The notes under the pieces were generated by a model that worked only from the letters and a program-made list of their open reading frames with translations, was not told where the DNA came from and did not search any database. This document shows, piece after piece, positions 1-64,000 of a DNA stretch of 64,000 nt. The DNA is from Anaerolineae bacterium (GTDB lineage: Bacteria; Chloroflexota; Anaerolineae; UBA1429): the NCBI GenBank assembly GCA_963675785.1, contig OY776562.1:1568001-1632000 (forward strand). Reading direction: 5' to 3'. The position numbers were made by a program, and so were the translations under genes. Positions within the stretch are counted from its first letter, which is position 1, and every line of letters begins with the position of its first letter.

Positions 1-798
1 CTCGGTTCCGCCGTTATGGACCCGCTCTACCCAGGGCTGTTGAGCGATGAGCGCCTCCAGGCTTGCCACCTGGTCGGCGCTCTCATGCGCCACCTCTAGC
101 ACGGCCTCGTCTACAGCATAGCGGTCGAGCAGTTCCTGACGAGGCAGCACAAACAGCAGCCTCCCCTTGTGGATGACCCCCACCGTATCGCAGATGCGGT
201 CCACATCGGCGATGATATGGCTGGAAAGGAACACCGTGACGCTGCCGCGCAACCGGCTGATCATCTCCAACACCTCATGGCGGCCTGCGGGGTCCAAGGC
301 ACTGGTGGGTTCGTCCAAAAAGAGCACCGACGGTTCATGGATGAGGGCCTGGGCCACACCCAAACGCTGTTTCATGCCGCCCGAATAGCCCTGCACACGG
401 CGATCGGCCGCCTCTTTCAGATTGACCAGTTCCAACAGTTCATCGGTGCGGCGATTGCGGTTACCAACCGAAAGGCCGTATAGACCGCCAACATAGTCCA
501 GATACTCACGGCCCGTCATCCAGCCATAAAAAGCAGATTCCTGCGGCAAATAGCCATAGGCCGCACGCGAGCGGCCATCACCCGCCGTCACCTGGCAGCC
601 GGCCACCCAAGCCGAGCCATACGTGGGCCGAGCCAAGCCGGTGAGCAGGCGCATGGTGGTGGTTTTGCCGGCGCCATTGCGCCCCAAAAAGCCAAATATC
701 GAGCCGTGCTGCACTTCTAAATCGAGATCATCCAGGGCTAACACATCGCCATAACGGCGGGTCAGGTGGCTGGTGCGCACTGCCAGTTCAGCAGCCAT
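1..798 (-). CDS. ABC transporter ATP-binding protein (multidrug/ABC-2 type), 3' end runs off window
   Basis: Not in ORF track. Translated from ATG at 798: Walker A GRNGAGKTT, signature YSGGMKQR, Walker B LFLDEP. Confidence 0.92.
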   Translation of the reverse strand, partial: MAAELAVRTSHLTRRYGDVLALDDLDLEVQHGSIFGFLGRNGAGKTTTMRLLTGLARPTYGSAWVAGCQVTAGDGRSRAAYGYLPQESAFYGWMTGREYLDYVGGLYGLSVGNRNRRTDELLELVNLKEAADRRVQGYSGGMKQRLGVAQALIHEPSVLFLDEPTSALDPAGRHEVLEMISRLRGSVTVFLSSHIIADVDRICDTVGVIHKGRLLFVLPRQELLDRYAVDEAVLEVAHESADQVASLEALIAQQPWVERVHNGGTE

Positions 799-1020
799 CT
801 AGGCCTCCTCGCGCCCGATCAACAGATACGCGATCGGACCCAACATGTTGACGAACAGAATGATCAATGCCCACATCCATTTTGGCCCCCGCGTGGGGCG
901 CTTGGTACGGATGAGGTCGATGAGGGCGTAGAGCATGAGGCCCACCTGCAGCAAAAACAAAGGCAGAATGAGTATCAGGTTGTCACGCAAAAAAGTCATG
1001 GCATCAAATCCAGTGGTCAC
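799..1020 (-). CDS. PLDc N-terminal domain small membrane protein
   Basis: Two hydrophobic helices with YALIDL..KWMWALIILFVNMLGPIAYLL. This family is commonly paired with an ABC ATPase. Confidence 0.85.
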   Translation of the reverse strand: MTTGFDAMTFLRDNLILILPLFLLQVGLMLYALIDLIRTKRPTRGPKWMWALIILFVNMLGPIAYLLIGREEA

Positions 1021-1547
1021 GTTTTATCTCCTTCAGGATGAGTGATGAAAGCAATCTTTCGGCGGCGCCGCGTTTCGCCGGGACCATTGACGAGCAACGG
1101 AGCAATCAGGCTGTTGATTCCGGCGGCAAACTCGGTCATCTCTTGCTCAGTGGCATAAAAAAATGCTTCGGTATAACCCGCTAAATCGTGCGCCAGGTCC
1201 GGCGGTTCTTCGTGCAGCACGTAGCGCTCGAAACCGTCGATCAACGAGGCAGCATAGATGACAAAAGAACGCACGTGATCCTGCGGCTGCAGGTGCTGCA
1301 CGTCTTTCTCACTGACATGGTAGGTGTCTATGAGACGATACGCCTTTTCACGCGGGTCGGTTGTGTCGATAGATTCATCGTATTCGATGAGGCCCCCATC
1401 GACGAGATGCTTGATGTGGCGATAGATAGACGAACGCGGCACCTCTGGCATGGCCTCGGCCAGGGCGTCGGTCGTAGCTGGCCCAGCAGTTAGCAACTGC
1501 AAAATGCGCAAACGCACCGGGTGAAGAATGAGGTTTGAACGGTCCAT
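1017..1547 (-). CDS. ArsR-like (HTH_20) winged-helix transcriptional regulator
   Basis: LILHPVRLRILQ..VPRSSIYRHIKHL; overlaps the next gene by 4 nt. Confidence 0.88.
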   Translation of the reverse strand: MDRSNLILHPVRLRILQLLTAGPATTDALAEAMPEVPRSSIYRHIKHLVDGGLIEYDESIDTTDPREKAYRLIDTYHVSEKDVQHLQPQDHVRSFVIYAASLIDGFERYVLHEEPPDLAHDLAGYTEAFFYATEQEMTEFAAGINSLIAPLLVNGPGETRRRRKIAFITHPEGDKT

Positions 1548-1556
1548 GTCTCACTC

Positions 1557-1605
1557 CTATTATCATTATCAATAATGATAATAGCCACTTTTAGTTTCCT
1601 GTCAA
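1557..1605 (-). promoter_or_regulatory. sigma70 promoter with 13-bp inverted-repeat operator, probably autoregulatory
   Basis: CTATTATCATTAT-ca-ATAATGATAATAG (1557-1584) overlaps the -10 of minus-strand TTGACA-N16-TATTAT. Confidence 0.75.
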
Positions 1606-1649
1606 ACCTAAAATTTGCATAAATTACGTTAATTTTTGCTTACATTTGT

Positions 1650-1678
1650 TTGACGCTTTCTTCACGCAGGACTATGCT
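1650..1678 (+). promoter_or_regulatory. sigma70 promoter
   Basis: TTGACG-N17-TATGCT upstream of ATG 1701. Confidence 0.6.
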
Positions 1679-1700
1679 AGACAAGCATGGGGGAAAGAGA

Positions 1701-2282
1701 ATGATGGAAGAGTGGACTTTTAGCTATCGCGTCAATGCTGAGGATATCCTGGAAAGCTATAACGAAGCATTTGGTGACTTTGCCCGACAAAATGGTGCTG
1801 CCGCTCTATTGGAAGGACTGTTAGGAACGCCGCTCAAACAACACATCCAAGGAGACAGCGTCCTACAGCTCTATGTTGACATCATGGAAAAGGCGCGCAC
1901 ACGAGGCAAGAGCATTGAGCTGCCCTTCCGCTGCGATTCCCCCGTTATGCGGCGTTATATGACCATGCGCGTTGAACCGTTACGCGATGGCGCCGTGCAA
2001 TTCTGGACACGCGTCGAGCGCACCGAGCGTTTCGAGCTGCCCGTTCCGCTGCTGGATACCATCACCCCGCGCAACCAGGAAACCCTGACCATGTGTGCCT
2101 GGTGTAAGAATATATTGATCGACGATGAATGGTACGAGATCGAAGATGGCGTCCGCAAACTAGAGTTGTTCGACGAACCCACCTGCCCCGAGATTACTCA
2201 CTCACTTTGCCACACATGCAATGAGACTCTGTATAAAGAACTAGCAGCACTTGACAAAGCACAAGAGGTTGAGCAAAGCTAA
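1701..2282 (+). CDS. hypothetical protein, PAS-like domain plus C-terminal CAWC..HSLCHTC motif
   Basis: ORF track 1650..2282, start moved to the ATG after the promoter; PFRCDSP and CAWCK/THSLCHTC motifs. Confidence 0.65.
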   Translation: MMEEWTFSYRVNAEDILESYNEAFGDFARQNGAAALLEGLLGTPLKQHIQGDSVLQLYVDIMEKARTRGKSIELPFRCDSPVMRRYMTMRVEPLRDGAVQFWTRVERTERFELPVPLLDTITPRNQETLTMCAWCKNILIDDEWYEIEDGVRKLELFDEPTCPEITHSLCHTCNETLYKELAALDKAQEVEQS

Positions 2283-2321
2283 ACAAGTAGGATCACTTGC
2301 CAATATCATCGGGAGAAAGCC

Positions 2322-2903
2322 GTGAGACTTTTCGATCACTTTGACCTCCTGGCTCCGCTGATGGACAGGGCGCCCGCGCCAGACCCTGACCGGATGCGGA
2401 GCCTTTTAGATTTGCCCTGCCGGGAATTGCTGCTGGACGCGGGTGGGGGTACGGGGCGAGTCATTCATCAGCTTGCCCAAGAAACTGCTGGCGTACTGGT
2501 GGTGGATATCTCGCAAGGCATGCTCAAGAAGGTATTAACCCACTACCCCAACAGCACCGACCGCGTGCACCCGCTGAGAGCCTCGGTTAACCAGCTGCCT
2601 TTCCCCGATGGAAGCTTTAGCCGCATTCTCGTCGTCGATGCCTGGCATCACTTTGCCGATCAGGCAGGAGCTGCCGATGAGCTTGTTCGTGTGCTGGCAC
2701 ACGGTGGCCGCCTCATCATTGGTGAGCCCAACGGTGACACCACCGGCGCGCGTATCATGAGCTTTATCGAGCGCCTGGCTTTGATGTACAGCCATGTGTT
2801 ACCCATCCAAGAGCTGGCCGACATGCTGCGTACCCGCGGGTTGGAGGTTACTGTGCAAATTCAGGGTATGAGCGCCACCTGCATCTGCATCAAGCCAGCA
2901 TAG
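2322..2903 (+). CDS. class I SAM-dependent methyltransferase (UbiE-like)
   Basis: LLDAGGGTG motif I, VDISQGML, LPFPDGSF. Confidence 0.88.
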   Translation: MRLFDHFDLLAPLMDRAPAPDPDRMRSLLDLPCRELLLDAGGGTGRVIHQLAQETAGVLVVDISQGMLKKVLTHYPNSTDRVHPLRASVNQLPFPDGSFSRILVVDAWHHFADQAGAADELVRVLAHGGRLIIGEPNGDTTGARIMSFIERLALMYSHVLPIQELADMLRTRGLEVTVQIQGMSATCICIKPA

Positions 2904-3095
2904 GGCATATTGGCATCAAAAGATGGTGGCAAACGTATGCCTTTGTTTGATTATGTCCACTCATATTTCCCAACCCACTGGTAGAGCCCAGCGTAAATTT
3001 CCCTACGTTTTTTGCCCGCGACGCCTTGCATAGCCCCCACAGACGCGTTAGCATGCTCCTGTTCTACCTTGTCGACCGCAGATAGAGGGGGAAAC

Positions 3096-4316
3096 ATGAC
3101 ACGCAAAGGTGATACCTGGAACGAATCGCGAACCTACCTAGACCCATTCACGCTGCGCAGGGTGCGCCAGTTCACCACCGCCGGCGCCTACAACTATCAT
3201 CCCGCCTACCATACCAGCACCGCCTGGACCGCCGACGGCAAACGATTTATCTTTATGAGCGGGCGTGCTAACAAGAGCACGATTTTTTGCGGCAATGTAG
3301 AGACCGGCGAGATCACCCAACTGCTGGATTGGGTGGACGGCTGGATGATCAACATCATCACCGGCGCCTCGGGAAATTTCAGCCACGGCGTGGGCACACC
3401 CTGCCTCGATCGGAATAGCGGCTGGGTGTACTACAGCATCGATCAAACGCTACGTGCTGTGAATATCGACACACTGGAAGAACGTACACTCATTGAGGAT
3501 TCAGGCGTGTGGGCCTATGGCACTCCCACGGTGAGTCCTGACAGCGCCTATGTGGCCGTTCCCGCCAATATTATCCCCGAGGCTATGGCCAATGTCGACC
3601 CAACCCGCCCGCTCGACACTGCCGAGGTGCGCGCCATCTATGCCGAGCCAGAGGGCAAGGGCTCGCACTATCGCATCGAAGTGATCAACACTCTGGGCGA
3701 CACCCAGCGTGAGGTTGTGTATGATGAACTCGATTCGCGCTGCAACCACCTGCAATGGAACCCGGTCAAAATGGATTGGCTGCACACCGACCGCGACATG
3801 CCCCCCGATTTTTGGGGCGGCTCTGACGGCGTGACAAACCGCGTGTGGACCCTTCATCTCCCCGATAAGCGGCTGGTCGAGCAGCCCTCGCCCAGTGGGC
3901 GCACCTTCCAAGTGCATTCCGTGTGGAGCTGGGATGGCGAAGATGTGCTTTACCATTGCCCTGGCGGACCAGGGCGCGGCGGCCCCGGTTACGTCATCGG
4001 CGTGAACGACATCGAAGGAAATAACATTGTCGAGTGGGGCAGCGACGCCTGGACCAACTATGGTCATGTGGGCGCTGTAGCCGGGCGTAAGGCGGTCATG
4101 ATCGACGGCAACATCACCAACGACATGATTTTGTGGCTGTATTATGACGATCCCAAGCATCTGCGCATCGAGGCCATCTGCAAGCACGGCACCAACTGGG
4201 GCGGCAGCGAGTGGCAGTATCCGCATCCGCACCCACAGTGCGACCCAACCGGCAGCCGCATCGTCTACAACGCCGCCGCTGGCGGGCGTAGCGATGTGTT
4301 CGTGGTAGAGATCTAG
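3096..4316 (+). CDS. oligogalacturonate lyase-family beta-propeller protein
   Basis: YLDPFT..VRQFT, AWTADGKRFIF, NHLQWNP and C-terminal HPHPQ; no signal peptide; start after GAGGGGG RBS. Confidence 0.7.
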   Translation: MTRKGDTWNESRTYLDPFTLRRVRQFTTAGAYNYHPAYHTSTAWTADGKRFIFMSGRANKSTIFCGNVETGEITQLLDWVDGWMINIITGASGNFSHGVGTPCLDRNSGWVYYSIDQTLRAVNIDTLEERTLIEDSGVWAYGTPTVSPDSAYVAVPANIIPEAMANVDPTRPLDTAEVRAIYAEPEGKGSHYRIEVINTLGDTQREVVYDELDSRCNHLQWNPVKMDWLHTDRDMPPDFWGGSDGVTNRVWTLHLPDKRLVEQPSPSGRTFQVHSVWSWDGEDVLYHCPGGPGRGGPGYVIGVNDIEGNNIVEWGSDAWTNYGHVGAVAGRKAVMIDGNITNDMILWLYYDDPKHLRIEAICKHGTNWGGSEWQYPHPHPQCDPTGSRIVYNAAAGGRSDVFVVEI

Positions 4317-4419
4317 CGAGGAACCAAGCCAGTTACAGAGGCGTCTTGTGGGCGACCAGATTATTCTTCCTCTGGTCGCCCCTTTCAAAAAGATGCCCCA
4401 GGGCTGGAGGAGACCAAAT

Positions 4420-5031
4420 ATGACGCGATTCGACAAGTACCTAGGGTATTTCATCTTGGGCCCAATTGCTCCACTACTGTTTCTGATCATCGGTTGGTGG
4501 AGCAGTCTCTCCTTTGTGGCGGAAGAGTACGTCCGCTGGTACGCCCTGGCGGGCTGGGGGCTGGGCTGCACGCTCGACTTCCTTTTTCTTCCCCGCTGGG
4601 TAGCCCGCTTCTACGACCTCTCTCCTCTGGCCTATATGCTAATCTATTTCTTTTACTCGATCGGCGTCTATGGCATGTTCATGGGGTTCCCTGTGATAAA
4701 CCTGGTGCCGGGAATTGCCGCCGGCCTCTATATGGGGCGCAGGTATCTCGCTGACCCCCTCAAAAAGAGAGAGCGAATTCTCAAACGCACCAGTTGGTTC
4801 ACCACTCTGGTGATTGCCATAGTTTGCTGCACCACTGCATGGATGGCCATCAACGAACCTACCATGCCGCTCGAATTGCAGGGCATGTTGGGGTTACCCT
4901 TTACTGTGACCTGGACGATGATCTATTGGTTGATTGGAGTCGGCGGCATCCTGCTCATCGCCGTCCAATATGGGCTTACACTCCTCGCTGGGAAACTGGC
5001 CATGAGGCGAGGCGCTCTCCTGCCCGCATGA
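4420..5031 (+). CDS. hypothetical integral membrane protein
   Basis: About 6 hydrophobic segments; GGAG RBS before ATG 4420. Confidence 0.7.
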   Translation: MTRFDKYLGYFILGPIAPLLFLIIGWWSSLSFVAEEYVRWYALAGWGLGCTLDFLFLPRWVARFYDLSPLAYMLIYFFYSIGVYGMFMGFPVINLVPGIAAGLYMGRRYLADPLKKRERILKRTSWFTTLVIAIVCCTTAWMAINEPTMPLELQGMLGLPFTVTWTMIYWLIGVGGILLIAVQYGLTLLAGKLAMRRGALLPA

Positions 5032-5034
5032 CAC

Positions 5035-5078
5035 AAAAGCAGCCAACAAGGTTAAGGGCTTTGTTGGCTGCTTTATTT
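5035..5078 (+). terminator. intrinsic terminator between convergent genes
   Basis: AAAGCAGCCAACAA..TTGTTGGCTGCTTT hairpin. Confidence 0.7.
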
Positions 5079-5153
5079 CAACACAGAACTGGCTTGTCTG
5101 GAAAACTTTGACTGCTCGTGATCTTGTTATACAGCAGCCGATTCAGCGAAACC

Positions 5154-5927
5154 TCATCCCAGTAGTGTACGGCGCACATCTTCGATGCGCACCAAACCAC
5201 AAGCATGCATCTCTTCTAACAGGGCAGTCGCCTCGCGTTCATCCTCGGCACTAACCAGTGCTGATGCGCCGTTGCGGTGAAAAGTCCCCAGCCCATCGCC
5301 AGCCCACAACAAGAACTCGCCTTCATAAACATGGCGCACCCAACGGTGCACACCACCGGCAATGGCGCGTTCTGCACCCAGATAAAGCTTGAGCTGCACC
5401 GCTGCCAAGTCGGCAGGCTCTACATCGTTTTCTATCCCCTGGGGTGTACCCACGTGTGCGCAAAGCTGCGTGCGGGTCTCGTGAAGGGTATCTGCATGCA
5501 GATTCGTAGCGATGAGATGCCCAGCACCGGCCAGTGCAAAAAAGCTGCGGGCCTGCGGGCCCCAAACATAGGCATAGTAACTGCCAGCACCGACCTCGTG
5601 GGCCACATAGCAAGTACGCAGTCCATTGGAAGCCACAATGGGGGCCGAAAGTGCAGCATCGAGTACGGATGAGCTGCCTACAGCCTTTAGCGATACATCA
5701 TCGGGCACCAGATTGAGCAGCGCACACATGACGGTGGTTTTGCCAGCACCGCCAAACTTTGCCCCTACTAGCAAGCTGACGCCTCGCCGCATGACCGCCA
5801 ACAGGTAGGCAGCCAAGGGTAAATCCACTGAGCCAGCCTCCCACAAATCTATGATGGAGAGCATTCGTCCACCCCGCTGGTTGCAGGCGTTCAAGGCACT
5901 CACATGAGCATTTAGATCAGCTTGCAT
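5154..5927 (-). CDS. short VirB11/TadA-like P-loop ATPase
   Basis: Walker A GAKFGGAGKTT, Walker B-like YVAHEVG, His-box-like ATNLHA. Confidence 0.7.
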   Translation of the reverse strand: MQADLNAHVSALNACNQRGGRMLSIIDLWEAGSVDLPLAAYLLAVMRRGVSLLVGAKFGGAGKTTVMCALLNLVPDDVSLKAVGSSSVLDAALSAPIVASNGLRTCYVAHEVGAGSYYAYVWGPQARSFFALAGAGHLIATNLHADTLHETRTQLCAHVGTPQGIENDVEPADLAAVQLKLYLGAERAIAGGVHRWVRHVYEGEFLLWAGDGLGTFHRNGASALVSAEDEREATALLEEMHACGLVRIEDVRRTLLG

Positions 5928-5988
5928 ATAGTCTCCTAAATAAAAGCAGCAGGCCAGGCATACCGGCCTGCTGCCAAATCGATAAAGT

Positions 5989-6828
5989 TCAACTACGATG
6001 GGCCATCATCCAATCGTACACAGCCTGGTAAACCTCAAATCGAGCCGAGGGCTCATTGTGAATCTCGTGATACAGGCCGGGCCAAATGCGCAACGTGGTT
6101 TGGGTGCTGGCACGGGCGGCAAATTTCTTGCTGCCCTCCGGCGAGGTGATATGGTCATCGCCGCCGTGCATGAGCAGCAGAGGCAGATTGAGTTCAGAAG
6201 CATGTTCCAAGGCGTAATCGGCAGCATCATTGAGCGAGCCATAGAGCCCCAGGGTTACATCGCTGTGGTTAAGAGGGTCCTCGTCGGTCAACATGGCCCA
6301 TTCAGCGTCATGTGACATGCCCCCGGTATCCAAGTTGGACTGTTGCGTAAAAGTAGGCCAGATGCTGCGGAGGACGCTGGCCATAACTTTTTGCCAGCCG
6401 GGTAGTTGAAAGCCCAGAATAAGCCAGGGCCCGGTGGCGATGATCCCTTCCACCTCCGGCGATTGGCGCAAGGCATAGTTTAGCACAATATTGCCGCCCA
6501 TGCTGTGCCCGTAAAGAAATCCCTTGTTCTCACAAGGTACATGCTCGCGCCCTGCGGCAATGACCCGGGTGAGATCGTCCATGAGCGAATCATAATCGGG
6601 CGAATGACCGCGTTTGCCCTGCGATTTACCATGACCGCGCAGATCAAAAGCTGCTACAGCCACGCCTCTCTCGCAAAACCACTCTGCCATGCGATCGTAG
6701 CGGGTAGAATGCTCACCGATGCCGTGCACAAAATGAATGATCTCGACAGTATCACCTTCGGGCAGCCAGGCATGTCCATAGAGCTCGAGGCCGTCATGGG
6801 TCATGATTGGATATTCGATGTGCTTCAT
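5989..6828 (-). CDS. alpha/beta hydrolase, lysophospholipase/monoglyceride lipase family
   Basis: VHGIGEH, DLRGHG, GHSMGG, YHEIHNE. Confidence 0.92.
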   Translation of the reverse strand: MKHIEYPIMTHDGLELYGHAWLPEGDTVEIIHFVHGIGEHSTRYDRMAEWFCERGVAVAAFDLRGHGKSQGKRGHSPDYDSLMDDLTRVIAAGREHVPCENKGFLYGHSMGGNIVLNYALRQSPEVEGIIATGPWLILGFQLPGWQKVMASVLRSIWPTFTQQSNLDTGGMSHDAEWAMLTDEDPLNHSDVTLGLYGSLNDAADYALEHASELNLPLLLMHGGDDHITSPEGSKKFAARASTQTTLRIWPGLYHEIHNEPSARFEVYQAVYDWMMAHRS

Positions 6829-6834
6829 TGAATG

Positions 6835-7854
6835 TCAGCCCTCCTGCGATGCCCAAAAGCGATTGAGTGCCTGCATGGTATCGGCCAGAGCGTCAATCTG
6901 CGGCAATCCAGCCGACGGAGCAATACGGTCAGTATGCCAATTGGTATGCTCTTGCACAAAAGACCCCAGGCTCTCAAAAGATGTATTGGGATCCTGGTCA
7001 TAGATAACCTGCACTGGCACATCGAGTTGCGCATAGACCTTGTTGCGAACGCCTGGCGTGAACAGCTTGCCGCTTAAGAAGGTCATGGGCGCATATTGTG
7101 CCCCAAGCTGATGGGCCGTATCGTAGGCGTAATCCACCAGTTCGTCATCCAGTGGGCCTACCAGGTTCTTGCGCAAGAACCATTCAATGCTGGGGCGCGT
7201 GGTGAGCAAATCATAAAGAGGCCGAGACCAGATGGGCGCACTTAGTGCACGATGCACCCAATCCGATACCTCACCATAACGAGTCAGGGGTACCTGGTCA
7301 AGTGCAGCAGCCCTGGTGCCAAACCCTGTTGGCGAGATGAGCGTCAGGCTGTGAAAAGCCTCAGGGTGTTCGAGGGCAGCCATCGCTGCAAACTCGCTGG
7401 TCAGGGAGAGGGCCACCACATCGGCTGGTTCCTGAACCATGCGCTGCAGCAGATCGAGGATGGCATTCACATAGAGACGCGGTGTATAGCGCTTGTGCTT
7501 GCGATAGGAGAATCCAAAGCCAGGCAGATCCAGCGCCCAAACGGGCCGTTGACTTGCATAAGCATCAAAGAGCGAGCGCATCTCGCGGGGTGAGGGGGCT
7601 GCGTGAATAGCGTGCAGCAAAACCAAGGGGCGACCACCATCCTGGCGGCGATGGTACACGTGCAGCCGGCCCGAGCGCTCGGTGGAGAACATGGTACGAT
7701 CCGCATTGATGGCTGGAGCCAGGGGCACATCGTGCTCGATATAAAAATGGCTATAGGCTAACCAGGCGCCTGCTGCAACGGCCGGCAGTGTCAGGAGACC
7801 CAGGCCGCCGCATCGTCGTTGACGCTTTTGCGTTCGCTCTTGAACTCTTGCCAC
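6835..7854 (-). CDS. alpha/beta hydrolase fold protein with N-terminal membrane anchor
   Basis: PLVLLH, DLPGFGFS; atypical nucleophile elbow ALSLT. Confidence 0.82.
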   Translation of the reverse strand: MARVQERTQKRQRRCGGLGLLTLPAVAAGAWLAYSHFYIEHDVPLAPAINADRTMFSTERSGRLHVYHRRQDGGRPLVLLHAIHAAPSPREMRSLFDAYASQRPVWALDLPGFGFSYRKHKRYTPRLYVNAILDLLQRMVQEPADVVALSLTSEFAAMAALEHPEAFHSLTLISPTGFGTRAAALDQVPLTRYGEVSDWVHRALSAPIWSRPLYDLLTTRPSIEWFLRKNLVGPLDDELVDYAYDTAHQLGAQYAPMTFLSGKLFTPGVRNKVYAQLDVPVQVIYDQDPNTSFESLGSFVQEHTNWHTDRIAPSAGLPQIDALADTMQALNRFWASQEG

Positions 7855-7915
7855 GAGTGCCTCCTCTTTTTCTATTCTTTACCATGATACAACCGCAAGC
7901 CGCAGGGCTCAAGTG

Positions 7916-9088
7916 CTAAATGTAACGATTGAGCCGGTCATCGATCCCGGTCAGACGGTGAAAGGTGATGGCATTGGAATCGTGAAAGTTGTGTGCGCCG
8001 TGATAAGCTCGGCGAACAAGGTAAAGCAGATCGTCGCCATCAAACAGCCAATCTACATACTGAAAGCCCACCTGGGCGATAGATTCGTCGCCATCCAGCG
8101 AATCGTCAATGATGAGCGTTTCGGCAACCTTCCAGTGCCACAGATCACGTGAGACGCTGAGTGAAAGCACGTTGCGCTGGCGCGGTTTGGCGGGCACAGT
8201 GTTGTTGTTCACCAGGGAGACATAAAGACCGGTGGGCTCGTGCCGACGAATGACAAATTTGGTCATACCGCCGGGGAATGAGAAAAGCACACCTTGAGCG
8301 GGAGCAGAGAGTTGTGTGCCATCTGGCGAGAGAGACAAACGAGCGGCCAGATCGACCCGCGGCTCGCTGTGAACGCGCAGCACATCCCACAGGCCGCCCT
8401 GGGGATCAACTACCACATTGCCCTCTAGCCAGCTTGGATCAAGCATACCAGCCAGCTCTTGTGGATCCACACTCTCTTCCAAGTCCACCGGATTGGTCAT
8501 GGTCCAATTAGCGGCCTGCAATAGATCGCTATCCTGCGCAGCCGAGATCACCACAGCCCCAAAACGGCGGCGGTGCAGGTCACGATTACGCGACTCAAAG
8601 GCGCGGTAGATACGCCCATTGGCCTTTACCACCGATACCGGCGCACCATGGTACGAAGGAGGCTCTTTGCCGGGGCCAGCAGAGAATAGCAAGCCGCTGT
8701 TCTCGTCAAGGGGACGCGACCAGGTATAGCCGCCATCCGCGCTGCACCAAATAACAATAGCGCCATATTCGGCTGAACAGCCCAACAGATAGGCGGCACC
8801 ATTATGTTCAAAAAGGCTGGCCCAGTAAGCACCGGGCAGGTGATTGATCTCGATCCAGGTACGCCCCTCATCCTCCGAGCGATAGACGCTGGTAAGAAAC
8901 TCCATGGCGTAAGGATTGTGAGGGGAACCAGGGCCAAAATAGTCGTGGCAAACGAGCAAGGCACCATCGGCCAGACGAAGCAGAGTCGGGCTACCCAGGT
9001 AGGTGCACGTTCGGGCATCCAAGTAACGCACGATGCTGACATAGCCGCAGTGCGAGCCCTCAGGAGGATAGTCTTGGCTAAAAGACAT
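7916..9088 (-). CDS. sialidase/BNR Asp-box repeat protein
   Basis: Asp boxes SEDEGRTW, SADGGYTW, SRDLWHW. True start MSFSQ at 9088; the longer ORF overlaps the HIT gene. Confidence 0.8.
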   Translation of the reverse strand: MSFSQDYPPEGSHCGYVSIVRYLDARTCTYLGSPTLLRLADGALLVCHDYFGPGSPHNPYAMEFLTSVYRSEDEGRTWIEINHLPGAYWASLFEHNGAAYLLGCSAEYGAIVIWCSADGGYTWSRPLDENSGLLFSAGPGKEPPSYHGAPVSVVKANGRIYRAFESRNRDLHRRRFGAVVISAAQDSDLLQAANWTMTNPVDLEESVDPQELAGMLDPSWLEGNVVVDPQGGLWDVLRVHSEPRVDLAARLSLSPDGTQLSAPAQGVLFSFPGGMTKFVIRRHEPTGLYVSLVNNNTVPAKPRQRNVLSLSVSRDLWHWKVAETLIIDDSLDGDESIAQVGFQYVDWLFDGDDLLYLVRRAYHGAHNFHDSNAITFHRLTGIDDRLNRYI

Positions 9089-9089
9089 G

Positions 9090-9536
9090 CTACACACTTT
9101 CTTGACAGTCAGCGAGAGTCCTGGCAAGCACAGCAGCCATTGCATCCAACTGAGCACGGGGTGCATGCGTATAAGGGCCATCGACATGGACATGAAATGG
9201 ATCACCGACATATCGCGGGATGACATGCAGATGGACGTGAAAAACATCCTGACCAGCCACAGTGCCATTGGCCAGCCACAGGTTGACTCCTTCGCAGCGC
9301 ACGCCGCCTTTGCCATCAAGCAGTACCTGAGCAATGCGCTGAGCCACCACAAACATCTGAGCACCCGTCGCGGGCGGCAGATCGGTGAGGTCGCAGGCAT
9401 GGATTACGGGGATAACCAGCACATGGCCGGGCGTGATGGGCTGAATATCCATCATGGCCATTATCAGCTCATCGCGATAGATAATACTGGCGGGTTGTTC
9501 TCCCGCCAGTATCTCGCAGAATATGCAAGGGTGCAT
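9090..9536 (-). CDS. HIT family nucleotide hydrolase
   Basis: CIFC, GHVLVIP, HVHLHV histidine triad. Confidence 0.95.
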   Translation of the reverse strand: MHPCIFCEILAGEQPASIIYRDELIMAMMDIQPITPGHVLVIPVIHACDLTDLPPATGAQMFVVAQRIAQVLLDGKGGVRCEGVNLWLANGTVAGQDVFHVHLHVIPRYVGDPFHVHVDGPYTHAPRAQLDAMAAVLARTLADCQESV

Positions 9537-9539
9537 GGG

Positions 9540-10448
9540 TCAGTTCATGATGCGAGGCACGTTTTCGCCCTGCACCTTTTTGAGATGAATGCCCACATAC
9601 CAGCCGGGCATCAGCCTGACACGCTTGCGCTTGCCGGTTACCAAACGCACATAGGCATAGGTGGTGGAGGTGGTATCCCCCTCGTCATCGGTGCTGGTGA
9701 CAGTGCGGATATCTTCTACGGTGCCCTCCCAAGCCGATGATTTTTGTACAATCGTGACGATAAAAGAGATCGCCGCTGCCAAGCAAAGGCCCAGTGACAA
9801 GAAATACCATTCGTCCATGTCGGCTGCTATCGCGATGATGCTTCCTATGACAATGACTGCGCCCCAAATGAGTACACTTGTAATGATCGTCTTGGCTAGC
9901 CAACCGCTGGGTGCAGGCGCATCAGCTTCTGCAGCGCCATAGCGGTTTTTCTTGGCTTTGGCCGTGGTATCCCCCAATTGAGCCGGACCATCGCCCTGTC
10001 GTGCCTTGGCACGCAAACGGTCTGCCCCAGCAGTGCTGCTGCTCTTTTGTGCGGTCATGCTGCGACTGGAAGCACCGCTCACCACGCCACTGCCTGATTT
10101 GGAGGACATGATGCGTGTTGACGACGCAGAGGGCCGTACAGGATCAGGTATGACGGCAGTCGGCGAATCAAAGACGGGGGCATCAGTCGCATCGAGATCG
10201 GCTGGAATAGGTGGAATGCCGCCATCTTCCCCAGGCTGCTCAAAGGCGGGCGGCGTAGCCGCCTGCCAGGCGTTTCCATCCCACTTGACCCAACGGCCGC
10301 TGTGGGGCGCACGTGTCCAGATGTTGCCGTTCTCATCCTCAACCTGCAATTTGCCCACTTGTTCGCGAAAGTCATCCTGGCTAAGGGTGCCATCTCGCAC
10401 CAGCTCGGCGAGCATCTTGTACCGTTCATCAAGTTGGTAGAAATCCAT
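9540..10448 (-). CDS. hypothetical membrane protein (N-terminal Trp-rich domain, low-complexity linker, 2 TM, C-terminal small beta domain)
   Basis: Start MDFYQ at 10448 after GAGGGAG; the ORF-track extension overlaps the divergent gene. Confidence 0.7.
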   Translation of the reverse strand: MDFYQLDERYKMLAELVRDGTLSQDDFREQVGKLQVEDENGNIWTRAPHSGRWVKWDGNAWQAATPPAFEQPGEDGGIPPIPADLDATDAPVFDSPTAVIPDPVRPSASSTRIMSSKSGSGVVSGASSRSMTAQKSSSTAGADRLRAKARQGDGPAQLGDTTAKAKKNRYGAAEADAPAPSGWLAKTIITSVLIWGAVIVIGSIIAIAADMDEWYFLSLGLCLAAAISFIVTIVQKSSAWEGTVEDIRTVTSTDDEGDTTSTTYAYVRLVTGKRKRVRLMPGWYVGIHLKKVQGENVPRIMN

Positions 10449-10622
10449 GCGATCTCCCTCTATGTAGGTTGAACAAATTGTAGAGATAAGCGCTCCTTGC
10501 GCATTATAGCAAGGGATGCACAAAATGCCTAGAGACCTTTTCATAGGAAGAAGTATGGGGCATAATAGGGACAGCCTTGAATTGCCCATTGCACCCCGGG
10601 CCCTCACAGGAGGAACGTACTC

Positions 10623-10898
10623 ATGCCTGATGAACTGGTCACCGTCTATGCCTCGCAAGGCCCCATGCAAGCCGAGGTTATCAAGGGCCTGCTCGAAAGC
10701 ATGGGCATCCCCGCTATTCTGCACTATCAGGCCATCGGCCAAATATACGGTATCACCGTCAACGGTGTAGGCCGGGTTGAGGTGCAAGTGCGCCCGCAAG
10801 ATCAGGGTGCCGCCCGCGAGATCATTGCTGCCGAACCTGATTTCTCCGAGTTCGACGAGCAAGTTGACGAGGGAATCAAAGATGATGGAGAGGAATGA
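10623..10898 (+). CDS. DUF2007-like putative signal-transducing protein
   Basis: AEVIKGLLESMGIPA..VEVQV..AREII; AGGAGG RBS. Confidence 0.75.
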   Translation: MPDELVTVYASQGPMQAEVIKGLLESMGIPAILHYQAIGQIYGITVNGVGRVEVQVRPQDQGAAREIIAAEPDFSEFDEQVDEGIKDDGEE

Positions 10899-11865
10899 TT
10901 CGCGCCCAGCCCTGTGGATGCGTCTGATTGGCTTGTTAATCCTATCCATCGGATTGGTGGGGCTGTATTACGGCCCGCTAGAGATCTATTGCTTTTACAT
11001 GTTCTCTCCCGGCGGCGTGTTGGAAATGACAAATTTCAACATTGGCACGCTGATGTTCACCTACCTGGCCATTCAGAACATGGGCTATTACGCCGTGGCT
11101 GCTCTGGCACTGCCAATGGGCATCGGTATCATCCGGGGGCGCGCCTGGGCCCGTCGGTTGGGTGTTGCCGCCTGCGTTTTGTGGCTCATTTTGGGGACCA
11201 CGCTACTGGTGGAATACGCCGTTCTATTACCTTATCTACGCGATAGCATTGAACTCGGCACGCTGCTACTGAGCGGAGCAGGCGTGCTGGTGTTGGGACT
11301 ACTCATCCCACTGGCTCTCATTGGAGTATTGCACCTTCCCTCTGTCGAGAGGAACTTGGAGAACAATGGCAAGAATGGTCAGGCTGGATTGGGTATAGCG
11401 GCCTTGACGGCCATCTGCCTGAATGTGATTGGCACATTGGTCATTCACGGCGCTGTATTCGCCCGGGGTGCCGTACCAGCTTTTGGTGAGTGGATCAGTG
11501 GCCGCGAAGGTGTTTACATTCTATCGGGGCTCTTTGTGGTTTTGGTCGTGCTCATTTGGGGGCAAGCAGAAGGAAAATTCTGGGCATCGTTAGCTAACTT
11601 GCTGGCCTGGGGCGCGGCTGGAGCCTCTTTAGGAATGACCGTTTGGGGTCAAAGCCTATCCGATCTGCTGATAGCCATTGGCTTTGGCAGCCAAGAGATA
11701 AACGAGCTTTTGCCCCAAGCTGATACGTTGTGGAATATGCCCATGACGCCATTGCTGTTGGTGCCTTTTGCTTCCATGCTCGTTCTACAGATTTGGGGGA
11801 TGTACGAACGGCGACAGGCTCGACGACGGGCGCAAGCCGCCCAAGTCAGACGATTGAGGGGCTGA
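10885..11865 (+). CDS. hypothetical multi-pass membrane protein
   Basis: About 8 hydrophobic segments; overlaps both neighbouring genes. Confidence 0.7.
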   Translation: MERNDSRPALWMRLIGLLILSIGLVGLYYGPLEIYCFYMFSPGGVLEMTNFNIGTLMFTYLAIQNMGYYAVAALALPMGIGIIRGRAWARRLGVAACVLWLILGTTLLVEYAVLLPYLRDSIELGTLLLSGAGVLVLGLLIPLALIGVLHLPSVERNLENNGKNGQAGLGIAALTAICLNVIGTLVIHGAVFARGAVPAFGEWISGREGVYILSGLFVVLVVLIWGQAEGKFWASLANLLAWGAAGASLGMTVWGQSLSDLLIAIGFGSQEINELLPQADTLWNMPMTPLLLVPFASMLVLQIWGMYERRQARRRAQAAQVRRLRG

Positions 11866-12293
11866 TGGAACTCGTAGAGGCGTTGCAACAAGTCAGTCTT
11901 CCTTCTGGTGTGAGCATACAGGCATTTCAAGAAGAACATTTTGAGGCCCTACAAGCTCTATGCCAAGCCGAGGGATGGACATCCTTCATTCATAGACCGG
12001 ACGAGGCCCTTGCAGCGCTGCTAAACTCGCAGGTGGCCCTGGTCGCGTTCAAAAATGACCAGGTAGTAGGTTATCTTCGGGCCATCAGCGATGGCTTTAT
12101 CACCACCTATCTGGCCGAGATTTTGGTGAACCCAGAAGCCAGGGGGCAACACATCGGCAGCCTGCTGTTGGACGTTTGCCACGCGATGTACCCACGTACT
12201 CGTATCGATCTGCTATCCACCGAATTGGCCGGTGGCTTTTATAAAGGCTATGGTTTCCGAGAGTATTCTGGCTTTAGAAAAAGCTATGTGTGA
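11865..12293 (+). CDS. GNAT N-acetyltransferase
   Basis: ILVNPEARGQHIGSLL, FYKGYGF; TGATG coupling to the upstream gene. Confidence 0.88.
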   Translation: MELVEALQQVSLPSGVSIQAFQEEHFEALQALCQAEGWTSFIHRPDEALAALLNSQVALVAFKNDQVVGYLRAISDGFITTYLAEILVNPEARGQHIGSLLLDVCHAMYPRTRIDLLSTELAGGFYKGYGFREYSGFRKSYV

Positions 12294-12409
12294 GGCGATA
12301 CTCTAGAATTCGAATTCGTTTAATTTGCCGAGGTACCTTTTCTTTTTGTGCGCCTTCAGGTATGATGCAAGTAATGCTGGTCGGGATGGTTTGGTTGTTC
12401 CATCAGACC

Positions 12410-12457
12410 GGAACCTTTTTCACGTAGCAACGTTCCCTTTACGATAGCAACGTTCCC
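12410..12457 (+). promoter_or_regulatory. candidate ECF sigma promoter and 13-bp direct repeat
   Basis: GGAAC-N16-CGTT at 12410-12434; TAGCAACGTTCCC at 12425 and 12445. Confidence 0.45.
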
Positions 12458-12529
12458 TGCTACAGCGACGCCCATTAACCGTGATTACACCTGTTGCACC
12501 ATTGCATGAATGACCTCAGGGGGAAAACC

Positions 12530-13087
12530 ATGAAGCACCGGCATGTCTCTGTTCTAAAGATAGTTACTGCAACGCTTGTACTGTGCGCCGCCATGATTGG
12601 CGCCAGCAGTTGCGACATGCTTGGCCTGGGCGAAACAGGTCCAGTGGCTACCAACACGCCGCCCCCAACGATTCGCATCATCCCTACATGGACACCCATA
12701 CCTACCGCAACGGTTCGCCCCACCGAAACACCCGTGGTCAACACTGAGCTGGAAGGCTGCAACCTGGACGCTACCTATCGCGATGACGTCACTATCCCCG
12801 ACGGCACCGTATTGGCAGCTGGTGAAGAATTCACCAAGACCTGGGCCGTTGAGAACAGCGGTGATTGCGCCTGGGGTGCTGGCTTTGAGCTGGTCTGGGT
12901 CGAAAAGACTCAGATGGGCGATGTTGTATCCGTTCAGGTGCCAGAGGCTGAGCCTGGCGATGTCATCCAAATTTCAGTGCCCCTAGTGGCGCCAGCAACA
13001 GCCGGAGAATATCAAAGCTACTGGCAGATGCGGGTCAACGGCGAAGTGTTTGGCGACAAGATCTATTTGATGATCGTTGTAGAATAA
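12530..13087 (+). CDS. lipoprotein with NBR1-Ig-like domain
   Basis: Signal ending in Cys, PT-rich linker, DVTIPDGT..FTKTWAVENSG..W..YWQMR. Confidence 0.85.
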   Translation: MKHRHVSVLKIVTATLVLCAAMIGASSCDMLGLGETGPVATNTPPPTIRIIPTWTPIPTATVRPTETPVVNTELEGCNLDATYRDDVTIPDGTVLAAGEEFTKTWAVENSGDCAWGAGFELVWVEKTQMGDVVSVQVPEAEPGDVIQISVPLVAPATAGEYQSYWQMRVNGEVFGDKIYLMIVVE

Positions 13088-13098
13088 ACACTGCACAT

Positions 13099-13135
13099 AA
13101 AAAAGAGAGTCTGACAAGTCAGACTCTCTTTTTTT
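13099..13135. terminator. bidirectional intrinsic terminator
   Basis: AAAAAAGAGAGTCTGAC-AA-GTCAGACTCTCTTTTTT between convergent genes. Confidence 0.88.
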
Positions 13136-13138
13136 GTT

Positions 13139-13828
13139 CTAGTTGGACGACGTATGAATGCGCTGCTCAATCTGCGGCGCCAGCCAGTTGGCCAATGCGG
13201 CAGTAGAACGGGTTTGCAGCAGCAAACGCCCCGGTCCGCGGAACTCGGCCACCAGCCCCTCACCAGAAAAGACCGTACTGGCCAAGCCGCCCACGGCGCG
13301 CACGTTGTAGGTCAGATCGGCATCCCAGGCAACCAAGTGTCCGGTGTCCACAGTATAAACCTGGCCAGCACTCAGTTCGACCTCATGGATGGCGCCATAG
13401 GAAGAAAGCAACAGATGCCCTTCGCCTTCACAGCGCAGCACAAACAGGCCTTCGCTGGCGAAAAAGGTCTTGGCGCCGCCCCACTTGGTATCCACATCCA
13501 CGCCACCCGAAGAGGCGACATACGAACCAGATTGCACCAACAGCGGCCTGCCGGCCATCTCATAGGCAAACATATCGCCGGGCAACGCCGGGGCGACTGT
13601 TACCTCGCCGCCAGCTGCCGAGGCCTGAAAGTCGTTGACAAAAAAGCTCTCGCCACCCAGCACGCTACGTTTGAGAGCCTTGAACAAACCGCCGGCCGCC
13701 TTGGTTTGAATGGTAACACCTTCGGAATAGGAGACCATGGCGCCCGCTTCTACGCGAACCTGCTCATTGGGCTCCAGATGAATAACCCCCAACGAATAGG
13801 AGGGACGATACAAAATTTCAGTGTTCAT
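13139..13828 (-). CDS. TIGR00266/AIM24 family protein
   Basis: EAGAMV, GGESFF, VDTGHLVAW, SGEGLV..GPG..QTR. Confidence 0.9.
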   Translation of the reverse strand: MNTEILYRPSYSLGVIHLEPNEQVRVEAGAMVSYSEGVTIQTKAAGGLFKALKRSVLGGESFFVNDFQASAAGGEVTVAPALPGDMFAYEMAGRPLLVQSGSYVASSGGVDVDTKWGGAKTFFASEGLFVLRCEGEGHLLLSSYGAIHEVELSAGQVYTVDTGHLVAWDADLTYNVRAVGGLASTVFSGEGLVAEFRGPGRLLLQTRSTAALANWLAPQIEQRIHTSSN

Positions 13829-15303
13829 GCTTGCTCCTGTTTTTCATAGACCAGCCGCCCTTCGATACGGCTGATGGCGTTTTGATGCTCGCGCAAGTAT
13901 TCCTGGATGACGTCGCGCATGGAGGTAGCCACCACCCGAGGGGACGATACGCGACTCAACTCCTCCAGGGTTACGCCCAGTCCCTCTTGACAGTGGCGCA
14001 CGTGGTAACCCTGCAGCACGAGCGAATACAATTGCTCATCCTCGACACGGCGTCCATTCACGCTCAGGTCTGTAACGCACGAGACAGAGATATCATAGCG
14101 AGCCCGTACGCTGCTGTTTACCTGATAGAATTCGCCGCGATGAATGGCCACCTCTGGTTCCATAAAGTAGGCAAAAATGCGCTTGAGCAGCTCTCCATTG
14201 ACCGTGAACCAGTTGAGAGAATCTTCAAAGGGATAGCCGGAAAGCAGTGTGCTCATGTTCACCAAGGGACCCATGCGCTGCAGGCGAATGGAACCCGAAC
14301 CCACCAGCACCACATCGCAACCGGTCATCCAGGCGATGGCATCGGCCGTCAGGTTGCCCACGGTGGTCTCTTGCCAGCGGCCGGGATGGGTCAATTCACG
14401 CCCCAGCTTGGCTACAATGGCGTTATAGCGGCGATCGTCCTCTCCGCCCAACGACTCGCAATAGATGGGGAATTCCTTATCCACCGGCGCGGTGTCTTCG
14501 TTAATGGGCACCAATGACCACCTATAGTCGGCGATACGGTTGATCTCGTCATCGACCTCGAGATCAAAACGGCCGATTTGGGTGATACCTTCCCCGGCCT
14601 GGGCAATGAGGATGTCGTTGACCATGGCCGGCTCGCGCAGTACCGTGCCGGTATGCCCGCCGATGATCATGTCCACTCCCCAGGTAGGATCAAGCATGGC
14701 GGCCAGGCGCAAATCCTCTTCGAACCCGATATGGGTGAGGATGATAGTAAGATCGATATCCTCGGTGTTGTAGGCGTTGGTGATGCGGCCAATTTCGGCG
14801 TTGGCCTGCTCCAAGCTGAGGGTTGGCGCCAAACCAACTTCGCGAGGTATGCGCTCAATAGCTTGGGCCGTGATGATACCAATGACCAAAATGGCCAACC
14901 CGTCCCGCCGAATGATGTGGTAAGGGCGCATGAGCCGTTTGTGGTAGGGCTGGATGTAGAGGTTGGCGTTGACGATGGGGAAATTGGCTACTTTTTCCAG
15001 AAACAAGAGCTGTGGCAAGCCGTAATCAAACTCGTGATTGCCCAAAGTAGCCACATCGGGCGCCAAGTAATTCATGATTTCCACCGTCGAGATGGTGCCC
15101 GGGGCGGGATTCATGACGTTGCCTTGGAGCATATCGCCAGCCACGGCATAGATGACGGCATCATTGTCCTGGCGTTCGCGGCTGATATAGCCCGACAACA
15201 GCGAAAGCCGATGGATGAGCTCGGCACGCTCATCACGCATGGCGCGGTCGAAATCTTCGTGCATATCATTGGAATGCAGAATGGTGAGCTTTTTTCGGGT
15301 CAA
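13825..15303 (-). CDS. bifunctional metallophosphatase/5'-nucleotidase
   Basis: ILHSNDMH, AGDMLQG, LGNHEFDYG, THIG, IIGGH plus C-terminal domain. Confidence 0.9.
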   Translation of the reverse strand: MTRKKLTILHSNDMHEDFDRAMRDERAELIHRLSLLSGYISRERQDNDAVIYAVAGDMLQGNVMNPAPGTISTVEIMNYLAPDVATLGNHEFDYGLPQLLFLEKVANFPIVNANLYIQPYHKRLMRPYHIIRRDGLAILVIGIITAQAIERIPREVGLAPTLSLEQANAEIGRITNAYNTEDIDLTIILTHIGFEEDLRLAAMLDPTWGVDMIIGGHTGTVLREPAMVNDILIAQAGEGITQIGRFDLEVDDEINRIADYRWSLVPINEDTAPVDKEFPIYCESLGGEDDRRYNAIVAKLGRELTHPGRWQETTVGNLTADAIAWMTGCDVVLVGSGSIRLQRMGPLVNMSTLLSGYPFEDSLNWFTVNGELLKRIFAYFMEPEVAIHRGEFYQVNSSVRARYDISVSCVTDLSVNGRRVEDEQLYSLVLQGYHVRHCQEGLGVTLEELSRVSSPRVVATSMRDVIQEYLREHQNAISRIEGRLVYEKQEQA

Positions 15304-15476
15304 GGGGTTCCCTCCAATTCCTGCATAATCTACGACAACCAGGCGAGACAGGTTGCAACCGCTCGCCGCCTCATTATATCACCCTGTAAGCCTTGACGCC
15401 TGCTATAAAAGCCTTTTATATTGGTTAGGCAATTGTTAAGATCAGCAACGCCAAGCTCACCCAAGGAGGCCCACCC

Positions 15477-16160
15477 ATGTTGCCCACACCTCCCGTCGGT
15501 CAACCGCGTGCGCGACTGATCCGCGCCCTAGCTTCGGCCGGCCTGCTCCTCAGCCTGGCCGTAACACTCGCTGGCTGCTGCGGCGTTATTCAGGATGCCG
15601 TCGGCGGTCTGGTGGATATCACCGTAACCACCGCCACCCCAAGCGCGCCAGCCAGCCCCGCGCCCTATGAGGACGACACGCCCTCACCAACAGCTACGCC
15701 CACGCGCGATCCGAATCAGCTCAGCGATCGCAGCCGCATTCTGGATATCTATGGCTATCCAGATACATTCACGGCAGCCTTTAGTCCAGAAGAAGATCTA
15801 CGCATCGAAGCATGGAATTTCTATCAGCAGGGCGTTACCTGGCTGTTCAACGACGATACCTGCACCGGCTTTGATGTTTGCCCGCTGAGCGATTACTTGC
15901 CACCTTACTATACACTGATACCCGACGACGTGGACGCTGACACTACGCTGAACGACCTTGCAGAGTGGTTCCGAGAGGAACCGGAAGCTGGTCTCATTCT
16001 CGACGGCGCGCTCGCCACAGAACTAGGCGGCGAAGACCTGGCTGTGTACTGGTTCGGCGATGGTGTGATGGTCATATGCGAAGGGGAGATGTTACGCTAT
16101 GTAAGCACCACCAGTGTGGCTCAACCCGTCGTTGCCTTGCCAGAAGGAGAGGAGGGCTGA
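15477..16160 (+). CDS. hypothetical lipoprotein
   Basis: Lipobox LAGC, PT-rich linker, YGYPD; AAGGAGG RBS. Confidence 0.75.
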   Translation: MLPTPPVGQPRARLIRALASAGLLLSLAVTLAGCCGVIQDAVGGLVDITVTTATPSAPASPAPYEDDTPSPTATPTRDPNQLSDRSRILDIYGYPDTFTAAFSPEEDLRIEAWNFYQQGVTWLFNDDTCTGFDVCPLSDYLPPYYTLIPDDVDADTTLNDLAEWFREEPEAGLILDGALATELGGEDLAVYWFGDGVMVICEGEMLRYVSTTSVAQPVVALPEGEEG

Positions 16161-16161
16161 G

Positions 16162-17541
16162 ATGAGACTAGATTCACTTGCAGAACGATGGCAAAAGACC
16201 CTTCAGGGACGGCGGATCCTACGTGCCGCCCGACTGCACCCCACTCCGATAATTGATCTGGTTAGTATTCTGGCCATTGCCGGGCTTATCGGCGCACTCA
16301 TTGCCACTGGCGAAGCCGCCTATACAAAGTACCAGTCGAATCAGGCCGTTGCCGCCGCCGAGCAAATGGTGGCCTCTTTTGAAGATCGGCTGGGCCAACT
16401 GCAGGCCGACGACGCACCCGCCTATCAGATTCGCTTTGCCCAAACCCGGTTGGATGCCGCTAACACCCTGCTCAAGCGCATCCGCGCCGACGAACGCGCC
16501 TATCTGGATGCTTATGGGGAAGGGGCTACGCAAGCGGCGTTAATCAACTATATCAAGGGCAAGCTCATTACCTCGGATTTCCTATCGGCAGCTGAGAATG
16601 CCTTTAATAACGCCGTAGGGCTATCCAACGCCTACAGCGCCAAGCCCGGTGAGATTCAGCAGAACTATGAGAACGCCGTGACCCGCCTGTTGGGCAACGA
16701 CACTACCCTACAAGGGGATGCACTGGATCGTTATATCGCCGTGGCTGAATACCAAAACTTGGTACGGCTACTGCAGGCCAAGGGATACAATCCCAACGAC
16801 CCAGCCTTTGTGAACACGGTACGTCGCTTTGCTCAAGATTATTATATGGGAGATGGCGAAACGCCACCCCCGGCTCAGGTGCGTACTATCATGGATCAGC
16901 TCATTGCTGAGACCTACGGCCTGCCCATGCCCGACGACGTAGAGGGTGAATCCACCGATTGGATGACGGTTGAGCTGCCCGATACGCTGGTGGAACAAAC
17001 CGACCTGATCTTTCCTGATACGGACAGCGACTTGATTCCCACACCCTACACCCAGCCCACGGTGGCTGAAACACCAACAGAGTCGGTCGAGGTTGAACTG
17101 GGTGAGATACCCGATTTATCAGCATCGTATCACGCATTCTACCAACGCTGCCTTGACCAGTATAACGAATGCATCGATCGACGTTGCGCCATGATGGGCA
17201 ACGTCAGCAGTTGTAGCTGGTATTGTCCCGAATTCAGTGCCGAAGCACCGGGGCTCATCTATGATAGTAGATGGTGGTGGATGGACCCATCATACCATTC
17301 GTGTGCTGAAGCAGCGGGGGATCGCTATCTGGCGGCACTACAAGTTGATGTGGAGGCGTTCTTAGCCGGAACTATAGATGTTACGGACTATATGATTAGT
17401 GGAGAAACCATCCTTGAGACGCTCCGCTCAGAAATTGCAGCTTGCCGGGCTACTGCCTGCCAGAATAGCTGCACGGCCAACGGACAGGTCGGCGTATATA
17501 CCGGCACGCCGAACATTGACGATCGTTGCGATTGCCAATAA
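16162..17541 (+). CDS. hypothetical membrane-anchored protein with Cys-rich C-terminus
   Basis: One TM, helical segment, acidic linker, 11 Cys in the last ~135 aa. Confidence 0.7.
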   Translation: MRLDSLAERWQKTLQGRRILRAARLHPTPIIDLVSILAIAGLIGALIATGEAAYTKYQSNQAVAAAEQMVASFEDRLGQLQADDAPAYQIRFAQTRLDAANTLLKRIRADERAYLDAYGEGATQAALINYIKGKLITSDFLSAAENAFNNAVGLSNAYSAKPGEIQQNYENAVTRLLGNDTTLQGDALDRYIAVAEYQNLVRLLQAKGYNPNDPAFVNTVRRFAQDYYMGDGETPPPAQVRTIMDQLIAETYGLPMPDDVEGESTDWMTVELPDTLVEQTDLIFPDTDSDLIPTPYTQPTVAETPTESVEVELGEIPDLSASYHAFYQRCLDQYNECIDRRCAMMGNVSSCSWYCPEFSAEAPGLIYDSRWWWMDPSYHSCAEAAGDRYLAALQVDVEAFLAGTIDVTDYMISGETILETLRSEIAACRATACQNSCTANGQVGVYTGTPNIDDRCDCQ

Positions 17542-17559
17542 GTCAGAGGTGTTCTTAAA

Positions 17560-17593
17560 GTAAAGAGCGGTGGATGACTCCACCGCTCTTTAC
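17560..17593. terminator. bidirectional terminator
   Basis: GTAAAGAGCGGTGGA-tgac-TCCACCGCTCTTTAC. Confidence 0.8.
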
Positions 17594-17606
17594 ATATACA
17601 TGCTTA

Positions 17607-18581
17607 TCAGGTCACTTCGAGATAAGCTGGCATGATGGGAAGACCGATGGGCCGCGCACCTTTGGCTACATTACGCACGTACTCTGCCGCCGGAGTGCAA
17701 TCAGCGTCGAGTAGAGCTATCATGCAGGCATCCCAGGCGGTCTGCTCGGTTCTGCCATTGTTACAGAACCAGTTTTGCACGGCGCGGGAACCGGGTACTA
17801 AAGGAAGCGCGAGTTCTTTCGAGCCCTCGGGCGCCAGCCAGGCTACCATAGACGCCGCAGCCTCGGCGTCAGCAGCCAAGAACAGAATCACTTGCGGGCT
17901 TGTTCCATGGCGAGGATGCAAATTGTAGCGCGCATAGCCGACGATTTGACCAGCGCGTTCGAACACGCTGGCTCGTATATTACTCGTGTGGCTCATCCAG
18001 CCCAAAAGGGAATCACCGGGATCCACGGCCAGGTCCACATCAACGAACCAAGTACGCCAGAGTTTGGCCAAAGCTGGCGCATCAGCGGCCACAACGGGAT
18101 GCGTCTCTAAGGTTATGGGCGCAGGAACGACGGATACTGTTACATTGCATGCGCCAAACATGCGCGGCTGATAGCCAAACCGCGGATAATAGCTGGGATG
18201 GCCCCAAAGAAAAGAGAGGGCATAACCACGCTCGACGGCTCGACGATGCCCCTCGCGCATCAAAAGGGTGCCCACACCCTGCCGCTGCCAATCGGCAGCA
18301 ACTACCAAAGGGGCCAACAGCACAGCAGGTACAACCTCCCCGCCGATGTACATGGTCAAGGGATTAAAGAGGACCTGGCCGATAACGCGATCTTGCACAC
18401 AGGCCGCCAGCGCCAGCTCAGGGTCGAACTGTGGATTATGTCGAGCCATATCTACTAGCGCCACCTCGGGAACAAAATCGTATGCGGGTGGCATGGCCGT
18501 GCCTGGCCCAAAAGCCCGCGCGTTGATCTCGGCAATGCGACTATAATCAGCGGGTGTCTCGCTGCGAACTAGAATGTTCAT
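17607..18581 (-). CDS. GNAT N-acetyltransferase (YhbS-like, with C-terminal extension)
   Basis: LAPLVV..WQRQGVGTLL, GHPSYYPRFGY; GAGGAG RBS before ATG 18581. Confidence 0.85.
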   Translation of the reverse strand: MNILVRSETPADYSRIAEINARAFGPGTAMPPAYDFVPEVALVDMARHNPQFDPELALAACVQDRVIGQVLFNPLTMYIGGEVVPAVLLAPLVVAADWQRQGVGTLLMREGHRRAVERGYALSFLWGHPSYYPRFGYQPRMFGACNVTVSVVPAPITLETHPVVAADAPALAKLWRTWFVDVDLAVDPGDSLLGWMSHTSNIRASVFERAGQIVGYARYNLHPRHGTSPQVILFLAADAEAAASMVAWLAPEGSKELALPLVPGSRAVQNWFCNNGRTEQTAWDACMIALLDADCTPAAEYVRNVAKGARPIGLPIMPAYLEVT

Positions 18582-18713
18582 GCGACTCCTCGTGTATTGT
18601 TTCGATGCCTTCAGTATAGTCCTCTGCCGCACCTGTACCACTCCGCAAACGCTGTATGGTCAGGCGCTGCAACAGTTTTTGTTCATGTGGTGAACGCTGA
18701 ATAGACTCTCGTT

Positions 18714-19352
18714 TCATGATACCCTCCCTTTACTACCATGCTTGGCAGTCAGACGCTGACGCAAACGTTTGCGCGCTGAATAGATACGGCAATAAGCGGC
18801 GTTGGGGTTGAGTAATTGCAGCTCTCGGGCAATTTGCACCCCAGAATAGCCCATGACCACACGCATATACAGAGCGCGGCGATCCAAAGCTGGTAGCTCT
18901 GCCCAGGCCTCGTGCAGGGCATCCTCCAGCTCGGAAGAATCCGCCTCGGGCACCTCAATGAGTGCCTCCAGGGCATGGTATGACAGGCGTTGAGCGTCAC
19001 CCTCACCCACATAGGCATCGAGGGCCAACACAGTAGGATCGACAGGCTCTTCGGGTGGCTGCCATAAACGATAGGGCTTGCGACGGATGATGCGCCGAGC
19101 ACCGCCCCACAGCACGCTACGCCAGCGCTCCCACAGCGGCTCGAGGTCATCGCAATTGCCGCCCTCTTGCAGCCAACGGCGCACGGTATCATGAAACTCG
19201 ATATAGAGATCTTGCAAGAGGTCATCGCTGGTGTAAAGGCCGCCATCGCCGCGATTGAGGCGGTGCATGGTGCGCCCACAACAGCGCAGGGCCGTGGCGC
19301 GGGCCTGCGGCCAGAGCTGATTGACGATTCGGGTCAGAGCATTGGTAGGCAT
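18714..19352 (-). CDS. sigma-70 family (ECF-like) RNA polymerase sigma factor
   Basis: Region-2-like DDLLQDLY and region-4 HTH LPALDRRALYMR..GYSGVQIAREL..RIYSARKRLR; AAAGGAG RBS. Confidence 0.72.
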   Translation of the reverse strand: MPTNALTRIVNQLWPQARATALRCCGRTMHRLNRGDGGLYTSDDLLQDLYIEFHDTVRRWLQEGGNCDDLEPLWERWRSVLWGGARRIIRRKPYRLWQPPEEPVDPTVLALDAYVGEGDAQRLSYHALEALIEVPEADSSELEDALHEAWAELPALDRRALYMRVVMGYSGVQIARELQLLNPNAAYCRIYSARKRLRQRLTAKHGSKGRVS

Positions 19353-19414
19353 GTTGCTGCTCCTTTCGTATCGGCCTCACGGCCGATCTTCATGCAACAC
19401 GTGCAAACACAAAC

Positions 19415-20887
19415 TTAGTATTGTGCTGACAGGGGGTCGGAGACCTCGATCACGGCGGATTCGGTGGGCAAAGACACCGCACGAGCCTCCAACACGGCAC
19501 ACAAAGCTGCCGAAATGAGCAGGTCATCGTGAATGGTGGGATCAACCACACCCCAGCGCATGCGCTTGAGGGCGCCGTCATAGACCTCGTAGGTGGCGGC
19601 GCGCACCTGCTGCCAAAAGGCGGCATACTGCTCGCTGCCGTCATCGGCGTGATCGAGAAAACGGCCCGACGAGCAGATACCGAGAAATCCCCAACCGAGG
19701 TCGCTCTTGACGCCAGCGTTGAAAGTGACGGGATTGATCCGTTGTCCCAGATGACGCTGCAGCGAAGAAGCCAAGCCAGCGCCTAAACCGGTGGCATCCA
19801 CCACCAAGGTTTGGGCCTGCCAGCAGTCGGCAAGGGCCAACAGCACGCCCAACAGCTCATCCTGGTAGCGGCCCGTCCACAAGTGGCGATCCATCACCAG
19901 ATAGCGGTTCATGCCTTGCTCAGTCTGGTCCAGTTCAATAACGGTGACGGCGGTGCTATCTTTGCGAGGCTGAGCCTCGCGCAGGGCCGCATCGCGCAAG
20001 GATTCCTCGGCGCCGCCCGCTACGTCGATAAGCAGAGCGTAACACCGCCCTTCGGTGGGGCCGCGTTGACGCAGGTGGCTGCCTTGCATCAAGGCACGCA
20101 CATCCACGGAAAACATACCAGCGGCCTCGTCGATCTCTTCCAGGCAGTATTGGGTCTTGATGAGGGGATGCTGACGGCCCAAGCGCTCGATCTCGCCGCG
20201 CACAAAGGTGCCATAGGCGGGCACGCACTCTGCAACCTGCTGCCAAGGCACACGAAAGACGCGCAGTTGGCCATCGCGCAGCTCTTGCGCCTCCAAAACG
20301 CGCATGGTGCGGGCCAGCAGAGTGTTACTCGTCCAGGCGGTGCCCCAGAGCACGGTGGTGGCATTGGTGCTGGCCGCCATGGGCCGAAAGTCGCGGTTCC
20401 AGATGGTCTCATCGATGTTCTGGGCCTCGTCGGCCTCTAGCAACAGATCGGCGGTGGCGCCCACCACGTTGGCCTGCAGTCCTGCCGAATAAAAGGAGGC
20501 CCTGGCCAGGCCTACACGCAGCATACGCCCCTGTTCGCGCACAGGTTTGAGGCCGGGGAGGCGGCTGCCCTGCAGCAGGGATTCCAAGCGCATGAGGCTG
20601 GTGTAGGCCTGGGGCTGAAAGGTGGGCGCGGCTTTGACAATAGTGCCGCCCCGTCGATAGGCGCGAGCCAGCAGAAAAGCCTCTACATGGGAGGCGGTCT
20701 CGTTTTTGCCGGCCTGGCGTGACATCATCACAGCAAAGGTGCGACCTTGACCAGTAAGCGCCGAGTGGACGATGGCAGCCGCTGGTTCGACTTGATAAGG
20801 GCGCAAGGTGCGGCCCAGCACTATACGAGAAAAAAGCATCGGGCTGGCTAACACGCGGCGCAAGGCGTTATGGCTAATGTCGGGCAC
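19415..20887 (-). CDS. phage terminase large subunit-like protein (ATPase plus RNase H-like nuclease)
   Basis: Adenine-binding LRPYQ, Walker A MSRQAGKNE, Walker B LLEADEAQ, coupling motif WGTA, nuclease acids IDVA, VDATGLG, HDDLLIS. Confidence 0.85.
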   Translation of the reverse strand: MPDISHNALRRVLASPMLFSRIVLGRTLRPYQVEPAAAIVHSALTGQGRTFAVMMSRQAGKNETASHVEAFLLARAYRRGGTIVKAAPTFQPQAYTSLMRLESLLQGSRLPGLKPVREQGRMLRVGLARASFYSAGLQANVVGATADLLLEADEAQNIDETIWNRDFRPMAASTNATTVLWGTAWTSNTLLARTMRVLEAQELRDGQLRVFRVPWQQVAECVPAYGTFVRGEIERLGRQHPLIKTQYCLEEIDEAAGMFSVDVRALMQGSHLRQRGPTEGRCYALLIDVAGGAEESLRDAALREAQPRKDSTAVTVIELDQTEQGMNRYLVMDRHLWTGRYQDELLGVLLALADCWQAQTLVVDATGLGAGLASSLQRHLGQRINPVTFNAGVKSDLGWGFLGICSSGRFLDHADDGSEQYAAFWQQVRAATYEVYDGALKRMRWGVVDPTIHDDLLISAALCAVLEARAVSLPTESAVIEVSDPLSAQY

Positions 20888-21266
20888 GGCCAGCCTCCTC
20901 GTCCAATTCTTTCAACACTTGGTCGAACAAGGTATCGAGTCCGGCATCGGTGGGTTGTAGTTGCTTGCGAGCTCGCAACAGTTGGATCACGCGTGCGGTC
21001 GAATCGTTCCAGGCACGCAGATACTGCGCCGGGCTGGTTGAACGAGAATCTCCCGCGCGGCGCAGTTCGGCGATCCAGTCGCAGAAATAACGGCGAGCCT
21101 GGAGTAGATCGACCAACTCTTGCTCGATGACGCAGCTGTCATCGTCCTCAGCCAAGGCACGTGCGAGCGCCTCCGTGCCCTCCGAGGCGCGCATCAACGC
21201 GGCGAGGGCATCATGTTGAGCTGCATGGCGTCCTTGCTGCCCGGCATTCCGAGTCTGTTTGGACAT
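20874..21266 (-). CDS. small helical protein, positional candidate for terminase small subunit
   Basis: 130 aa; overlaps the TerL start; AAGGAGG RBS. Function inferred from position only. Confidence 0.55.
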   Translation of the reverse strand: MSKQTRNAGQQGRHAAQHDALAALMRASEGTEALARALAEDDDSCVIEQELVDLLQARRYFCDWIAELRRAGDSRSTSPAQYLRAWNDSTARVIQLLRARKQLQPTDAGLDTLFDQVLKELDEEAGRARH

Positions 21267-21284
21267 GCATCCTCCTTCATGAAT

Positions 21285-21333
21285 TAGAACATTTGTTCTA
21301 GTCCATAATATGTCCAAACCAGGGGAATGTCAA
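21285..21333 (-). promoter_or_regulatory. sigma70 promoter with LexA (SOS/Cheo-type) box
   Basis: Minus strand TTGACA-N17-TATTAT, then TAGAAC-AAAT-GTTCTA 4 nt later (AGAAC-N4-GTTCT). Confidence 0.8.
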
Positions 21334-21383
21334 ATGAAAAAAAGGAATAAAGGGGGAAGGAAATAAAGATTTTTACAGCTGTA

Positions 21384-21412
21384 TTGACAGACAGTTACGC
21401 ATCGTTTATGCT
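21384..21412 (+). promoter_or_regulatory. sigma70 promoter for the response regulator
   Basis: TTGACA-N17-TATGCT. Confidence 0.7.
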
Positions 21413-21460
21413 ACCTCGCAGGTCAAACACAGGTTGCGCTAGCATCAAGGACGTACTCCA

Positions 21461-21871
21461 ATGGCTTACAAACCCTCAATCCTGATCGCAGAAGATGATG
21501 AGCTGGTGCTCGCACTTTTTCAGCGTCTATTGCGCAGCAAAGGCTGGCAGGTCACAGCCGTAAACAATGGCTATGATGCCCTGCGCGAGTGGAAGAACCG
21601 CGATGGCTATGATTTGACCATTCTCGATGTGCGCATGCCCAAAATGGATGGATACACCGCCTACCAGCAAATGCGTAAGATCAAGCCAAATTCGCGATTT
21701 GTGTTTGTGAGTGGCTATTCAAACGAGACCGTGGAATTTCAGGTGCATGATGTGGACGGCGTGCCCTATCTGCAAAAGCCGTTCGACTCGCTCGAGTTCC
21801 TGAGGGTCGTCGGGGAAATCATGGCAGAACTCGAGCTGGCCGCTTGCACAAACCAGACTCTGGCAGACTAG
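21461..21871 (+). CDS. single-domain response regulator (receiver)
   Basis: LIAEDD, ILDVRMPKMDG, VSGY, LQKPF. Confidence 0.93.
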   Translation: MAYKPSILIAEDDELVLALFQRLLRSKGWQVTAVNNGYDALREWKNRDGYDLTILDVRMPKMDGYTAYQQMRKIKPNSRFVFVSGYSNETVEFQVHDVDGVPYLQKPFDSLEFLRVVGEIMAELELAACTNQTLAD

Positions 21872-22539
21872 AGGGTAAAAAAGGTCAGCACCAGGTTGGC
21901 CACAACTGCCGCGCAAAATCCCGGCCAAATGCTGTGCGTTCTACTGGCCACCCAGCCGCTAACAAGCCCGCGGGCAAACCCCTGATAGGCCAACAGATAG
22001 AACAATCCGTGTGACCAAGGCAATGCCAGCGCAACCGGCAGGGTCGTCAAAACAAAGAACACCATCTGCAGCGCTACCGCCCAACCAGTTGACATATGCG
22101 TCAGCAGTTTTTCCAAGAGCCAACCCCGGAAGAACACCTCTTGCGCCAAGATGACCACCCCACTGCCGTACACCGCCATACCGATCAACCCAGCAGAGCC
22201 GCCCATGACCCCCAGCCAGGCATAGGCCGAATCGGTGATGCTGCCATCTACAGCCAGTGCCAGCAAATCAGAACAACAGCCCGATAGCAGCTCCAGCAGG
22301 GCCATAATGCCCAGCAGCAACAAGAGGTTGGCCGCCGCATAACGCCCAAAATCGCGGGGAGAGAGCGGGCGCAGGCCCAAATCAGCGGGCATGGCCCCGC
22401 GTATCAGCGCGACAGCCGGGATGATCAGGGCCACCAGTGTGAACACGGGAAAGGCGCAATCCAGCCGCACCCAGGTGAGCAGGGCCAGCATGGCAGCAAC
22501 AGTTAACCAAACCAGGGCGTTACGCGTTCGATAAAACAT
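21868..22539 (-). CDS. CPBP/CAAX-protease-family membrane protein with degenerate active site
   Basis: AQEVFFRG (EExxxR variant), RTHSIWP. Confidence 0.7.
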   Translation of the reverse strand: MFYRTRNALVWLTVAAMLALLTWVRLDCAFPVFTLVALIIPAVALIRGAMPADLGLRPLSPRDFGRYAAANLLLLLGIMALLELLSGCCSDLLALAVDGSITDSAYAWLGVMGGSAGLIGMAVYGSGVVILAQEVFFRGWLLEKLLTHMSTGWAVALQMVFFVLTTLPVALALPWSHGLFYLLAYQGFARGLVSGWVASRTHSIWPGFCAAVVANLVLTFFTL

Positions 22540-22705
22540 ATCCCTCGTTCCCAGCGTGTAAGCACAATACGCCCATTCTAGTGTGATATGTAACAGGGTC
22601 AAACTAAAAAGTCTGATATATTTCGCATTTTCAGCCAGCACATTGGCCCAAAGACAAAAAAACAGGAGGATGGACAGACCATCCCCCTGCTGTGAGCCAA
22701 ACCCT

Positions 22706-24169
22706 TTAACGTGCGATGGTCATCTTGAAATGCGTGGCATTGGAGTAGTTCAGGTTCATGGTAAGGCCGCAGGGCACGATCTCTAGCCCGCCCTCGGCTT
22801 CGATAGCGGCGCTCAGGCCGGGCAGATTCCAGTCAGAGGCCGAGATATCCAGGCTGGCGGCACCGGGCACATAGATCTCAAAGGCGAGGCCGGGCTCGGA
22901 GGCGATAATCTCCAACGTGCCCTGGCTGGCACGGGCGTTGGCGCCCACACCCGCCACCAACCTCATCCAGCCAATGCGCCCATCCGGCGTACGCCAGTGC
23001 ATGGTGGCCGGGTGGAACTGACCTACAGCATTACGCGAGCCGCTGTAATCCGCCGCGCCAATCATCACCTCATCGGCCAACCAGGCCGTTGCCGTCGCCT
23101 TGGGTTCCGACTGAATCACTTTTTCGGCGGTGTGCTCGCCGGGGAAACTCTCTAGCACGCGCTGCACATCCTCTGGCACGCGCACGCCCACCGTGGCCAA
23201 GCAAGCACCGTATTCCATATCGCCAGTGTGGCCCATAAACAGGGCCGGATCGGGATAGGGGGCTTTGTCTCGGCCCACGGCCAGCCAAATCGCCTGCCCC
23301 AAGATGGCCACATAGCGGGTCATGTCCATGCCATAGCTGCGGATATAGGGCCCGCAAAAGTTGCGTAGGCCAGCATGGTAATACTGGGCGATGTCGCGCC
23401 ACAAGGTCTCTTCGATTTCGGCGCCCATTTGCTTTATGCGCTCTGTGGGGCCACAGGATCGCCAATAGGCAAGGGCATACAAGTCGGGACCGTAATAGGT
23501 GGGCGAGTTGTACTCGAGAAAAGTGTCGTTGGCCTTGAACAGTGTGTAAATATCCTCAGCCATGGTGTTACCGTATTCGATGAAATCCTGGCGGCCGTAA
23601 CGCTGGCCACACCACACCGCCAACGGCGCGTTCATCAAGGCAATATTGGTATAAGAGGCCACCAAACGCCCCTGTTTCATCTCGCCCTCGATGGCACGAG
23701 GCAGTGCCGCATCGATGCGGGCAATGAGTGCGGGCGAGAGTTCGTCAGCATAGCCATCGACGATCTGGGCCAGACTCAGGCCGATGAACTGCCGCCAGTT
23801 GGGATCGTAATCGCGCCACATCACCGGCTCACAGGGCGGTTCCGGCTCCTGGGGGTAGCGGCGAAAGGTGCCGTAATAGACTGTCTCTGGGTTGATGAAT
23901 TGGTTATCGAGAATGCGGCCCAGCACACGAATGGCTCGGGCAATGTCATCGCCGTTACGGCGCATGAGCAACCCCTGGGCGTACCAAGCGGCGCCACGTA
24001 CGGAATGGCGATCCTTCACTACTTGACGACTCACCGGGTCTACATCGGGGATATCACTGAACCCACCGATGAGGCCCATCTCTTCATCCCAGGCGCTGTC
24101 CATGTAGAGCATACTGGACATGACCAGGTCGCGGGCATTGGGCGAAAGGGCAGTTAGTTTCAGCTTCAT
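22706..24169 (-). CDS. conserved hypothetical protein (likely alpha/alpha-barrel glycan-active enzyme)
   Basis: YDPNWRQF, YTNIALM, EYNSPTYYG, GPYIRSYG motifs; function inferred from context. Confidence 0.6.
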   Translation of the reverse strand: MKLKLTALSPNARDLVMSSMLYMDSAWDEEMGLIGGFSDIPDVDPVSRQVVKDRHSVRGAAWYAQGLLMRRNGDDIARAIRVLGRILDNQFINPETVYYGTFRRYPQEPEPPCEPVMWRDYDPNWRQFIGLSLAQIVDGYADELSPALIARIDAALPRAIEGEMKQGRLVASYTNIALMNAPLAVWCGQRYGRQDFIEYGNTMAEDIYTLFKANDTFLEYNSPTYYGPDLYALAYWRSCGPTERIKQMGAEIEETLWRDIAQYYHAGLRNFCGPYIRSYGMDMTRYVAILGQAIWLAVGRDKAPYPDPALFMGHTGDMEYGACLATVGVRVPEDVQRVLESFPGEHTAEKVIQSEPKATATAWLADEVMIGAADYSGSRNAVGQFHPATMHWRTPDGRIGWMRLVAGVGANARASQGTLEIIASEPGLAFEIYVPGAASLDISASDWNLPGLSAAIEAEGGLEIVPCGLTMNLNYSNATHFKMTIAR

Positions 24170-24325
24170 ACAGTCAACTCCTCCATTGCAGGACAACCCG
24201 TGCAGTGTATCACCATTGACTGAACTGGCAAGTAACCAGGGGCAAATTCCCCATTTGCCTTGACGACTCTATCGTTCCCTACCATACTTTTCCTAGCGTG
24301 ATGATACCTTACGCAAAGGAGTATT

Positions 24326-24997
24326 ATGTCAACTCATCGCATTTTGTTTATCGGCAACAGCTATACCTACTTTAACGAACTCCCCGACATGTTCGGTCAG
24401 TTGGCTCGCGCCGCCGGGCTTGGTGTGGAAACGGCCTCCGTCACCAGCGGCGGTAAAGATTTTGAATGGCACTGGTATAACCCGGAGACGCTGGACACCA
24501 TTGCTGCTGGCGGCTGGAACCACGTGGTGCTGCAGGAACATAGTGTTGGCGCGGTGGAAAGGCCCGAGCACATGCAGCAGGTGGCGGCGCGTCTTGTGGC
24601 GCGTATCCGCGCTGTGGGCGCCCAGCCCGTGTTTTACATGACTTGGGCCCGCCAGCATATTCCAGAGATGCAGCAGCCCATTACCACAACCTATCGGCGC
24701 CTGGGACGCGAATTAGGAGCCCTGGTAGCGCCTGTGGGCGAGGCCTGGCAGTTGGCCCTGCAGCGCAATCCCGAACTGGTGCTGCACACACCCGACCGCA
24801 GCCACCCCAATGTGCTGGGCAGCTACCTGGCGGCCTGCGTGTTCTACGGCACGTTATTCGGCGCCGAACCCACCGAGCTGCCCAACAGCTATGCGCAGGG
24901 GCCACGCGTCAGTGCCGTCATCGAGGCAGACACCGCCCGCTTTTTGCAAGAGGTCGCCCGCGACGCCCTGCTGGCAGAGGCCGACCAGGCAGGATAG
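24326..24997 (+). CDS. SGNH/GDSL-like hydrolase
   Basis: ILFIGNSYT, VVLQE, DRSHP. Confidence 0.85.
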   Translation: MSTHRILFIGNSYTYFNELPDMFGQLARAAGLGVETASVTSGGKDFEWHWYNPETLDTIAAGGWNHVVLQEHSVGAVERPEHMQQVAARLVARIRAVGAQPVFYMTWARQHIPEMQQPITTTYRRLGRELGALVAPVGEAWQLALQRNPELVLHTPDRSHPNVLGSYLAACVFYGTLFGAEPTELPNSYAQGPRVSAVIEADTARFLQEVARDALLAEADQAG

Positions 24998-25007
24998 TGT
25001 AGGGGAA

Positions 25008-25053
25008 TAAAGAGAAGAGGTTCGACCATCAGGTCGAACCTCTTCTCTTTTTA
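25008..25053. terminator. bidirectional terminator
   Basis: AAAGAGAAGAGGTTCGACC-atca-GGTCGAACCTCTTCTCTTT. Confidence 0.88.
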
Positions 25054-25073
25054 TGTTGAGGCAGCACAAACCT

Positions 25074-26138
25074 TTAGTACCGACCCGCCTCTTTGGCCTC
25101 GGCCACAATGTCGCGAAAATCCGTCAGGCTGACGGTATCGGGCACCGAGTGGTCGGAGGAAAAGATATAGCCGCCGTCCTGTTTCATCACCGGCACCACG
25201 CGGGCAATCTCCTCGCGAATGGCCTCGGGCTGATCCCAGAGCACGGCGTTGATGCCACCCCGAAAAGTGAGCTGATTGCCATAGGCTGCCTTGAGAGCCA
25301 GTGGGTCCATGCCCGCCTTGACCTCGAGGGGGTTCAGGCCGTCCAAGCCGATACCCACCAGCTCGGGCACAAAGGGGGTGATGTTGCCGCAGGAATGGAG
25401 CTCGGTTACCACACCCTTGTCATGAGCCCATTCAATGGCACGCTCGTGGTAGGGTTTGAGCAACTTGCGGTAGGTGCGCAAGGAAAAGAACTGGTGCTCT
25501 TTGTAGCCCATGTCGTCGGGCCAGCGCACGGCGTCAAAATGATAACCCGCATCCCAAACCATGTCCAGCAGGGTTAGGTTGAGGTCCAACATGTGAGAGA
25601 ACATGTCGCGACACCAGTCAGGCTGCTCCAACAGGGCCATGAGCAGGCGCTCGGTGCCCACGAACCAGGAATGGGTCACGTCAAAGCCGAACCAAAGGCC
25701 GGCCACGATCCAATCGCCCCGTTCCACCCAGGGGGCGTACTCTTTTTTCAGGCGATCCCAGGGGATGCGGTCGGGGTCGGGCTGCATACGTGCCTTGGCC
25801 TCTGCCCATATCTCGGGGTTGACCACAGTATGGGCGATCATCTCTGGCGTGGAGGTGGCGTGCTTCCAGGTGCGCTGGGTCACGCCCCAGCGGGTGGTCT
25901 CGGTGATATAGCGGTCGGTCTCTTCCAGCACACGGGTGGGATAGCGCGGCGAATTATCGACGCCAAAGCGTGAGACGCGATCCAAGCCGAAATAGTCCTG
26001 AAAATCGACATCCTCGGGCATACCCTCACGGTGCCAGCGCTCAATGGTGGTGCGCCAGGGCTCGTCCGTGATGGGGATGCGATCGGCGGGCTGATGGCGG
26101 TACATCAACCCAAAACGTTCTTTGGAAGTAAGGGCCAT
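25074..26138 (-). CDS. uroporphyrinogen decarboxylase (URO-D/MtaA-CmuA) family protein
   Basis: DRIP, DDMG, LHSCG, GGYIFSSDHSVP. Confidence 0.85.
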   Translation of the reverse strand: MALTSKERFGLMYRHQPADRIPITDEPWRTTIERWHREGMPEDVDFQDYFGLDRVSRFGVDNSPRYPTRVLEETDRYITETTRWGVTQRTWKHATSTPEMIAHTVVNPEIWAEAKARMQPDPDRIPWDRLKKEYAPWVERGDWIVAGLWFGFDVTHSWFVGTERLLMALLEQPDWCRDMFSHMLDLNLTLLDMVWDAGYHFDAVRWPDDMGYKEHQFFSLRTYRKLLKPYHERAIEWAHDKGVVTELHSCGNITPFVPELVGIGLDGLNPLEVKAGMDPLALKAAYGNQLTFRGGINAVLWDQPEAIREEIARVVPVMKQDGGYIFSSDHSVPDTVSLTDFRDIVAEAKEAGRY

Positions 26139-26166
26139 TCTATCTGCCTCCCCTAACGAATACGTT

Positions 26167-27180
26167 CTACAGTTCCACCGGCAGGTGGCCGTGGGTGAGG
26201 GTGAGGTGCGGCGTCGAATGGTCGGCGGTCATGGGCCGACGACGGGCCACGCTTTCCTCCAGGGCGGGCATATCCCAGCGGTTCAGCAGAATCTCCCAAT
26301 AGCTGATGTACTCGTAGCCACCGACGGGACGTGTATGCTCTGGTTCGAGATAAGGGAATGCCTTGCAGTTTTCGACCCAAGGAGCAATCCACTCTACGGC
26401 CTGGCGCAGGGTACGTCCCGAGGACGAGACGTAATCGAACAAATCAGTGCCGCGCAGACGCAGCACCTCAGCAGCCAGAGTTTGGGGCATGAGAGAGAAA
26501 TGGGTGTACCAAATACCGCTGCTGCCCTGATTGCGGTGTATCTCGTGAGGCATGTAGCCTTCCTCGGCAATCTGGCTCTCGATGAATGACTTCCAGCGCG
26601 CCTCGGCATCCGCCAGCAGTTGAAGATCGTCCAAATAGGCGCCGATGGCCGTGACCAACAGCAGCCCCCAGTTGCCCCAGTTGTTATCGCGATCCATGGT
26701 GTTGAGGGGCAGGGCATAGAGCATGAGAAAAGCTTTGAAGCGATTCTCCATGTCCCCCGTCCATGCTGCGGTGCCGCGCAACAGGTCGGCGGCAAAGAGC
26801 ATGGCCGGAAAGTGGTAGCTAAAGCAGAGCGTGGAATCGTCCTTGAGGGAATAACGGCGGAACAGGCTGGCCCAGCCATCGGCCAGGTGCGCCGCCTTGC
26901 GAGCCGCTTCCTCGTCGCCGGTCAACCGCGCATAGAGAGCCAGAGCATAGGCGTGGTTGGCGTCGTTCATCAACACGCCCTTTTTCGTCTGGTGTCCCTC
27001 GGCATCGCGGTAATAGCCGGGCACGTACCAATCCTCCGGCACCTGCGGCTCCAGCTCGCCCAAGGCCGTTACCTCAGCCTGCAGGGCTTGAAAGGCACTC
27101 CAAGTGGGCTCGACGCGGTCGGTGATGCGCTGGCGTAACGCAGCCAGTCTTGCTTCAGTGAGGAATACCGGGGTTGTCAT
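26167..27180 (-). CDS. alginate lyase-family (alpha/alpha toroid) protein
   Basis: VPGYY, NNWGNWG, HEIHR, IWYTHFSL; no signal peptide. Confidence 0.72.
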   Translation of the reverse strand: MTTPVFLTEARLAALRQRITDRVEPTWSAFQALQAEVTALGELEPQVPEDWYVPGYYRDAEGHQTKKGVLMNDANHAYALALYARLTGDEEAARKAAHLADGWASLFRRYSLKDDSTLCFSYHFPAMLFAADLLRGTAAWTGDMENRFKAFLMLYALPLNTMDRDNNWGNWGLLLVTAIGAYLDDLQLLADAEARWKSFIESQIAEEGYMPHEIHRNQGSSGIWYTHFSLMPQTLAAEVLRLRGTDLFDYVSSSGRTLRQAVEWIAPWVENCKAFPYLEPEHTRPVGGYEYISYWEILLNRWDMPALEESVARRRPMTADHSTPHLTLTHGHLPVEL

Positions 27181-27204
27181 GTCGCCATCTCTCCAATGCG
27201 CCAA

Positions 27205-27963
27205 CTAGCGCTTGTTCACAATGAGCAGCTCACGATGTTCGTTGGTCTCGATGCCCTGCGGCGTACTGTGCTGTTCGAGTAGCCGATTGACGCCGTGCCA
27301 ATGCTTTTCAATGTCGAACGGCTCGGGCAGAGGCACCGCCTTGAGCCAAAACAGCAGCGATTCCAGATCGAGGAACCAATAGCGCAGGTCGTATTCGGCG
27401 CGAGCTACCACGCGACAGCCCTCTCTCTCGAAGACAGTCGCCAGTTCATCCACTGACTGAAACCAGTCCGAGCCAAAGCTATCGGGCGTCCAGCCAAAGG
27501 CCTCCAGCACGCTGAGGCTGTTGCGCTGCCCAACCTGCTGGGTAATGAAATAGCCGCCCGAACGCAGCACGCGGGCTACGCCGACGGCATCCACCGAGCA
27601 ATGGCGGTTGAACACCATGTCAAACTCGCCCTCGCCAAAGGGAAGGTTGCTGCCATCCACCATGGCAAACTCGACGCCTTGCACGCCCCAGGCCACCTTG
27701 TTGCGTTGGGCCTGAGCGATCATCTCGGCGTTAATGTCGATACCCAGCCCCTCGCCATAATAAGAGGCCAAAGCCAGAAAGCGTTCACCGCCGCCGGTGC
27801 CAATGTCCAGCACACGATCAGAGGGGCTAAGATAACGGCGGACGACCTCGGCGTAATTCCAGGGGGCCGGCTCGCGGGCATCACGCACACGTGAGAAATC
27901 CCAGCCGCTACGTTCGCCCACACTCTCGGCCGTTTGCCGCAATTGTTCGAGGGTCAAAGACAT
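27205..27963 (-). CDS. class I SAM-dependent methyltransferase
   Basis: GWDFS, VLDIGTGGGE, FITQQVG; start MSLTL. Confidence 0.88.
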   Translation of the reverse strand: MSLTLEQLRQTAESVGERSGWDFSRVRDAREPAPWNYAEVVRRYLSPSDRVLDIGTGGGERFLALASYYGEGLGIDINAEMIAQAQRNKVAWGVQGVEFAMVDGSNLPFGEGEFDMVFNRHCSVDAVGVARVLRSGGYFITQQVGQRNSLSVLEAFGWTPDSFGSDWFQSVDELATVFEREGCRVVARAEYDLRYWFLDLESLLFWLKAVPLPEPFDIEKHWHGVNRLLEQHSTPQGIETNEHRELLIVNKR

Positions 27964-27997
27964 GATGAGCCTTTCTGCCAGATGCGGTGGAACGTGC

Positions 27998-29005
27998 TTA
28001 TGTGCTACGCAAATAGCGTTCACGGTCAAAGACGAACTGAAGCGGCTCCCCAGCCTGAAAGCGACGCAAGTTCTCCAGGCAAACCTCCTGATAGCGCTCC
28101 AGGCGGGTCGGTTCCTGGCCGTAGGTAGGATGAGTGCGGCTGATGTGGTGAGCCGTGAAAATGACATTGGGCCACTTGCGGGCGGGATGATCCACCGGCA
28201 AAAGATCGGGTTCCAGCACATCCAGCCCGGCGCGCAGCCGGCCGCTCTCAAGTTCGGCAAAGAGGGCCTGCTGATTAAAAATGGCGCCGCGCGCGGTATT
28301 CACCACCGGCGCATGATCGGGGAGCAGGGCCAGCAGTTCGGCGGTGATGCTACCCCGGGTTTCCTCCGAAAGGCCGGCATGGATGACCAACGCCTCGCTG
28401 TGGCGGCAGAGGGTCTCCAGAGACTCCTCACGGATGCAATCTTCGGGCAGCTCGGTCACATAGGGGTCATAGACATGGAGGATGGGTTCAAAGGGGCGAA
28501 TCAGCTCGACAAAGCGCCGACCGATGACGCCCATGCCATAGATGCCCACATGCAGCTTGTAGAGCGTGCCGCCGCAAAAGCCCTCTATGGCGCCCCAACC
28601 GCCCGCCTCGACCCGCTCGACCTGCTCGTGAATATCTTTGAGCGTGGACAGCAGCAAAGCCATGGCGCCTTCGGCAATACCCACCGAGAGTGCGTCGCCC
28701 CAGTTGGTAACGGGCAAGCCCGATTCGATCAGCTCCAGAGGCACCCACTGACGTATGGTACCGGTCACATTGCAGATATATTTGAGATTACCGGGGTTCT
28801 CGACGATTTGCAGCGGGATGGGCATAGAATCCCAGGCGGTGAGCAGCACGTCGCAGCCACGAATGAGAGCCACGCGCTGTTTCTCACTGAGTTCATCGCC
28901 ATTGCGCACCATCTCAAAGTCGCCCAATTCTTGCAGAGCCTGGATAAAGACGCCGGTCCAGCAGCGCTTGACGGCGTCATCGCGCAGAATGGTAAGGAGT
29001 TTCAT
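27998..29005 (-). CDS. D-isomer-specific 2-hydroxyacid dehydrogenase
   Basis: GIYGMGVIG, VNTARG, LDV..P, TAHH. Confidence 0.9.
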   Translation of the reverse strand: MKLLTILRDDAVKRCWTGVFIQALQELGDFEMVRNGDELSEKQRVALIRGCDVLLTAWDSMPIPLQIVENPGNLKYICNVTGTIRQWVPLELIESGLPVTNWGDALSVGIAEGAMALLLSTLKDIHEQVERVEAGGWGAIEGFCGGTLYKLHVGIYGMGVIGRRFVELIRPFEPILHVYDPYVTELPEDCIREESLETLCRHSEALVIHAGLSEETRGSITAELLALLPDHAPVVNTARGAIFNQQALFAELESGRLRAGLDVLEPDLLPVDHPARKWPNVIFTAHHISRTHPTYGQEPTRLERYQEVCLENLRRFQAGEPLQFVFDRERYLRST

Positions 29006-29772
29006 GCTAGTGCCTCCCGCAAGAATTCCAGGTCACGCAGAGCGTTATCAAACATCACGGCGATATGCTCATCGGGCTGGTTGGTGCCAGCGGTGAACTC
29101 TAAAGTGAACGAGCCCTTGAAACCATAATCCAGGAGCAAGTCCAGGGCCTGGCGCACCTCGCCGGGGCGCTCATCCAGACGCAGGCAGTTGCGCTGGTTA
29201 TCGCGAGCCTGCATGTGAGCGTGGATCACCAAGCTGCCAAAGCAATCGAGAAAGCCGCGCATCCGCTCCAAGCCGCCCAAGGGATGCACGACATAGCGGT
29301 AATCCTCCAGGCCCAGCTCCTCAAAGATGGCCAGCGCCTGCTCGGGGTGCTCTGCTGGGGTGCCAGGGTGGCATTCACACCATGCCGCCATACCCTCTGG
29401 CAAGGCAGCGCGCCAGGCGGTTACAGCCTCCGCCTCAATGAGCGAGAGAGTCTCGCCGCGATTGAAATTCCACTTGATGGCCGCAGCCCCCAAACGTTGG
29501 GCCAACTGGGTAGCGCGGGGCGGGGTGCCGCTGTCATCGGCAAAGGTGCAATAGCTGTTGAGCACCGTGATGGGCACTGGAGAGGCCTCCAGTGCAGCCA
29601 ATTCGACCTCATCAGCCAAGGCGGCGTGGTTCTCCCACAACTCGATGCCGTCGAATCCGGCGGCGGCGATGCGCGGCAGCCAATCGCTCACCTTGAATGT
29701 GGGCAAGTGCCCCGGCTTGTGGCGATTTCGCTCCAACAGAATGGTGCCCAAATAGATGGGATGGGCGTTCAT
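29002..29772 (-). CDS. sugar phosphate isomerase/epimerase (TIM barrel)
   Basis: GFDGIELW, ECHPGT, HAHMQ, TLEF. Confidence 0.82.
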   Translation of the reverse strand: MNAHPIYLGTILLERNRHKPGHLPTFKVSDWLPRIAAAGFDGIELWENHAALADEVELAALEASPVPITVLNSYCTFADDSGTPPRATQLAQRLGAAAIKWNFNRGETLSLIEAEAVTAWRAALPEGMAAWCECHPGTPAEHPEQALAIFEELGLEDYRYVVHPLGGLERMRGFLDCFGSLVIHAHMQARDNQRNCLRLDERPGEVRQALDLLLDYGFKGSFTLEFTAGTNQPDEHIAVMFDNALRDLEFLREALA

Positions 29773-29776
29773 CGTC

Positions 29777-30685
29777 CTACTCCCTTTCGATCAGCCCCAG
29801 TATCCAGGGCAGATCGACATAGTCCTCGGTTTGTTGCTCGCGCAATAGCCCCTGAATGAGCCAGCGCGGATGAGTGTCGTCATATTCCATGTGCTGGTCG
29901 CAGCCCAGACGCAAAGCCTCGCCATGGCTGACCTCACGCGTCCATACGGACACGCCCTCTGGGTAGACCAATTGGCTCCCCACGGCGTAGGCGTCGGTCT
30001 CTTTGCGCCAGGAGCCAGCCAGTTCATCGGCCACTGCCAAACCGAAAGAGCGCTCGCCCGTAGCCGAAGCCCCAGCATTGCACTCGTAAACCATATGGTA
30101 GGCGCCGCTAGACTGGGCCTTGTAGATATGCACAGCCTCGTGGACGCCGGAGTAGGCCACCTGCCAATCGCCCCAACCATTGGGGAAATCCGCCAGACTG
30201 GTGGTGCGGTAGACCACATCGTGGTGGGCGCGGGTGTAGAACAGGTAGACGCGCGTCTCGTCCGCAATCACCCAAAAGTCGATCCATTTGGCGGATTCGT
30301 CTTTGGGCAGCAAGGGACGGAATTCGCTCCAACTGGCGGGATCGGCGATGGTGGCGGTGGTGCAGTAACACGGCATATAGTTGGCATCGCGGTTCTGGAA
30401 GAGCAGGTACCACAAGCCCTGCGGCGCATAATAGAACACCTGCGGTGCACAGCCATAGCGTTCGGCGGTGCTGCGCACCATGGGCAACTCGTGATGCTGA
30501 GCGGTACGCAACCCTTCCAGCGTGGGGGCCGAAGCATAGCCGGTAAGGGTGGCTGACGGGCTGATGGCGGTGTAGAACAGATGCCAGGCGCCCTCGGCAT
30601 AGACGATAGAAGGATCTTTGACGGCGATGCTGTCCCAAGCGGTCTGGGGCGTGAACAGGGGTGCGGATACGGTCCAGCGGGTCAT
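29777..30685 (-). CDS. GH62-like alpha-L-arabinofuranosidase
   Basis: KDPSIV, APQVFYYAPQ..WYL, WIDFWVI, EAVHIYK, SHGE. Confidence 0.8.
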   Translation of the reverse strand: MTRWTVSAPLFTPQTAWDSIAVKDPSIVYAEGAWHLFYTAISPSATLTGYASAPTLEGLRTAQHHELPMVRSTAERYGCAPQVFYYAPQGLWYLLFQNRDANYMPCYCTTATIADPASWSEFRPLLPKDESAKWIDFWVIADETRVYLFYTRAHHDVVYRTTSLADFPNGWGDWQVAYSGVHEAVHIYKAQSSGAYHMVYECNAGASATGERSFGLAVADELAGSWRKETDAYAVGSQLVYPEGVSVWTREVSHGEALRLGCDQHMEYDDTHPRWLIQGLLREQQTEDYVDLPWILGLIERE

Positions 30686-31545
30686 ATGCGCTCCTCGTCG
30701 GTCGGTGCTGAGCCCCCAGGCGCGAGCTGCCCCTGCCAATCGGCGGGGTTGACGTGCCAAAGGGGTTGTTTGCGGGCCATTCGCCTCATAAAGGCCCAGC
30801 CAAAGGGACCAGAGAGGCGGCGGATGACGCGATTGAAAAAGCCGGGGACGGATACGGCTTGGCCACGATGCAAATCGCGCAGCGAGGCCGCCACCAGGTC
30901 TTCGGCGGTCATCCAGGCGAATTTAGGCACCCAGGAAAAGTCTGTGCCTTCTTTTTCCTGGAACTCGGTGGGGACGAACCCCGGGCAAAGGGCCTGCATG
31001 TGCACGCCGGTGCCCTGCAGCTCTAGCGCCACCGACCGCGACCAGGCCAGGATATAGCTTTTGGTGCCAGCATAGCCCACATAGCCGGGCAGAGGCGCAA
31101 AGGCCCCCAGCGAAGAGAGATTGACAATGCCGCCCTCGCCAGCTTGCAGCATGTAGGGCAGCGCCGCACGAGACAAACATACCGGCGCCACCACGTGAAG
31201 GTTGATCATGTTCAGTTCGCAGGTGATGTCGCAAGCGGCAAAAGGCTGCTCGATGCCAAAGCCGGCGGCATTGATGAGATAGGCTAACTTGTCTACGCCA
31301 GCCATGTGTTCGATGAGAGCCTGCACATCATCGGCTTGGGTCAGATCGGCCTGAAAAGCGACCGCCTTGATATCGTAACGTTCCTTCAAATCGGCAGCCA
31401 GGCTCACCAAACGGCCTGTACGCCGAGCTACCAGGGTCACGTTACAGCCTGCGCGGGCCAACTGCCAGGCGAATTCCTGACCAATGCCGCTGGATGCCCC
31501 GGTGATAATGGCGTGCCCTTTGTAGAAACCCTCTTGACGACGCAT
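30682..31545 (-). CDS. short-chain dehydrogenase/reductase
   Basis: TGASSGIG, NAAG, YAGTK. Confidence 0.93.
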   Translation of the reverse strand: MRRQEGFYKGHAIITGASSGIGQEFAWQLARAGCNVTLVARRTGRLVSLAADLKERYDIKAVAFQADLTQADDVQALIEHMAGVDKLAYLINAAGFGIEQPFAACDITCELNMINLHVVAPVCLSRAALPYMLQAGEGGIVNLSSLGAFAPLPGYVGYAGTKSYILAWSRSVALELQGTGVHMQALCPGFVPTEFQEKEGTDFSWVPKFAWMTAEDLVAASLRDLHRGQAVSVPGFFNRVIRRLSGPFGWAFMRRMARKQPLWHVNPADWQGQLAPGGSAPTDEERI

Positions 31546-31565
31546 CAATCAACCTCCAGTTGCTG

Positions 31566-32750
31566 TCAATCGATATCGACGATATCGCCGATTTCGACCA
31601 GATACTGCTGCCGACCCAAGCCCTCGTGGGTGGAATCGATGAGCACATAACGACCATCCGGCGTGCTGCGCGGATGCAGATCGCAACGCCATTCGCCGGT
31701 GTACTCGGGCGGCTCGTAAAAGCTGCCCAGCTCGATGCGTACATCATCCGCCGGGCGGTACAGGTAGAGCACTTGCTCGCGTTCAGCGTTGGGGTAGGCG
31801 TCGTTGAGAATGTATTCGTTGCCCGGCAGATAGGTGCAGTGACCGTTGACGGGCATTTTCTCCAGGCCCACCACCTCGGGCGTGGGGTCGGCCTCATCGG
31901 GGTAGAGGTAAAAAGCATAACCGTGACTGGGGTGGGTGGCCCAAGCCAGAATGTGGTCGGCATCTCGCCAGATGAAATGCGAGGTATCGCCCCAACCATC
32001 CACCACGCGCAAATCGCCACCATCCACACCAACCGTCATCATGCGGGTAGCAAAGGTGGCGCCGGGCACATTCCAGCGATGCAGGAATTCAAAGCGCTGG
32101 CCCGAGGGCGAATAGAGCAAGTGATTGAACCACTGCTTGCGCGTGGAGAGGTCCTCATGAGGATAGGGCGCCGCGGCCGCCGCAGCCAACGAAACTACCA
32201 GCTCACTCTCGCCGGTCTCCAAATCGCCGCGCCAAATGCCCGTCCCGTCGGGATACAGTACCCTGGCGTTGGGATCGGGGATGCCAGCATAGCCGTAACC
32301 GGGTCGGGTATCATTGATGCGGCGAAAGTCGGGATAGACGGCATAGCAGCCATCGGGAGAGAGGCTGTAGATGGGAAAGGGCACGGTGCGGCGCTCGCCA
32401 GTGACGATATCCACGATGTGAGAGACGAAACGCGCCCCCCAGGGACCATCGTCCTGGCGGTCGTTCCAGATGACCTGGGTGGGATGGCCGGGACGCCACT
32501 GTAACATACAGCCCTGCTGCCAGCACCAGGCGCGTGAGCTGCCCAGCTCGATCCAGCGATCGCCGTCCTGCAGATCGATCATACCCACTTGAATAACGTC
32601 ATCGGCGCGAGGCGAGCGCCCCTCGAAATCCACTTGATTAGAGAGAGCATAACGCCCATCGTCCGAAACCTGCTGTTTATCGTAATAGCCAAACCAGTGG
32701 TACAGCGGACCGTTGGTGATGCGGCGCACGGGCACAAAAGAGGTGGTCAT
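31566..32750 (-). CDS. beta-propeller protein (oligogalacturonate lyase/TolB-like)
   Basis: HWFGYYD, WCWQQGCML, RCDLHPR..DSTHEG. Confidence 0.65.
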   Translation of the reverse strand: MTTSFVPVRRITNGPLYHWFGYYDKQQVSDDGRYALSNQVDFEGRSPRADDVIQVGMIDLQDGDRWIELGSSRAWCWQQGCMLQWRPGHPTQVIWNDRQDDGPWGARFVSHIVDIVTGERRTVPFPIYSLSPDGCYAVYPDFRRINDTRPGYGYAGIPDPNARVLYPDGTGIWRGDLETGESELVVSLAAAAAAPYPHEDLSTRKQWFNHLLYSPSGQRFEFLHRWNVPGATFATRMMTVGVDGGDLRVVDGWGDTSHFIWRDADHILAWATHPSHGYAFYLYPDEADPTPEVVGLEKMPVNGHCTYLPGNEYILNDAYPNAEREQVLYLYRPADDVRIELGSFYEPPEYTGEWRCDLHPRSTPDGRYVLIDSTHEGLGRQQYLVEIGDIVDID

Positions 32751-32971
32751 GGCAGCTCCTGGCTAACGTTAGCGTGGCGTAAGTTTACGCCTTGCCCGCA
32801 ACAAGGGCAAGCGCTGGTTTGCTTGATACTGCTCACAACGCATGGTAAACTACTCTCGTCCTCATCCCATACATCGTCTGATGTTATCTGTTAGCCTCTA
32901 ATGTTTTCATGCCGGAACGCGCGCTTTTACCACACCACAGGCAAAGAATCACATCGAGGAGGAAAGCAACG

Positions 32972-33277
32972 ATGATGAGCAGTGAGGCGATGACCGCCCC
33001 GCAGTACGAGCTGGCCGGTAAAGAAGCACGCCTATACAACAAGGTGCTCAAACGCATCGATGACGGCATTCGACCCCTGACGCAGCGCCAAATGTTGATG
33101 TCGGGGCAACTGGTCAAGGTTGAGGTTCCCGAACTCGCCAAGATGAAGGACGACGAGCTGGCGCACGTGGTAGAACACACAACCTGGCGCCTGTTTCAGT
33201 TGAACCGGGAGCTGGTGGTGCTTCCACCCGATCCCAAAGAACCCAAAAAGCGGTATGTTACCGTCCGCAAGATCTGA
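32972..33277 (+). CDS. hypothetical protein
   Basis: GAGGAGG RBS; followed by a terminator. Confidence 0.6.
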   Translation: MMSSEAMTAPQYELAGKEARLYNKVLKRIDDGIRPLTQRQMLMSGQLVKVEVPELAKMKDDELAHVVEHTTWRLFQLNRELVVLPPDPKEPKKRYVTVRKI

Positions 33278-33284
33278 AATCATG

Positions 33285-33320
33285 GAGGCCCTCTCTACGG
33301 AGAGGGTCTCTTGTTTTTTT
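33285..33320 (+). terminator. intrinsic terminator
   Basis: GAGGCCCTCTC-tacg-GAGAGGGTCTC followed by a T tract. Confidence 0.75.
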
Positions 33321-33382
33321 GCGTTGTGTTCGCCTTGCGGCTGTGCTATCCTGTGGTTATGTCAAAAAGGGAGAGCAACGCC

Positions 33383-33745
33383 ATGAAGCCAACAACCATT
33401 GAGGCGTACATCGCTCAGTACGAGGGGCAACCGGCCGCCGCCTGGCTGCGGCGCTTTGCTGATTACATGCAGCACACCTACCCCTACATCCCCGGCGTGA
33501 TCGCTTACCAGGTGCCCCTCTACCGTTTTGGCGGCATCGAAGTGGGCTTTTGGGCCGCCAAGAAGCATTTCAGCTTTCACACCACGGCTTTCGACCTGCT
33601 GGAAGAGCTGAAAGCGCAGCTGCCGCCCAGCGCTACCTACAGCAAGAGCTGCGCCCGCGTGAGCTATGACGACGAGGCGACGATTCCCGTGCTGTTGGCC
33701 ATGATCGACCGTATTGTGGCGGCGTATGGAGGAGGGGAAGCGTGA
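33383..33745 (+). CDS. DUF1801 (YdhG-like) protein
   Basis: TIEAYIA, IAYQVPLY, AAKKHFSF. Confidence 0.78.
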   Translation: MKPTTIEAYIAQYEGQPAAAWLRRFADYMQHTYPYIPGVIAYQVPLYRFGGIEVGFWAAKKHFSFHTTAFDLLEELKAQLPPSATYSKSCARVSYDDEATIPVLLAMIDRIVAAYGGGEA

Positions 33746-34126
33746 AGCTGAAAGAGCTGGAACGAGCTTGCCAGAGATTCTCCGAGATCGAGCCGCTGCC
33801 GGGGCCCTATGAAAAGCTGATGGCCGCGACGGACGGTTGCGTCGATTTGGAGCGCAAGGAACACCGTGAGGCCTTGTTGACTTGGCTGCGTCACTGGGGC
33901 TGATTTCCTAGGGAACCCCATACGCAAAGAACTGGGCCTGGGCAAGGAAGACTATTTTCGGCTGCAAGAGATCGCCCGCAAAGAGCTGCTGGAGTTAGAG
34001 TTGGACTGCGCCATCCAGGGAGTGAGATTGGACGAGCTTTCAGCCCGCTTTAACCGGCCTTGCTCGACGCCAGTAAAGATGGTGGACGAGTACTTTTGGG
34101 TCAGATACACGCGGGGGGTGGAGTGA
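33742..34126 (+). pseudogene. disrupted hypothetical gene
   Basis: GGAGG RBS and GTG start coupled to the upstream stop, stop at 33901 after LLTWLRHWG; a coding-like tail IRKEL..KMVDEYFWVRYTRGVE* continues in another frame with no start of its own. Confidence 0.55.
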
Positions 34127-34195
34127 TAGTATCGTGGCATTAGTGAATTTTTAGAATACCATAAAATGGTATGGGAAAGATGAGTCTCTCAAGAA

Positions 34196-35152
34196 TCATA
34201 AGAATTCATCCTTGCGCCAAAATACCTCTTCTTTGAAAGCTTCGATGTCCTGGGGAGTATGAAATCTGTGAATCATACTATGACAGTTGGAACATAGGAC
34301 CGCGAAATCTTTATCTGGATCCAAAGATACTCTTTTCCCGGCAATTTCAGACAATGGTACAAGATGGTGAGCTTCGATGAATTGAACTCCGATTTCTCCA
34401 TAGAGATGAGAGAAATCAAAACCACATATCTCACAAATATAACCATGTATTCGTTTGACTTCTCTAACCAACCTCTGATTTCGCTCAATACGTTTGTGTA
34501 ATACAAACTTGGTTAGGTCCTCAACCTGTTGAGTGGCTATCTCCGATTCTTCCTCTTCTTGTACCTTGGTTGGCAACGCTTCTTTGTAGGCTAGGAGCTG
34601 ATACATTTGTAACATCAGTTCAAAATCAGCAAGCAGAACCTCATCAGAGGGCAAGGCACTCGTTGGATAGTATTTAGCAATGATGTTCCCTGCTTCATAG
34701 AGGTTTCCAAGCCCGTTTCCCGAACTTGTAGCCAGATAAATATGTTCAGAACCGAAATCTTGGGTATCTTCCAGTTGGAGATAATAATCTTTTGCTTTTA
34801 GCTGTAACACTTCTCGAGTTCCGGCTCTATAATTCCTTTGGATTCGTGTGACTCCCTGATTCAGGCTTAGATACACTCCTTGCATATCTTCACGAAACAG
34901 ATAGCAAGGGTAAAAACCATCTTGAGGAGTGTCAGTCACGAGAATATCGAGTACAGCCACCCAGGGGCATCGAGCCCAATTCCCCTGCCCAGCAGATCCC
35001 TTGACCACATAGCGGGGACCCAATGACGCCTCAATTGAAATATCGTCAGGCAACTTATGTCGAATCAGATCAGCCAATTCATGCCCTTTGAATTGTTCTC
35101 CCTGAGCTTGCATATAGCTGCGGAGAATCATTTTCAAATAATCAGAGAGCAT
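34196..35152 (-). CDS. DUF3578 (McrB-N-like) plus HNH endonuclease, putative type IV restriction enzyme
   Basis: KGSAGQGNWARCPW, YLSLNQG; CEICG..IEAHHLVP..LCSNCHSMIH; visibly AT-richer than flanks. Confidence 0.82.
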   Translation of the reverse strand: MLSDYLKMILRSYMQAQGEQFKGHELADLIRHKLPDDISIEASLGPRYVVKGSAGQGNWARCPWVAVLDILVTDTPQDGFYPCYLFREDMQGVYLSLNQGVTRIQRNYRAGTREVLQLKAKDYYLQLEDTQDFGSEHIYLATSSGNGLGNLYEAGNIIAKYYPTSALPSDEVLLADFELMLQMYQLLAYKEALPTKVQEEEESEIATQQVEDLTKFVLHKRIERNQRLVREVKRIHGYICEICGFDFSHLYGEIGVQFIEAHHLVPLSEIAGKRVSLDPDKDFAVLCSNCHSMIHRFHTPQDIEAFKEEVFWRKDEFL

Positions 35153-35391
35153 GTCAGCCTCCATTCACTAGATGTTTCGTAGGTTAAGCTACGAAACAGA
35201 CTCAATCCATATAGCTATCTAATGTACGTTTAGTCTACTCATGTTGACAGCATAAGTCACTAGCCCATAGCAGAAAGAGCCAAGATTAGTGCAATTTACA
35301 CCAAGAACCGTCCTCTTCTCCCCCCTTTTTGGACGCCTCCGCCTCTACAGGTAAAATACCACTCCTTGCCTGCAAACGGAGAGATGTATTC

Positions 35392-36000
35392 ATGGACTGG
35401 CGACTCTTTCTATCCACCTTTGGCCTGGTACTGGTAGCCGAACTGGGCGACAAAACGCAGCTAGCCGTTATCAGCCAAACCTGCCGCTACCGCAGCCCCT
35501 GGGCGGTGTTCTTGGGCGGCTCACTGGCCCTAGCCATTGTCACGGGGTTGGGCGTACTGGGTGGCAGCCTCATCAACGCCCTGGTGCCCCAACGGGTCAT
35601 CACCATCGCCGCGGCGGTGCTGTTTGCGGTTATGGGCCTGTTGATGTGGCGTGAGGCCAGCAAGAACGACTGCGATGAGGCCGAACTCGACTGCGCCGAA
35701 CTGGCCGCCGATGCGCCGCGCAGCCGCTGGAGTTGGCCGGGGTTCAATTCCACGTTTGGCCTGCTGTTCGTGGCCGAATTGGGGGATAAAACGCAACTGG
35801 CGGTGCTGGGCCTGGCGGGCAACGGCGCCAACCCCTGGATCACCTTTATCGGCGGGTCGCTGGCACTGGCCACCTCTACCGCCCTAGCCGCACTTTGCGG
35901 TCATCACCTGCGGCGCCTCTGCCCCGAACGCACCATCTTGCGGGTTTCGGCGGTGCTCTTTGTGGTGATGGGCGTGCTGATGGGATTCGGCGTCATCTAG
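35392..36000 (+). CDS. TMEM165/GDT1 (UPF0016) Mn2+/Ca2+ transporter
   Basis: Two AELGDKTQL motifs in an internal repeat. Confidence 0.93.
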   Translation: MDWRLFLSTFGLVLVAELGDKTQLAVISQTCRYRSPWAVFLGGSLALAIVTGLGVLGGSLINALVPQRVITIAAAVLFAVMGLLMWREASKNDCDEAELDCAELAADAPRSRWSWPGFNSTFGLLFVAELGDKTQLAVLGLAGNGANPWITFIGGSLALATSTALAALCGHHLRRLCPERTILRVSAVLFVVMGVLMGFGVI

Positions 36001-36022
36001 CAGGCCCTACTGTACAGTCAAC

Positions 36023-36053
36023 AAAAAAGCGCCCCCTCAGTGAGGGGGCGCTT
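36023..36053 (-). terminator. intrinsic terminator
   Basis: AAAAAAGCGCCCCCTCA-g-TGAGGGGGCGCTT. Confidence 0.75.
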
Positions 36054-36069
36054 ACACTATCAGTCAATC

Positions 36070-36588
36070 TTAATTCTTGCCATGACCATAGGCGTTGCCA
36101 TCGGGCACGCCGTCACCATCGCATACGCCGTCACTATCACAAATAGCATCGCCGTCACCGGTAACGTGCTCAGGATCCTGCCCGTAGGCATTGCCCAAGC
36201 CGGGAACCTCGGCCTCGCCGCTCTGAATCTGCTGACCCAGCGGCAAGAGAGTTTCATCGTCCTGCTTGGCCTGGCCGTAGGGCACGCCATCGATATGGCC
36301 GTAGGCATTACCCGTGCCAGGTTCGCCATCGGCGTTGCCCAGCATTAGCTGCTCGCCATCGCAATCTTCACAGGTGCCATCTCGCAATTGATCGCGCAGC
36401 TTGATCATATCGCGCACGCGATCCTGAACCTTGAGAGCGTTGGTGAGAGCAGAGGTCTCCTCGCCAGCATAAGCCTGAACCATCGCTTGCACGGCAACGG
36501 GTACCTCAACCTGACTGGCTGCCTGCGGTCCCGCAGAGGTTGCGGTGGCCGTCAACAGCGCCAGGGCCAACATCATGGCTTTGAACAT
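36070..36588 (-). CDS. secreted acidic hypothetical protein with GNAYG repeats
   Basis: Sec signal, AAGGAG RBS, GNAYG three times, Asp/Gly/Cys-rich. Confidence 0.7.
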   Translation of the reverse strand: MFKAMMLALALLTATATSAGPQAASQVEVPVAVQAMVQAYAGEETSALTNALKVQDRVRDMIKLRDQLRDGTCEDCDGEQLMLGNADGEPGTGNAYGHIDGVPYGQAKQDDETLLPLGQQIQSGEAEVPGLGNAYGQDPEHVTGDGDAICDSDGVCDGDGVPDGNAYGHGKN

Positions 36589-36685
36589 GTATTTCTCTCC
36601 TTGCGGATCCCATCAATTGGGCAGTCCACATAACTAGTCTACCATAACGTTGTGGCCATTGGCAATGTTGGGCATAAAAATGGGG

Positions 36686-36949
36686 TCACAAACCACGGGA
36701 ACGGCGTAAATTTTCGATCCGCTGGCCGTTATCGCCCTGTTCAGCGTCATAACTAAAGGCCGTCAACGTATCGCAAGGCATCACCGGGCATTCTACGCAG
36801 GTGCCATAGCCCTTGCCAAGAGCGCAAAGGGCCACCCTACACTCACCCCAAAAGGGGCGGCCATCCGCCAGAGCGCGACACCCGGGGCAATGGGTGCTCT
36901 CGCGGTATTCGCAGGCATCGCAATCCAATCCACAGCGGGCCATATCCAT
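36686..36949 (-). CDS. DUF3795-like Cys-rich small protein
   Basis: CGLDCDAC..CPGC..C...C..CVEC..PC; GAGGAGG RBS. Confidence 0.82.
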   Translation of the reverse strand: MDMARCGLDCDACEYRESTHCPGCRALADGRPFWGECRVALCALGKGYGTCVECPVMPCDTLTAFSYDAEQGDNGQRIENLRRSRGL

Positions 36950-37082
36950 CATACGCCTCCTCAACGTTCTTGCTCCCCATTTTACACAGCAGAACTTTTG
37001 GCGCAAACACGTTGCAGCCGCACGCTGCTGATGGTAGTATGCAAAGGCTCAAAAAGAAGGCAACTGAGGAGAAGCGGATAAC

Positions 37083-38330
37083 ATGGCATTTTGGGGACAA
37101 GAGGCCAGCCAGGCTCAGGGTATTGAGGGTTGGCGAGAATCAGCACGGATGGCGGCGGATTGGCTCGTCGACCGGGCCCAGATCCGTACCGGCAGTCACG
37201 GCTTGACCGAAAGTAACTTTGAACATCTCGATCGTTATGACAACTTACAGGGCGCCTTTCGCGGCGAATACGTTGCGGGCACCGGCAAGTGGGATGTGTT
37301 CTGCCCTGTGTGGCATGGGGGCCAGGCCGTCAAGGCTCTGGCGCTGGCCTATATCGCCCTGGGCGATGAGCGTTACCTGCAGGCCGCCCGTGATGGTGCC
37401 GAGTTCATTCTGCGCGCCCAAATCACGGACGAATCGCATCCCGATTTCGGCCTCATTCGCGCCTATGAGGATTCCAACATCAACACCTCGGCCATTCTGG
37501 AATGCCTGGATGGCCTGTTCAGCCTGACCGAGATCACTGGCGAGACGCGCTATCTCAATGCGGCCGTTCATGCTCTGCAATGGGTGCAAAAGCGCATGTT
37601 CATCCCCATCGAGGGGCTCTTTCGCGATGATTATTCCGAAGAGCGGGGCATTCTGGATCGGGCCAGCTTTATGTCAGCAGAGGTATTCCCCCAGCCGGGG
37701 CGCCCCCTGCTCGACGATGGCGTCTTCCTCAAGGGGTATGAGGCCACTGGCGACGAACACTTGCGCCAAGTGGCCCTGGCTACAGCGCGGCGCCTGCTGC
37801 GTGACGAGCAGCCCGAGGGCAACTGGATCAACTATCCGCCGGCTAACCCGGTGACTGGCTCTATCCATCCGCGCCAGGCCTTTTGGTGGGGTCGGCCCAT
37901 GTGGATGGTGTACGAGGACACCGGCGAGATGCGCTTTCTCGATTGCTGCCGACGTTCGGCGCAGTGGTATGTGCAGGCTATGCGCAGTGACGGCGGGATG
38001 TTTCGCGATACCTATCGCGATTGGCGCACGCCCAGCTTTGGCCAGGCCACCAGCGGCATCGCCTGTGCAGCCATCCTCTGGCACGATCTCATCAGTCGCT
38101 ATGGCGATGAGCAGTGGATCGAACCCCTGCAAAGGGCTCTGGGCTTTTGCCGTTCGATGCAGTTTACCAATGTGACCGACGACAACTTGAGCGGCGCCAT
38201 CCTGGAAAAGGTGCTGCCGCCCAACGGTTCGGACAGTTCGCCTTATTACTTGCGTGATGTAGGCACCACATTCTACCTGCAGGCCCTCTGCATGGTCCTG
38301 CGCGATTCGCCCGATTTATTGAAAGGATAG
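37083..38330 (+). CDS. six-hairpin glycosidase-like (alpha/alpha barrel) hypothetical protein
   Basis: Repeated helical hairpins LGDERYL, TGETRYL, TGDEHL, TGEMRFL. Confidence 0.65.
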   Translation: MAFWGQEASQAQGIEGWRESARMAADWLVDRAQIRTGSHGLTESNFEHLDRYDNLQGAFRGEYVAGTGKWDVFCPVWHGGQAVKALALAYIALGDERYLQAARDGAEFILRAQITDESHPDFGLIRAYEDSNINTSAILECLDGLFSLTEITGETRYLNAAVHALQWVQKRMFIPIEGLFRDDYSEERGILDRASFMSAEVFPQPGRPLLDDGVFLKGYEATGDEHLRQVALATARRLLRDEQPEGNWINYPPANPVTGSIHPRQAFWWGRPMWMVYEDTGEMRFLDCCRRSAQWYVQAMRSDGGMFRDTYRDWRTPSFGQATSGIACAAILWHDLISRYGDEQWIEPLQRALGFCRSMQFTNVTDDNLSGAILEKVLPPNGSDSSPYYLRDVGTTFYLQALCMVLRDSPDLLKG

Positions 38331-38337
38331 GCACATC

Positions 38338-39204
38338 ATGATTCGCAAAAACGACATCAACCTGTGGTCCGATGACTCGACCAAGAACCCCACGGCAGAA
38401 GAAATAGCGCAGGACAAGATACTGCGCGCCAGCGGCGAGCGCGACGAGCGCGGCGTGATGGAGCGCCCCCGCTTGCAGGTGTACATGCCAGAGCAGCCGG
38501 CCGCCGATCCCTGCCCGGCCTTTATCGTCTGCCCAGGCGGTGGGTATACCTTCTTAGCCGACCACGAGTCCGAACCCGTAGCCGAATGGTTCACCAAGCG
38601 CGGATTTGCCGCCCTGGTGCTGCGCTACCACATCGCCCCGGTGGGCTACCCCGCCCCCTTTGCAGATGCGGCCCGTGCCATGCGGCTGGCCCGCGCCAAT
38701 GCCGACGCGCTGGGCATCGATCCCGAACGTCTGGGCATGATCGGCTTTTCCGCCGGCGCGCACCTCACGGCCATGACTGGCTTTAAGCCTGACCTGATTC
38801 AGGATGAAGAGGATGACCTGGCTGAGGATTTCAGCGCCCGCCCCGATCGCATCGTGCTGGCCTATGCGCCCATCAAATCAGTGCACGGCCGCGAGCGTAG
38901 CGCCCACCATTTCGCTGGTGCCAGCAGTCCTGCCGAGATCGAAGCAGCGATGGATGTCATCAGCGGCATCGACAGCAGTGCCCCACCAACGTTCATCTAT
39001 CACACCCAACCCGATGAAAAAGTGCCCGTGGCCAATGCCATGGAGCTAGCCTCGGCTTGCGCCGCCAACGGCGTGCCCTTTGCACTTCACGTTTACCCCA
39101 ACTGCAATCATGGCACCGTCATGGGCCAGCGCTTCCCGGAGGTGGCCAGTTGGGCCGGCCTGCTGGAAGATTGGCTCTCGGATTGGGGTATGGTCAAAGC
39201 CTAG
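38338..39204 (+). CDS. alpha/beta hydrolase, acetyl/feruloyl esterase-like
   Basis: CPGGGY, GFSAGAH, PPTFIYH, HG. Confidence 0.88.
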   Translation: MIRKNDINLWSDDSTKNPTAEEIAQDKILRASGERDERGVMERPRLQVYMPEQPAADPCPAFIVCPGGGYTFLADHESEPVAEWFTKRGFAALVLRYHIAPVGYPAPFADAARAMRLARANADALGIDPERLGMIGFSAGAHLTAMTGFKPDLIQDEEDDLAEDFSARPDRIVLAYAPIKSVHGRERSAHHFAGASSPAEIEAAMDVISGIDSSAPPTFIYHTQPDEKVPVANAMELASACAANGVPFALHVYPNCNHGTVMGQRFPEVASWAGLLEDWLSDWGMVKA

Positions 39205-39219
39205 CAACAGGAGCAAAAC

Positions 39220-40011
39220 ATGAGCGAACCACGCATCATCAACCTTTGGCCAGAGGGGCATCCCTTTAATCAGGAGACACTGGGGGTATTGCCGCGTCTG
39301 GAAGTCTATACACCGGAAACACCAGCCAAGGGTCCTTTTGCGGTGATCATCATCTGCCCGGGTGGGGCCTATAGACATCGCGCCTACCACGAGGGCGAGC
39401 CGGTAGCTCAGCTACTGGCAGATCACGGCATTGTGGGCGCCGTGCTGCAGTATCGTGTTGCACCTCATGATTTTCCTGCGCCGCAGATCGATGCTTGCCG
39501 GGCTGTGCGGCTGGTGCGTTCTATGGCCAGCGAGCTGAATATCGATCCCGATCGCGTTGGCATGATGGGCTTTTCTGCCGGCGGGCATCTGACCGCCATG
39601 ACGGGCGTTTTGCCCAATTTTGCCAAGTTCGATGATGATCCTTTGGCTACCTATGATGCGCGTCCCAACCGCATCATTCTGGCCTATGCTGTGCTCTCTT
39701 TTGAGCGCGCGTACTTGGCCAAAGAGGATCAGAATAACAATAGCATGCCCGATGAGGCTCGCACCATATTCAGCCCCTTGAAGCATGTCAATGCGGATAC
39801 ACCACCAACCTTTCTATTCCACACCGCCGATGATGAACGTGTGCCGGTGAGAAACAGCATCAGCTTTGCCGCAGCCTGTGCTGCCAATGGCGTGCCAGTA
39901 GAGGCCCATATCTATCCCCACGGCCTCCACGGCCTGGGTTTAGCTAAGGACGATCCCATCCTGGCCAGTTGGCCCAGCCTTTTTTGGGATTGGCTGTCAG
40001 ACTGGCGCTAA
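39220..40011 (+). CDS. alpha/beta hydrolase, acetyl/feruloyl esterase-like (tandem paralog)
   Basis: CPGGAY, GFSAGGH, PPTFLFH, HGLGL. Confidence 0.88.
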   Translation: MSEPRIINLWPEGHPFNQETLGVLPRLEVYTPETPAKGPFAVIIICPGGAYRHRAYHEGEPVAQLLADHGIVGAVLQYRVAPHDFPAPQIDACRAVRLVRSMASELNIDPDRVGMMGFSAGGHLTAMTGVLPNFAKFDDDPLATYDARPNRIILAYAVLSFERAYLAKEDQNNNSMPDEARTIFSPLKHVNADTPPTFLFHTADDERVPVRNSISFAAACAANGVPVEAHIYPHGLHGLGLAKDDPILASWPSLFWDWLSDWR

Positions 40012-40028
40012 CCGCAAAGTATCGGAAC

Positions 40029-40062
40029 AAAAAAAGACCGGGGAGAGCATTCCCCGGTCTTT
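40029..40062. terminator. bidirectional terminator
   Basis: AAAGACCGGGGA..TCCCCGGTCTTT between convergent genes. Confidence 0.82.
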
Positions 40063-40075
40063 GCTTTACACGTAC

Positions 40076-41071
40076 TTAGCAGCTATCCCTCTCAATCAGC
40101 CGCACTGGCAACGAACTACTCACCATCGGTTCGCCTGTGCGCAGGTGCTTGATGAGCGTCTCGACAGCACGCATACCAATATCAATGGCCGGCTGTTCGA
40201 TGGTAGTTAGAGGTGGGTTCGTCATGGCAGCAAAGGGCACACCGTCAAAGCCCATTACCGCCAGATCCTGGGGCACGCGCACGCCGTGCTGCTCAGCCCA
40301 ATCCAGGGTACGAATGGCTGGCGGATCCGACCAGCAAAAAATGGCCTCGGGCCGCTCGGGCAAAGACCAAAGCTGGGTCATCGCCTCATAGGCATCCGAA
40401 TTACCCTGGCGCGTCCACACCTCATACTCGGGCGGCAGTTCAAGCCCCGCGCTAGCCATGCCCTGCTTGAACCCTTCCAGGCGGTCTATAGCGGTCCCGA
40501 CATCCCTACTACCGGTAAACACGGCAATACGCTTGTAGCCCTTGCTGGCCAGATAGCGCGCCGCCATGAATCCACCCGTCACGTTGTCGCTGGTAATGCA
40601 ACAGATATCTGGACGAGGCGGATGGGTGCCGATGAGGATAAAAGGCACGTTGCGCTCGTAAAGGTGTTCCATCATATCGACGCCAGCACGGCCTGTACCC
40701 AGAATAAACCCGGCAACTTCGCCGCTGTTCACCAAAGAGAGGTACGTCTCGGGCCGTTTGGGGTCAACGTTGGAGAGCATAACGTTATAGTTAGAGTTCT
40801 GACATGCCTTGGCAATGCCCCGCAACAGCATCAACGGAAAGAATAAATCCCCAAAACGAGCATCGACGCTGCTGGGATCGACCACCGCAATGGTGCGGCT
40901 CTTGCGCGAAGCAAGTGAGCGAGCTGCTGCATTGGGATAATACCCCTGCTCCTCGATAACGCGCATCACCCGAACGCGCGTTTCTTCACGCACATCAGGA
41001 CTATTGTTGATCACACGCGACACGGTGGAACGAGATACACCGGCCAGTTCAGCTATTCTCTCAATGGTCAT
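40076..41071 (-). CDS. LacI family transcriptional regulator
   Basis: MTIERIAELAGVSRSTVSRVIN, YYPNAAARSL, VPQDLAVMGFD. Confidence 0.95.
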   Translation of the reverse strand: MTIERIAELAGVSRSTVSRVINNSPDVREETRVRVMRVIEEQGYYPNAAARSLASRKSRTIAVVDPSSVDARFGDLFFPLMLLRGIAKACQNSNYNVMLSNVDPKRPETYLSLVNSGEVAGFILGTGRAGVDMMEHLYERNVPFILIGTHPPRPDICCITSDNVTGGFMAARYLASKGYKRIAVFTGSRDVGTAIDRLEGFKQGMASAGLELPPEYEVWTRQGNSDAYEAMTQLWSLPERPEAIFCWSDPPAIRTLDWAEQHGVRVPQDLAVMGFDGVPFAAMTNPPLTTIEQPAIDIGMRAVETLIKHLRTGEPMVSSSLPVRLIERDSC

Positions 41072-41083
41072 CGACCCATCCTC

Positions 41084-41097
41084 TGGGAGCGTTTCCA
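41084..41097. promoter_or_regulatory. LacI-type operator
   Basis: TGGGAGCGTTTCCA, a CG-centred pseudo-palindrome just upstream of the LacI start. Confidence 0.7.
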
Positions 41098-41169
41098 ATT
41101 TGTACAAAACAGTGTAACCTTGCTGCAAAGCCACGTCAATATAAGCAATTTAGCTTAGGTTTTGGCTCA

Positions 41170-41352
41170 TTGCTATGTTATTTGAATAGCATTAGTATGT
41201 ATTTATGCTTATTGGAAGTTGCATAGCGCTATGCTCTCCGGATAAAAGAAATGGTGGGTATAGCACACGTTTCACAGTATTTTGTTTACTCTTCCGATTC
41301 AATCCTACCATCGGGGTAGTATGGAATTGGAGAATTCAAATGGAGGTGTGCC
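41170..41352 (+). promoter_or_regulatory. promoter plus type-A structured 5' leader, copy 1
   Basis: TTGCTA-N17-TAGTAT; hairpins GCTATGCTC/GGGTATAGC and TCCGATTC/GAATTGGA with inner CTACC-ATCGG-GGTAG. Confidence 0.65.
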
Positions 41353-43356
41353 ATGGAACGAATCTCTCGTCGCGAGTTCGTACGTGTGGGCTCTCTGGTA
41401 GCGGCCGCCACAGTGGCCACAGCCTGTACCCAGCCTACCGCAACACCCAAGCCTGCCGCTACCACTGCTCCCGCAGCAACCACAGCCGTTGAGGCCACTG
41501 CCACTACAGCCGTATCCGTTTATAGTGAAGCCCCCATGCTGGCCGATTTGGTTGCCTCTGGCGATCTGCCTTCTGTTGAAGAGCGTCTGCCAGAAAACCC
41601 CGATATCATGCCGGTTATTGAGATGGTCGGTCATTATGGCGGAACCATCCGCCGCGGGTTCAAGGGCGTCTCGGATAGCAATGGCCCCTCCAAGCTGGTT
41701 GGCAACAACCTAACCTGGTACAACCTGGATCTCACACTGCGCGCCAGCTTAGCTGAATCATGGGAAATCAATGACGACGCCAGCGAGTGGACCTTTTTCC
41801 TGCGCAGGGGCACCAAGTGGTCGGATGGTAGCGACTTTACCACCAAAGACTTTATGTACTATATGGAGCACCAGTTGCTGAATGAAAAACTCACCACTGC
41901 CCCGCCAACCAACTTTTCGACAGGCAATCCGCTCGTACTTAGTACCTGGACCGCCGCCGACGACTATACTATCACCATGAAATTCGCCAACCCCAACCCA
42001 CTTTTTGCCTTCCGCGTGGTCGGCCATCAGGGCCCTCCATTCCGGCCCAGCACATACATGCAACAGTACCACCCCGATTTTGGAGATGAAGCCACGTTGA
42101 CTGCACAGGCCGTTGAGGCTGGCTTTGATACCTGGGATAAGAACTATTTGGACCATGACAATTGGTACATGGATCCTGCCCGCCCTTGTATATATCCATG
42201 GATGCCAACGAACGCGCTATCCGAAGAACTATTTGTACTCGAGCGCAACCCTTATTTTTGGCAAGTGGATGAAACCGGCCAACAGCTCCCGTACGTCGAC
42301 AAAGTGACGCATCGCCTGTTTGAGACGCCCGACGTGTTCAACATGTGGATCGTCAACGGCGAAATCGACTATCAGGGCCGACATGTGGATAGCGGCAACA
42401 TCACCCTCTTTAAAGAAGCTGAAGAGAGCGGCGGATTCAATGTGGTTATGGGCCTCGATGCTATCCAGTTTGTTTTTACGCCCAATATCGCCTGTAAAGA
42501 CCTTCGCATGCGCGAGTTCCTGGGCGACACCGACGTACGTATTGCTTTTTCTCTGGCGGTCAACCGCGATGAGCTGAATGAGCTGGTTTACAACGGCATG
42601 GGCACGCCGCGTCAGAGCAGCCCGCTTAGCATCTCTCCACAAGCCTACCCCAAACAGGCCAATGCCTACATTGAATATGATCTTGAGCAAGCTAATGCGC
42701 TTCTCGATGGCGCTGGCTATGACACCAAGAATGCAGAAGGCTATCGCCTCTACAAAGATAGTTCGGGCGATACCATCTCAATCACCATTGAGGGCACATG
42801 GCAGGCTGGCTCCCAGGATGAGGATGCTATCCAGATGCTCGTCAAGTACTTTGGCGATGCTGGCGTCAAGTGCCAATACAAATATGTGGAGCGTTCGCTG
42901 TACACCGAGCACTATTTGGCGAACACGCAAGACGCCGTCTGCTGGCAAGCAGGCCGTAGCGTCATGCCTATCATCACACCGCAGACCTTTGTTGGTATGA
43001 TGCCCGATCGTCCGTGGGCTGGTGCCTGGGGCCTGTGGAAGATCAATAACAGTGACCCCAATGGTGAACAGCCTCCTGCGGGACACTGGATATGGGATAT
43101 CTGGGACATCTATGACAAAATTCTTGTCGAACCGGACGATGCCATGCGTACTACCCTGTTCTGGCAGATTCTCGACATCTGGGCCGAACAGCTACCAATG
43201 GTCGGTTATCTGGGAGAGTTCCCCAAGCTGATCATTGTCGCAAAGGAGCTGCGCAACTATGTTCCTGGCTTCCCCTTTGATGACATCACCAAGGATGAGC
43301 ATGTCCTCGGCCCCCAGACTCTGTTCTGGGAGAACCCCGAAGAACACACCTCCTGA
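41353..43356 (+). CDS. family 5 ABC substrate-binding lipoprotein (Tat), copy 1
   Basis: SRREF twin-Arg, lipobox TAC, LPSVEERLP, LAESWEIN..WTFFLRRGTKWSDG, RNPYFWQVD..QLPY. Confidence 0.93.
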   Translation: MERISRREFVRVGSLVAAATVATACTQPTATPKPAATTAPAATTAVEATATTAVSVYSEAPMLADLVASGDLPSVEERLPENPDIMPVIEMVGHYGGTIRRGFKGVSDSNGPSKLVGNNLTWYNLDLTLRASLAESWEINDDASEWTFFLRRGTKWSDGSDFTTKDFMYYMEHQLLNEKLTTAPPTNFSTGNPLVLSTWTAADDYTITMKFANPNPLFAFRVVGHQGPPFRPSTYMQQYHPDFGDEATLTAQAVEAGFDTWDKNYLDHDNWYMDPARPCIYPWMPTNALSEELFVLERNPYFWQVDETGQQLPYVDKVTHRLFETPDVFNMWIVNGEIDYQGRHVDSGNITLFKEAEESGGFNVVMGLDAIQFVFTPNIACKDLRMREFLGDTDVRIAFSLAVNRDELNELVYNGMGTPRQSSPLSISPQAYPKQANAYIEYDLEQANALLDGAGYDTKNAEGYRLYKDSSGDTISITIEGTWQAGSQDEDAIQMLVKYFGDAGVKCQYKYVERSLYTEHYLANTQDAVCWQAGRSVMPIITPQTFVGMMPDRPWAGAWGLWKINNSDPNGEQPPAGHWIWDIWDIYDKILVEPDDAMRTTLFWQILDIWAEQLPMVGYLGEFPKLIIVAKELRNYVPGFPFDDITKDEHVLGPQTLFWENPEEHTS

Positions 43357-43382
43357 TTGACTCTCCACAGATACGCACCAAC

Positions 43383-43411
43383 AGAGGGCGGACACAAAAG
43401 CCGCCCTCTTT
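43383..43411 (+). terminator. intrinsic terminator after copy 1
   Basis: AGAGGGCGG..CCGCCCTCT followed by T's. Confidence 0.75.
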
Positions 43412-43507
43412 CCTATGGCAATACGTTGTGTCCGCCCTTAAAAAGCAGTTCGCTATGCACCTACAATCACAATATCAGCAGAATAAGCAGAGATGCTCTG
43501 AGCATAG

Positions 43508-43712
43508 TGCCTATCTATTAGGTATTCTTGCCACATCCAATAGTTTGTGTTATCATCATTTGTGTCTATGTGGAACTGCATCGTGCTATACTCTCCTAAA
43601 GAGGAGGAGGCGGGTATAGAATCGTGCGTTTCGCGACATCTTGTTATTACTCTCCGTTTCACGTGCCATTGGGGTAATGTATGAATCGGAGAAAACAAAA
43701 TGGAGATGTGTA
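43508..43712 (+). promoter_or_regulatory. operator, promoter and type-A leader, copy 2
   Basis: TGCCTA-N5-TAGGTA, TTGCCA-N17-TATCAT, two hairpins. Confidence 0.68.
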
Positions 43713-45749
43713 ATGGAACGGATTTCTCGTCGTGAGTTCGTACGTGTGAGCTCTCTGATCACAGCTGCCACGGTTGCCGCAGCTTGTGCACAGCCTACTG
43801 CTACGCCCGAGCCCGCTGCTACCACGGCTCCTGCTGCTACTACGGCTCCCGTAGCAACCACAGCCCCTGGCGCAACTACAGCCGTTGAGGCTACTGCCAC
43901 CACTGCCGTATCCGTTTATGGCGAAGCCCCCATGCTGGCTGAGTTGGTTGCCTCTGGCGATCTTCCGCCCGTTGAAGAGCGTCTGCCAGAAAACCCTGAC
44001 GTCTGCCCTGTGGTAGAATCAGTTGGTAAGTACGGCGGCACCATTCGCCGCGGTTTCAAGGGCGTCTCGGACAAGTGGGGCCCCACCAAGATGGTGCGCA
44101 ATAACCTCACCGCTTTTGCCCTGGATATCTCTGTGCGTGCCAGCCTGGCCGAATCCTGGTCGATCAATGAGGACGGCAGCGAGTGGACCTTTAACCTGCG
44201 CAAGGGTACCAAGTGGTCCGATGGCAGTGACTTTACCAGCGAAAACTTTATGTGGTACTATGACTATGTGCTCTTGAACGAAACGCTAACGCCGAGCTTT
44301 TTGAGCCAGTTTGCTACCGGCTCGGAAGTGACACCCAGCGTTTGGACGGCACCTGATGACTATACCATCGTCTTTAGTTTCGCTGATCCGAACCCGCTTT
44401 TTGCCTACAAAGTAATCGGCCACCAGAACCCGGCCTTCCGCCCCAGTGAGTTCCTCAAGCAGTTTCACCCTGACTTTACTGAACAGGCCACACTGGATGC
44501 CCTGGCCACCGAAGAAGGCTTTTCTACCTGGGACCTGCTCTATGCAGACCGCGACTGGTGGTACATGGACGAGACCTGCCCATGCATCTTCCCTTGGAAG
44601 CCCGTCAATACCCTCGACAACGAGCTGTTCGTGATCGAGCGCAACCCTTACTTCTGGCAGGTTGACCCTGAAGGCAATCAGCTTCCTTACATCGACAAAG
44701 TCACCCACCGTTTGTTCGAGACCCCTGATGTCTTTAACATGTGGATCGTCAACGGCGAGATCGACTTCCAGTACCGTCACGTCGATTCCGGCAGCTACAC
44801 CCTCTACAAGGAAAGCGAAACATCCGGCGATTATATTGTCTCTAACAGCATCAGTGCTGGCCACAACGGCTTGACGATCAACCTGGCCTCCCAGAATCAG
44901 CAGCTACGCGACTTTTTTGGCACACTCGAAGTGCGCCAGGCCATGAACCTGGCCATGAACCGCGAAGAAATGAACGAGCTGGTTTTCGACGGTCAGGGTA
45001 CGCCGCGTCAGTACAGCCCGCTGAGCATGTCGCCCAGTGCCTATCCGGCACAGGCCAATTCGTTCATCGAGTATGACCCCGATCAGGCCAACGACCTGTT
45101 GGATGCCGCGGGTTATGACCAGAAAGACGCCGACGGCTATCGCACCTTCCCGGATGGCACAACGATCTCCCTGATCATCGAAGGTACTGATCAGTCCGGA
45201 ACAACTGGCGAAGATGCCACCCTGCTCAAGGTGAGTTATCTCGAGGCCGTAGGTATCAAGGCTCAGTACAAATACAATGAGCGCTCGCTCTATACCGAGC
45301 ACTATGAGTCCAACATGGTTGAGGCTTCCTCTTGGTTTGGTGATCGCACCGTCCTGCCCATCGTCACACCGTCCATCTTTGATGGCACGACGACTGACCG
45401 CCCGTGGGCCGGCGCCTGGGGCCTATGGCGAAACAATCACGATGATCCCAACGGCGAAGAACCCCCTGCGGATCATTGGATCTGGACCATCTGGAACGCT
45501 GTGGACGCCATGAACATTGAACCAGATGAAGACACACGCAACGAGCTGTTCCGTACTGGTGTCTTGGATGTCTGGAAGGATCAACTTCCCAGCATCGGCT
45601 GCTTGGGCGAGTTCCCCTCCTACACCATCGTCAAGAACGGCCTAGTCAACTACCATGCCGGGTTCCCCAATGATGATATCGTCAAGGACGAGCATCTTCA
45701 GGGCCCGCAAACCCTTTACTGGGAGAACCCCGAAGAGCATACTTCCTGA
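43713..45749 (+). CDS. family 5 ABC substrate-binding lipoprotein (Tat), copy 2
   Basis: Paralog of copy 1; start MERISRREF after GGAG. Confidence 0.93.
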   Translation: MERISRREFVRVSSLITAATVAAACAQPTATPEPAATTAPAATTAPVATTAPGATTAVEATATTAVSVYGEAPMLAELVASGDLPPVEERLPENPDVCPVVESVGKYGGTIRRGFKGVSDKWGPTKMVRNNLTAFALDISVRASLAESWSINEDGSEWTFNLRKGTKWSDGSDFTSENFMWYYDYVLLNETLTPSFLSQFATGSEVTPSVWTAPDDYTIVFSFADPNPLFAYKVIGHQNPAFRPSEFLKQFHPDFTEQATLDALATEEGFSTWDLLYADRDWWYMDETCPCIFPWKPVNTLDNELFVIERNPYFWQVDPEGNQLPYIDKVTHRLFETPDVFNMWIVNGEIDFQYRHVDSGSYTLYKESETSGDYIVSNSISAGHNGLTINLASQNQQLRDFFGTLEVRQAMNLAMNREEMNELVFDGQGTPRQYSPLSMSPSAYPAQANSFIEYDPDQANDLLDAAGYDQKDADGYRTFPDGTTISLIIEGTDQSGTTGEDATLLKVSYLEAVGIKAQYKYNERSLYTEHYESNMVEASSWFGDRTVLPIVTPSIFDGTTTDRPWAGAWGLWRNNHDDPNGEEPPADHWIWTIWNAVDAMNIEPDEDTRNELFRTGVLDVWKDQLPSIGCLGEFPSYTIVKNGLVNYHAGFPNDDIVKDEHLQGPQTLYWENPEEHTS

Positions 45750-45774
45750 TCGATTCGATCTAAACATTTACCAA

Positions 45775-45804
45775 AAAGAGGGCGGCCATAGGGCCGCCCT
45801 CTTT
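45775..45804 (+). terminator. intrinsic terminator after copy 2
   Basis: AAAGAGGGCGGCC-atag-GGCCGCCCTCTTT. Confidence 0.8.
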
Positions 45805-45947
45805 CCTTTGTCGCAATTCAAGGCGCGATCCTTGAGAAACGCGTTATCTGCGGCCTGGGTCAGCACGCTTGCTCTCAACATCCGATTAATTGGCCACATC
45901 AGCTCCCCCTGATTACACTATCGATAGAATAATGCCTATAGCAATTA

Positions 45948-46154
45948 TGCCTATATAGTAGGTATTATTGCTATATGAAATATTTTGTGATAACATAGGT
46001 TATGCTTATGCGGAACTGCATTGTGCTATGCTCTCTCAAAAGGAGAAGACGCGCATAGTGCCGTGTGTTCCACAGCATTCTTGTTCCGGTCTTCCGATCC
46101 AGTTCTGCCGTCGGGGCAGCGTACAGATCGGAAATCACAGAATGGAGATGTGTG
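45948..46154 (+). promoter_or_regulatory. operator, promoter and type-A leader, copy 3
   Basis: TGCCTA-N5-TAGGTA, TTGCTA-N17-TAACAT, TTCCGATC/GATCGGAA with inner CTGCC-GTCGG-GGCAG. Confidence 0.68.
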
Positions 46155-48212
46155 ATGGAACGGATCTCTCGTCGTGAGTTCGTACGCGTGAGCTCTCTGG
46201 TAACGGCCGCTACGGTAGCCGCAGCCTGCGCACAACCGACAGCCACGCCTGAGCCCACTACTGCTCCAGCCGCAACCACTGCACCTGCGGCAACCACTGC
46301 ACCCGCAGCAACCACTGCACCCGCAGCAACTAGTGCCCCCGCAGCCACAGCCACCGATGCCCCTGCTGTTTCCATGTATAGCGAGGCACCAATGTTGGCC
46401 GAGTTGGTTGCATCTGGTGATCTGCCCCCTGTTGATGAGCGACTTCCGGAGAATCCCGAAGTTGTGCCCGTCATCGAGTCTGTAGGCAAGTACGGCGGCA
46501 CCATCCGCCGTGGTTTCAAGGGCGTTTCGGACAAGTGGGGCCCCACCAAAATGGTGCGCCAGGGTATGACTTGCTTTAACTTTGACCTCACGGTGCGCGC
46601 CAGCTTTGCCGAATCCTACGAACTCAATGAGGATGGCAGCGAGTGGACTTGGCACCTGCGTAAGGGCGTCAGATGGTCCGATGGCTCCTTTGTCACCAGT
46701 GCAGACTTTATTTGGTACTATGAGTACGTACTGTTGAACGAAACCCTGACCCCAACCGTACCGAGCCAATTCTCAACTGGTAACCCCGCAGTGTTGAGCA
46801 CCTGGGCAGCGCCCGACGACTATACCATCGTCATGACCTTTGCACACCCCAAGCCATTCCTGGCTTATGAGTGCGTCGGACATTCAAACCCGCCTTACCG
46901 CCCCAGCGAATACTTGAAGCAGTTCCATCCCGATTTTGTGGACATGGACACCCTCACGGCTTTGGCAGAAGCAGAAGGCTTTTCAACGTGGGACCTGCTC
47001 TTTGCTGACCGTGACTGGTGGTACATGGATGAGACCTGTCCCTGCATCTTCCCTTGGAAGCCACTGAACACTCTCGACAACGAGCTATTCGCCATGGAGC
47101 GCAACCCCTACTACTGGCAGGTTGACTCTGAAGGTCAGCAGTTACCCTATATCGACAGGGTTACTCACCGCCTGTTCGAGACGCCAGACGTGTTCAACAT
47201 GTGGATCGTCAACGGCGAAATCGACTTTCAGGGGCGCCATGTCGACAAGGGCAACTATACTCTCTTCAAAGAGAGTGAAGCGGAAGGTGACTATCGGGTC
47301 GCCACGGGTGTAAGCGCCAGCCATACCTGTTTTACACCCAACATCGCTTGCCAAGACCCGAAACTTCGTGAATTCTTGGGCAATACCGATGTGCGCATAG
47401 CCTTTTCTCTCGCTATCAACCGAGACGAGATGAACGACCTCGTGTTTGACGGCCAGGGCACACCGCGCCAGTACAGCCCGCTGAGCATGTCTCCGCAGGC
47501 ATATCCCGCCCAGGCTAATGCCTACATCGATTTCGACCCCGATGAGGCCAATGCTCTGCTCGACGGCGCCGGCTTTGACGCCAAAGATGCAGAAGGCTAT
47601 CGCCTCTTCAAGGACGGCTCGGGCACCATCTCGCTCACCATCGAAGGCACCGCTGAGGCCGGAACGGCCGATGAGGACGCCATCCTGTTGATGGTCAAGT
47701 ACTTTGGCGATGTGGGTATCAAGTGCCAGTACAAGTACAATGAACGATCGCTCTACACTGAGCACTATGAGTCCAACCAGGTCGATTCCACTTCTTGGGG
47801 CGGCGACCGTACGGTTATGCCCATCATCACGCCGACCATCTTTAACGGCACAACGATGGACCGCCCGTGGTCTGGTGCATACGGCCTATGGAAGAATGAC
47901 AACGACGACCCCAACGGCGAAGAGCCTCCTGCGGACCACTGGATCTGGACAATCTGGAATGCTGTGGATGACATCAACATTGATCCGGACGAAGACAGCC
48001 GCAACGAGCGCTTCAGAACCGACGTTCTGGACATCTGGAAGGAAGAACTGCCCATGATCGGTTGTTTGGGCGAGTTCCCAGCGCTTATCATCGTCAAGAA
48101 TGGCCTGATCAACTATGTTGACGGCTTCCCCAACGATGACAAGACCAAGGACGAGCACGTTCAGCAGAGCCAGACACTCTACTGGGAAAACCCAGAAGAC
48201 CACACGGCCTAG
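46155..48212 (+). CDS. family 5 ABC substrate-binding lipoprotein (Tat), copy 3
   Basis: Paralog with the longest PAATTA linker. Confidence 0.93.
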   Translation: MERISRREFVRVSSLVTAATVAAACAQPTATPEPTTAPAATTAPAATTAPAATTAPAATSAPAATATDAPAVSMYSEAPMLAELVASGDLPPVDERLPENPEVVPVIESVGKYGGTIRRGFKGVSDKWGPTKMVRQGMTCFNFDLTVRASFAESYELNEDGSEWTWHLRKGVRWSDGSFVTSADFIWYYEYVLLNETLTPTVPSQFSTGNPAVLSTWAAPDDYTIVMTFAHPKPFLAYECVGHSNPPYRPSEYLKQFHPDFVDMDTLTALAEAEGFSTWDLLFADRDWWYMDETCPCIFPWKPLNTLDNELFAMERNPYYWQVDSEGQQLPYIDRVTHRLFETPDVFNMWIVNGEIDFQGRHVDKGNYTLFKESEAEGDYRVATGVSASHTCFTPNIACQDPKLREFLGNTDVRIAFSLAINRDEMNDLVFDGQGTPRQYSPLSMSPQAYPAQANAYIDFDPDEANALLDGAGFDAKDAEGYRLFKDGSGTISLTIEGTAEAGTADEDAILLMVKYFGDVGIKCQYKYNERSLYTEHYESNQVDSTSWGGDRTVMPIITPTIFNGTTMDRPWSGAYGLWKNDNDDPNGEEPPADHWIWTIWNAVDDINIDPDEDSRNERFRTDVLDIWKEELPMIGCLGEFPALIIVKNGLINYVDGFPNDDKTKDEHVQQSQTLYWENPEDHTA
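46256..46347 (+). repeat. 18-bp coding tandem repeat (PAATTA)
   Basis: About 5 degenerate GCAACCACTGCACCCGCA-like units. Confidence 0.8.
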
Positions 48213-48242
48213 CGAACGTCATTTTGCACCAACATGCTTAAA

Positions 48243-48276
48243 AGAGGGCGACCATAAGGATCGCCCTCTCCTTTTT
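48243..48276 (+). terminator. intrinsic terminator after copy 3
   Basis: AGAGGGCGA..TCGCCCTCT followed by a T tract. Confidence 0.75.
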
Positions 48277-48392
48277 ATGTCAAGCCACCTATAGAGCCAT
48301 AATATAGTTTTGCCCTATAAACTATATTATACAAACTTGACAAGCAATATCATCAATAATGAAGAATGTATTGCTAGATATTGCGGTACAAC

Positions 48393-48591
48393 TTGCCAAC
48401 AGCATATACGCGTACTAGTATGTCATTATGCCTAGTTGAAATTGCACAGTACGGTAATCTCCAACCCGGCAGACGAAAAGGGAGGGGTTCGGCGCGTGCT
48501 CGGCATTCAACGGCTTTTCGTTCGTGCCTCCCGATCAGCGCCGTCACCAATGGGGTGATGCGCACATCGGAGACAAAGGATGGAGACCAGA
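48393..48591 (+). promoter_or_regulatory. promoter plus type-A leader, copy 4 (divergent sequence, same fold)
   Basis: TTGCCA-N17-TAGTAT; GCC-ta-GTTGAA/TTCAAC-GGC; CGTCACC-AATGG-GGTGATG. Confidence 0.62.
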
Positions 48592-50640
48592 ATGGAAAGA
48601 ATCTCTCGTCGTGACTTTGTGCGTGTAAGCACACTCGTAACTGCTGCCACAGTGGCTGCTGCTTGCACCCAACCTACTTCTACCCCCGCACCTACGGCCA
48701 CTACAGCGGCAGAGGCCACTACAGCGGCTACTGCGACATCTGCAGCAGCTGCCACGTCCGCACCCGAAGCAACAGCGACACCCGAACCCACAACTGCTAC
48801 TTCTGTATACAGTGAAGCGCCTTCCCTTGCCGAGTTGGTTGCTTCTGGCGATTTGCCCCCCGTCGAAGAGCGTTTGCCAGAAAATCCCGATGTGCAAGAA
48901 GTTCCAGATGTGATCGGCATTTATGGCGGCACCTGGCGACGCGGTTTCAAGGGCGTTTCTGACAAGTGGGGCCCCACCAAGATGGTGCGCAACAACCTCA
49001 CCTGGTACAACCTGGATCTCAGCGTACGTGCTTCCATCGCCGAATCATGGGAAATCAACGATGATGCCAGCGAATGGACCTTTAACCTACGCAAAGGCAT
49101 GAAATGGTCCGATGGCAGCGCCTTTACCAGCGAAAATTTTATGTGGTACTATGAGTACGATCTGCTGAATGAAGAACTGACCACAACGCCACTCAGCCAG
49201 TTCTCCACCGGAGATCCATTGGTGATGAGCACCTGGTCGGCACCCGACGACTATACCATCGTGATGACCTTTGCTGACCCGAACCCGCTGCTCGCCTACA
49301 ACGTCATCGGCCATCAGAACCCTCCCTTCCGCCCCAGCGAGTATATGAAGCAGTACCACATTGACTTTGTCGATGCGGACACGCTGAATGCCATGGCTGT
49401 AGAAGAAGGTTTCGAGACCTGGGTTGCCCTATACGATGACCGCGATTGGTGGTACATGGACGAGAATTGTCCGTGCATCTTCCCTTGGAAGCCAATGAAC
49501 ACCCTCGATAACGAGCTTTTTGTCATGGAGCGCAACCCTTACTTTTGGCAAGTCGATGCTGAAGGTAAACAACTACCCTACATTGACAAGGTGACTCACC
49601 GTCTGTACGAATCGACCGACGTTTTTAACATGTGGATTCTCAATGGTGAGATCGACTGCCAATCCCGTGGGGTTAATCTCAGCGATTTTACGCTCTTCAA
49701 AGAGAGTGAAGAGAGCGGAGATTTCAGCGTTATGACGGGTATCTCTGCCGGCCACTTTACCTTTACGCCCAACAACGCCTGCCAAGATACACGCCTGCGC
49801 GAGTTCTTTGGCGATGTCGACGTGCGCAAGGCCTTTTCTTTGGCCGCAAACCGCGAAGAGATCAACGAGATGGTCTATGATGGCCAGGGTACACCGCGCC
49901 AATACAGCCCGCTAAGTGTTTCGCCACAGTACTATCCCGAGCTATCTAATGCTTACATCGAGTACGATCCCGATGAAGCGAATTCCCTACTGGATGGCGC
50001 CGGCTATGACGCAAAAGATGCCGACGGTTATCGCACTTATAAAGATGGTTCTGGCGAAACCATCTCCCTAATCATCGAAGGTACAACCGAGGTTGGTCAG
50101 GATGACAACATCTTGATGCTGGTTTCATACTTTGACGCAGTAGGCATCAAGTGCCAGTACAAGTACGTTGAGCGTTCACTCTATACCGAGCACTATGAGG
50201 CCAACCAGGTAGATTGCACCTGTTGGGGCGGCGATCGCACACTTTTACCCATCGTCACGCCCACTATCTTTACCGGTGAGACATCAGACCGTCCGTGGGC
50301 CGGAGCCTGGGGCCTCTGGAAGAACGACAATGCTGACCCCAACGGTGAAGAGCCACCTGCAGATCATTGGATCTGGACCATCTGGAACACCATGAGCGAG
50401 ATCAATGTCGAACCGGATGATGCCACTCGCACCGCCATGTTCAAATCCGGTGTTCTGGATATCTGGAAGGAACAGCTACCCATGATCGGTTACCTGGGTG
50501 AGTTCATTTCGCTGGTCATTGTCAAGAACGGTATGCGTAACTATCTCAGTGGTTACCCCAACGACGACAATACCAAGAGCGAGCACATTCTGCCGAGTCA
50601 AACCATCTTCTGGGAAGACCCAAAAGAGCACACCTCCTAG
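48592..50640 (+). CDS. family 5 ABC substrate-binding lipoprotein (Tat), copy 4
   Basis: Paralog; MERISRRDF. Confidence 0.93.
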   Translation: MERISRRDFVRVSTLVTAATVAAACTQPTSTPAPTATTAAEATTAATATSAAAATSAPEATATPEPTTATSVYSEAPSLAELVASGDLPPVEERLPENPDVQEVPDVIGIYGGTWRRGFKGVSDKWGPTKMVRNNLTWYNLDLSVRASIAESWEINDDASEWTFNLRKGMKWSDGSAFTSENFMWYYEYDLLNEELTTTPLSQFSTGDPLVMSTWSAPDDYTIVMTFADPNPLLAYNVIGHQNPPFRPSEYMKQYHIDFVDADTLNAMAVEEGFETWVALYDDRDWWYMDENCPCIFPWKPMNTLDNELFVMERNPYFWQVDAEGKQLPYIDKVTHRLYESTDVFNMWILNGEIDCQSRGVNLSDFTLFKESEESGDFSVMTGISAGHFTFTPNNACQDTRLREFFGDVDVRKAFSLAANREEINEMVYDGQGTPRQYSPLSVSPQYYPELSNAYIEYDPDEANSLLDGAGYDAKDADGYRTYKDGSGETISLIIEGTTEVGQDDNILMLVSYFDAVGIKCQYKYVERSLYTEHYEANQVDCTCWGGDRTLLPIVTPTIFTGETSDRPWAGAWGLWKNDNADPNGEEPPADHWIWTIWNTMSEINVEPDDATRTAMFKSGVLDIWKEQLPMIGYLGEFISLVIVKNGMRNYLSGYPNDDNTKSEHILPSQTIFWEDPKEHTS

Positions 50641-50655
50641 TAGAGAGCAAGCAAA

Positions 50656-50692
50656 AGTATAAAGGGCGATCCTAAGGATCGCCCTTTATACT
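50656..50692 (+). terminator. terminator-like hairpin after copy 4
   Basis: AGTATAAAGGGCGATCC-taa-GGATCGCCCTTTATACT. Confidence 0.8.
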
Positions 50693-50837
50693 GGGGCATG
50701 GTATTTCAGGCCATATAGCTTATGTTCCACAAAAGACTAGTTCTACTGCTTATGCGTTTGTAAGAATAAAGCCTAAAAATTATCTCGTTTCTTTAAGCTT
50801 TATTATCTAAAATAGAGGAGTAGGCAACAAAATACGC

Positions 50838-50866
50838 TTGCGAATACTCAAAGGCACTCTTATATT
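50838..50866 (+). promoter_or_regulatory. sigma70 promoter, copy 5
   Basis: TTGCGA-N17-TATATT; short leader with a GTGTCA-GAAA-TGGCAC hairpin. Confidence 0.55.
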
Positions 50867-50927
50867 AACAAAGTGTCAGAAATGGCACATCACTTTGCTG
50901 TGTGTTAGTTAATATTAGGAGAAAGAA

Positions 50928-52967
50928 ATGTTCAAAATTTCTCGTCGCGAGTTTGTGCGCATCTCGGCACTGACTGGAGCCGCCACAGTGGCTGCAGCCT
51001 GTGCCAATCCCACAGCCACCCCCGCCCCTGAAGCAACTACTGCTCCTATCGCTACCACAGCCCCGACTGGTAGCAATACAGGTTCTGAAGCAACTCCGAC
51101 CACTGCTGCTTCCATTTCCTCTTTCAGCGAAGCTCCTATGTTGGCCGAATTGGTTGCCTCGGGTGATCTTCCTCCCGTCGAAGACCGTCTGCCAGAAAAC
51201 CCCGTTGTGCTTCCCGTCAAAGAGAGCCTGGGCGTTTATGGTGGTACCTGGCGCCGTGCTTTCAGGGGAACTTCGGACGCCACTGGCATGACTTATTTGA
51301 ACTGGAACAGCCTCACACGGTTTAATGAAGACCTGACCATCGCCCCGATGTTGGCCGAATCCTGGGATATGAATGAGGATGCCACCGTCTGGACTTGGCA
51401 CCTTCGTAAGGGCACCAAGTGGTCTGACGGTACGCCCCTAACCACCGAGCACACCCAATGGTGGTGGGATAACTTTGCCAACGACAAAGAGCTCAACCCT
51501 GCTGGTATCGCTGCTTACAAAACAGGCTCTGGCGATGATCAGCAGATGTGCGAACTCAGCGTTGAGGATGACTTTACCTTTATCTTTACCTTTGCGCACC
51601 CCAATCCTCTCTTTGGATTCAAGGTGATCTGGCGCGAGTTCCCCATGATGCCCGGTTACTATCTCGAACAGTTTCATCCCACCTTTACCGATGAGGGTGC
51701 GTTGGAGGCCATGATCACAGAAGAAGGCTATTCCAGCTGGGTTGACTTTTTCGAGGGCAAGCGCCAAGAGCATACCAACCCTGGGGTTCCTCGATTGGAT
51801 GTATGGCTCTATACCAATGATATCGTCAACGAACTCGTCATTACCGAACGTAATCCCTATTGCTGGATGGTCGATGAAGAGGGGAATCAGCTGCCTTATA
51901 TCGACTATGTCAACTATCGCCTCTACGAAACACCTGACGTCCTCAACATGTGGCTCGTCAATGGCGAAATTGACCTGCAGGCCCGAAATGTTGACGTGGG
52001 TAACTTTACCCTGCTCAAAGAGAACGAAGCAGATGGCAACTATCAAGTTGTCGTAGGCGTTGAGCCCTCTCACGTCGCTGTATCACTCAACCTGACCTCG
52101 CAGAACGAAGTATTACGCAAGTTCTTTAACGAGCGTGATGTCCGCTTTGCACTCAACTTTGCGGTAAACCGTGAAGAATTGAATGAGCTCGTCTACGACG
52201 GTCTGATGACCCCACGTCAGTACAGCCCTGTCGAAAAATCGGCCCAGTTCTATCCCGATCAAGCCTTTGCCAACATCGAATTCGACCCAGACAAGGCCAA
52301 TGATTTGCTTGATGGTGCTGGCTATGATCAACGAGATAGCGAAGGCTACCGTGTGGACCCTGATACGGGAGAAACCGTGTTCTTCGCAGTCGAAGGCATT
52401 GAAGCAGCCGGCACTCCTTACGAAGACGCCATGCAGTTGATCGTCAAATACTATGGTGATGTGGGCGTCAAGTGTGCCTACAAGTATACCGAACGCTCAC
52501 TGTACGAATCGCGCGAAGCAGCCAACGAGATGGACTGCGGTTCATTCAGCGCAGACCGCACGGTCATGCCCTTCCTTGCAGGGGATAACGACAGCATCTT
52601 TACCGGCACCAATACTCAGCGCCCCTGGGCCTGTGCCTGGGCACTGTGGCATAACAATCCGGAAGATCCCAATGGTCAAGAACCTCCTGCGGATCACTGG
52701 ATCCTTGACATGTGGAATCTCTGGAACGAATCCATGGTCGAGCCTGATTCTGACACACGCAACGAGCTTTTCTTCCAAATCCTCGATATCTGGAAGGAAG
52801 AGATGCCCATGCAGGGTTACCTGGGTGAGATGCCCGCGCTGGCTATCATGCACAACGACATGAGAAACTATGCTGCTGGTTATCCCATCGGCTGGTTGAC
52901 CCACGGCCTCTCACTGTTGAACGCTTCGACGTTCTATTTTGAGAACGGCGCCGAGCACAACGCATAG
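50928..52967 (+). CDS. family 5 ABC substrate-binding lipoprotein (Tat), copy 5 (most divergent)
   Basis: Same framework motifs with different putative pocket segments. Confidence 0.93.
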   Translation: MFKISRREFVRISALTGAATVAAACANPTATPAPEATTAPIATTAPTGSNTGSEATPTTAASISSFSEAPMLAELVASGDLPPVEDRLPENPVVLPVKESLGVYGGTWRRAFRGTSDATGMTYLNWNSLTRFNEDLTIAPMLAESWDMNEDATVWTWHLRKGTKWSDGTPLTTEHTQWWWDNFANDKELNPAGIAAYKTGSGDDQQMCELSVEDDFTFIFTFAHPNPLFGFKVIWREFPMMPGYYLEQFHPTFTDEGALEAMITEEGYSSWVDFFEGKRQEHTNPGVPRLDVWLYTNDIVNELVITERNPYCWMVDEEGNQLPYIDYVNYRLYETPDVLNMWLVNGEIDLQARNVDVGNFTLLKENEADGNYQVVVGVEPSHVAVSLNLTSQNEVLRKFFNERDVRFALNFAVNREELNELVYDGLMTPRQYSPVEKSAQFYPDQAFANIEFDPDKANDLLDGAGYDQRDSEGYRVDPDTGETVFFAVEGIEAAGTPYEDAMQLIVKYYGDVGVKCAYKYTERSLYESREAANEMDCGSFSADRTVMPFLAGDNDSIFTGTNTQRPWACAWALWHNNPEDPNGQEPPADHWILDMWNLWNESMVEPDSDTRNELFFQILDIWKEEMPMQGYLGEMPALAIMHNDMRNYAAGYPIGWLTHGLSLLNASTFYFENGAEHNA

Positions 52968-53002
52968 TAAAATCTATGCCTAGCAAAACGCTAGAAATAG
53001 AA

Positions 53003-53036
53003 AACAAGGGCTGCGCGCTAGCGCGCAGCCCTTGTT
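53003..53036. terminator. bidirectional terminator, perfect 34-bp palindrome
   Basis: AACAAGGGCTGCGCGCTAGCGCGCAGCCCTTGTT between convergent genes. Confidence 0.85.
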
Positions 53037-53055
53037 GCTTTAGATTTCCAGAAAC

Positions 53056-53835
53056 CTAGTCAGCGCAGATATTGTAAGCCGCCTCCAGAGCCGCCATGCG
53101 ATCTCCCAGAGGGGTGAACTCGTGCCCCACATAGCCAGCATAATCCGTTGAATCAATCGCACGGCAAATACCCGTATAATTCAGTTCCTGGGTATCATCC
53201 ATGTCATTGCGGCCAGGATTACCCGCAGTATGAAAATGGCCAATCCACTGAATATTCTTGCGCAAAGTGCGAATAATGTCGCCCTCCATAATCTGCATGT
53301 GGTAAATATCGAACAGCAGTTTAAAAGAGGGGCTGTTTACCATCTCGCAAAGGGCTATTCCCCAGTCGGTATGATCGCACTGATAGCCAGGGTGATCCAC
53401 CTTGGAATTGAGCAACTCCATGTTCAGGGTAATGCCCTTTTTTTCGGCATAAGGCACCACCCTGCGCAGGCCGTGGGCGCAGGTAACCATGCCCTCGTAA
53501 TCGCTCTGGCCGGGGTTGCGGTTACCGCTAAAGCAGATCATCGAGGGAATGCCCAGGTCAGCGGCTTGATCAATAGAAGCGCGCAGCTCGGCCTCGATGC
53601 GATCGTGGTTCCCCGCCTTGTTGAGGCCATCAGGCAAGCTGGCATGGCCCACCATGCTGGCCACCGCCAGGCCGTTTTTACCAGCCGTAGCCACAATACC
53701 CTCTAGGTTCTGCACGCCTGCCATCACCTCGATGGCGCTGTAACCAATCGCAGCAATACGGGCGCAAAACGCATCAAACGTGCCCCAATCCTCACGGTAG
53801 AATATCGGCAAAACCAAGCACTGCTTTACAGACAT
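53056..53835 (-). CDS. hydroxypyruvate isomerase-family TIM barrel protein
   Basis: MELLNS, LLFDIYHMQIMEGD, HFHTAGNPGR, ELNY, GHEF. Confidence 0.88.
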   Translation of the reverse strand: MSVKQCLVLPIFYREDWGTFDAFCARIAAIGYSAIEVMAGVQNLEGIVATAGKNGLAVASMVGHASLPDGLNKAGNHDRIEAELRASIDQAADLGIPSMICFSGNRNPGQSDYEGMVTCAHGLRRVVPYAEKKGITLNMELLNSKVDHPGYQCDHTDWGIALCEMVNSPSFKLLFDIYHMQIMEGDIIRTLRKNIQWIGHFHTAGNPGRNDMDDTQELNYTGICRAIDSTDYAGYVGHEFTPLGDRMAALEAAYNICAD

Positions 53836-54019
53836 TGTATCTCCTTTTTCATTGCGCCCTTACAAAGCCAAGCCAGAGCCGACTCAATTATGTAGGATCT
53901 CTGTATTATGTCAAATAGATGTTGCTTCCCAACAGAGAGTATACCCTTTGTGGTGAAAAACTCCTTTGCGGGTATACTCTCTGTTCTTCTTGGACAAACC
54001 CGAGTTGAGTCCCAGTCTC

Positions 54020-55903
54020 TTACTCGATCGAAAAGATCATCTGATAGGCGACCGTTTCGGGAATCGCTGCTTTGAGGCTGACACGGTAGAGGGTATCTCC
54101 CCACACTTGAAGCAGGCGAGCATCCTGAATAGCAATCGGCGTGATCACCACTTGGAACAAGTTGGCATCATACTGCATGAGCAACCGACGAGGGCTGGTG
54201 GCAAAAGCCAAAACGCCCGGCGCTATTTGCTCTACAGCAGGATGCGCATAAAGGCGAACCTCAAAATCGACAGTAGGCACAGCACGCTCGACTTTGTCAC
54301 TAACTATAATGGTTCCAGTCGAGCGATCAAGCGTCAGCGTACGGCGAACATGTTTGAGGCCGGCTGTCTCGGGATAGGCTCGCGCCATATCTGTGGCAAA
54401 CGTATCTACCAGCCCATCTGTGCTAAACCGCGTATCGCAAGCCTCATACTGGCGGCCTGCCAGCTGTTCAATGCCGTCAAATAGCGGGGCGTTATGCCCG
54501 TTGCCGCGAATGCACCACAGGTCATAGCGGCGATCACTAAAGGTTTGCCGGGTATATTCTTCCGTACCCAGATCAATAATCCCGGGCTGACCGTCGAGCA
54601 TGACGGTAAAGTGCCCTACATCGTTGTGGTTATGTGAAGCATCGTTATGGCTGCCCTTGATAGCCGCTACCAGCCCCTGCCCCGGCACCGAGCTCTGGCG
54701 CAGCACAGCTACCTGGAGATCGGGCAAATAACGGGTAAGCGGGCGAGAAAGATTGAGCGGTGCAGCGTCGGCTGGAATCCAGTTGAGTTCAGTAAGAGCG
54801 GCAAACAAGGCTTCTCCGCCCGATACCGCCAAAGGCGGATCAACCTCTCCCTCTGGATCCCAGTTACGCATGCCCAGAAGCGCCAGATCCATCATCTCTG
54901 GTGCATCGACGCGTTTACCATAGCAATAGACTACTGCACGCCGGGGGCTGCTGGCCGCTGGCGCATCCGAAAAGTTGGTGAACCAGGGACCATCCAGATG
55001 AGCCGTGGTGAGAAAAGTGCCCATATTTCGAATAAGGGGCTCATCGTACACCGAAACGGCGCCGTTGCTGCGTGAATACAGCAGCTCTAGTTGAATGAGC
55101 AGCGCGCCCGCAGCCACACCCCAGTAGGTAGGGCCTTCATCACAGCCACCATCTGGGGCGTACCCGGCAATGAATCGATCGCAGGCTACGTTCATGCGGT
55201 CAGCAAAGGCTGCTAGGCGATTCACATCGTCCCAGATGAACATAGCGGCGCCAAGACAGTTGGAGGTACACCAGGGTGTCCAGTTGTTGCGACCCGATAA
55301 CCACCAAAAATCGTCACGACTCTCGACCGGAAGGAGCACCTGAGTCTCCACCTGTTGAATGAGGCGCTCGCAGACCACGGGAGAAACGCGGTCGAGCTCG
55401 GGGCCCAAAAGGCGGTAGATGAGCCCCAAGAACTGGGCAGTTTGAGTAGCAAAGAGGTCTACACTCTGATTAGCCAAGTCGATAGAAGGCAACAAACCGT
55501 TGGGGCCTTTGATGCTGTGCGCCGGAATGATCCAGGTAGTTTCTTCGCAAACGGCCCAAATACCATTGATGATTTCATCGATAAAACGACCCTTGTACTC
55601 GTAGCACTCGGCCAACACAAGCTCTGCCAGGCGCTGCCGCCGGGTAAAATAGACATCCTCATAATTGCTGCGATTGCCGTTGCTACCAAATTGCATATAC
55701 AAACTGGCCGGAAGTGCCAGCCAAGGTCCCGCTAAAGCAGCCTCACCCAGAGCAATAGCCCGGGCCCTACGAATAGCATTCAAACGTCCTTCAGAAAAGC
55801 CTTTCCAGGCCGCCCGGTTGGCTGCTGGGGGAAAATCAGTCCATTCGGCACGAGGCACAAAAGTCTTGCGCAAAATCTCGAGGTTGTAACGTTCCCTGAT
55901 CAT
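54020..55903 (-). CDS. heparinase II/III-family polysaccharide lyase
   Basis: NNWTPW, DGGCDEGPTYW, NFSD, SHNHNDVG, GHN; no signal peptide. Confidence 0.85.
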   Translation of the reverse strand: MIRERYNLEILRKTFVPRAEWTDFPPAANRAAWKGFSEGRLNAIRRARAIALGEAALAGPWLALPASLYMQFGSNGNRSNYEDVYFTRRQRLAELVLAECYEYKGRFIDEIINGIWAVCEETTWIIPAHSIKGPNGLLPSIDLANQSVDLFATQTAQFLGLIYRLLGPELDRVSPVVCERLIQQVETQVLLPVESRDDFWWLSGRNNWTPWCTSNCLGAAMFIWDDVNRLAAFADRMNVACDRFIAGYAPDGGCDEGPTYWGVAAGALLIQLELLYSRSNGAVSVYDEPLIRNMGTFLTTAHLDGPWFTNFSDAPAASSPRRAVVYCYGKRVDAPEMMDLALLGMRNWDPEGEVDPPLAVSGGEALFAALTELNWIPADAAPLNLSRPLTRYLPDLQVAVLRQSSVPGQGLVAAIKGSHNDASHNHNDVGHFTVMLDGQPGIIDLGTEEYTRQTFSDRRYDLWCIRGNGHNAPLFDGIEQLAGRQYEACDTRFSTDGLVDTFATDMARAYPETAGLKHVRRTLTLDRSTGTIIVSDKVERAVPTVDFEVRLYAHPAVEQIAPGVLAFATSPRRLLMQYDANLFQVVITPIAIQDARLLQVWGDTLYRVSLKAAIPETVAYQMIFSIE

Positions 55904-55938
55904 TTTGCCTACCTTCTTTTATAATCACGGTTTATGCG

Positions 55939-56082
55939 AGCATTCTAGTACGCAAATCACGCATGTCTAGCATCCGGCAACAGATATTTTTTCCATACAG
56001 ACTGACCAAGCATTCGAGTACGCAAATTACACATATCTAGCTTGACAAGATGACTGAAAAACGATGTGACTTTTGCGTATTC
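55939..56082. repeat. 33-bp direct repeat (2 copies) plus inverted partial copy, candidate operator set
   Basis: 55939-55971 and 56009-56041 match at 29/33; inverted copy at 56063-56082 shares the TACGCAAA core. Confidence 0.7.
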
Positions 56083-56283
56083 CCATCCGAGATCTCATCT
56101 CGACTAGACCGATAAACAACATAGTGAAACAGTAACTGACGATTTAGTAGCTATTTCTGCCAATTCTTTGTTGGGGAAAGGTGGCTAAAGGGCGTGGTAA
56201 TGTTTTGTATTCATGCATGATTATGCCTATCATTTATAGGTAGTATTACTTTATAATATGTTTTATGGTCATATGCGTTTTAC

Positions 56284-56422
56284 TTGACACTCTAGGCCAT
56301 GTGCTTAGAATCAAGGCATATTTCCAGGGACTGGCATCAACGCGTTGCCCGCTCAGATAGTGAACGTAATAGTCTGTTTGGAAAAAAAGTTGATAGTTGG
56401 CCATAGTTTGAGGGAGTTGGAA
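56284..56422 (+). promoter_or_regulatory. promoter plus type-B leader, copy 6
   Basis: TTGACA-N16-TAGAAT; CTGGCATC-N6-TTGCCCGC; TCTGTTTGGA; AGTTGATAGTTGGCC. Confidence 0.62.
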
Positions 56423-58437
56423 ATGCAAAAAGTTACACGTCGAGACTTTGTAAGGGTTGCAGCACTAACAGGCGCCGCCACTGTGGCAGCCGCCTGTGCG
56501 CAACCAACCGCTACACCTGAACCCGCAGCTACCACCGCTCCAGAGGCTACAACTGCCGCACCTTCGACCGAACCCACAACCGCCCCTGTAATATCCGCGT
56601 ACAGTGAGGCCCCCATGTTGGCAGAGTTGGTCGCCACTGGTGATCTGCCCCCTGTCGAAGAGCGTCTCCCAGAGAATCCTGATGTTATGCCGGTTGTTGA
56701 ATCAGTCGGCGTCTACGGCGGCACCATCCGCCGCGGTTTCAAGGGTGTCTCGGACAAGTGGGGACCCACCAAGATGGTGCGCAATTGCCTTACCTGGTAC
56801 AACCTAGATCTAACCGTGCGTGCCAGTTTGGCAGAGTCCTGGAGATCAATGAGGACGCCAGCGAGTGGACTTGGCACCTTCGTCCAGGCACCAAGTGGTC
56901 TGATGGTAGCAACTTTACCAGCGCAGACTTTACCTGGTATTACCAGTACCATCTGCTGAACACAGACATCACCCCGGCACCACTAAGTCAGTTCTCCACG
57001 GGTAACCCGCTGGTCTGGTCCGAGTGGACAGCTCCTGACGACTATACCGTCGTTATGACCTTTGCCGACCCGAACCCGCTCTTTTCCTTCAAGGTGATCG
57101 GCCATCAGAATCCGCCCTTCCGCCCCAGCGAGTACGCCAAGCAATATCATCCCGATTTTGTGGACGAAGAAACTCTCAATGCCATGGCGGTAGAAGAGGG
57201 CTTCCAGACCTGGGCCGACCTTTACACCGACCGTGACTGGTGGTACATGGACGAGACGCGTCCTTGTATCTTCCCTTGGAAGCCGAGCAACACACTCGAT
57301 AACGAGTTGTTCGTCATGGAGCGCAACCCCTATTTTTGGCAGGTGGACCCCGAAGGCAATCAGTTGCCCTACGTTGACAAAGTAACTCACCGCCTGTTTG
57401 AAACACCTGACGTGTTCAACATGTGGATCGTCAACGGCGAAATCGACTTTCAGTATCGCCATGTCGATAAGGGTAACTTTACGCTCTTTAAGGAAAGCGA
57501 AGAGTCCGGCGCCTATACCGTCTCTATCGGCACAGTAGCCAACCACTTTTGCTTTACGCCCAACCTCGCCAGCCAGGACGAGCGCTTCCGCGCCTTTTTT
57601 GGCAGCTTAGATGTTCGCAAGGCCCTTTCTCTGGCTGTGAACCGTGACGAGCTTAACGAACTGGTTTACGACGGCCTAGGAACACCCCGTCAGTACAGCC
57701 CGCTAAGCATGTCTCCGAATGCATATCCTGAGCAGGCCGACGCCTACATCGAGTACGATCCTGAGACGGCTGCAGAGCTCCTCGATGGCGCAGGTTACGA
57801 TGCCAAGGACGCTGAAGGCTATCGCGTCTTTAACGATGGCTCCAATGAGACCATCTCGATGACCATTGAGAGCACCTTTGAAGCCGGCTCGCCGGACGAA
57901 GACGCTGTTCAGCTCTTGATCAAGTACTTTGGTGATGTGGGCATCAAGGCGCAGTACAAGTACGTTGAGCGCTCGCTTTATACCGAGCACTATGAATCCA
58001 ACCAAGTTATTGCCACTTCTTGGGGTGGAGACCGTACAGTTATGCCTACCGTTACCCCTGACATCTTTGAGGGTTCTACGGCAGATCGCCCATGGGCTGG
58101 TGCTTGGACTTTGTGGAAGCTCAATCCTACGGATCCGAACGGCGAAGAGCCCCCTGCGGATCATTGGATTTGGACCATCTGGAACGCGATGGATGCCGTC
58201 AAGGTCGAGACAGACGAAGAAACTCGTAATGAGCTGTTCAGAACAGGCGTCTTGGACGTTTGGAAGGAACAGTTGCCCATGATCGGTTACCTGGGTGAAT
58301 TCCCGGCGTTGACGATTCTCAAGGAAGGCCTGCACAACTATCTGCCGGGCTTCCCCAACGACGACATCACCAAGGACGAGCACCTTCAGGGCCCCCAGAC
58401 ACTTTACTGGGATACCCCCGAAGAACACACCTCCTGA
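56423..58437 (+). pseudogene. family 5 SBP copy 6, frameshifted (or sequencing error)
   Basis: TCC TGG AGA TCA at about 56841 versus TGG GAG ATC in copy 7: one G missing. Both halves are otherwise intact. Confidence 0.8.
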
Positions 58438-58448
58438 TCTTTGTTTGC

Positions 58449-58484
58449 AAAGGAGAGCAGCCATACGGCTGCTCTCCTTTTTTT
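58449..58484 (+). terminator. intrinsic terminator after copy 6
   Basis: AAAGGAGAGCAGCC-atac-GGCTGCTCTCCTTTTTTT. Confidence 0.88.
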
Positions 58485-58697
58485 CTTACCTCGATAAAAG
58501 CAAGGCTCTATACATTATGCACTTGGCATGTCAGAGTCGCCCCCGATCGTAAACTTGTATGAAGCAAGAATGCTCCGCTCCGACTAGGAGTTTCGACCAA
58601 ATACAACGATCCTACCTTGTCAAACACCCTCCGCTATATCATCCAAAAGATGCCCTATCTGATGTCGTTTTGGCCCATATTTTCCGAGCAAGTGCCT

Positions 58698-58837
58698 TTG
58701 ACAAATAAGTGATAACACCTACAATCACTAGGATGTTTGTTAGGGACTGGCATCGGCTTGTTGCCCGCCAGAAGAGCAAAATGATAGTCTGTTTGGACAA
58801 AAAGTTGATAGTCGGTCATAGTTTGAGGGAGTTTGAG
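58698..58837 (+). promoter_or_regulatory. promoter plus type-B leader, copy 7
   Basis: TTGACA-N16-TACAAT and the same leader blocks as copy 6. Confidence 0.62.
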
Positions 58838-60856
58838 ATGCAAAAGGTTACACGTCGTGAGTTTGTAAGGGTTGCAGCACTAACGGGCGCCGCCACTGTG
58901 GCAGCCGCCTGTGCGCAGCCCACTGCTACGCCTGCCCCTGAAGCTACCACCGCTCCTGCAGCAGAAGCCACCGCTGCTCCTTCAGTCGAAGCTACTGCTG
59001 CTCCCGCTGTATCTGTTTACGGCGAAGCCCCCATGTTGGCAGAGTTGGTCGCCACTGGTGATCTGCCTCCTGTTGAAGAGCGCATCCCAGAAAGCCCCGA
59101 TGTCATGCCGGTTCCCGAAATGGTCGGCAACTATGGCGGCACCATCCGCCGCGGTTTCAAGGGTGTCTCGGATGCCAACGGCCCCAGCAAACTGGTTACC
59201 AACAACCTCACCTGGTACAACTTGGATCTTAGTGTACGCCCCAGCCTGGCAGAGTCATGGGAGATCAACGATGACGCCAGCGAATGGACTTTTTATCTAC
59301 GCAAAGGCACCAAGTGGTCTGATGGTACCGATTTTACCAGCGCGGATTTCATCTGGTACTGGCAATATCATCTCCAGAACAAGGATATAACTGCTAGCCC
59401 GCCAAGCCAGTTCTCCACCGGTACCCCGCTAGAGCTCAGCACCTGGTCAGCTCCTGATGATTATACCGTCGTCTTTACCTTCACGACGCCGTATCCGCTT
59501 TTCCACTATAAAGTTATTGGTCATCAGAACTGGCCCTTCCGCCCCAGCGAATACATGAAGCAGTTCCACATCGACTTTACGGACGAAGCCACACTGACCG
59601 CCATGGCCACCGAGTCGGGGCAGGATACGTGGTACGCCCTGTACGACTATCATGATGACTGGTACATGGACGCCGCCCGTCCGACGATTAACCCTTGGCT
59701 GCCGACAAACACTCTAGATAACGAGTTGTTCATCGTCGAGCGCAACCCGTATTTTTGGCAGGTTGACCCCGAAGGCAATCAGCTGCCCTATGTTGACAAA
59801 GTAACTCACCGCCTGTTTGAAACACCTGACGTGTTTAACATGTGGATCGTCAACGGCGAGATCGACTTTCAGTATCGACACGTCGATAAGGGTAACTTTA
59901 CGCTCTTTAAGGAAAGTGAAGAATCGGGCGATTACACCGTTTCTATCGGCACAAGCGCCAATCACTTTGTCTTCACACCTAATCTTGCCTCTCAGGATGA
60001 GCGCTTTAACGAGTTCTTTGGCAACGTTGACGTCCGTAAGGCACTATCTGTGGCCGTGAACCGCGATGAGATCAATGAGCTAGCCTACAACGGCCTGGGA
60101 ACGCCTCGTCAGTACAGCCCGCTGAGCACATCACCACAGGCATACCCTGAAATGTCTGATAATTTGATCGAGTACGATCCCGAGATGGCTGCAAGCCTGC
60201 TGGATGGCGCTGGTTACGATGCCAAGGACGCTGAAGGCTACCGCGTCTTTGCCGATGGTTCCAATGAGACCATCTCGATCACCATTGAGAGCACCTTTGA
60301 AGCCGGTTCGCCGGATGAAGATGCTGTCCTCATGATGATCAAATACTTTGGTGAAGTAGGCCTCAAGGCTCAGTACAAGTACGTCGAGCGCTCGCTCTAT
60401 ACCGAGCACTATGAATCTAATCAGGTTGGTGCCACCTCCTGGGGTGGAGACCGTACGGTTATGCCCATCGTTACACCGACCATCTTTGATGGTTCGACGG
60501 TTGACCGTCCTTGGGCCGGTGCCTGGGGCCTGTGGCGTCTCAATCATAACGATCCCAATGGTGAAGAGCCCCCTGCGGATCATTGGATCTGGACCATCTG
60601 GAATGCCGTCGATGAGATTGCAATCGAGCCTGATGAAGAAACGCGCAATGATCTGTTCAAAACTGGCGTCTTGGACGTTTGGAAGGAACAGTTGCCCATG
60701 ATTGGTTACCTGGGCGAATTCCCGGCGTTGACCATCATCAAGAACAGCCTGCACAACTATCTGCCCGGCTTCCCAAATGACGATATCGTCAAGGATGAGC
60801 ATCTGCAGGGCCCCCAGACTCTCTTCTGGGACAACCCCGAAGAGCATACTTCCTGA
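58838..60856 (+). CDS. family 5 ABC substrate-binding lipoprotein (Tat), copy 7
   Basis: MQKVTRREF, lipobox AAC, family motifs. Confidence 0.93.
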   Translation: MQKVTRREFVRVAALTGAATVAAACAQPTATPAPEATTAPAAEATAAPSVEATAAPAVSVYGEAPMLAELVATGDLPPVEERIPESPDVMPVPEMVGNYGGTIRRGFKGVSDANGPSKLVTNNLTWYNLDLSVRPSLAESWEINDDASEWTFYLRKGTKWSDGTDFTSADFIWYWQYHLQNKDITASPPSQFSTGTPLELSTWSAPDDYTVVFTFTTPYPLFHYKVIGHQNWPFRPSEYMKQFHIDFTDEATLTAMATESGQDTWYALYDYHDDWYMDAARPTINPWLPTNTLDNELFIVERNPYFWQVDPEGNQLPYVDKVTHRLFETPDVFNMWIVNGEIDFQYRHVDKGNFTLFKESEESGDYTVSIGTSANHFVFTPNLASQDERFNEFFGNVDVRKALSVAVNRDEINELAYNGLGTPRQYSPLSTSPQAYPEMSDNLIEYDPEMAASLLDGAGYDAKDAEGYRVFADGSNETISITIESTFEAGSPDEDAVLMMIKYFGEVGLKAQYKYVERSLYTEHYESNQVGATSWGGDRTVMPIVTPTIFDGSTVDRPWAGAWGLWRLNHNDPNGEEPPADHWIWTIWNAVDEIAIEPDEETRNDLFKTGVLDVWKEQLPMIGYLGEFPALTIIKNSLHNYLPGFPNDDIVKDEHLQGPQTLFWDNPEEHTS

Positions 60857-60884
60857 TCAAGCTGTATCTAGTGTTATAAAATGT

Positions 60885-60916
60885 AAGGGGACGACTTTTG
60901 TCGTCCCCTTGTTTTT
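60885..60916 (+). terminator. intrinsic terminator after copy 7
   Basis: AAGGGGACGAC-tttt-GTCGTCCCCTT followed by a T tract. Confidence 0.82.
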
Positions 60917-61060
60917 ATCTCTGAACAAACAGTAACCCGCATTCAGCGCTGGCATATAAAGAAAATGCCTATCAAAACATCCATCAACCTATATCATTGA
61001 TGCAAGAAAAGATGCAACTATGCGGATAGGTATTAAAAATATATTAAGCTAGCTAAACAA

Positions 61061-61195
61061 TTGACATCTAGGCCAGTGTACCTAGAATCGGCCTCATACA
61101 CGTGTGGCTGGCATCGGCATTTTGCCCGCCTGATAGTGACTGAATGATCTGTTCGGACAAGAGTTGATAGCCGGCCCAAGTTAGAGGAGATCAAG
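61061..61195 (+). promoter_or_regulatory. promoter plus type-B leader, copy 8
   Basis: TTGACA-N16-TAGAAT and the same leader blocks. Confidence 0.62.
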
Positions 61196-63232
61196 ATGCA
61201 AAAGGTTACACGTCGAGAGTTTGTAAGGGTTACGGCCCTGACGGCTGCCGCAACTGTGGCCGCCGCTTGTTCACAGGCTACCTCCACCCCCGCCCCCACC
61301 ACTGCAGCAGAAGCAACCGCCACAACGGCAACCGAAGCGACCGCCGCACCTGAAGCCACCACAGCCCCTGAGTCCACAACAGCCACATCCGTCTATAGCG
61401 AAGCGCCTTCCCTTGCCGAACTGGTCGCTTCTGGCGATCTTCCTTCTGTTGAGGAGCGCCTCCCCGAAAACCCAGATATTCAAGAGGTTCCCGATGCAAT
61501 CGGCGTCTATGGCGGAACCTGGCGCCGTGGCTTTAGCGGCGTCTCGGATGCCAACGGCCCTAGCAAGTTGAACAACAACAATCTCACCTGGTACGGCCTG
61601 GATTTGAGCGTGCGCGCCAGTTTGGCCGAGTCATGGAGCATCAACGACGACGCCAGTGAGTGGACCTTCAACCTGCGCAAAGGCACCAAGTGGTCCGATG
61701 GCAGCAATTTCACCAGTGCGGACTTTATCTGGTACTGGCAGTATCAACTCCAAAACACAGATCTGACTTCTACTCCGCCTAGCCAGTTCTCTACTGGCAG
61801 CCCACTTGTACTCAGCCAGTGGAGCGCTCCTGATGACTATACTGTCATCTTTACCTTCCAGGACCCCTACCCGCTCTTCCACTACAAGGTCATCGGTCAC
61901 CAGAATCAACCCTTCCGCCACGGCGACTATATGAGCAAATTCCACATCGACTTTACCGATGCGGATACACTGGCAGCCATGGCCACTGAGGCTGGTCAGG
62001 ATGGTTGGGCTTCTCTCTATGACTATCATGATGACTGGTATATGGATACCGAGCGTCCAACAATAAATCCTTGGATGCCAACCAACACCCTCGATAACGA
62101 GCTATTCATCCTGGAGCGCAACCCCTACTTTTGGCAGGTCGATGCCGAAGGCAATCAGCTGCCCTATATCGACAAAGTAACCCACCGTCTGTACGAAACA
62201 GCCGATGTATTCAACATGTGGATCGTCAATGGCGAAATTGACTGCCAGTCTCGAGGTGTTGATCTGGGCAACTATACTCTTTTCAAGGAAAGTGAAGAGT
62301 CGGGCGACTTTGCCGTCATGACAGGTGTTTCTGCTTCGCATTTCTGCTTTACGCCAAACAACGCTTGTGTCGATACTCGTCTCCGCGAGTTCCTCGGCGA
62401 CGTGAGCGTCCGCAAGGCTTTCTCCTTGGCTGCTAACCGCGATGAAATCAACGAACTGATCTACAACGGTATGGGGACTTCTCGCCAATACAGCCCACTG
62501 AGCATGTCGCCCAGTTTTTATGCTGACCAGGCCTATGCCTATATCGATTACGATCCCGATGAAGCTAGCACCCTCCTCGACGAGGCTGGCTATTCTGAGA
62601 AGGATGCCGAAGGCTACCGCACATACAAGGACGGCTCGGGAGAGACCATCTCTCTGACCATCGAGGGTACTGCCGAGACTGGTTCGACCGATGAGGACGG
62701 CATTCAATTACTCGTTAGCTACTTTGGCGAAGTAGGCATCAAGACCCAGTACAAGTACGTCGAGCGCTCGCTTTACACCGAGCACTATGAATCCAATCAG
62801 GTTGTTGCCACCTGTTGGGGTGGTGATCGCACGGTTATGCCCATCGTTACCCCCACCATCTTTGATGGCACAACCACCGACCGCCCATGGGCTGGCGCCT
62901 GGGGCCTATGGCGCAACGACACTGGCGACCCGAACGGCGAAGAACCTGCTGCGGATCACTGGATCTGGACGATCTGGAACGCCATCGACGCTATCGCTGT
63001 CGAGCCTGATGAGGATACCCGCAGTGAATTGTTCCAGACGGGTGTGTTGGATGTCTGGAAGGAACAACTGCCCATGATCGGCTACATCGGCGAACTGCCA
63101 GCGTTGACCATCGTCAAGAATGGTATGCGCAACTACCTTGCTGGCTATCCCAACGATGACATCACCAAGAGCGAGCACATTCTGCCCGCACAGACCCTCT
63201 TCTGGGAAGTTCCTGAAGATCATACCTCCTGA
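61196..63232 (+). CDS. family 5 ABC substrate-binding lipoprotein (Tat), copy 8
   Basis: MQKVTRREF and family motifs. Confidence 0.93.
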   Translation: MQKVTRREFVRVTALTAAATVAAACSQATSTPAPTTAAEATATTATEATAAPEATTAPESTTATSVYSEAPSLAELVASGDLPSVEERLPENPDIQEVPDAIGVYGGTWRRGFSGVSDANGPSKLNNNNLTWYGLDLSVRASLAESWSINDDASEWTFNLRKGTKWSDGSNFTSADFIWYWQYQLQNTDLTSTPPSQFSTGSPLVLSQWSAPDDYTVIFTFQDPYPLFHYKVIGHQNQPFRHGDYMSKFHIDFTDADTLAAMATEAGQDGWASLYDYHDDWYMDTERPTINPWMPTNTLDNELFILERNPYFWQVDAEGNQLPYIDKVTHRLYETADVFNMWIVNGEIDCQSRGVDLGNYTLFKESEESGDFAVMTGVSASHFCFTPNNACVDTRLREFLGDVSVRKAFSLAANRDEINELIYNGMGTSRQYSPLSMSPSFYADQAYAYIDYDPDEASTLLDEAGYSEKDAEGYRTYKDGSGETISLTIEGTAETGSTDEDGIQLLVSYFGEVGIKTQYKYVERSLYTEHYESNQVVATCWGGDRTVMPIVTPTIFDGTTTDRPWAGAWGLWRNDTGDPNGEEPAADHWIWTIWNAIDAIAVEPDEDTRSELFQTGVLDVWKEQLPMIGYIGELPALTIVKNGMRNYLAGYPNDDITKSEHILPAQTLFWEVPEDHTS

Positions 63233-63243
63233 TAGACGCAACA

Positions 63244-63278
63244 AAAAGAAGGGGCAGCGTTTTGCTGCCCCTTCTTTT
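63244..63278. terminator. bidirectional terminator after copy 8
   Basis: AAAAGAAGGGGCAGC..GCTGCCCCTTCTTTT. Confidence 0.85.
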
Positions 63279-63354
63279 CATCTTGCTCTCACACCCCACC
63301 ACAGACAAAGGCACTCCATGGAACGCTCCTTGTGATCAAATCATCAGCTTGGCT

Positions 63355-64000
63355 CTACCAGCGCAGCCCTCTTAGGTCCAGTGTGGCATCCTGAGAGGCG
63401 GTGACGATGGTCGTGCCATCAGGAGACCAAGTGACGGCCGTCACGGTATCGTCCTGAGCGATCTTTTGAGAAAGAAGTTTGCCAGCGGCAGCGTCCAGAA
63501 TGGCCACACTGGCGCTTACATCATTGGTTGAATAGAACTCGTTGGATGAATCCTCTGCCAAAAAGCCTCCCACTGTGCCCACGACAATCAGGCTGCCATC
63601 AGGAGAAAAGCCAACGGCCGAGATGCGCCCATACAGTGCCGTTTCGTTCAGAACCTGGAAGGTGCTGGCATCCAGACGGGTTACGAGCTGATCGCCACCT
63701 ACGGCCAGCACATCGGCATCAGGCGAAAAGGCCACTTGCGTGCCCGACACATCGAGGGAGCGAACGCTGCCATTCTGCAGAAGGTAGACGCCTCCATTTT
63801 CATCGGCACCCGCCAACAGCATATCACCAGTCGACACCTGCCCATAGGAAACAGAATCGACAGCCGCCTCGCCTGTGGCATATTCATAAAGCAGCGTGCC
63901 CTGAGAGAGATCTAGCTCTAAAGCACGCCCTCCTACACCCGCTGCCAGCCTCTGGCCGTCGGGAGATGCATCCAGCGCATAGACGTACTCACCAAGGCCC
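63355..64000 (-). CDS. WD40-repeat protein, 5' end outside window
   Basis: Frame open to the window edge; repeats ASPDGQRLA, FSPDADVLA, FSPDGSLIV, WSPDGTTIVTASQD. Confidence 0.85.
   Translation of the reverse strand, partial: GLGEYVYALDASPDGQRLAAGVGGRALELDLSQGTLLYEYATGEAAVDSVSYGQVSTGDMLLAGADENGGVYLLQNGSVRSLDVSGTQVAFSPDADVLAVGGDQLVTRLDASTFQVLNETALYGRISAVGFSPDGSLIVVGTVGGFLAEDSSNEFYSTNDVSASVAILDAAAGKLLSQKIAQDDTVTAVTWSPDGTTIVTASQDATLDLRGLRW

Follow-up and report, generated by a model that had tools for sequence, protein, structure and literature searches.

A predicted SOS-controlled terminase operon with its own sigma factor and an unlinked head-gene cluster: a probable domesticated particle system in one Anaerolineae family

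The locus described here belongs to an Anaerolineae bacterium (Chloroflexota; UBA1429; assembly GCA_963675785.1) and lies in a stretch of 64,000 nucleotides, hereafter the window (contig OY776562.1, positions 1,568,001-1,632,000, forward strand); positions are counted within the window unless stated otherwise. Flanked by ordinary host genes, three genes follow each other on the minus strand: a 130-aa ORF (20874..21266), an intact 490-aa gene for an ATPase-nuclease resembling large terminases (TerL; 19415..20887) and a gene for a divergent ECF-type sigma factor of 212 aa (18714..19352). The small ORF has an RBS and an ATG at 21266 and overlaps by 14 nt with the TerL gene, which starts with GTG at 20887, while the sigma gene starts with ATG at 19352. 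The 62-nt spacer between the latter two contains a stem-loop without a T run, ATCGGCC-GTGA-GGCCGAT, read in the sequence (19370..19387, minus strand). Upstream of the small ORF, also on the minus strand, is a sigma-70-type promoter, TTGACA-N17-TATTAT (21305..21333), which agrees with the consensus at 11 of 12 positions; its −35 element occupies 21333-21328 and, after a 17-nt spacer, its −10 element 21310-21305. Overlapping the promoter is a perfect TAGAAC-N4-GTTCTA palindrome, TAGAACAAATGTTCTA (21285..21300), a predicted LexA-type SOS box located 4 nt past the −10 element and over the expected start site. A first-pass annotation of the window had proposed such a minus-strand operon, and its parts (promoter, palindrome, helical 130-aa ORF, intact TerL-like gene and ECF-type sigma) can all be read directly. 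The single-operon picture is complicated by an opposite-strand ORF found between the small ORF and TerL in five genera. A GNAT gene and a doubtful 56-aa ORF (18547..18717, minus strand; overlapping the sigma stop as ATGA) lie downstream of sigma and were left out of the system because they are not conserved at related loci, a homologue of the 56-aa ORF being absent from every one of them.

GAAC-N4-GTTC is the LexA box consensus of Gram-positives and Dehalococcoides. The full box pattern occurs once in the window, even if one mismatch is allowed, compared with 0.05 matches expected from shuffles. Genome-wide, plain GAAC-N4-GTTC is not enriched (39 found, 48 expected), and SOS genes are marked by the extended, AT-spaced form only: AGAAC-N4-GTTCT-like boxes with AT-rich spacers adjoin lexA, uvrA and ssb in the same genome, and similar ones adjoin an AlkZ-like glycosylase and ogt pair, a radical-SAM/HhH gene and an RNase_H_2 gene. 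Judged by its box, the operon is a member of this predicted SOS regulon. The arrangement was expected to recur in relatives, and it does. The triad with its upstream LexA box is found at 16 of 16 loci of the family, in other genera, and, in a set of 80 species representatives, at 22 of the 24 loci where sigma follows TerL, the remaining two having less than 500 bp of upstream sequence. In all 16 family loci, which come from different genera with RpoB just 67-73% identical, promoter and box precede the small ORF, and a TTGAc/t-N17-TAnnAT promoter stands just before the box.

TerL matches five PHROG families, four of which carry a large-terminase annotation (phrog_38 scoring best, at E 5.8e-9). 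Its match to Pfam Terminase_6C is weak (E 1e-3; 19.5 bits, below the 22.6 cut-off); two orthologues score above the cut-off, with 32.9 and 30.9 bits. A profile search of PDB sequences gave no matches, that is, no solved homologue by sequence. In all 21 aligned relatives RQAGKN (R57-N62) and LLExDEAQ (D153/E154) are invariant, and we take them to be Walker A and Walker B, respectively. Also invariant in all 21 are G182/T183/W185/T186 of WGTAWT, D288, D364 and H453-D454-D455, presumably including the coupling motif (G182/T183) and the nuclease acidic residues (D288, D364, D454/D455). With a family match and the motifs of an N-terminal ATPase and a C-terminal RNase H-like nuclease, assigned by consensus, the protein is a predicted large terminase. 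The genome has a single copy of its gene, and 17 of the 24 genomes of the family have an orthologue of 54-66% identity.

The small protein may be a small terminase or a regulator. It has no match in Pfam, PHROGs, NCBIfam or PADLOC, and Foldseek returned nothing below E 1 (best E 1.3) for its AF2 model of four helices (pLDDT 69.5), so that neither a family nor a fold match to small terminases was obtained in these resources. Its conserved core is FLRAWNDSTARVIQLLRARR. An N-terminal C-x4-C-x10-C-x2-H segment, present in seven of ten aligned small proteins and in two further orthologues, is absent from the present copy. A predicted complex of the small protein with TerL is weakly supported (score 0.44, best control 0.00): 116 of 157 solved complexes reach the mark, as do 2 of 215 mismatched pairs, and scores of 0.60 or less include only 18 of the 157 solved complexes and both passing mismatches. 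At least 54% of contacts are shared between the prediction runs, with a partner pLDDT of at least 57.

The sigma factor has a sigma4 region and a putative sigma2-like one. Region 4.2 is recognised by Pfam Sigma70_r4_2 (27.5 bits, cut-off 25.7), and the sigma70-ECF model TIGR02937 aligns over its whole length to residues 5-201 (E 2.8e-7; 30.3 bits, cut-off 42.9). No Pfam region-2 model matches; a conserved DDFxQDLFLEFW segment is, in our assignment, presumably akin to sigma region 2.1-2.2. As for an anti-sigma partner, the 56-aa ORF behind the sigma gene lacks conservation. A sigma gene directly behind TerL was found at 24 of the 80 species-representative loci, all of them in one TerL clade.

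The terminase had initially been described as an orphan, and for the window this is accurate: in a Pfam scan of its 52 ORFs, genes for portal, capsid, tail, integrase and phage repressor were not detected. The description fails beyond the left window edge, where structural genes lie at a distance of 27-40 kb; these encode a portal, a protease-capsid fusion, an adaptor of the SU10 kind and a tail-hub protein, and are 46-61 kb from the triad. In genome coordinates, the portal gene (1528356-1529501; phrog_10963, E 3.6e-29) comes with a protease-capsid fusion extending to 1531371 (phrog_4523, E 3.5e-45; NF045541, E 5.7e-47; Pfam Phage_capsid_4, E 2.3e-30), a 90-aa ORF, the adaptor (1537917-1538546; SU10_adaptor, 36.4 bits, cut-off 27), an ORF of about 70 aa and the gene for a 647-aa protein (p647; 1538754-1540697). 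The AF2 model of p647 (pLDDT 82) combines a beta-propeller with a gp27-like hub, and Foldseek retrieved baseplate hub, gp27, Mu gp44 and VgrG folds (E 1e-16 to 1e-12) along with sialidase-type propellers. Neither a tail tube nor a tape measure was found with this set, and searches with Phage_portal, Phage_capsid, TerL_ATPase and Terminase_6N detected no further head genes in the genome. In genome G000 the cluster is broken up by the insertion of a Lamassu-like island and of a TPR gene. The portal leader is rich in hairpins; an Rfam scan of it gave nothing near gathering scores.

To relate the two loci, we considered their distribution. Among the 24 family genomes, TerL is present in 17, the portal in 18 and the capsid in 19; 16 genomes have all three and 4 have none, so the system is dispensable. 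The structural cluster, found in 18-19 of these genomes, is always unlinked from the triad, the distances being 10, 55, 135 and 144 kb on contigs holding both. That portal and capsid loci exist elsewhere in the genome had been anticipated, and their co-occurrence with the triad agrees with this; the common promoter motif anticipated with them was not found. No shared sigma-type motif could be defined in the portal upstream regions: a Gibbs-type search of 17 of them recovered only the RBS, and both ECF-style AAC-N-CGT patterns and a GrTAC-like element that precedes some portal starts by 20-55 nt were set aside as inconsistent among regions. In 5 of 17 genomes a LexA box is present at the structural cluster itself (0.08 expected), and the region upstream of the G000 portal has none. 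With neither a shared promoter motif nor a LexA box at that portal, it is their co-occurrence and gene content that tie the two loci together.

Both loci are inherited by vertical descent, and TerL evolves under purifying selection. In line with the earlier suggestion to compare TerL with the species tree, divergence of TerL was set against that of RpoB and tracks it (Mantel r 0.79, p 0.0002, 14 genomes), and the same holds for portal (r 0.76) and capsid (r 0.65); sigma follows RpoB weakly (r 0.41, p 0.055). TerL and portal divergence also correlate with each other (r 0.73). UvrA was dropped in favour of RpoB as the species marker because the genome has two UvrA paralogues. None of 16 TerL genes contains an internal stop. 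Their NG86 dN/dS is 0.14-0.27 in the 15 closest pairs, with a median of 0.30 over 120 pairs; the values are rough because dS, at 0.7-1.6, is near saturation, yet they lie well below 1 and speak against neutral evolution.

The closest viral relatives are arranged differently. In the tree of 77 TerL sequences, all 25 with sigma behind TerL fall into one clade of 29 (SH-aLRT 98), and all 19 with portal behind TerL are outside it. Among the best 80 IMG/VR relatives none has the TerL-sigma arrangement and 65 have TerL followed by the portal, which does not bear out the concern that the triad might occur only inside complete prophages. A relative in genome G004 (contig C264) is a full prophage with an integrase, an excisionase and about 12 structural ORFs. 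Such temperate phages of Anaerolineae, represented by this prophage and the IMG/VR contigs, share with the present system a homologous TerL (40-55% identical) as well as portal, protease-capsid fusion and adaptor. They differ in having the portal behind TerL, no sigma, a TerL of another clade, and an integrase, an excisionase, about 12 structural genes and an endopeptidase. TerL, which adjoins portal and capsid in the outgroup and in viral relatives, is separated from them here, and far fewer structural genes are present than in the G004 prophage.

We consider it probable that these two loci form a vertically inherited, domesticated, LexA-repressed particle system, GTA-like (gene transfer agent) or PBSX-like, kept in the chromosome of one Anaerolineae family. 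The idea of a domesticated, damage-induced packaging module came from the first-pass annotation and is supported by these results; among the three functions it offered, a split GTA-like system fits best, and phage interference or programmed DNA cutting fit less well. In an undamaged cell, LexA seated on the palindrome over the start site of the strong sigma-70 promoter would silence the operon. Once LexA had been removed in response to DNA damage, the operon would be induced, and the small helical protein, the TerL motor-nuclease and the ECF-type sigma would be made. The sigma factor then probably switches on the unlinked structural cluster by guiding RNA polymerase to it. Capsids with a very short tail would assemble and be filled with DNA by TerL, and the resulting particles would carry host DNA, as those of gene transfer agents or PBSX-type defective phages do, and could be released and taken up by other cells.

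Several features by which GTAs are recognised can be compared. The phage-derived structural and packaging genes are vertically inherited under selection, and there is no sign of self-transmission, integrase and replication genes being absent from the two regions and the loci being dispersed. Since the loci are 46-61 kb apart in this genome and 10-144 kb apart in relatives, and neither an integrase nor a replication gene accompanies them, particles could not propagate the element. Release functions were not recognised: there is no lysin or holin at the packaging or the structural locus, the two places examined. Given the small structural set and the lack of lysis genes, tail tube and tape measure, infectious or transducing particles may not form.

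The nearest precedents include PBSX-type defective prophages and GTAs. PBSX of Bacillus is induced by the SOS response, fills its particles with random host DNA of about 13 kb and depends for its late genes on the sigma-like Xpf (PMC4243946). It is a single contiguous element and possesses a full contractile tail as well as an Xre repressor; in the present system the loci lie apart, neither a tail tube nor a sheath is linked to them, and LexA is predicted to act directly. The GTAs of Rhodobacter capsulatus (RcGTA) and Caulobacter likewise comprise chromosomal phage head and packaging genes that are vertically inherited, spread over several loci, under host control and without an integrase; in RcGTA the structural loci are activated by the sigma-like GafA, and LexA is required (PMC9638019). 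The present system belongs to a different phylum and its TerL, portal and capsid lineages are unrelated. In contrast to RcGTA, it has a predicted direct LexA box on the packaging operon, a putative true ECF-type sigma as regulator, a terminase apart from portal and capsid, and a minimal tail of adaptor and hub.

An unlikely alternative, and the one that survives best, is a killing or lysis device similar to PBSX-type phage-like bacteriocins, in which SOS-induced lysis frees particles whose hub-propeller protein damages neighbours. SOS control with a sigma-like activator does match PBSX regulatory logic, and p647 fuses a sialidase-like propeller to a gp27/VgrG-like hub. However, the cluster is linked to neither a sheath nor a tube nor any other apparatus for killing; the sheath gene of this genome was considered as the tail of the system and rejected, since it is part of a complete eCIS locus that lies elsewhere and has a hub of its own. 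Moreover, a motor kept under selection argues that filling the heads with DNA matters.

It also seems quite improbable that no capsid is involved, i.e. that the triad encodes an SOS-induced DNA-cutting or translocating enzyme with a damage-response regulator and that the portal cluster is an unrelated relic. The unlinked loci and the lack of a common promoter motif would suit such an enzyme, as would genome G007, which has the structural cluster and in which TerL was not found. Against it stand the joint presence and joint absence of the three genes across the family, the correlated divergence of TerL and portal, the same portal family directly behind TerL in the outgroup and in viral relatives, and the LexA boxes at some of the portal clusters themselves.

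A highly improbable reading is that of a satellite-like or phage-interference element fixed in the chromosome, which would follow the logic of capsid-forming PICIs by making its own capsids and adaptor and, when a helper phage infects or is induced, borrowing tails or diverting packaging. SaPIs and PICIs carry a LexA-repressed operon for packaging functions, a likeness to the LexA control predicted here, and head, adaptor and hub genes without tube or tape measure would be in keeping with dependence on a helper. Those islands, though, are mobile, with an integrase, a replicon and terS only, whereas the present system has a TerL, is split and non-mobile and is inherited by descent. No integrase, excisionase, repressor or contiguous module was found among the 52 window ORFs or the 22 ORFs around the structural cluster, nor any primase/replicase or att-like arrangement in the window or beside that cluster. 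PADLOC assigned none of the triad and structural proteins to a defence family, and the four Pfam families mentioned above point to no resident helper head genes. Finally, it is scarcely credible that the loci are the inert, decaying leftovers of a single ancient prophage: the reduced structural set, the insertions in G000 and the total loss in some genera would agree with decay, but the ORFs are intact, dN/dS is low across genera with RpoB about 70% identical, catalytic motifs are invariant, and promoter and operator are kept at every family locus.

The literature that we searched on Chloroflexi GTAs, on LexA, terminase and sigma in Anaerolineae, and on domesticated terminase and portal genes of Chloroflexota does not describe this system. 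To our knowledge, few independent domestications of phages into GTAs or defective particles have been recognised, none of them in Chloroflexota. We tentatively raise the possibility, rather doubtful as yet, that the system is an unrecognised, independently domesticated GTA and the first in Chloroflexota, with the motor and a dedicated ECF sigma wired to LexA and a near-tailless particle encoded at a separate locus. If particles are indeed made, DNA-damaged cells would become donors of chromosomal DNA enclosed in capsids. Digesters, sediments and the subsurface are rich in Anaerolineae, which are difficult to manipulate; SOS-triggered DNA packaging would bear on gene exchange among them and could supply a natural delivery tool. 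It would also offer a model of host takeover of viral late genes, through a direct LexA operator, an ECF sigma replacing the portal behind TerL, and relocation of the structural genes.

A single-domain response regulator (21461..21871, plus strand; Pfam Response_reg, E 1e-23) is transcribed divergently from the operon, from its own promoter TTGACA-N17-TATGCT (21384-21412). An opposite-strand response regulator within about 1.1 kb upstream of the box occurs at 6 of 24 other TerL-sigma loci (within 400 nt at four of them) and in that position at none of 56 loci of other types. It is a recurrent neighbour, and possibly a further input to the operon.

The minus-strand sequence at window positions 18714-21333 agrees with the layout described in the first-pass annotation, a promoter and palindrome followed by three genes. 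As read from the sequence, the promoter consists of a TTGACA -35 element (21333-21328) and, 17 nt away, a TATTAT -10 element (21310-21305), matching 11 of 12 consensus positions. Four bases past the -10 element lies the perfect palindrome TAGAACAAATGTTCTA (21300-21285), and its pattern has a single match in the 64-kb window even when one mismatch is tolerated (0.05 expected). It is followed by an AGGAGG-type ribosome site, an ATG and three closely packed minus-strand genes: a 130-aa ORF starting with ATG (21266-20874), a 490-aa ORF starting with GTG at 20887 and overlapping the former by 14 nt, and a 212-aa ORF (19352-18714), preceded by a 62-nt spacer that contains a stem-loop. A Pfam scan of 52 window ORFs retrieved cellular genes only, among them genes for regulators, glycoside hydrolases and solute-binding proteins; portal, capsid and tail genes, integrases and phage repressors are all missing from its matches, in keeping with the earlier description of a window devoid of phage structural genes and of flanks made up of host genes. 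The stretch 41353-63232 contains eight plus-strand paralogues encoding family-5 solute-binding proteins of 559-715 aa, interspersed with heparinase-like and other polysaccharide-utilisation genes.

Profile matches identify the 490-aa protein as a divergent large terminase (TerL). Four of the five matching PHROG families are annotated as large terminase (best E-value 5.8e-9); Terminase_6C is sub-threshold in the window protein and above threshold in two orthologues, and profile search yielded no homologue of solved structure. In an alignment of 21 relatives, R57-N62 (RQAGKN), D153/E154 (LLExDEAQ), G182/T183/W185/T186 (WGTAWT), D288, D364 and H453-D454-D455 are invariant; we take these positions to be the Walker A, Walker B, coupling motif and nuclease acidic residues of the TerL consensus. 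The 212-aa protein is a predicted divergent ECF-type sigma factor: it matches Pfam Sigma70_r4_2 (27.5 bits, above the cut-off of 25.7), aligns end-to-end with TIGR02937 (sigma70-ECF) with a score under the cut-off, and has a conserved DDFxQDLFLEFW at the expected position of region 2. The 130-aa protein has no family match in Pfam, PHROG, NCBIfam or PADLOC, and its moderate-confidence model of four helices has no match in fold search. Its gene position suggests that it is a putative small terminase. Complex prediction weakly supports pairing of this protein with TerL, with a score of 0.44 (best control, 0.00), at least 54% of contacts shared between runs and a partner pLDDT of at least 57. Of 157 solved complexes, 116 reach the mark used, against 2 of 215 mismatched pairs; at scores of 0.60 or less, just 18 of these solved complexes do so, as do both passing mismatches. 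The N-terminus MPKNPxKRRCxVxGCRAWAxxGxxxCxxH, present in 7 of 10 aligned small proteins and in two further orthologues, looks like a zinc ribbon; the window's copy lacks this Cys/His segment.

In the 3.22-Mb genome, plain GAAC-N4-GTTC occurs 39 times against an expected 48 and shows no enrichment. An extended form, in which A/T flanks the motif and the spacer is AT-rich, adjoins lexA, uvrA and ssb, as well as a pair of AlkZ-like glycosylase and ogt genes, a radical-SAM/HhH gene, an RNase_H_2 gene and a DUF3800 gene. Because the extended form marks these genes, we place the operon in the predicted LexA regulon, LexA being expected to bind its box. There are two UvrA paralogues in this genome (642726-645587 and 2432717-2435569). 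The one behind the LexA-like box represents a subgroup of limited occurrence among the family genomes (70-72% identity); its paralogue corresponds to the widespread form (57-61%).

TerL is single-copy in the window's genome. Within the family, 17 of 24 genomes, each representing a different genus, encode it (54-66% identity), as do 5 of 16 genomes from other families of the class. The search for the triad and its box in relatives, proposed in the first-pass annotation, recovered the layout in all 16 family loci readable far enough upstream: the small ORF is preceded by TTGAc/t, about 17 nt, TAnnAT, 3-6 nt and (t)aGAAC-N4-GTTC(ta), in genomes whose RpoB shares only 67-73% identity with its counterpart in the window's genome. 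Genes flanking the operon in relatives are cellular and non-syntenic. In genome G006, an ORF of about 314 aa lies on the opposite strand between the small ORF and TerL (L038:10792-11736, plus strand). It has no NCBIfam or PADLOC match; like opposite-strand stretches occur in G009, G005 and G003, and G021 has a gap of similar kind, about 0.9 kb long, that may hold one. Such an ORF would split the operon where it occurs.

In two genomes of other families (G036 and G034), and at a second TerL copy in the relative G004, the portal gene directly follows TerL. Searching with the TerL neighbours from these relatives revealed an unlinked structural locus in the window's genome, 46-61 kb from the operon; it ends 27 kb left of the window, which begins at genome position 1568001. 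The earlier designation of TerL as an orphan thus stands for the window, where it has no partners, but not for the genome. The cluster comprises a portal (genome 1528356-1529501; phrog_10963, E-value 3.6e-29), a protease-capsid fusion ending at 1531371 (phrog_4523, 3.5e-45; NF045541, 5.7e-47; Phage_capsid_4, 2.3e-30), a 90-aa ORF without family match 3' of the capsid gene, an SU10-type adaptor (1537917-1538546; 36.4 bits, cut-off 27), an ORF of about 70 aa that is kept in relatives, and a 647-aa protein (1538754-1540697). Fold search with a confident model of the latter (pLDDT 82, pTM 0.81) matched about 330 residues to the baseplate hubs gp27 and Mu gp44, VgrG and PVC/AFP spikes (E-values 1e-16 to 1e-12); matches to sialidase-type propellers were weaker, with larger rmsd. 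Relatives mostly have portal, capsid, adaptor, small ORF and hub contiguous in this order, with no further conserved gene on either side. In the window's genome, capsid and adaptor are separated by an insertion of cellular and defence genes (1531728-1537646; L045:1728-7646), including a Lamassu SMC-like LmuB protein (PADLOC E-value 1e-37) with neighbours of 415 and 107 aa, and insertion of a TPR gene has left a duplicate of roughly the first 70 bp of the adaptor gene with its RBS.

An exact LexA box occurs within 450 nt upstream of 5 of 17 portal clusters (0.08 expected) and, by eye, a one-mismatch box in a sixth; the portal upstream region of the window's genome has none. The unlinked portal/capsid loci anticipated earlier were found and co-occur with TerL, but the expected common sigma promoter motif was not detected in portal upstream regions. 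The 640-nt portal leader of the window's genome carries six perfect GC-rich hairpins (1528018-1528312; L044:18018-18312) with 8-11 bp stems and arms 2-3 nt apart, several with a GTT/AAC stem tip; they have no Rfam match, and hairpin-rich portal leaders also occur in G007 and G013. No lysis genes were recognised at the operon or the structural cluster, no tail tube or tape measure was found with the latter, and integrase and replication genes are absent from the window and the cluster's surroundings. A phage-sheath match was rejected as the tail of the system, being part of a separate complete eCIS locus (~1249000-1272000; L293, L294) with an AAA ATPase, eCIS_core, Pvc16_N, sheath, three gp19-type tube proteins, CIS_tube, VgrG-like hub, gp25, Baseplate_J and P2_I.

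A scan of 185,579 species, one genome each, returned 199 TerL relatives, the best 80 of which are all from Chloroflexota, mostly labelled Anaerolineae or Anaerolineales. Among these 80, TerL is followed by sigma in 24, by portal in 19 and by neither in 37, some of them short contigs. The small ORF accompanies 23 of the 24 TerL-sigma loci and the box 22, the two others having less than 500 bp of upstream sequence. A single-domain response regulator gene is divergent from the window's operon (21461-21871, plus strand; near-consensus promoter of its own at 21384-21412); a response-regulator gene has the same place in 6 of these 24 loci vs none of the 56 other TerL loci. In a TerL tree (n=77: the window and 76 loci with at least 80% coverage, four low-coverage loci being dropped), all 25 TerL-sigma rows fall into a single clade of 29 (SH-aLRT 98) and all 19 TerL-portal rows outside it. 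Two short contigs account for two of the remaining four rows of the clade, and second copies in island-like contexts for the other two. These second copies, L040 (G008:C2:8900-28899) and L186, have no sigma gene and neighbour replication-initiator-like and CII-like genes, a 1599-aa HerA/TrwB-like ATPase, PAPS-reductase and DUF4007 genes; they may be a mobile offshoot.

IMG/VR holds 219 viral contigs with TerL relatives. Among the best 80, which share 40-55% identity with the window's TerL, sigma never follows TerL; portal does so in 65, as a rule with capsid behind it, 8 are too short for judgement and 7 have neither. The second TerL copy of G004 belongs to a full prophage: integrase, excisionases and an endopeptidase are present, and around a dozen structural ORFs separate capsid from lysin, a larger structural set than that of the cluster. 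The tree, viral contigs and prophage comparison thus speak against the possibility, raised in the first-pass annotation, that the triad occurs only inside prophages. The triad seems to stem from a single rearrangement at the root of a host clade, subsequently inherited.

Within the family, TerL (17/24), portal (18/24) and capsid (19/24) are all present in 16 genomes and all absent from 4, the system having been lost in some genera; 4 have a partial set, two of these being 81% and 92% complete. On shared contigs, operon and cluster are 10 kb (G008), 55 kb (G020), 135 kb (G019) and 144 kb (G014) apart. TerL divergence follows that of the host marker RpoB, in line with the comparison that had been proposed: its pairwise identities correlate with those of RpoB (Mantel r 0.79, p 0.0002, 14 genomes), as do those of portal (0.76) and capsid (0.65), and TerL correlates with portal (0.73); the correlation of sigma with RpoB is weak (0.41, p 0.055). 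None of 16 family TerL genes has internal stops, and NG86 dN/dS is 0.14-0.27 in the 15 closest pairs, at a near-saturated dS of 0.7-1.6 (median over 120 pairs, 0.30). These substitution patterns show purifying selection on TerL rather than neutral evolution. The structural cluster is an unlinked, co-inherited minimal set of head, adaptor and hub.

Sequence comparison establishes a LexA-type box over a strong promoter, and a coupled small-protein/TerL pair with an ECF sigma factor. The operon most likely works as part of a split packaging/structural particle system of predicted function. DNA damage would take LexA off the operon, the sigma factor would activate the structural cluster, which in some genera would also respond to LexA directly, and TerL would fill procapsids. 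The particles would carry host DNA, because the element can neither fit nor mobilise itself. There are precedents: PBSX combines SOS induction, the sigma-like Xpf and 13-kb host DNA (PMC4243946), and RcGTA combines several loci, the sigma-like GafA and a LexA requirement (PMC9638019). The nearest rival is a PBSX-like killing particle. The idea of TerL working by itself as an SOS nuclease sits poorly with the way it co-occurs and co-diverges with portal. For a satellite-like or interference role, the integrase, replicon and PADLOC match are missing, and inert remnants are contradicted by the conservation. Weak points of the split particle system are the missing sigma promoter motif, lysis genes, tail tube and tape measure, the structural set reduced relative to the prophage, the opposite-strand ORF in five genera and the losses. 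We consider the system to be a domesticated GTA-like or PBSX-like particle system, as predicted from its genes; no description of it was found in the literature sampled. New relative to known systems of these kinds are the phylum, the direct LexA operator on a terminase operon, the ECF sigma in the portal's place behind TerL, and the separation of packaging and structural loci.

Follow-up and report, generated by a model that had tools for sequence, protein, structure and literature searches.

In the Bacillus-type setting of mRNA decay, 5′ stem-loops, bound ribosomes and Shine-Dalgarno (SD)-like or polypurine tracts stabilise mRNAs, and examples of 5′ stabilisers are the 5′ UTR of ompA in Escherichia coli, the aprE leader and ermC in Bacillus subtilis and the STAB-SD of cry3A in Bacillus thuringiensis. 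In B. subtilis, RNase Y cleaves the cggR-gapA transcript on the 5′ side of a stem-loop, and this stem-loop then stands at the head of the downstream mRNA, which is stable. ANTAR target RNAs comprise two tandem stem-loops with hexanucleotide loops that carry A at position 1 and G at position 4. The ermC 5′ stabilizer is among the subjects treated in a review (PMC3997798).

The leader analysed here, designated type A, precedes four tandem genes for solute-binding proteins (SBP) in the window, the whole 64-kb stretch of Anaerolineae DNA under analysis. It resembles 5′ stabilisers in having its first hairpin at or next to the predicted 5′ end and a strong SD with extra SD-like GGAG tracts, in a host with RNase J and RNase Y and in front of genes for abundant extracytoplasmic proteins. 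However, its sequence is unrelated to those of the ompA, aprE, ermC and cry3A stabilisers, and hairpin 1, at 75-88 nt, has far more length, and also more conserved sequence, than a simple stabiliser requires, with the SD-like tracts paired in the model. A fifth copy resembles cggR-gapA in that a U-rich single-stranded stretch, a stable hairpin and an SD lie between genes without a promoter- or terminator-like site, whereas cleavage at this copy is putative. As in FourU and ROSE-type thermometers, each of the five copies allows pairing between its U-rich run and the AUGGAG region, but this pairing is weak and mostly U:G or U:A, SD accessibility is not below the genomic background, and no Rfam thermometer family matched the leaders. 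ANTAR targets share with the type A leader two hairpins in the 5′ UTR near the RBS and, in four of five copies, A1 and G4 in the hairpin-2 loop; unlike them, its loops are not hexaloops, its two hairpins are dissimilar and the ANTAR gene lies approximately 1 Mb away. A long irregular first hairpin before genes of a peptide/oligosaccharide-binding family and a second loop containing UGG recall the T-box (RF00230), but neither a specifier loop nor a T-box sequence was recognised.

The four array genes each form a monocistronic unit of promoter, leader, CDS and terminator, and all encode proteins with a Tat signal and of the family-5 solute-binding type. TTGCYA-N17-TAnnAT promoter-like sites, which the original prediction had placed before each leader, could be read in all four units, and those of units 2 and 4 were recovered by a promoter scan as well. 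The features of the array are as follows.

40076-41134, − strand: LacI-family regulator gene, divergent from unit 1 (Pfam LacI, Peripla_BP_1 and Peripla_BP_3)
41170-41198, + strand: promoter-like site of unit 1, TTGCTA (41170-41175), N17, TAGTAT (41193-41198); read, aligned position conserved, not listed by the scan
41205-41352, + strand: type A leader 1; hairpin 1 at ~41206-41279, U-rich linker, hairpin 2 at ~41293-41333, GGAG at 41342-41345
41353-43356, + strand: SBP gene 1, 667 aa, Tat-type MERISRREF N-terminus, SBP_bac_5 (PF00496, E = 1.1e-53)
43383-43413, + strand: intrinsic terminator-like hairpin after gene 1, AGAGGGCGG...CCGCCCTCT with T-rich tail; read
43528-43556, + strand: promoter-like site of unit 2, TTGCCA-N17-TATCAT with TG before the −10; scan, 10/12 matches
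43563-43712, + strand: type A leader 2; hairpin 1 at ~43563-43638, hairpin 2 at ~43652-43691, GGAG at 43702-43705
43713-45749, + strand: SBP gene 2, 678 aa, SBP_bac_5 (PF00496, E = 5e-58)
45777-45810, + strand: intrinsic terminator-like hairpin after gene 2; read, with weak sRNA/terminator-type Rfam matches
45968-45996, + strand: promoter-like site of unit 3, TTGCTA (45968-45973), N17, TAACAT (45991-45996); read, aligns with the other three
46002-46154, + strand: type A leader 3; hairpin 1 at ~46003-46077, hairpin 2 at ~46092-46133, GGAG at 46144-46147
46155-48212, + strand: SBP gene 3, 685 aa, SBP_bac_5 (PF00496, E = 2.8e-55)
48243-48276, + strand: intrinsic terminator-like hairpin after gene 3; read
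48393-48421, + strand: promoter-like site of unit 4, TTGCCA-N17-TAGTAT; scan, 9/12 matches
48428-48591, + strand: type A leader 4; hairpin 1 at ~48429-48515 with longer apex, hairpin 2 at ~48529-48572, GGAG at 48582-48585
48592-50640, + strand: SBP gene 4, 682 aa, SBP_bac_5 (PF00496, E = 3.2e-62)
50656-50692, + strand: terminator-like 17-bp hairpin after gene 4; the scan gives the − strand, the hairpin being palindromic

The gene products had been taken for sugar-binding proteins; the Pfam matches place them in SBP_bac_5, a peptide/nickel/oligosaccharide family, and a possible carbohydrate role is suggested by the neighbouring glycoside-hydrolase-like, lyase-like, esterase and LacI-family genes. 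The LacI-family gene is a candidate DNA-level regulator of the array.

The four leaders (148-164 nt) are present where they had been predicted and are mutually homologous (n = 4), each lying between the promoter-like site and the GGAG RBS of an SBP_bac_5 gene. Leaders 1-4 scored 130.9, 153, 158.5 and 121.8 bits with model R1 and 70.9, 82.8, 89.6 and 69.5 bits with model R2. All four share one architecture, in which a long irregular hairpin 1 (approximately 75-88 nt) is followed by a U-rich linker and then by hairpin 2, which has two tiers, is capped by an RNYGG pentaloop (AUCGG, AUUGG, GUCGG and AAUGG) and ends 8-12 nt before the GGAG SD. The stems already listed in the original prediction were all found, as were the invariant UA bulge, the purine-rich apex, the linker and the stems and pentaloops of hairpin 2, while the TCTCC assigned to hairpin 1 occurs in three leaders and reads TCTCT in leader 3. 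The distance from the −10 hexamer to the leader start is 6, 6, 5 and 6 nt in leaders 1-4, in place of the 6-7 nt given before, and hairpin 1 begins at the predicted 5′ end or 1 nt after it. A U-rich run abuts the base of hairpin 1 in every leader (UUUUGUUU, UCUUGUUAUU, UUCUUGUU and UUUUCGUU). The mid-section of hairpin 1 pairs poorly in leader 1, which contains a perfect 14-bp palindrome, GCATAGCGCTATGC (41221-41234); an inverted repeat in leader 2 (43651-43661/43682-43692) was recovered independently. GGAG is enriched, occurring 2, 4, 2 and 3 times in leaders 1-4, against approximately 0.4 expected per leader from the genome rate of 0.0025 per nt. A conserved leader peptide was rejected: read from the 5′ AUG, leader 4 meets a stop at codon 4 and leader 3 meets one at codon 19, while the second AUG is missing in leaders 1 and 4.

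A shared fold of 34 pairs was evaluated on an alignment of the four sequences (237 columns, mean column identity 69%), in which 89.6% of 134 cells were paired and 11 of the 34 pairs had changed on both sides. In 500 partner shuffles, the observed values for percentage paired, double-change pairs and covariation score were never reached, the count of further pair types was reached 59 times, and slid controls gave 33.6-61.5% paired. As a stricter control, 200 column-shuffled alignments were refolded; z-scores of the consensus-fold energy were −4.07 (whole leaders, n = 4) and −5.97 (hairpin-2 region, five copies), and no column shuffle (0/200 in both cases) was as low. Compensatory pairs in the four leaders numbered 12, compared with 9.1 ± 2.5 in column shuffles, of which 33 of 200 reached the count; in the other column-shuffle test it was reached in 13 of 200. 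The claim that pairing is kept while sequence changes is therefore upheld as regards a shared structure, which is supported, but the number of compensatory pairs among these four paralogues is not significant under the column-shuffle control. Single-sequence MFE z-scores were modest (−1.42, −2.33, −2.99 and −1.01 for leaders 1-4). In the inner stem of hairpin 2, four of five pairs had changed on both sides and 96% of cells were paired. G:U cells outnumbered A:C cells by 16 to 5, a weak hint of the + strand in a structure derived with G:U allowed. The predicted unpaired probability of the SD (0.03-0.29) was compared with a background of 150 genes sampled from 492 candidates (median 0.28, interquartile range 0.19-0.47); unusual SD sequestration was rejected, as the modelled accessibility is ordinary, much like that of other genes, and a special translational effect is not evident from it.

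Pairwise identity between leaders was 0.51-0.71 (gaps excluded), whereas fourfold-degenerate sites of the adjoining genes were only 0.38-0.48 identical (221-256 sites per pair; composition alone 0.30), so that the leaders are constrained and under purifying selection. Upstream of the promoters, alignment identity was only 12-26%. All copies are paralogues from one genome, and their apparent conservation is inflated by shared descent and possible gene conversion. Invariant columns made up 25 of 68 paired positions and, in hairpin 1, 7 of 40 unpaired positions, and the apex varies in length, a pattern that fits a structural role. The UA bulge, UGCA, UCUC and the loop GG followed by G are conserved beyond the needs of pairing. 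Contigs from four DNA runs yielded no usable covariation from strain variation: among the 40 of 613 difference rows listed, none fell inside a leader and the closest was at 41152, and one low-depth contig over leader 2 had two differing positions.

The fifth copy (G000:C1:1430529-1430608, − strand, outside the 64-kb window) scored 70.6 bits with R2 and 33.7 bits with R1. It follows the stop of a 478-aa gene and precedes a further SBP_bac_5 paralogue, in a place where no promoter-like and no terminator-like site was found, and retains only linker, hairpin 2 and SD; the U-rich element is thus kept despite the absence of hairpin 1, and the leader consists of two separable modules. The hairpin-2 loop has 5 nt in all five copies, with G at position 4 in all and A at position 1 in four.

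No match to Rfam 15 (4227 models) was obtained in the 64-kb window at gathering thresholds, in agreement with the earlier statement that no known riboswitch was recognised. At E ≤ 10, nine weak matches in 41100-48700 lay at terminators or in coding sequence and none in the leaders, and T-box RF00230 gave no match over these 7.6 kb even at that threshold. When leader 3 was compared by BLASTn with 60 relatives, the best non-self match had E = 0.006 over 27 nt. Model R1 matched the source genome only among 42 family genomes (1/42), and R2 matched three genomes in the class set of 151 and three in the family set of 40, the source genome included in both. The four foreign R2 matches (E = 0.08-0.24) were rejected as unrelated on inspection, none being upstream of an SBP gene; one lay before a cytidylate-kinase-like start (by its N-terminus), one before a small zinc-ribbon ORF, one resembled a terminator and one had no gene start. 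Both models were run on 80 genome-contig loci encoding SBP relatives whose best segments are 33-58% identical: two matches came from R1, at E = 0.23 and 3.2, one between SBP and permease genes and the other of 11.2 bits at an SBP start, and R2 gave none. On 80 metagenome loci (≤59% identical), searched with R2 only, matches at E = 0.89 and 6.4 were by their coordinates not upstream of an SBP start. In total, 160 SBP loci were searched, each with at least one model. The original prediction had looked to a model search for relatives in other genomes, and none was found in the family and class genomes and SBP loci covered; the element was found in one genome alone among 42 family genomes, 151 class genomes and 160 SBP loci. 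A full-text literature search found no paper on such a leader.

In the explanation we prefer, to which we give slightly less than an even chance, the type A leader would work in cis as a structured 5′ UTR peculiar to this lineage, both protecting the mRNA and tuning its translation. Its two modules would together determine the yield of binding protein per mRNA and would act constitutively instead of responding to a signal. Hairpin 1 (~75-88 nt), situated at the predicted transcription start, would be a 5′-terminal stem-loop shielding the transcript from RNase J-mediated, 5′-end-dependent decay. The second module, the U-rich UYUUGUU linker with the two-tier hairpin 2, could give the coding part a protective 5′ structure of its own and organise the ribosome-binding region. 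The single-stranded U-rich stretch itself may be an entry site for the ribosome or S1 or, alternatively, an RNase Y cleavage site just 5′ of the stem-loop. In the genome (94.8% complete), RNase J was matched twice (80.4 and 69.3 bits) and RNase Y once (144.1 bits), and RNase E/G gave no match. The predicted onset of hairpin 1, 5-6 nt after the −10 hexamer in all four copies, would suit a stabiliser, and most other listed paralogues of this SBP in the genome have long leaders of their own of unrelated sequence, which suggests a general expression device. A cis-regulatory RNA had been proposed in general terms, as riboswitch, protein-binding leader or 5′ stabiliser; the data support a structure in the 5′ UTR that is conserved and under selection at the RNA level, and the evidence leans to stabilisation and translation tuning and away from a riboswitch because of the stem-centred invariance, the costly TCTCC:RBS pairing, the occurrence in one genome and the unrelated leaders of paralogues. 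Against a pure stabiliser, conservation exceeds its needs at GGAAYUGCAY..GCUAURCUCUCC, at the pentaloop GG and at the unvarying UA bulge, which hints at sequence-specific recognition. Binding of 30S subunits to the SD-like tracts is doubtful, since these are base-paired in the model.

Recognition of this kind is the essence of a second explanation, unlikely in our judgement, in which a trans-acting factor (an RNA-binding protein or a small RNA) would bind the conserved hairpin 1 sequence and/or the RNYGG pentaloop and alter translation or stability of the SBP mRNAs. Consistent with it are the blocks conserved more than pairing demands (UA bulge, UGCA, UCUC, loop GG and G), the A1 and G4 of the hairpin-2 loop, the one ANTAR-domain protein encoded in the genome, and the co-regulation of four tandem genes that one site would afford. 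However, no gene for an RNA-binding regulator adjoins the array, the neighbour being of the DNA-binding LacI type, and genes for CsrA and BglG-type CAT_RBD proteins were not found in the genome. The leader also departs from an ANTAR target, hairpin 2 having a pentaloop and hairpin 1 a long and variable apex. No loop-complementary partner covaries as judged by eye, and a kissing or pseudoknot partner for the hairpin-2 loop was rejected on the same inspection.

Distinctly unlikely is a mainly DNA-level role, in which a conserved block at approximately +10 to +35 would be an operator for a LacI-family (or other) protein, the remainder homology of a duplicated unit and the RNA fold incidental. Repressor operators typically lie just downstream of the transcription start. 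The perfect palindrome of leader 1, with central CG, has this position, leaders 3 and 2 carry it with two and three mismatches, and unit 1 is oriented divergently to the LacI-family gene. Palindromes of this family are, however, no commoner than chance would give: the window has five with up to three mismatches where 4.35 would be expected, a count that 46 of 100 shuffles reached. Leader 4 has no such palindrome, and an operator leaves unexplained the pairing maintained in the basal and GGAAC/GUUCC helices, whose arms lie 60-85 nt from each other, the promoterless, operon-internal hairpin 2 and the consensus-fold z-scores.

We see a slight chance that the leader is a new signal-sensing RNA, either a riboswitch or a dedicated RNA-protein switch, that would couple oligosaccharide-binding proteins to a carbohydrate-derived signal, with hairpin 2 and its RNYGG loop as a portable sensor module reused inside an operon. 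In its narrower form as a riboswitch, in which a small molecule such as an oligosaccharide or a breakdown product would toggle SD-open and SD-closed folds with hairpin 1 UCUCC or the U-rich linker as anti-SD, this is very improbable. A long structured 5′ UTR ahead of transporter genes and the lack of a match to a known family would suit it, and both anti-SD candidates can be drawn: UCUCC is complementary to GGAGA in three of four leaders, the two being paired by default RNAalifold, and linker pairing with the SD region is possible in all five copies (87.8% of cells). The UCUCC:SD switch is nevertheless energetically disfavoured, since this fold costs 3.9, 12.4, 12.2 and 5.7 kcal/mol above the MFE in leaders 1-4, and the linker:SD helix varies almost only from U:A to U:G, with a both-side change in 1 of 10 pairs. 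Conservation is centred on stems instead of junctions and loops, the fold has neither a multi-helix junction nor a pseudoknot, its apex is of variable length and SD accessibility resembles that of other genes. The element was, moreover, not found in 41 other family genomes, 150 other class genomes and the 160 SBP loci (at least one model each), and other paralogues have unrelated leaders.

Least probable is a transcription attenuator, with hairpin 1 and the adjoining U-rich tract as a leader terminator or pause site to be overcome. The U-rich run does directly follow the base of hairpin 1 in all four leaders. Against this reading, the basal helix has 3-5 A/U-rich, bulge-separated pairs and a hairpin loop far longer than those of intrinsic terminators, no copy of hairpin 1 was picked up by the terminator scan, which reported only a small local stem in leader 2, no sequence upstream of hairpin 1 is available for an antiterminator, and the U-rich element is kept in the fifth copy lacking hairpin 1.

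The reach of the finding is small, with five copies in one genome, no relatives found and a function that is only proposed. A sugar-sensing leader would be of real interest, since we know of no carbohydrate-sensing riboswitch other than glmS. If the preferred reading of mRNA protection and translation tuning is true, the type A leader would represent an uncatalogued leader RNA family in a little-studied lineage of the Chloroflexota and show a possible way in which such organisms raise the output of binding-protein genes for ABC uptake. Its parts, the 5′ hairpin on the one hand and the linker with the hairpin just before the RBS on the other, are modular and duplicated along with the genes. To our knowledge, no comparable protective element in a 5′ UTR has been described in this phylum, for which, with its RNase J and RNase Y, the leader would be a compact test case of mRNA protection by 5′ UTRs.

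The window (G000:C1:1568001-1632000 of a 3.22-Mb single-contig genome) contains at 41135-50700 four tandem units, all built alike. Each comprises a promoter-like TTGCYA-N17-TAnnAT sequence, a leader of 148-164 nt (hereafter type A), a GGAG ribosome-binding site 8-9 nt from the ATG, a gene encoding 667-685 amino acids with the N-terminus MERISRR(E/D)F and, at its end, a strong terminator-like hairpin homologous among the units (AGAGGGCG...CGCCCTCT followed by T's). All four promoter-like sites were read from the sequence, and two were also caught by a consensus scan. The leaders are located as follows:

41205-41352, type A leader 1
43563-43712, type A leader 2
46002-46154, type A leader 3
48428-48591, type A leader 4

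All four proteins matched Pfam SBP_bac_5 (PF00496; E = 1e-53 to 3e-62), the family-5 solute-binding proteins (SBP) of ABC importers, which take peptides, nickel or oligosaccharides. An oligosaccharide role is plausible in view of the neighbouring genes, which encode two esterases, GH88-like, heparinase II/III-like, alginate-lyase-like and GH62/43-like proteins and, divergently, a LacI-family regulator. No permease genes were found between the four units. Eight orphan family-5 SBP genes follow one another at 41353-63232, uninterrupted by permease or ATPase genes, and the genome holds about 17 loci paralogous to the array SBP (18 tblastn segments). Other features in and around the array were:

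56330-56422, 58740-58837 and 61100-61195, type B leaders, a second, unrelated family, with a TTGACA-type promoter before each copy
56423-58437, paralogous SBP gene following type B leader 56330-56422, with a frameshift near 56821-56845
43510-43524 and 45950-45964, palindrome CCTA-N5-TAGGTA directly 5' of the -35 hexamer in units 2 and 3
55937-55975 and 56008-56046, direct repeat of about 35 nt, GCATTCNAGTACGCAAATNACNCAT.TCTAGC, two copies about 70 nt apart
34196-35164, minus strand, gene for an MrcB-like N-terminal domain and HNH endonuclease, near the carbohydrate cluster

The type B leaders have the core GGCUGGCAUCGGC..UUGCCCGCC, end in a closing helix shortly 5' of the Shine-Dalgarno sequence (SD) and precede three further SBP_bac_5 paralogues with the N-terminus MQKVTRR(D/E)F. 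The first of these gave two tblastn segments in different frames, with overlapping ORFs at 56345-56959 and 56758-58437; either the gene is a pseudogene or the assembly is wrong here. The palindrome had four matches over both strands against 1.13 expected (2 of 100 shuffles reached four) and is a candidate transcription-factor site. The direct repeat is intergenic, flanked by the heparinase-like gene on one side and the first type B unit on the other, and the MrcB-like/HNH gene possibly encodes a restriction or defence nuclease.

The four type A leaders aligned end to end with a mean column identity of 69%. The stems, bulges and loops listed in the original prediction were all readable in the sequences; the distance from the -10 hexamer to the leader was 5-6 nt instead of the 6-7 nt claimed, and the TCTCC reported in hairpin 1 was present in three leaders, leader 3 having TCTCT. 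Single-sequence folding of leaders 2, 3 and 4 gave a common long irregular hairpin 1 and a common two-tier hairpin 2, and in leader 1 hairpin 1 kept its base, its GGAA/UUUC helix and, at the apex, its GCUAUGC/GUAUAGC helix, with a loose middle. RNAalifold with RIBOSUM scoring returned the architecture that had been predicted (hairpin 1, U-rich linker, hairpin 2 with an RNYGG pentaloop, GGAG SD), with standard pairs in 89.6% of 134 cells and changes on both sides in 11 of 34 pairs. None of 500 partner shuffles reached the observed percentage paired, number of double-change pairs or covariation score, while 59 of 500 reached the observed further pair types; sliding the partners by 1-3 columns left 33.6-61.5% paired. 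As these four sequences had themselves supplied the structure, a harder control was added, in which 200 column-shuffled leader alignments were each refolded. The consensus energy stood out (z = -4.07, a value as low being reached in 0 of 200), but the 12 compensatory pairs did not (9.1 +/- 2.5 in the shuffles, 33 of 200 reaching 12). Single-sequence z-scores were modest (-1.42, -2.33, -2.99 and -1.01 for leaders 1-4). The common fold is therefore well supported, whereas the covariation claimed along with it is not statistically demonstrable from four paralogues.

The four SBP proteins are 65-75% identical. Identity at fourfold-degenerate sites of their genes was 38-48% (221-256 sites per pair) compared with 30% expected from base composition alone, so silent sites are near saturation. 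Leader pairs were 51-71% identical with gaps excluded and 45-69% with gaps counted, and the DNA 5' of the promoters aligned at just 12-26%. Because leader identity exceeds that of both, the leader, on these comparisons, evolves more slowly than neutral sequence of the same duplicated unit. Gene conversion among the tandem copies may lie behind the likeness of the leaders, but it would not preserve the leader yet wipe out the spacer. Both structure and constraint are solidly supported.

A search of the genome with R1, a full-length covariance model of the leader, recovered the four leaders and a fifth, partial copy about 137 kb before the window (G000:C1:1430529-1430669, minus strand, 33.7 bits, E = 1.5e-4), also hinted at by nhmmer (E = 0.0015). 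Its conservation is limited to the 3' half, where the linker reads UUUUGUU, hairpin 2 has an AUUGG loop on the inner stem GCUACU/AGUAGC and the outer stem CUUCUGAU/AUCAGAAG, and the SD is GGAGG, followed by a gene for an SBP_bac_5 paralogue with the N-terminus MRQITRREF. The copy lies in a gap of about 120 nt that follows the stop codon of a co-directional gene:

G000:C1:1430650-1432086, minus strand, gene for a 478-aa protein, directly 5' of the fifth copy and its SBP gene

The 478-aa protein had no Pfam match. Neither promoter-like nor terminator-like sites were found in the gap, and the two flanking genes apparently form one operon. R2, a covariance model of linker, hairpin 2 and SD built from five sequences, scored the five copies at 69.5-89.6 bits, the next match in the genome reaching 15.4 bits. 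Across the five, the inner stem of hairpin 2 was paired in 96% of cells, four of its five pairs had changed in both partners, among them the loop-closing one (C-G to U-A), and the whole hairpin-2 region gave a column-shuffle z of -5.97. Retention of linker and hairpin 2 at a locus where no promoter-like site was found indicates that they are a separable module needing no adjacent transcription start.

No counterpart of the element came to light beyond this genome. In a BLASTn search of 60 relatives with leader 3, the top foreign match had only E = 0.006 over 27 nt, and R1 matched one of 42 same-family genomes, the source itself, which alone represents its genus among the genomes compared. With R2, matches came from three of 151 genomes of the class and three of 40 genomes of the family, the source counted in both; the four foreign matches (E = 0.08-0.24) were rejected as homologues on inspection, none preceding an SBP gene. 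At 160 loci of SBP relatives (80 loci on genome contigs from Anaerolineae, Caldilineae and Roseiflexus-type MAGs; a further 80 from metagenomes, searched with R2 only), where the nearest relatives were just 33-59% identical in the best segment, matches were at chance level and away from gene starts. Near-identical strains are present in public DNA runs, and none of the strain differences listed for these runs fell within the leaders. The original prediction recognised no known riboswitch, and no Rfam 15 family reached its gathering threshold anywhere in the window or matched inside any leader at E <= 10; a full-text literature search found nothing on such a leader. Judged by these searches, the type A leader lies outside every catalogued RNA family tested.

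As to function, a riboswitch, a protein-binding leader and a 5' stabiliser had been proposed. We tentatively, and at a little under even confidence, read the leader as a structural, expression-setting 5' untranslated region rather than a sensor, because invariance is commonest in helices (25 of the 68 paired columns, compared with 7 of the 40 unpaired columns of hairpin 1 and 4 of the 24 of hairpin 2) and the apex of hairpin 1 varies, by more than 10 nt in length. Hairpin 1 starts at the predicted +1 or +2, as protective stem-loops at 5' ends do. Two genes for RNase J and one for RNase Y are present in the genome (94.8% complete), and RNase E/G was not found in it. This is decay machinery of the Bacillus type, for which the known stabilisers are 5' stem-loops, strong SDs with bound ribosomes, and leader tracts that are SD-like or polypurine. 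GGAG occurs 2-4 times per leader compared with about 0.4 expected, and the 16S rRNA 3' end is canonical (...GAUCACCUCCUUUCU). The ermC 5' stabilizer is discussed in a review (PMC3997798). An endonuclease cut within the linker would give the binding-protein mRNA a protective hairpin of its own at the new 5' end; the fifth copy, with a predicted single-stranded U-rich stretch, a stable hairpin and an SD in that order between two co-oriented genes, has the arrangement expected and so fits such release. Binding proteins are usually required in excess of other transporter components. Most other paralogues of the array SBP are preceded by a promoter and a long structured leader of their own, the latter unrelated in sequence, which favours a generic device over one aptamer.

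Regulatory binding of the leader by a trans factor would account for sequence blocks conserved beyond pairing needs and for the constant GG of the hairpin-2 pentaloop, but CsrA and BglG-type domains were not found in the genome, and we regard this as unlikely. The genome encodes one ANTAR protein; the leader is not built like an ANTAR target RNA. Conservation as a DNA operator is a somewhat more doubtful reading: a LacI-family gene adjoins the array and leader 1 carries at about +17 (41221-41234) a perfect 14-bp palindrome with a central CG, GCATAGCGCTATGC, yet this motif is not enriched (5 found against 4.35 expected), and long-range pairing and an operon-internal hairpin 2 would go unexplained. 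This palindrome, near the divergent LacI-family gene, may be a candidate operator superimposed on the RNA element. A riboswitch has little in its favour and is very improbable, given that alternative UCUCC:SD pairing costs 3.9-12.4 kcal/mol, SD accessibility is ordinary (0.03-0.29 compared with a median of 0.28 in other genes) and variation in the linker:SD helix is almost confined to U:A versus U:G. Least probable is a transcription attenuator, suggested by the U-rich run immediately 3' of hairpin 1 but opposed by the weak basal stem of that hairpin, the lack of a competing element 5' of it and retention of the U-rich element where hairpin 1 is absent.

Among known systems, the type A leader most resembles the 5' stabiliser and processing leaders of RNase J/Y organisms. 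It represents a new, very narrowly distributed cis-acting structured mRNA leader, the importance of which would rise sharply only if it proved responsive to a ligand or factor.
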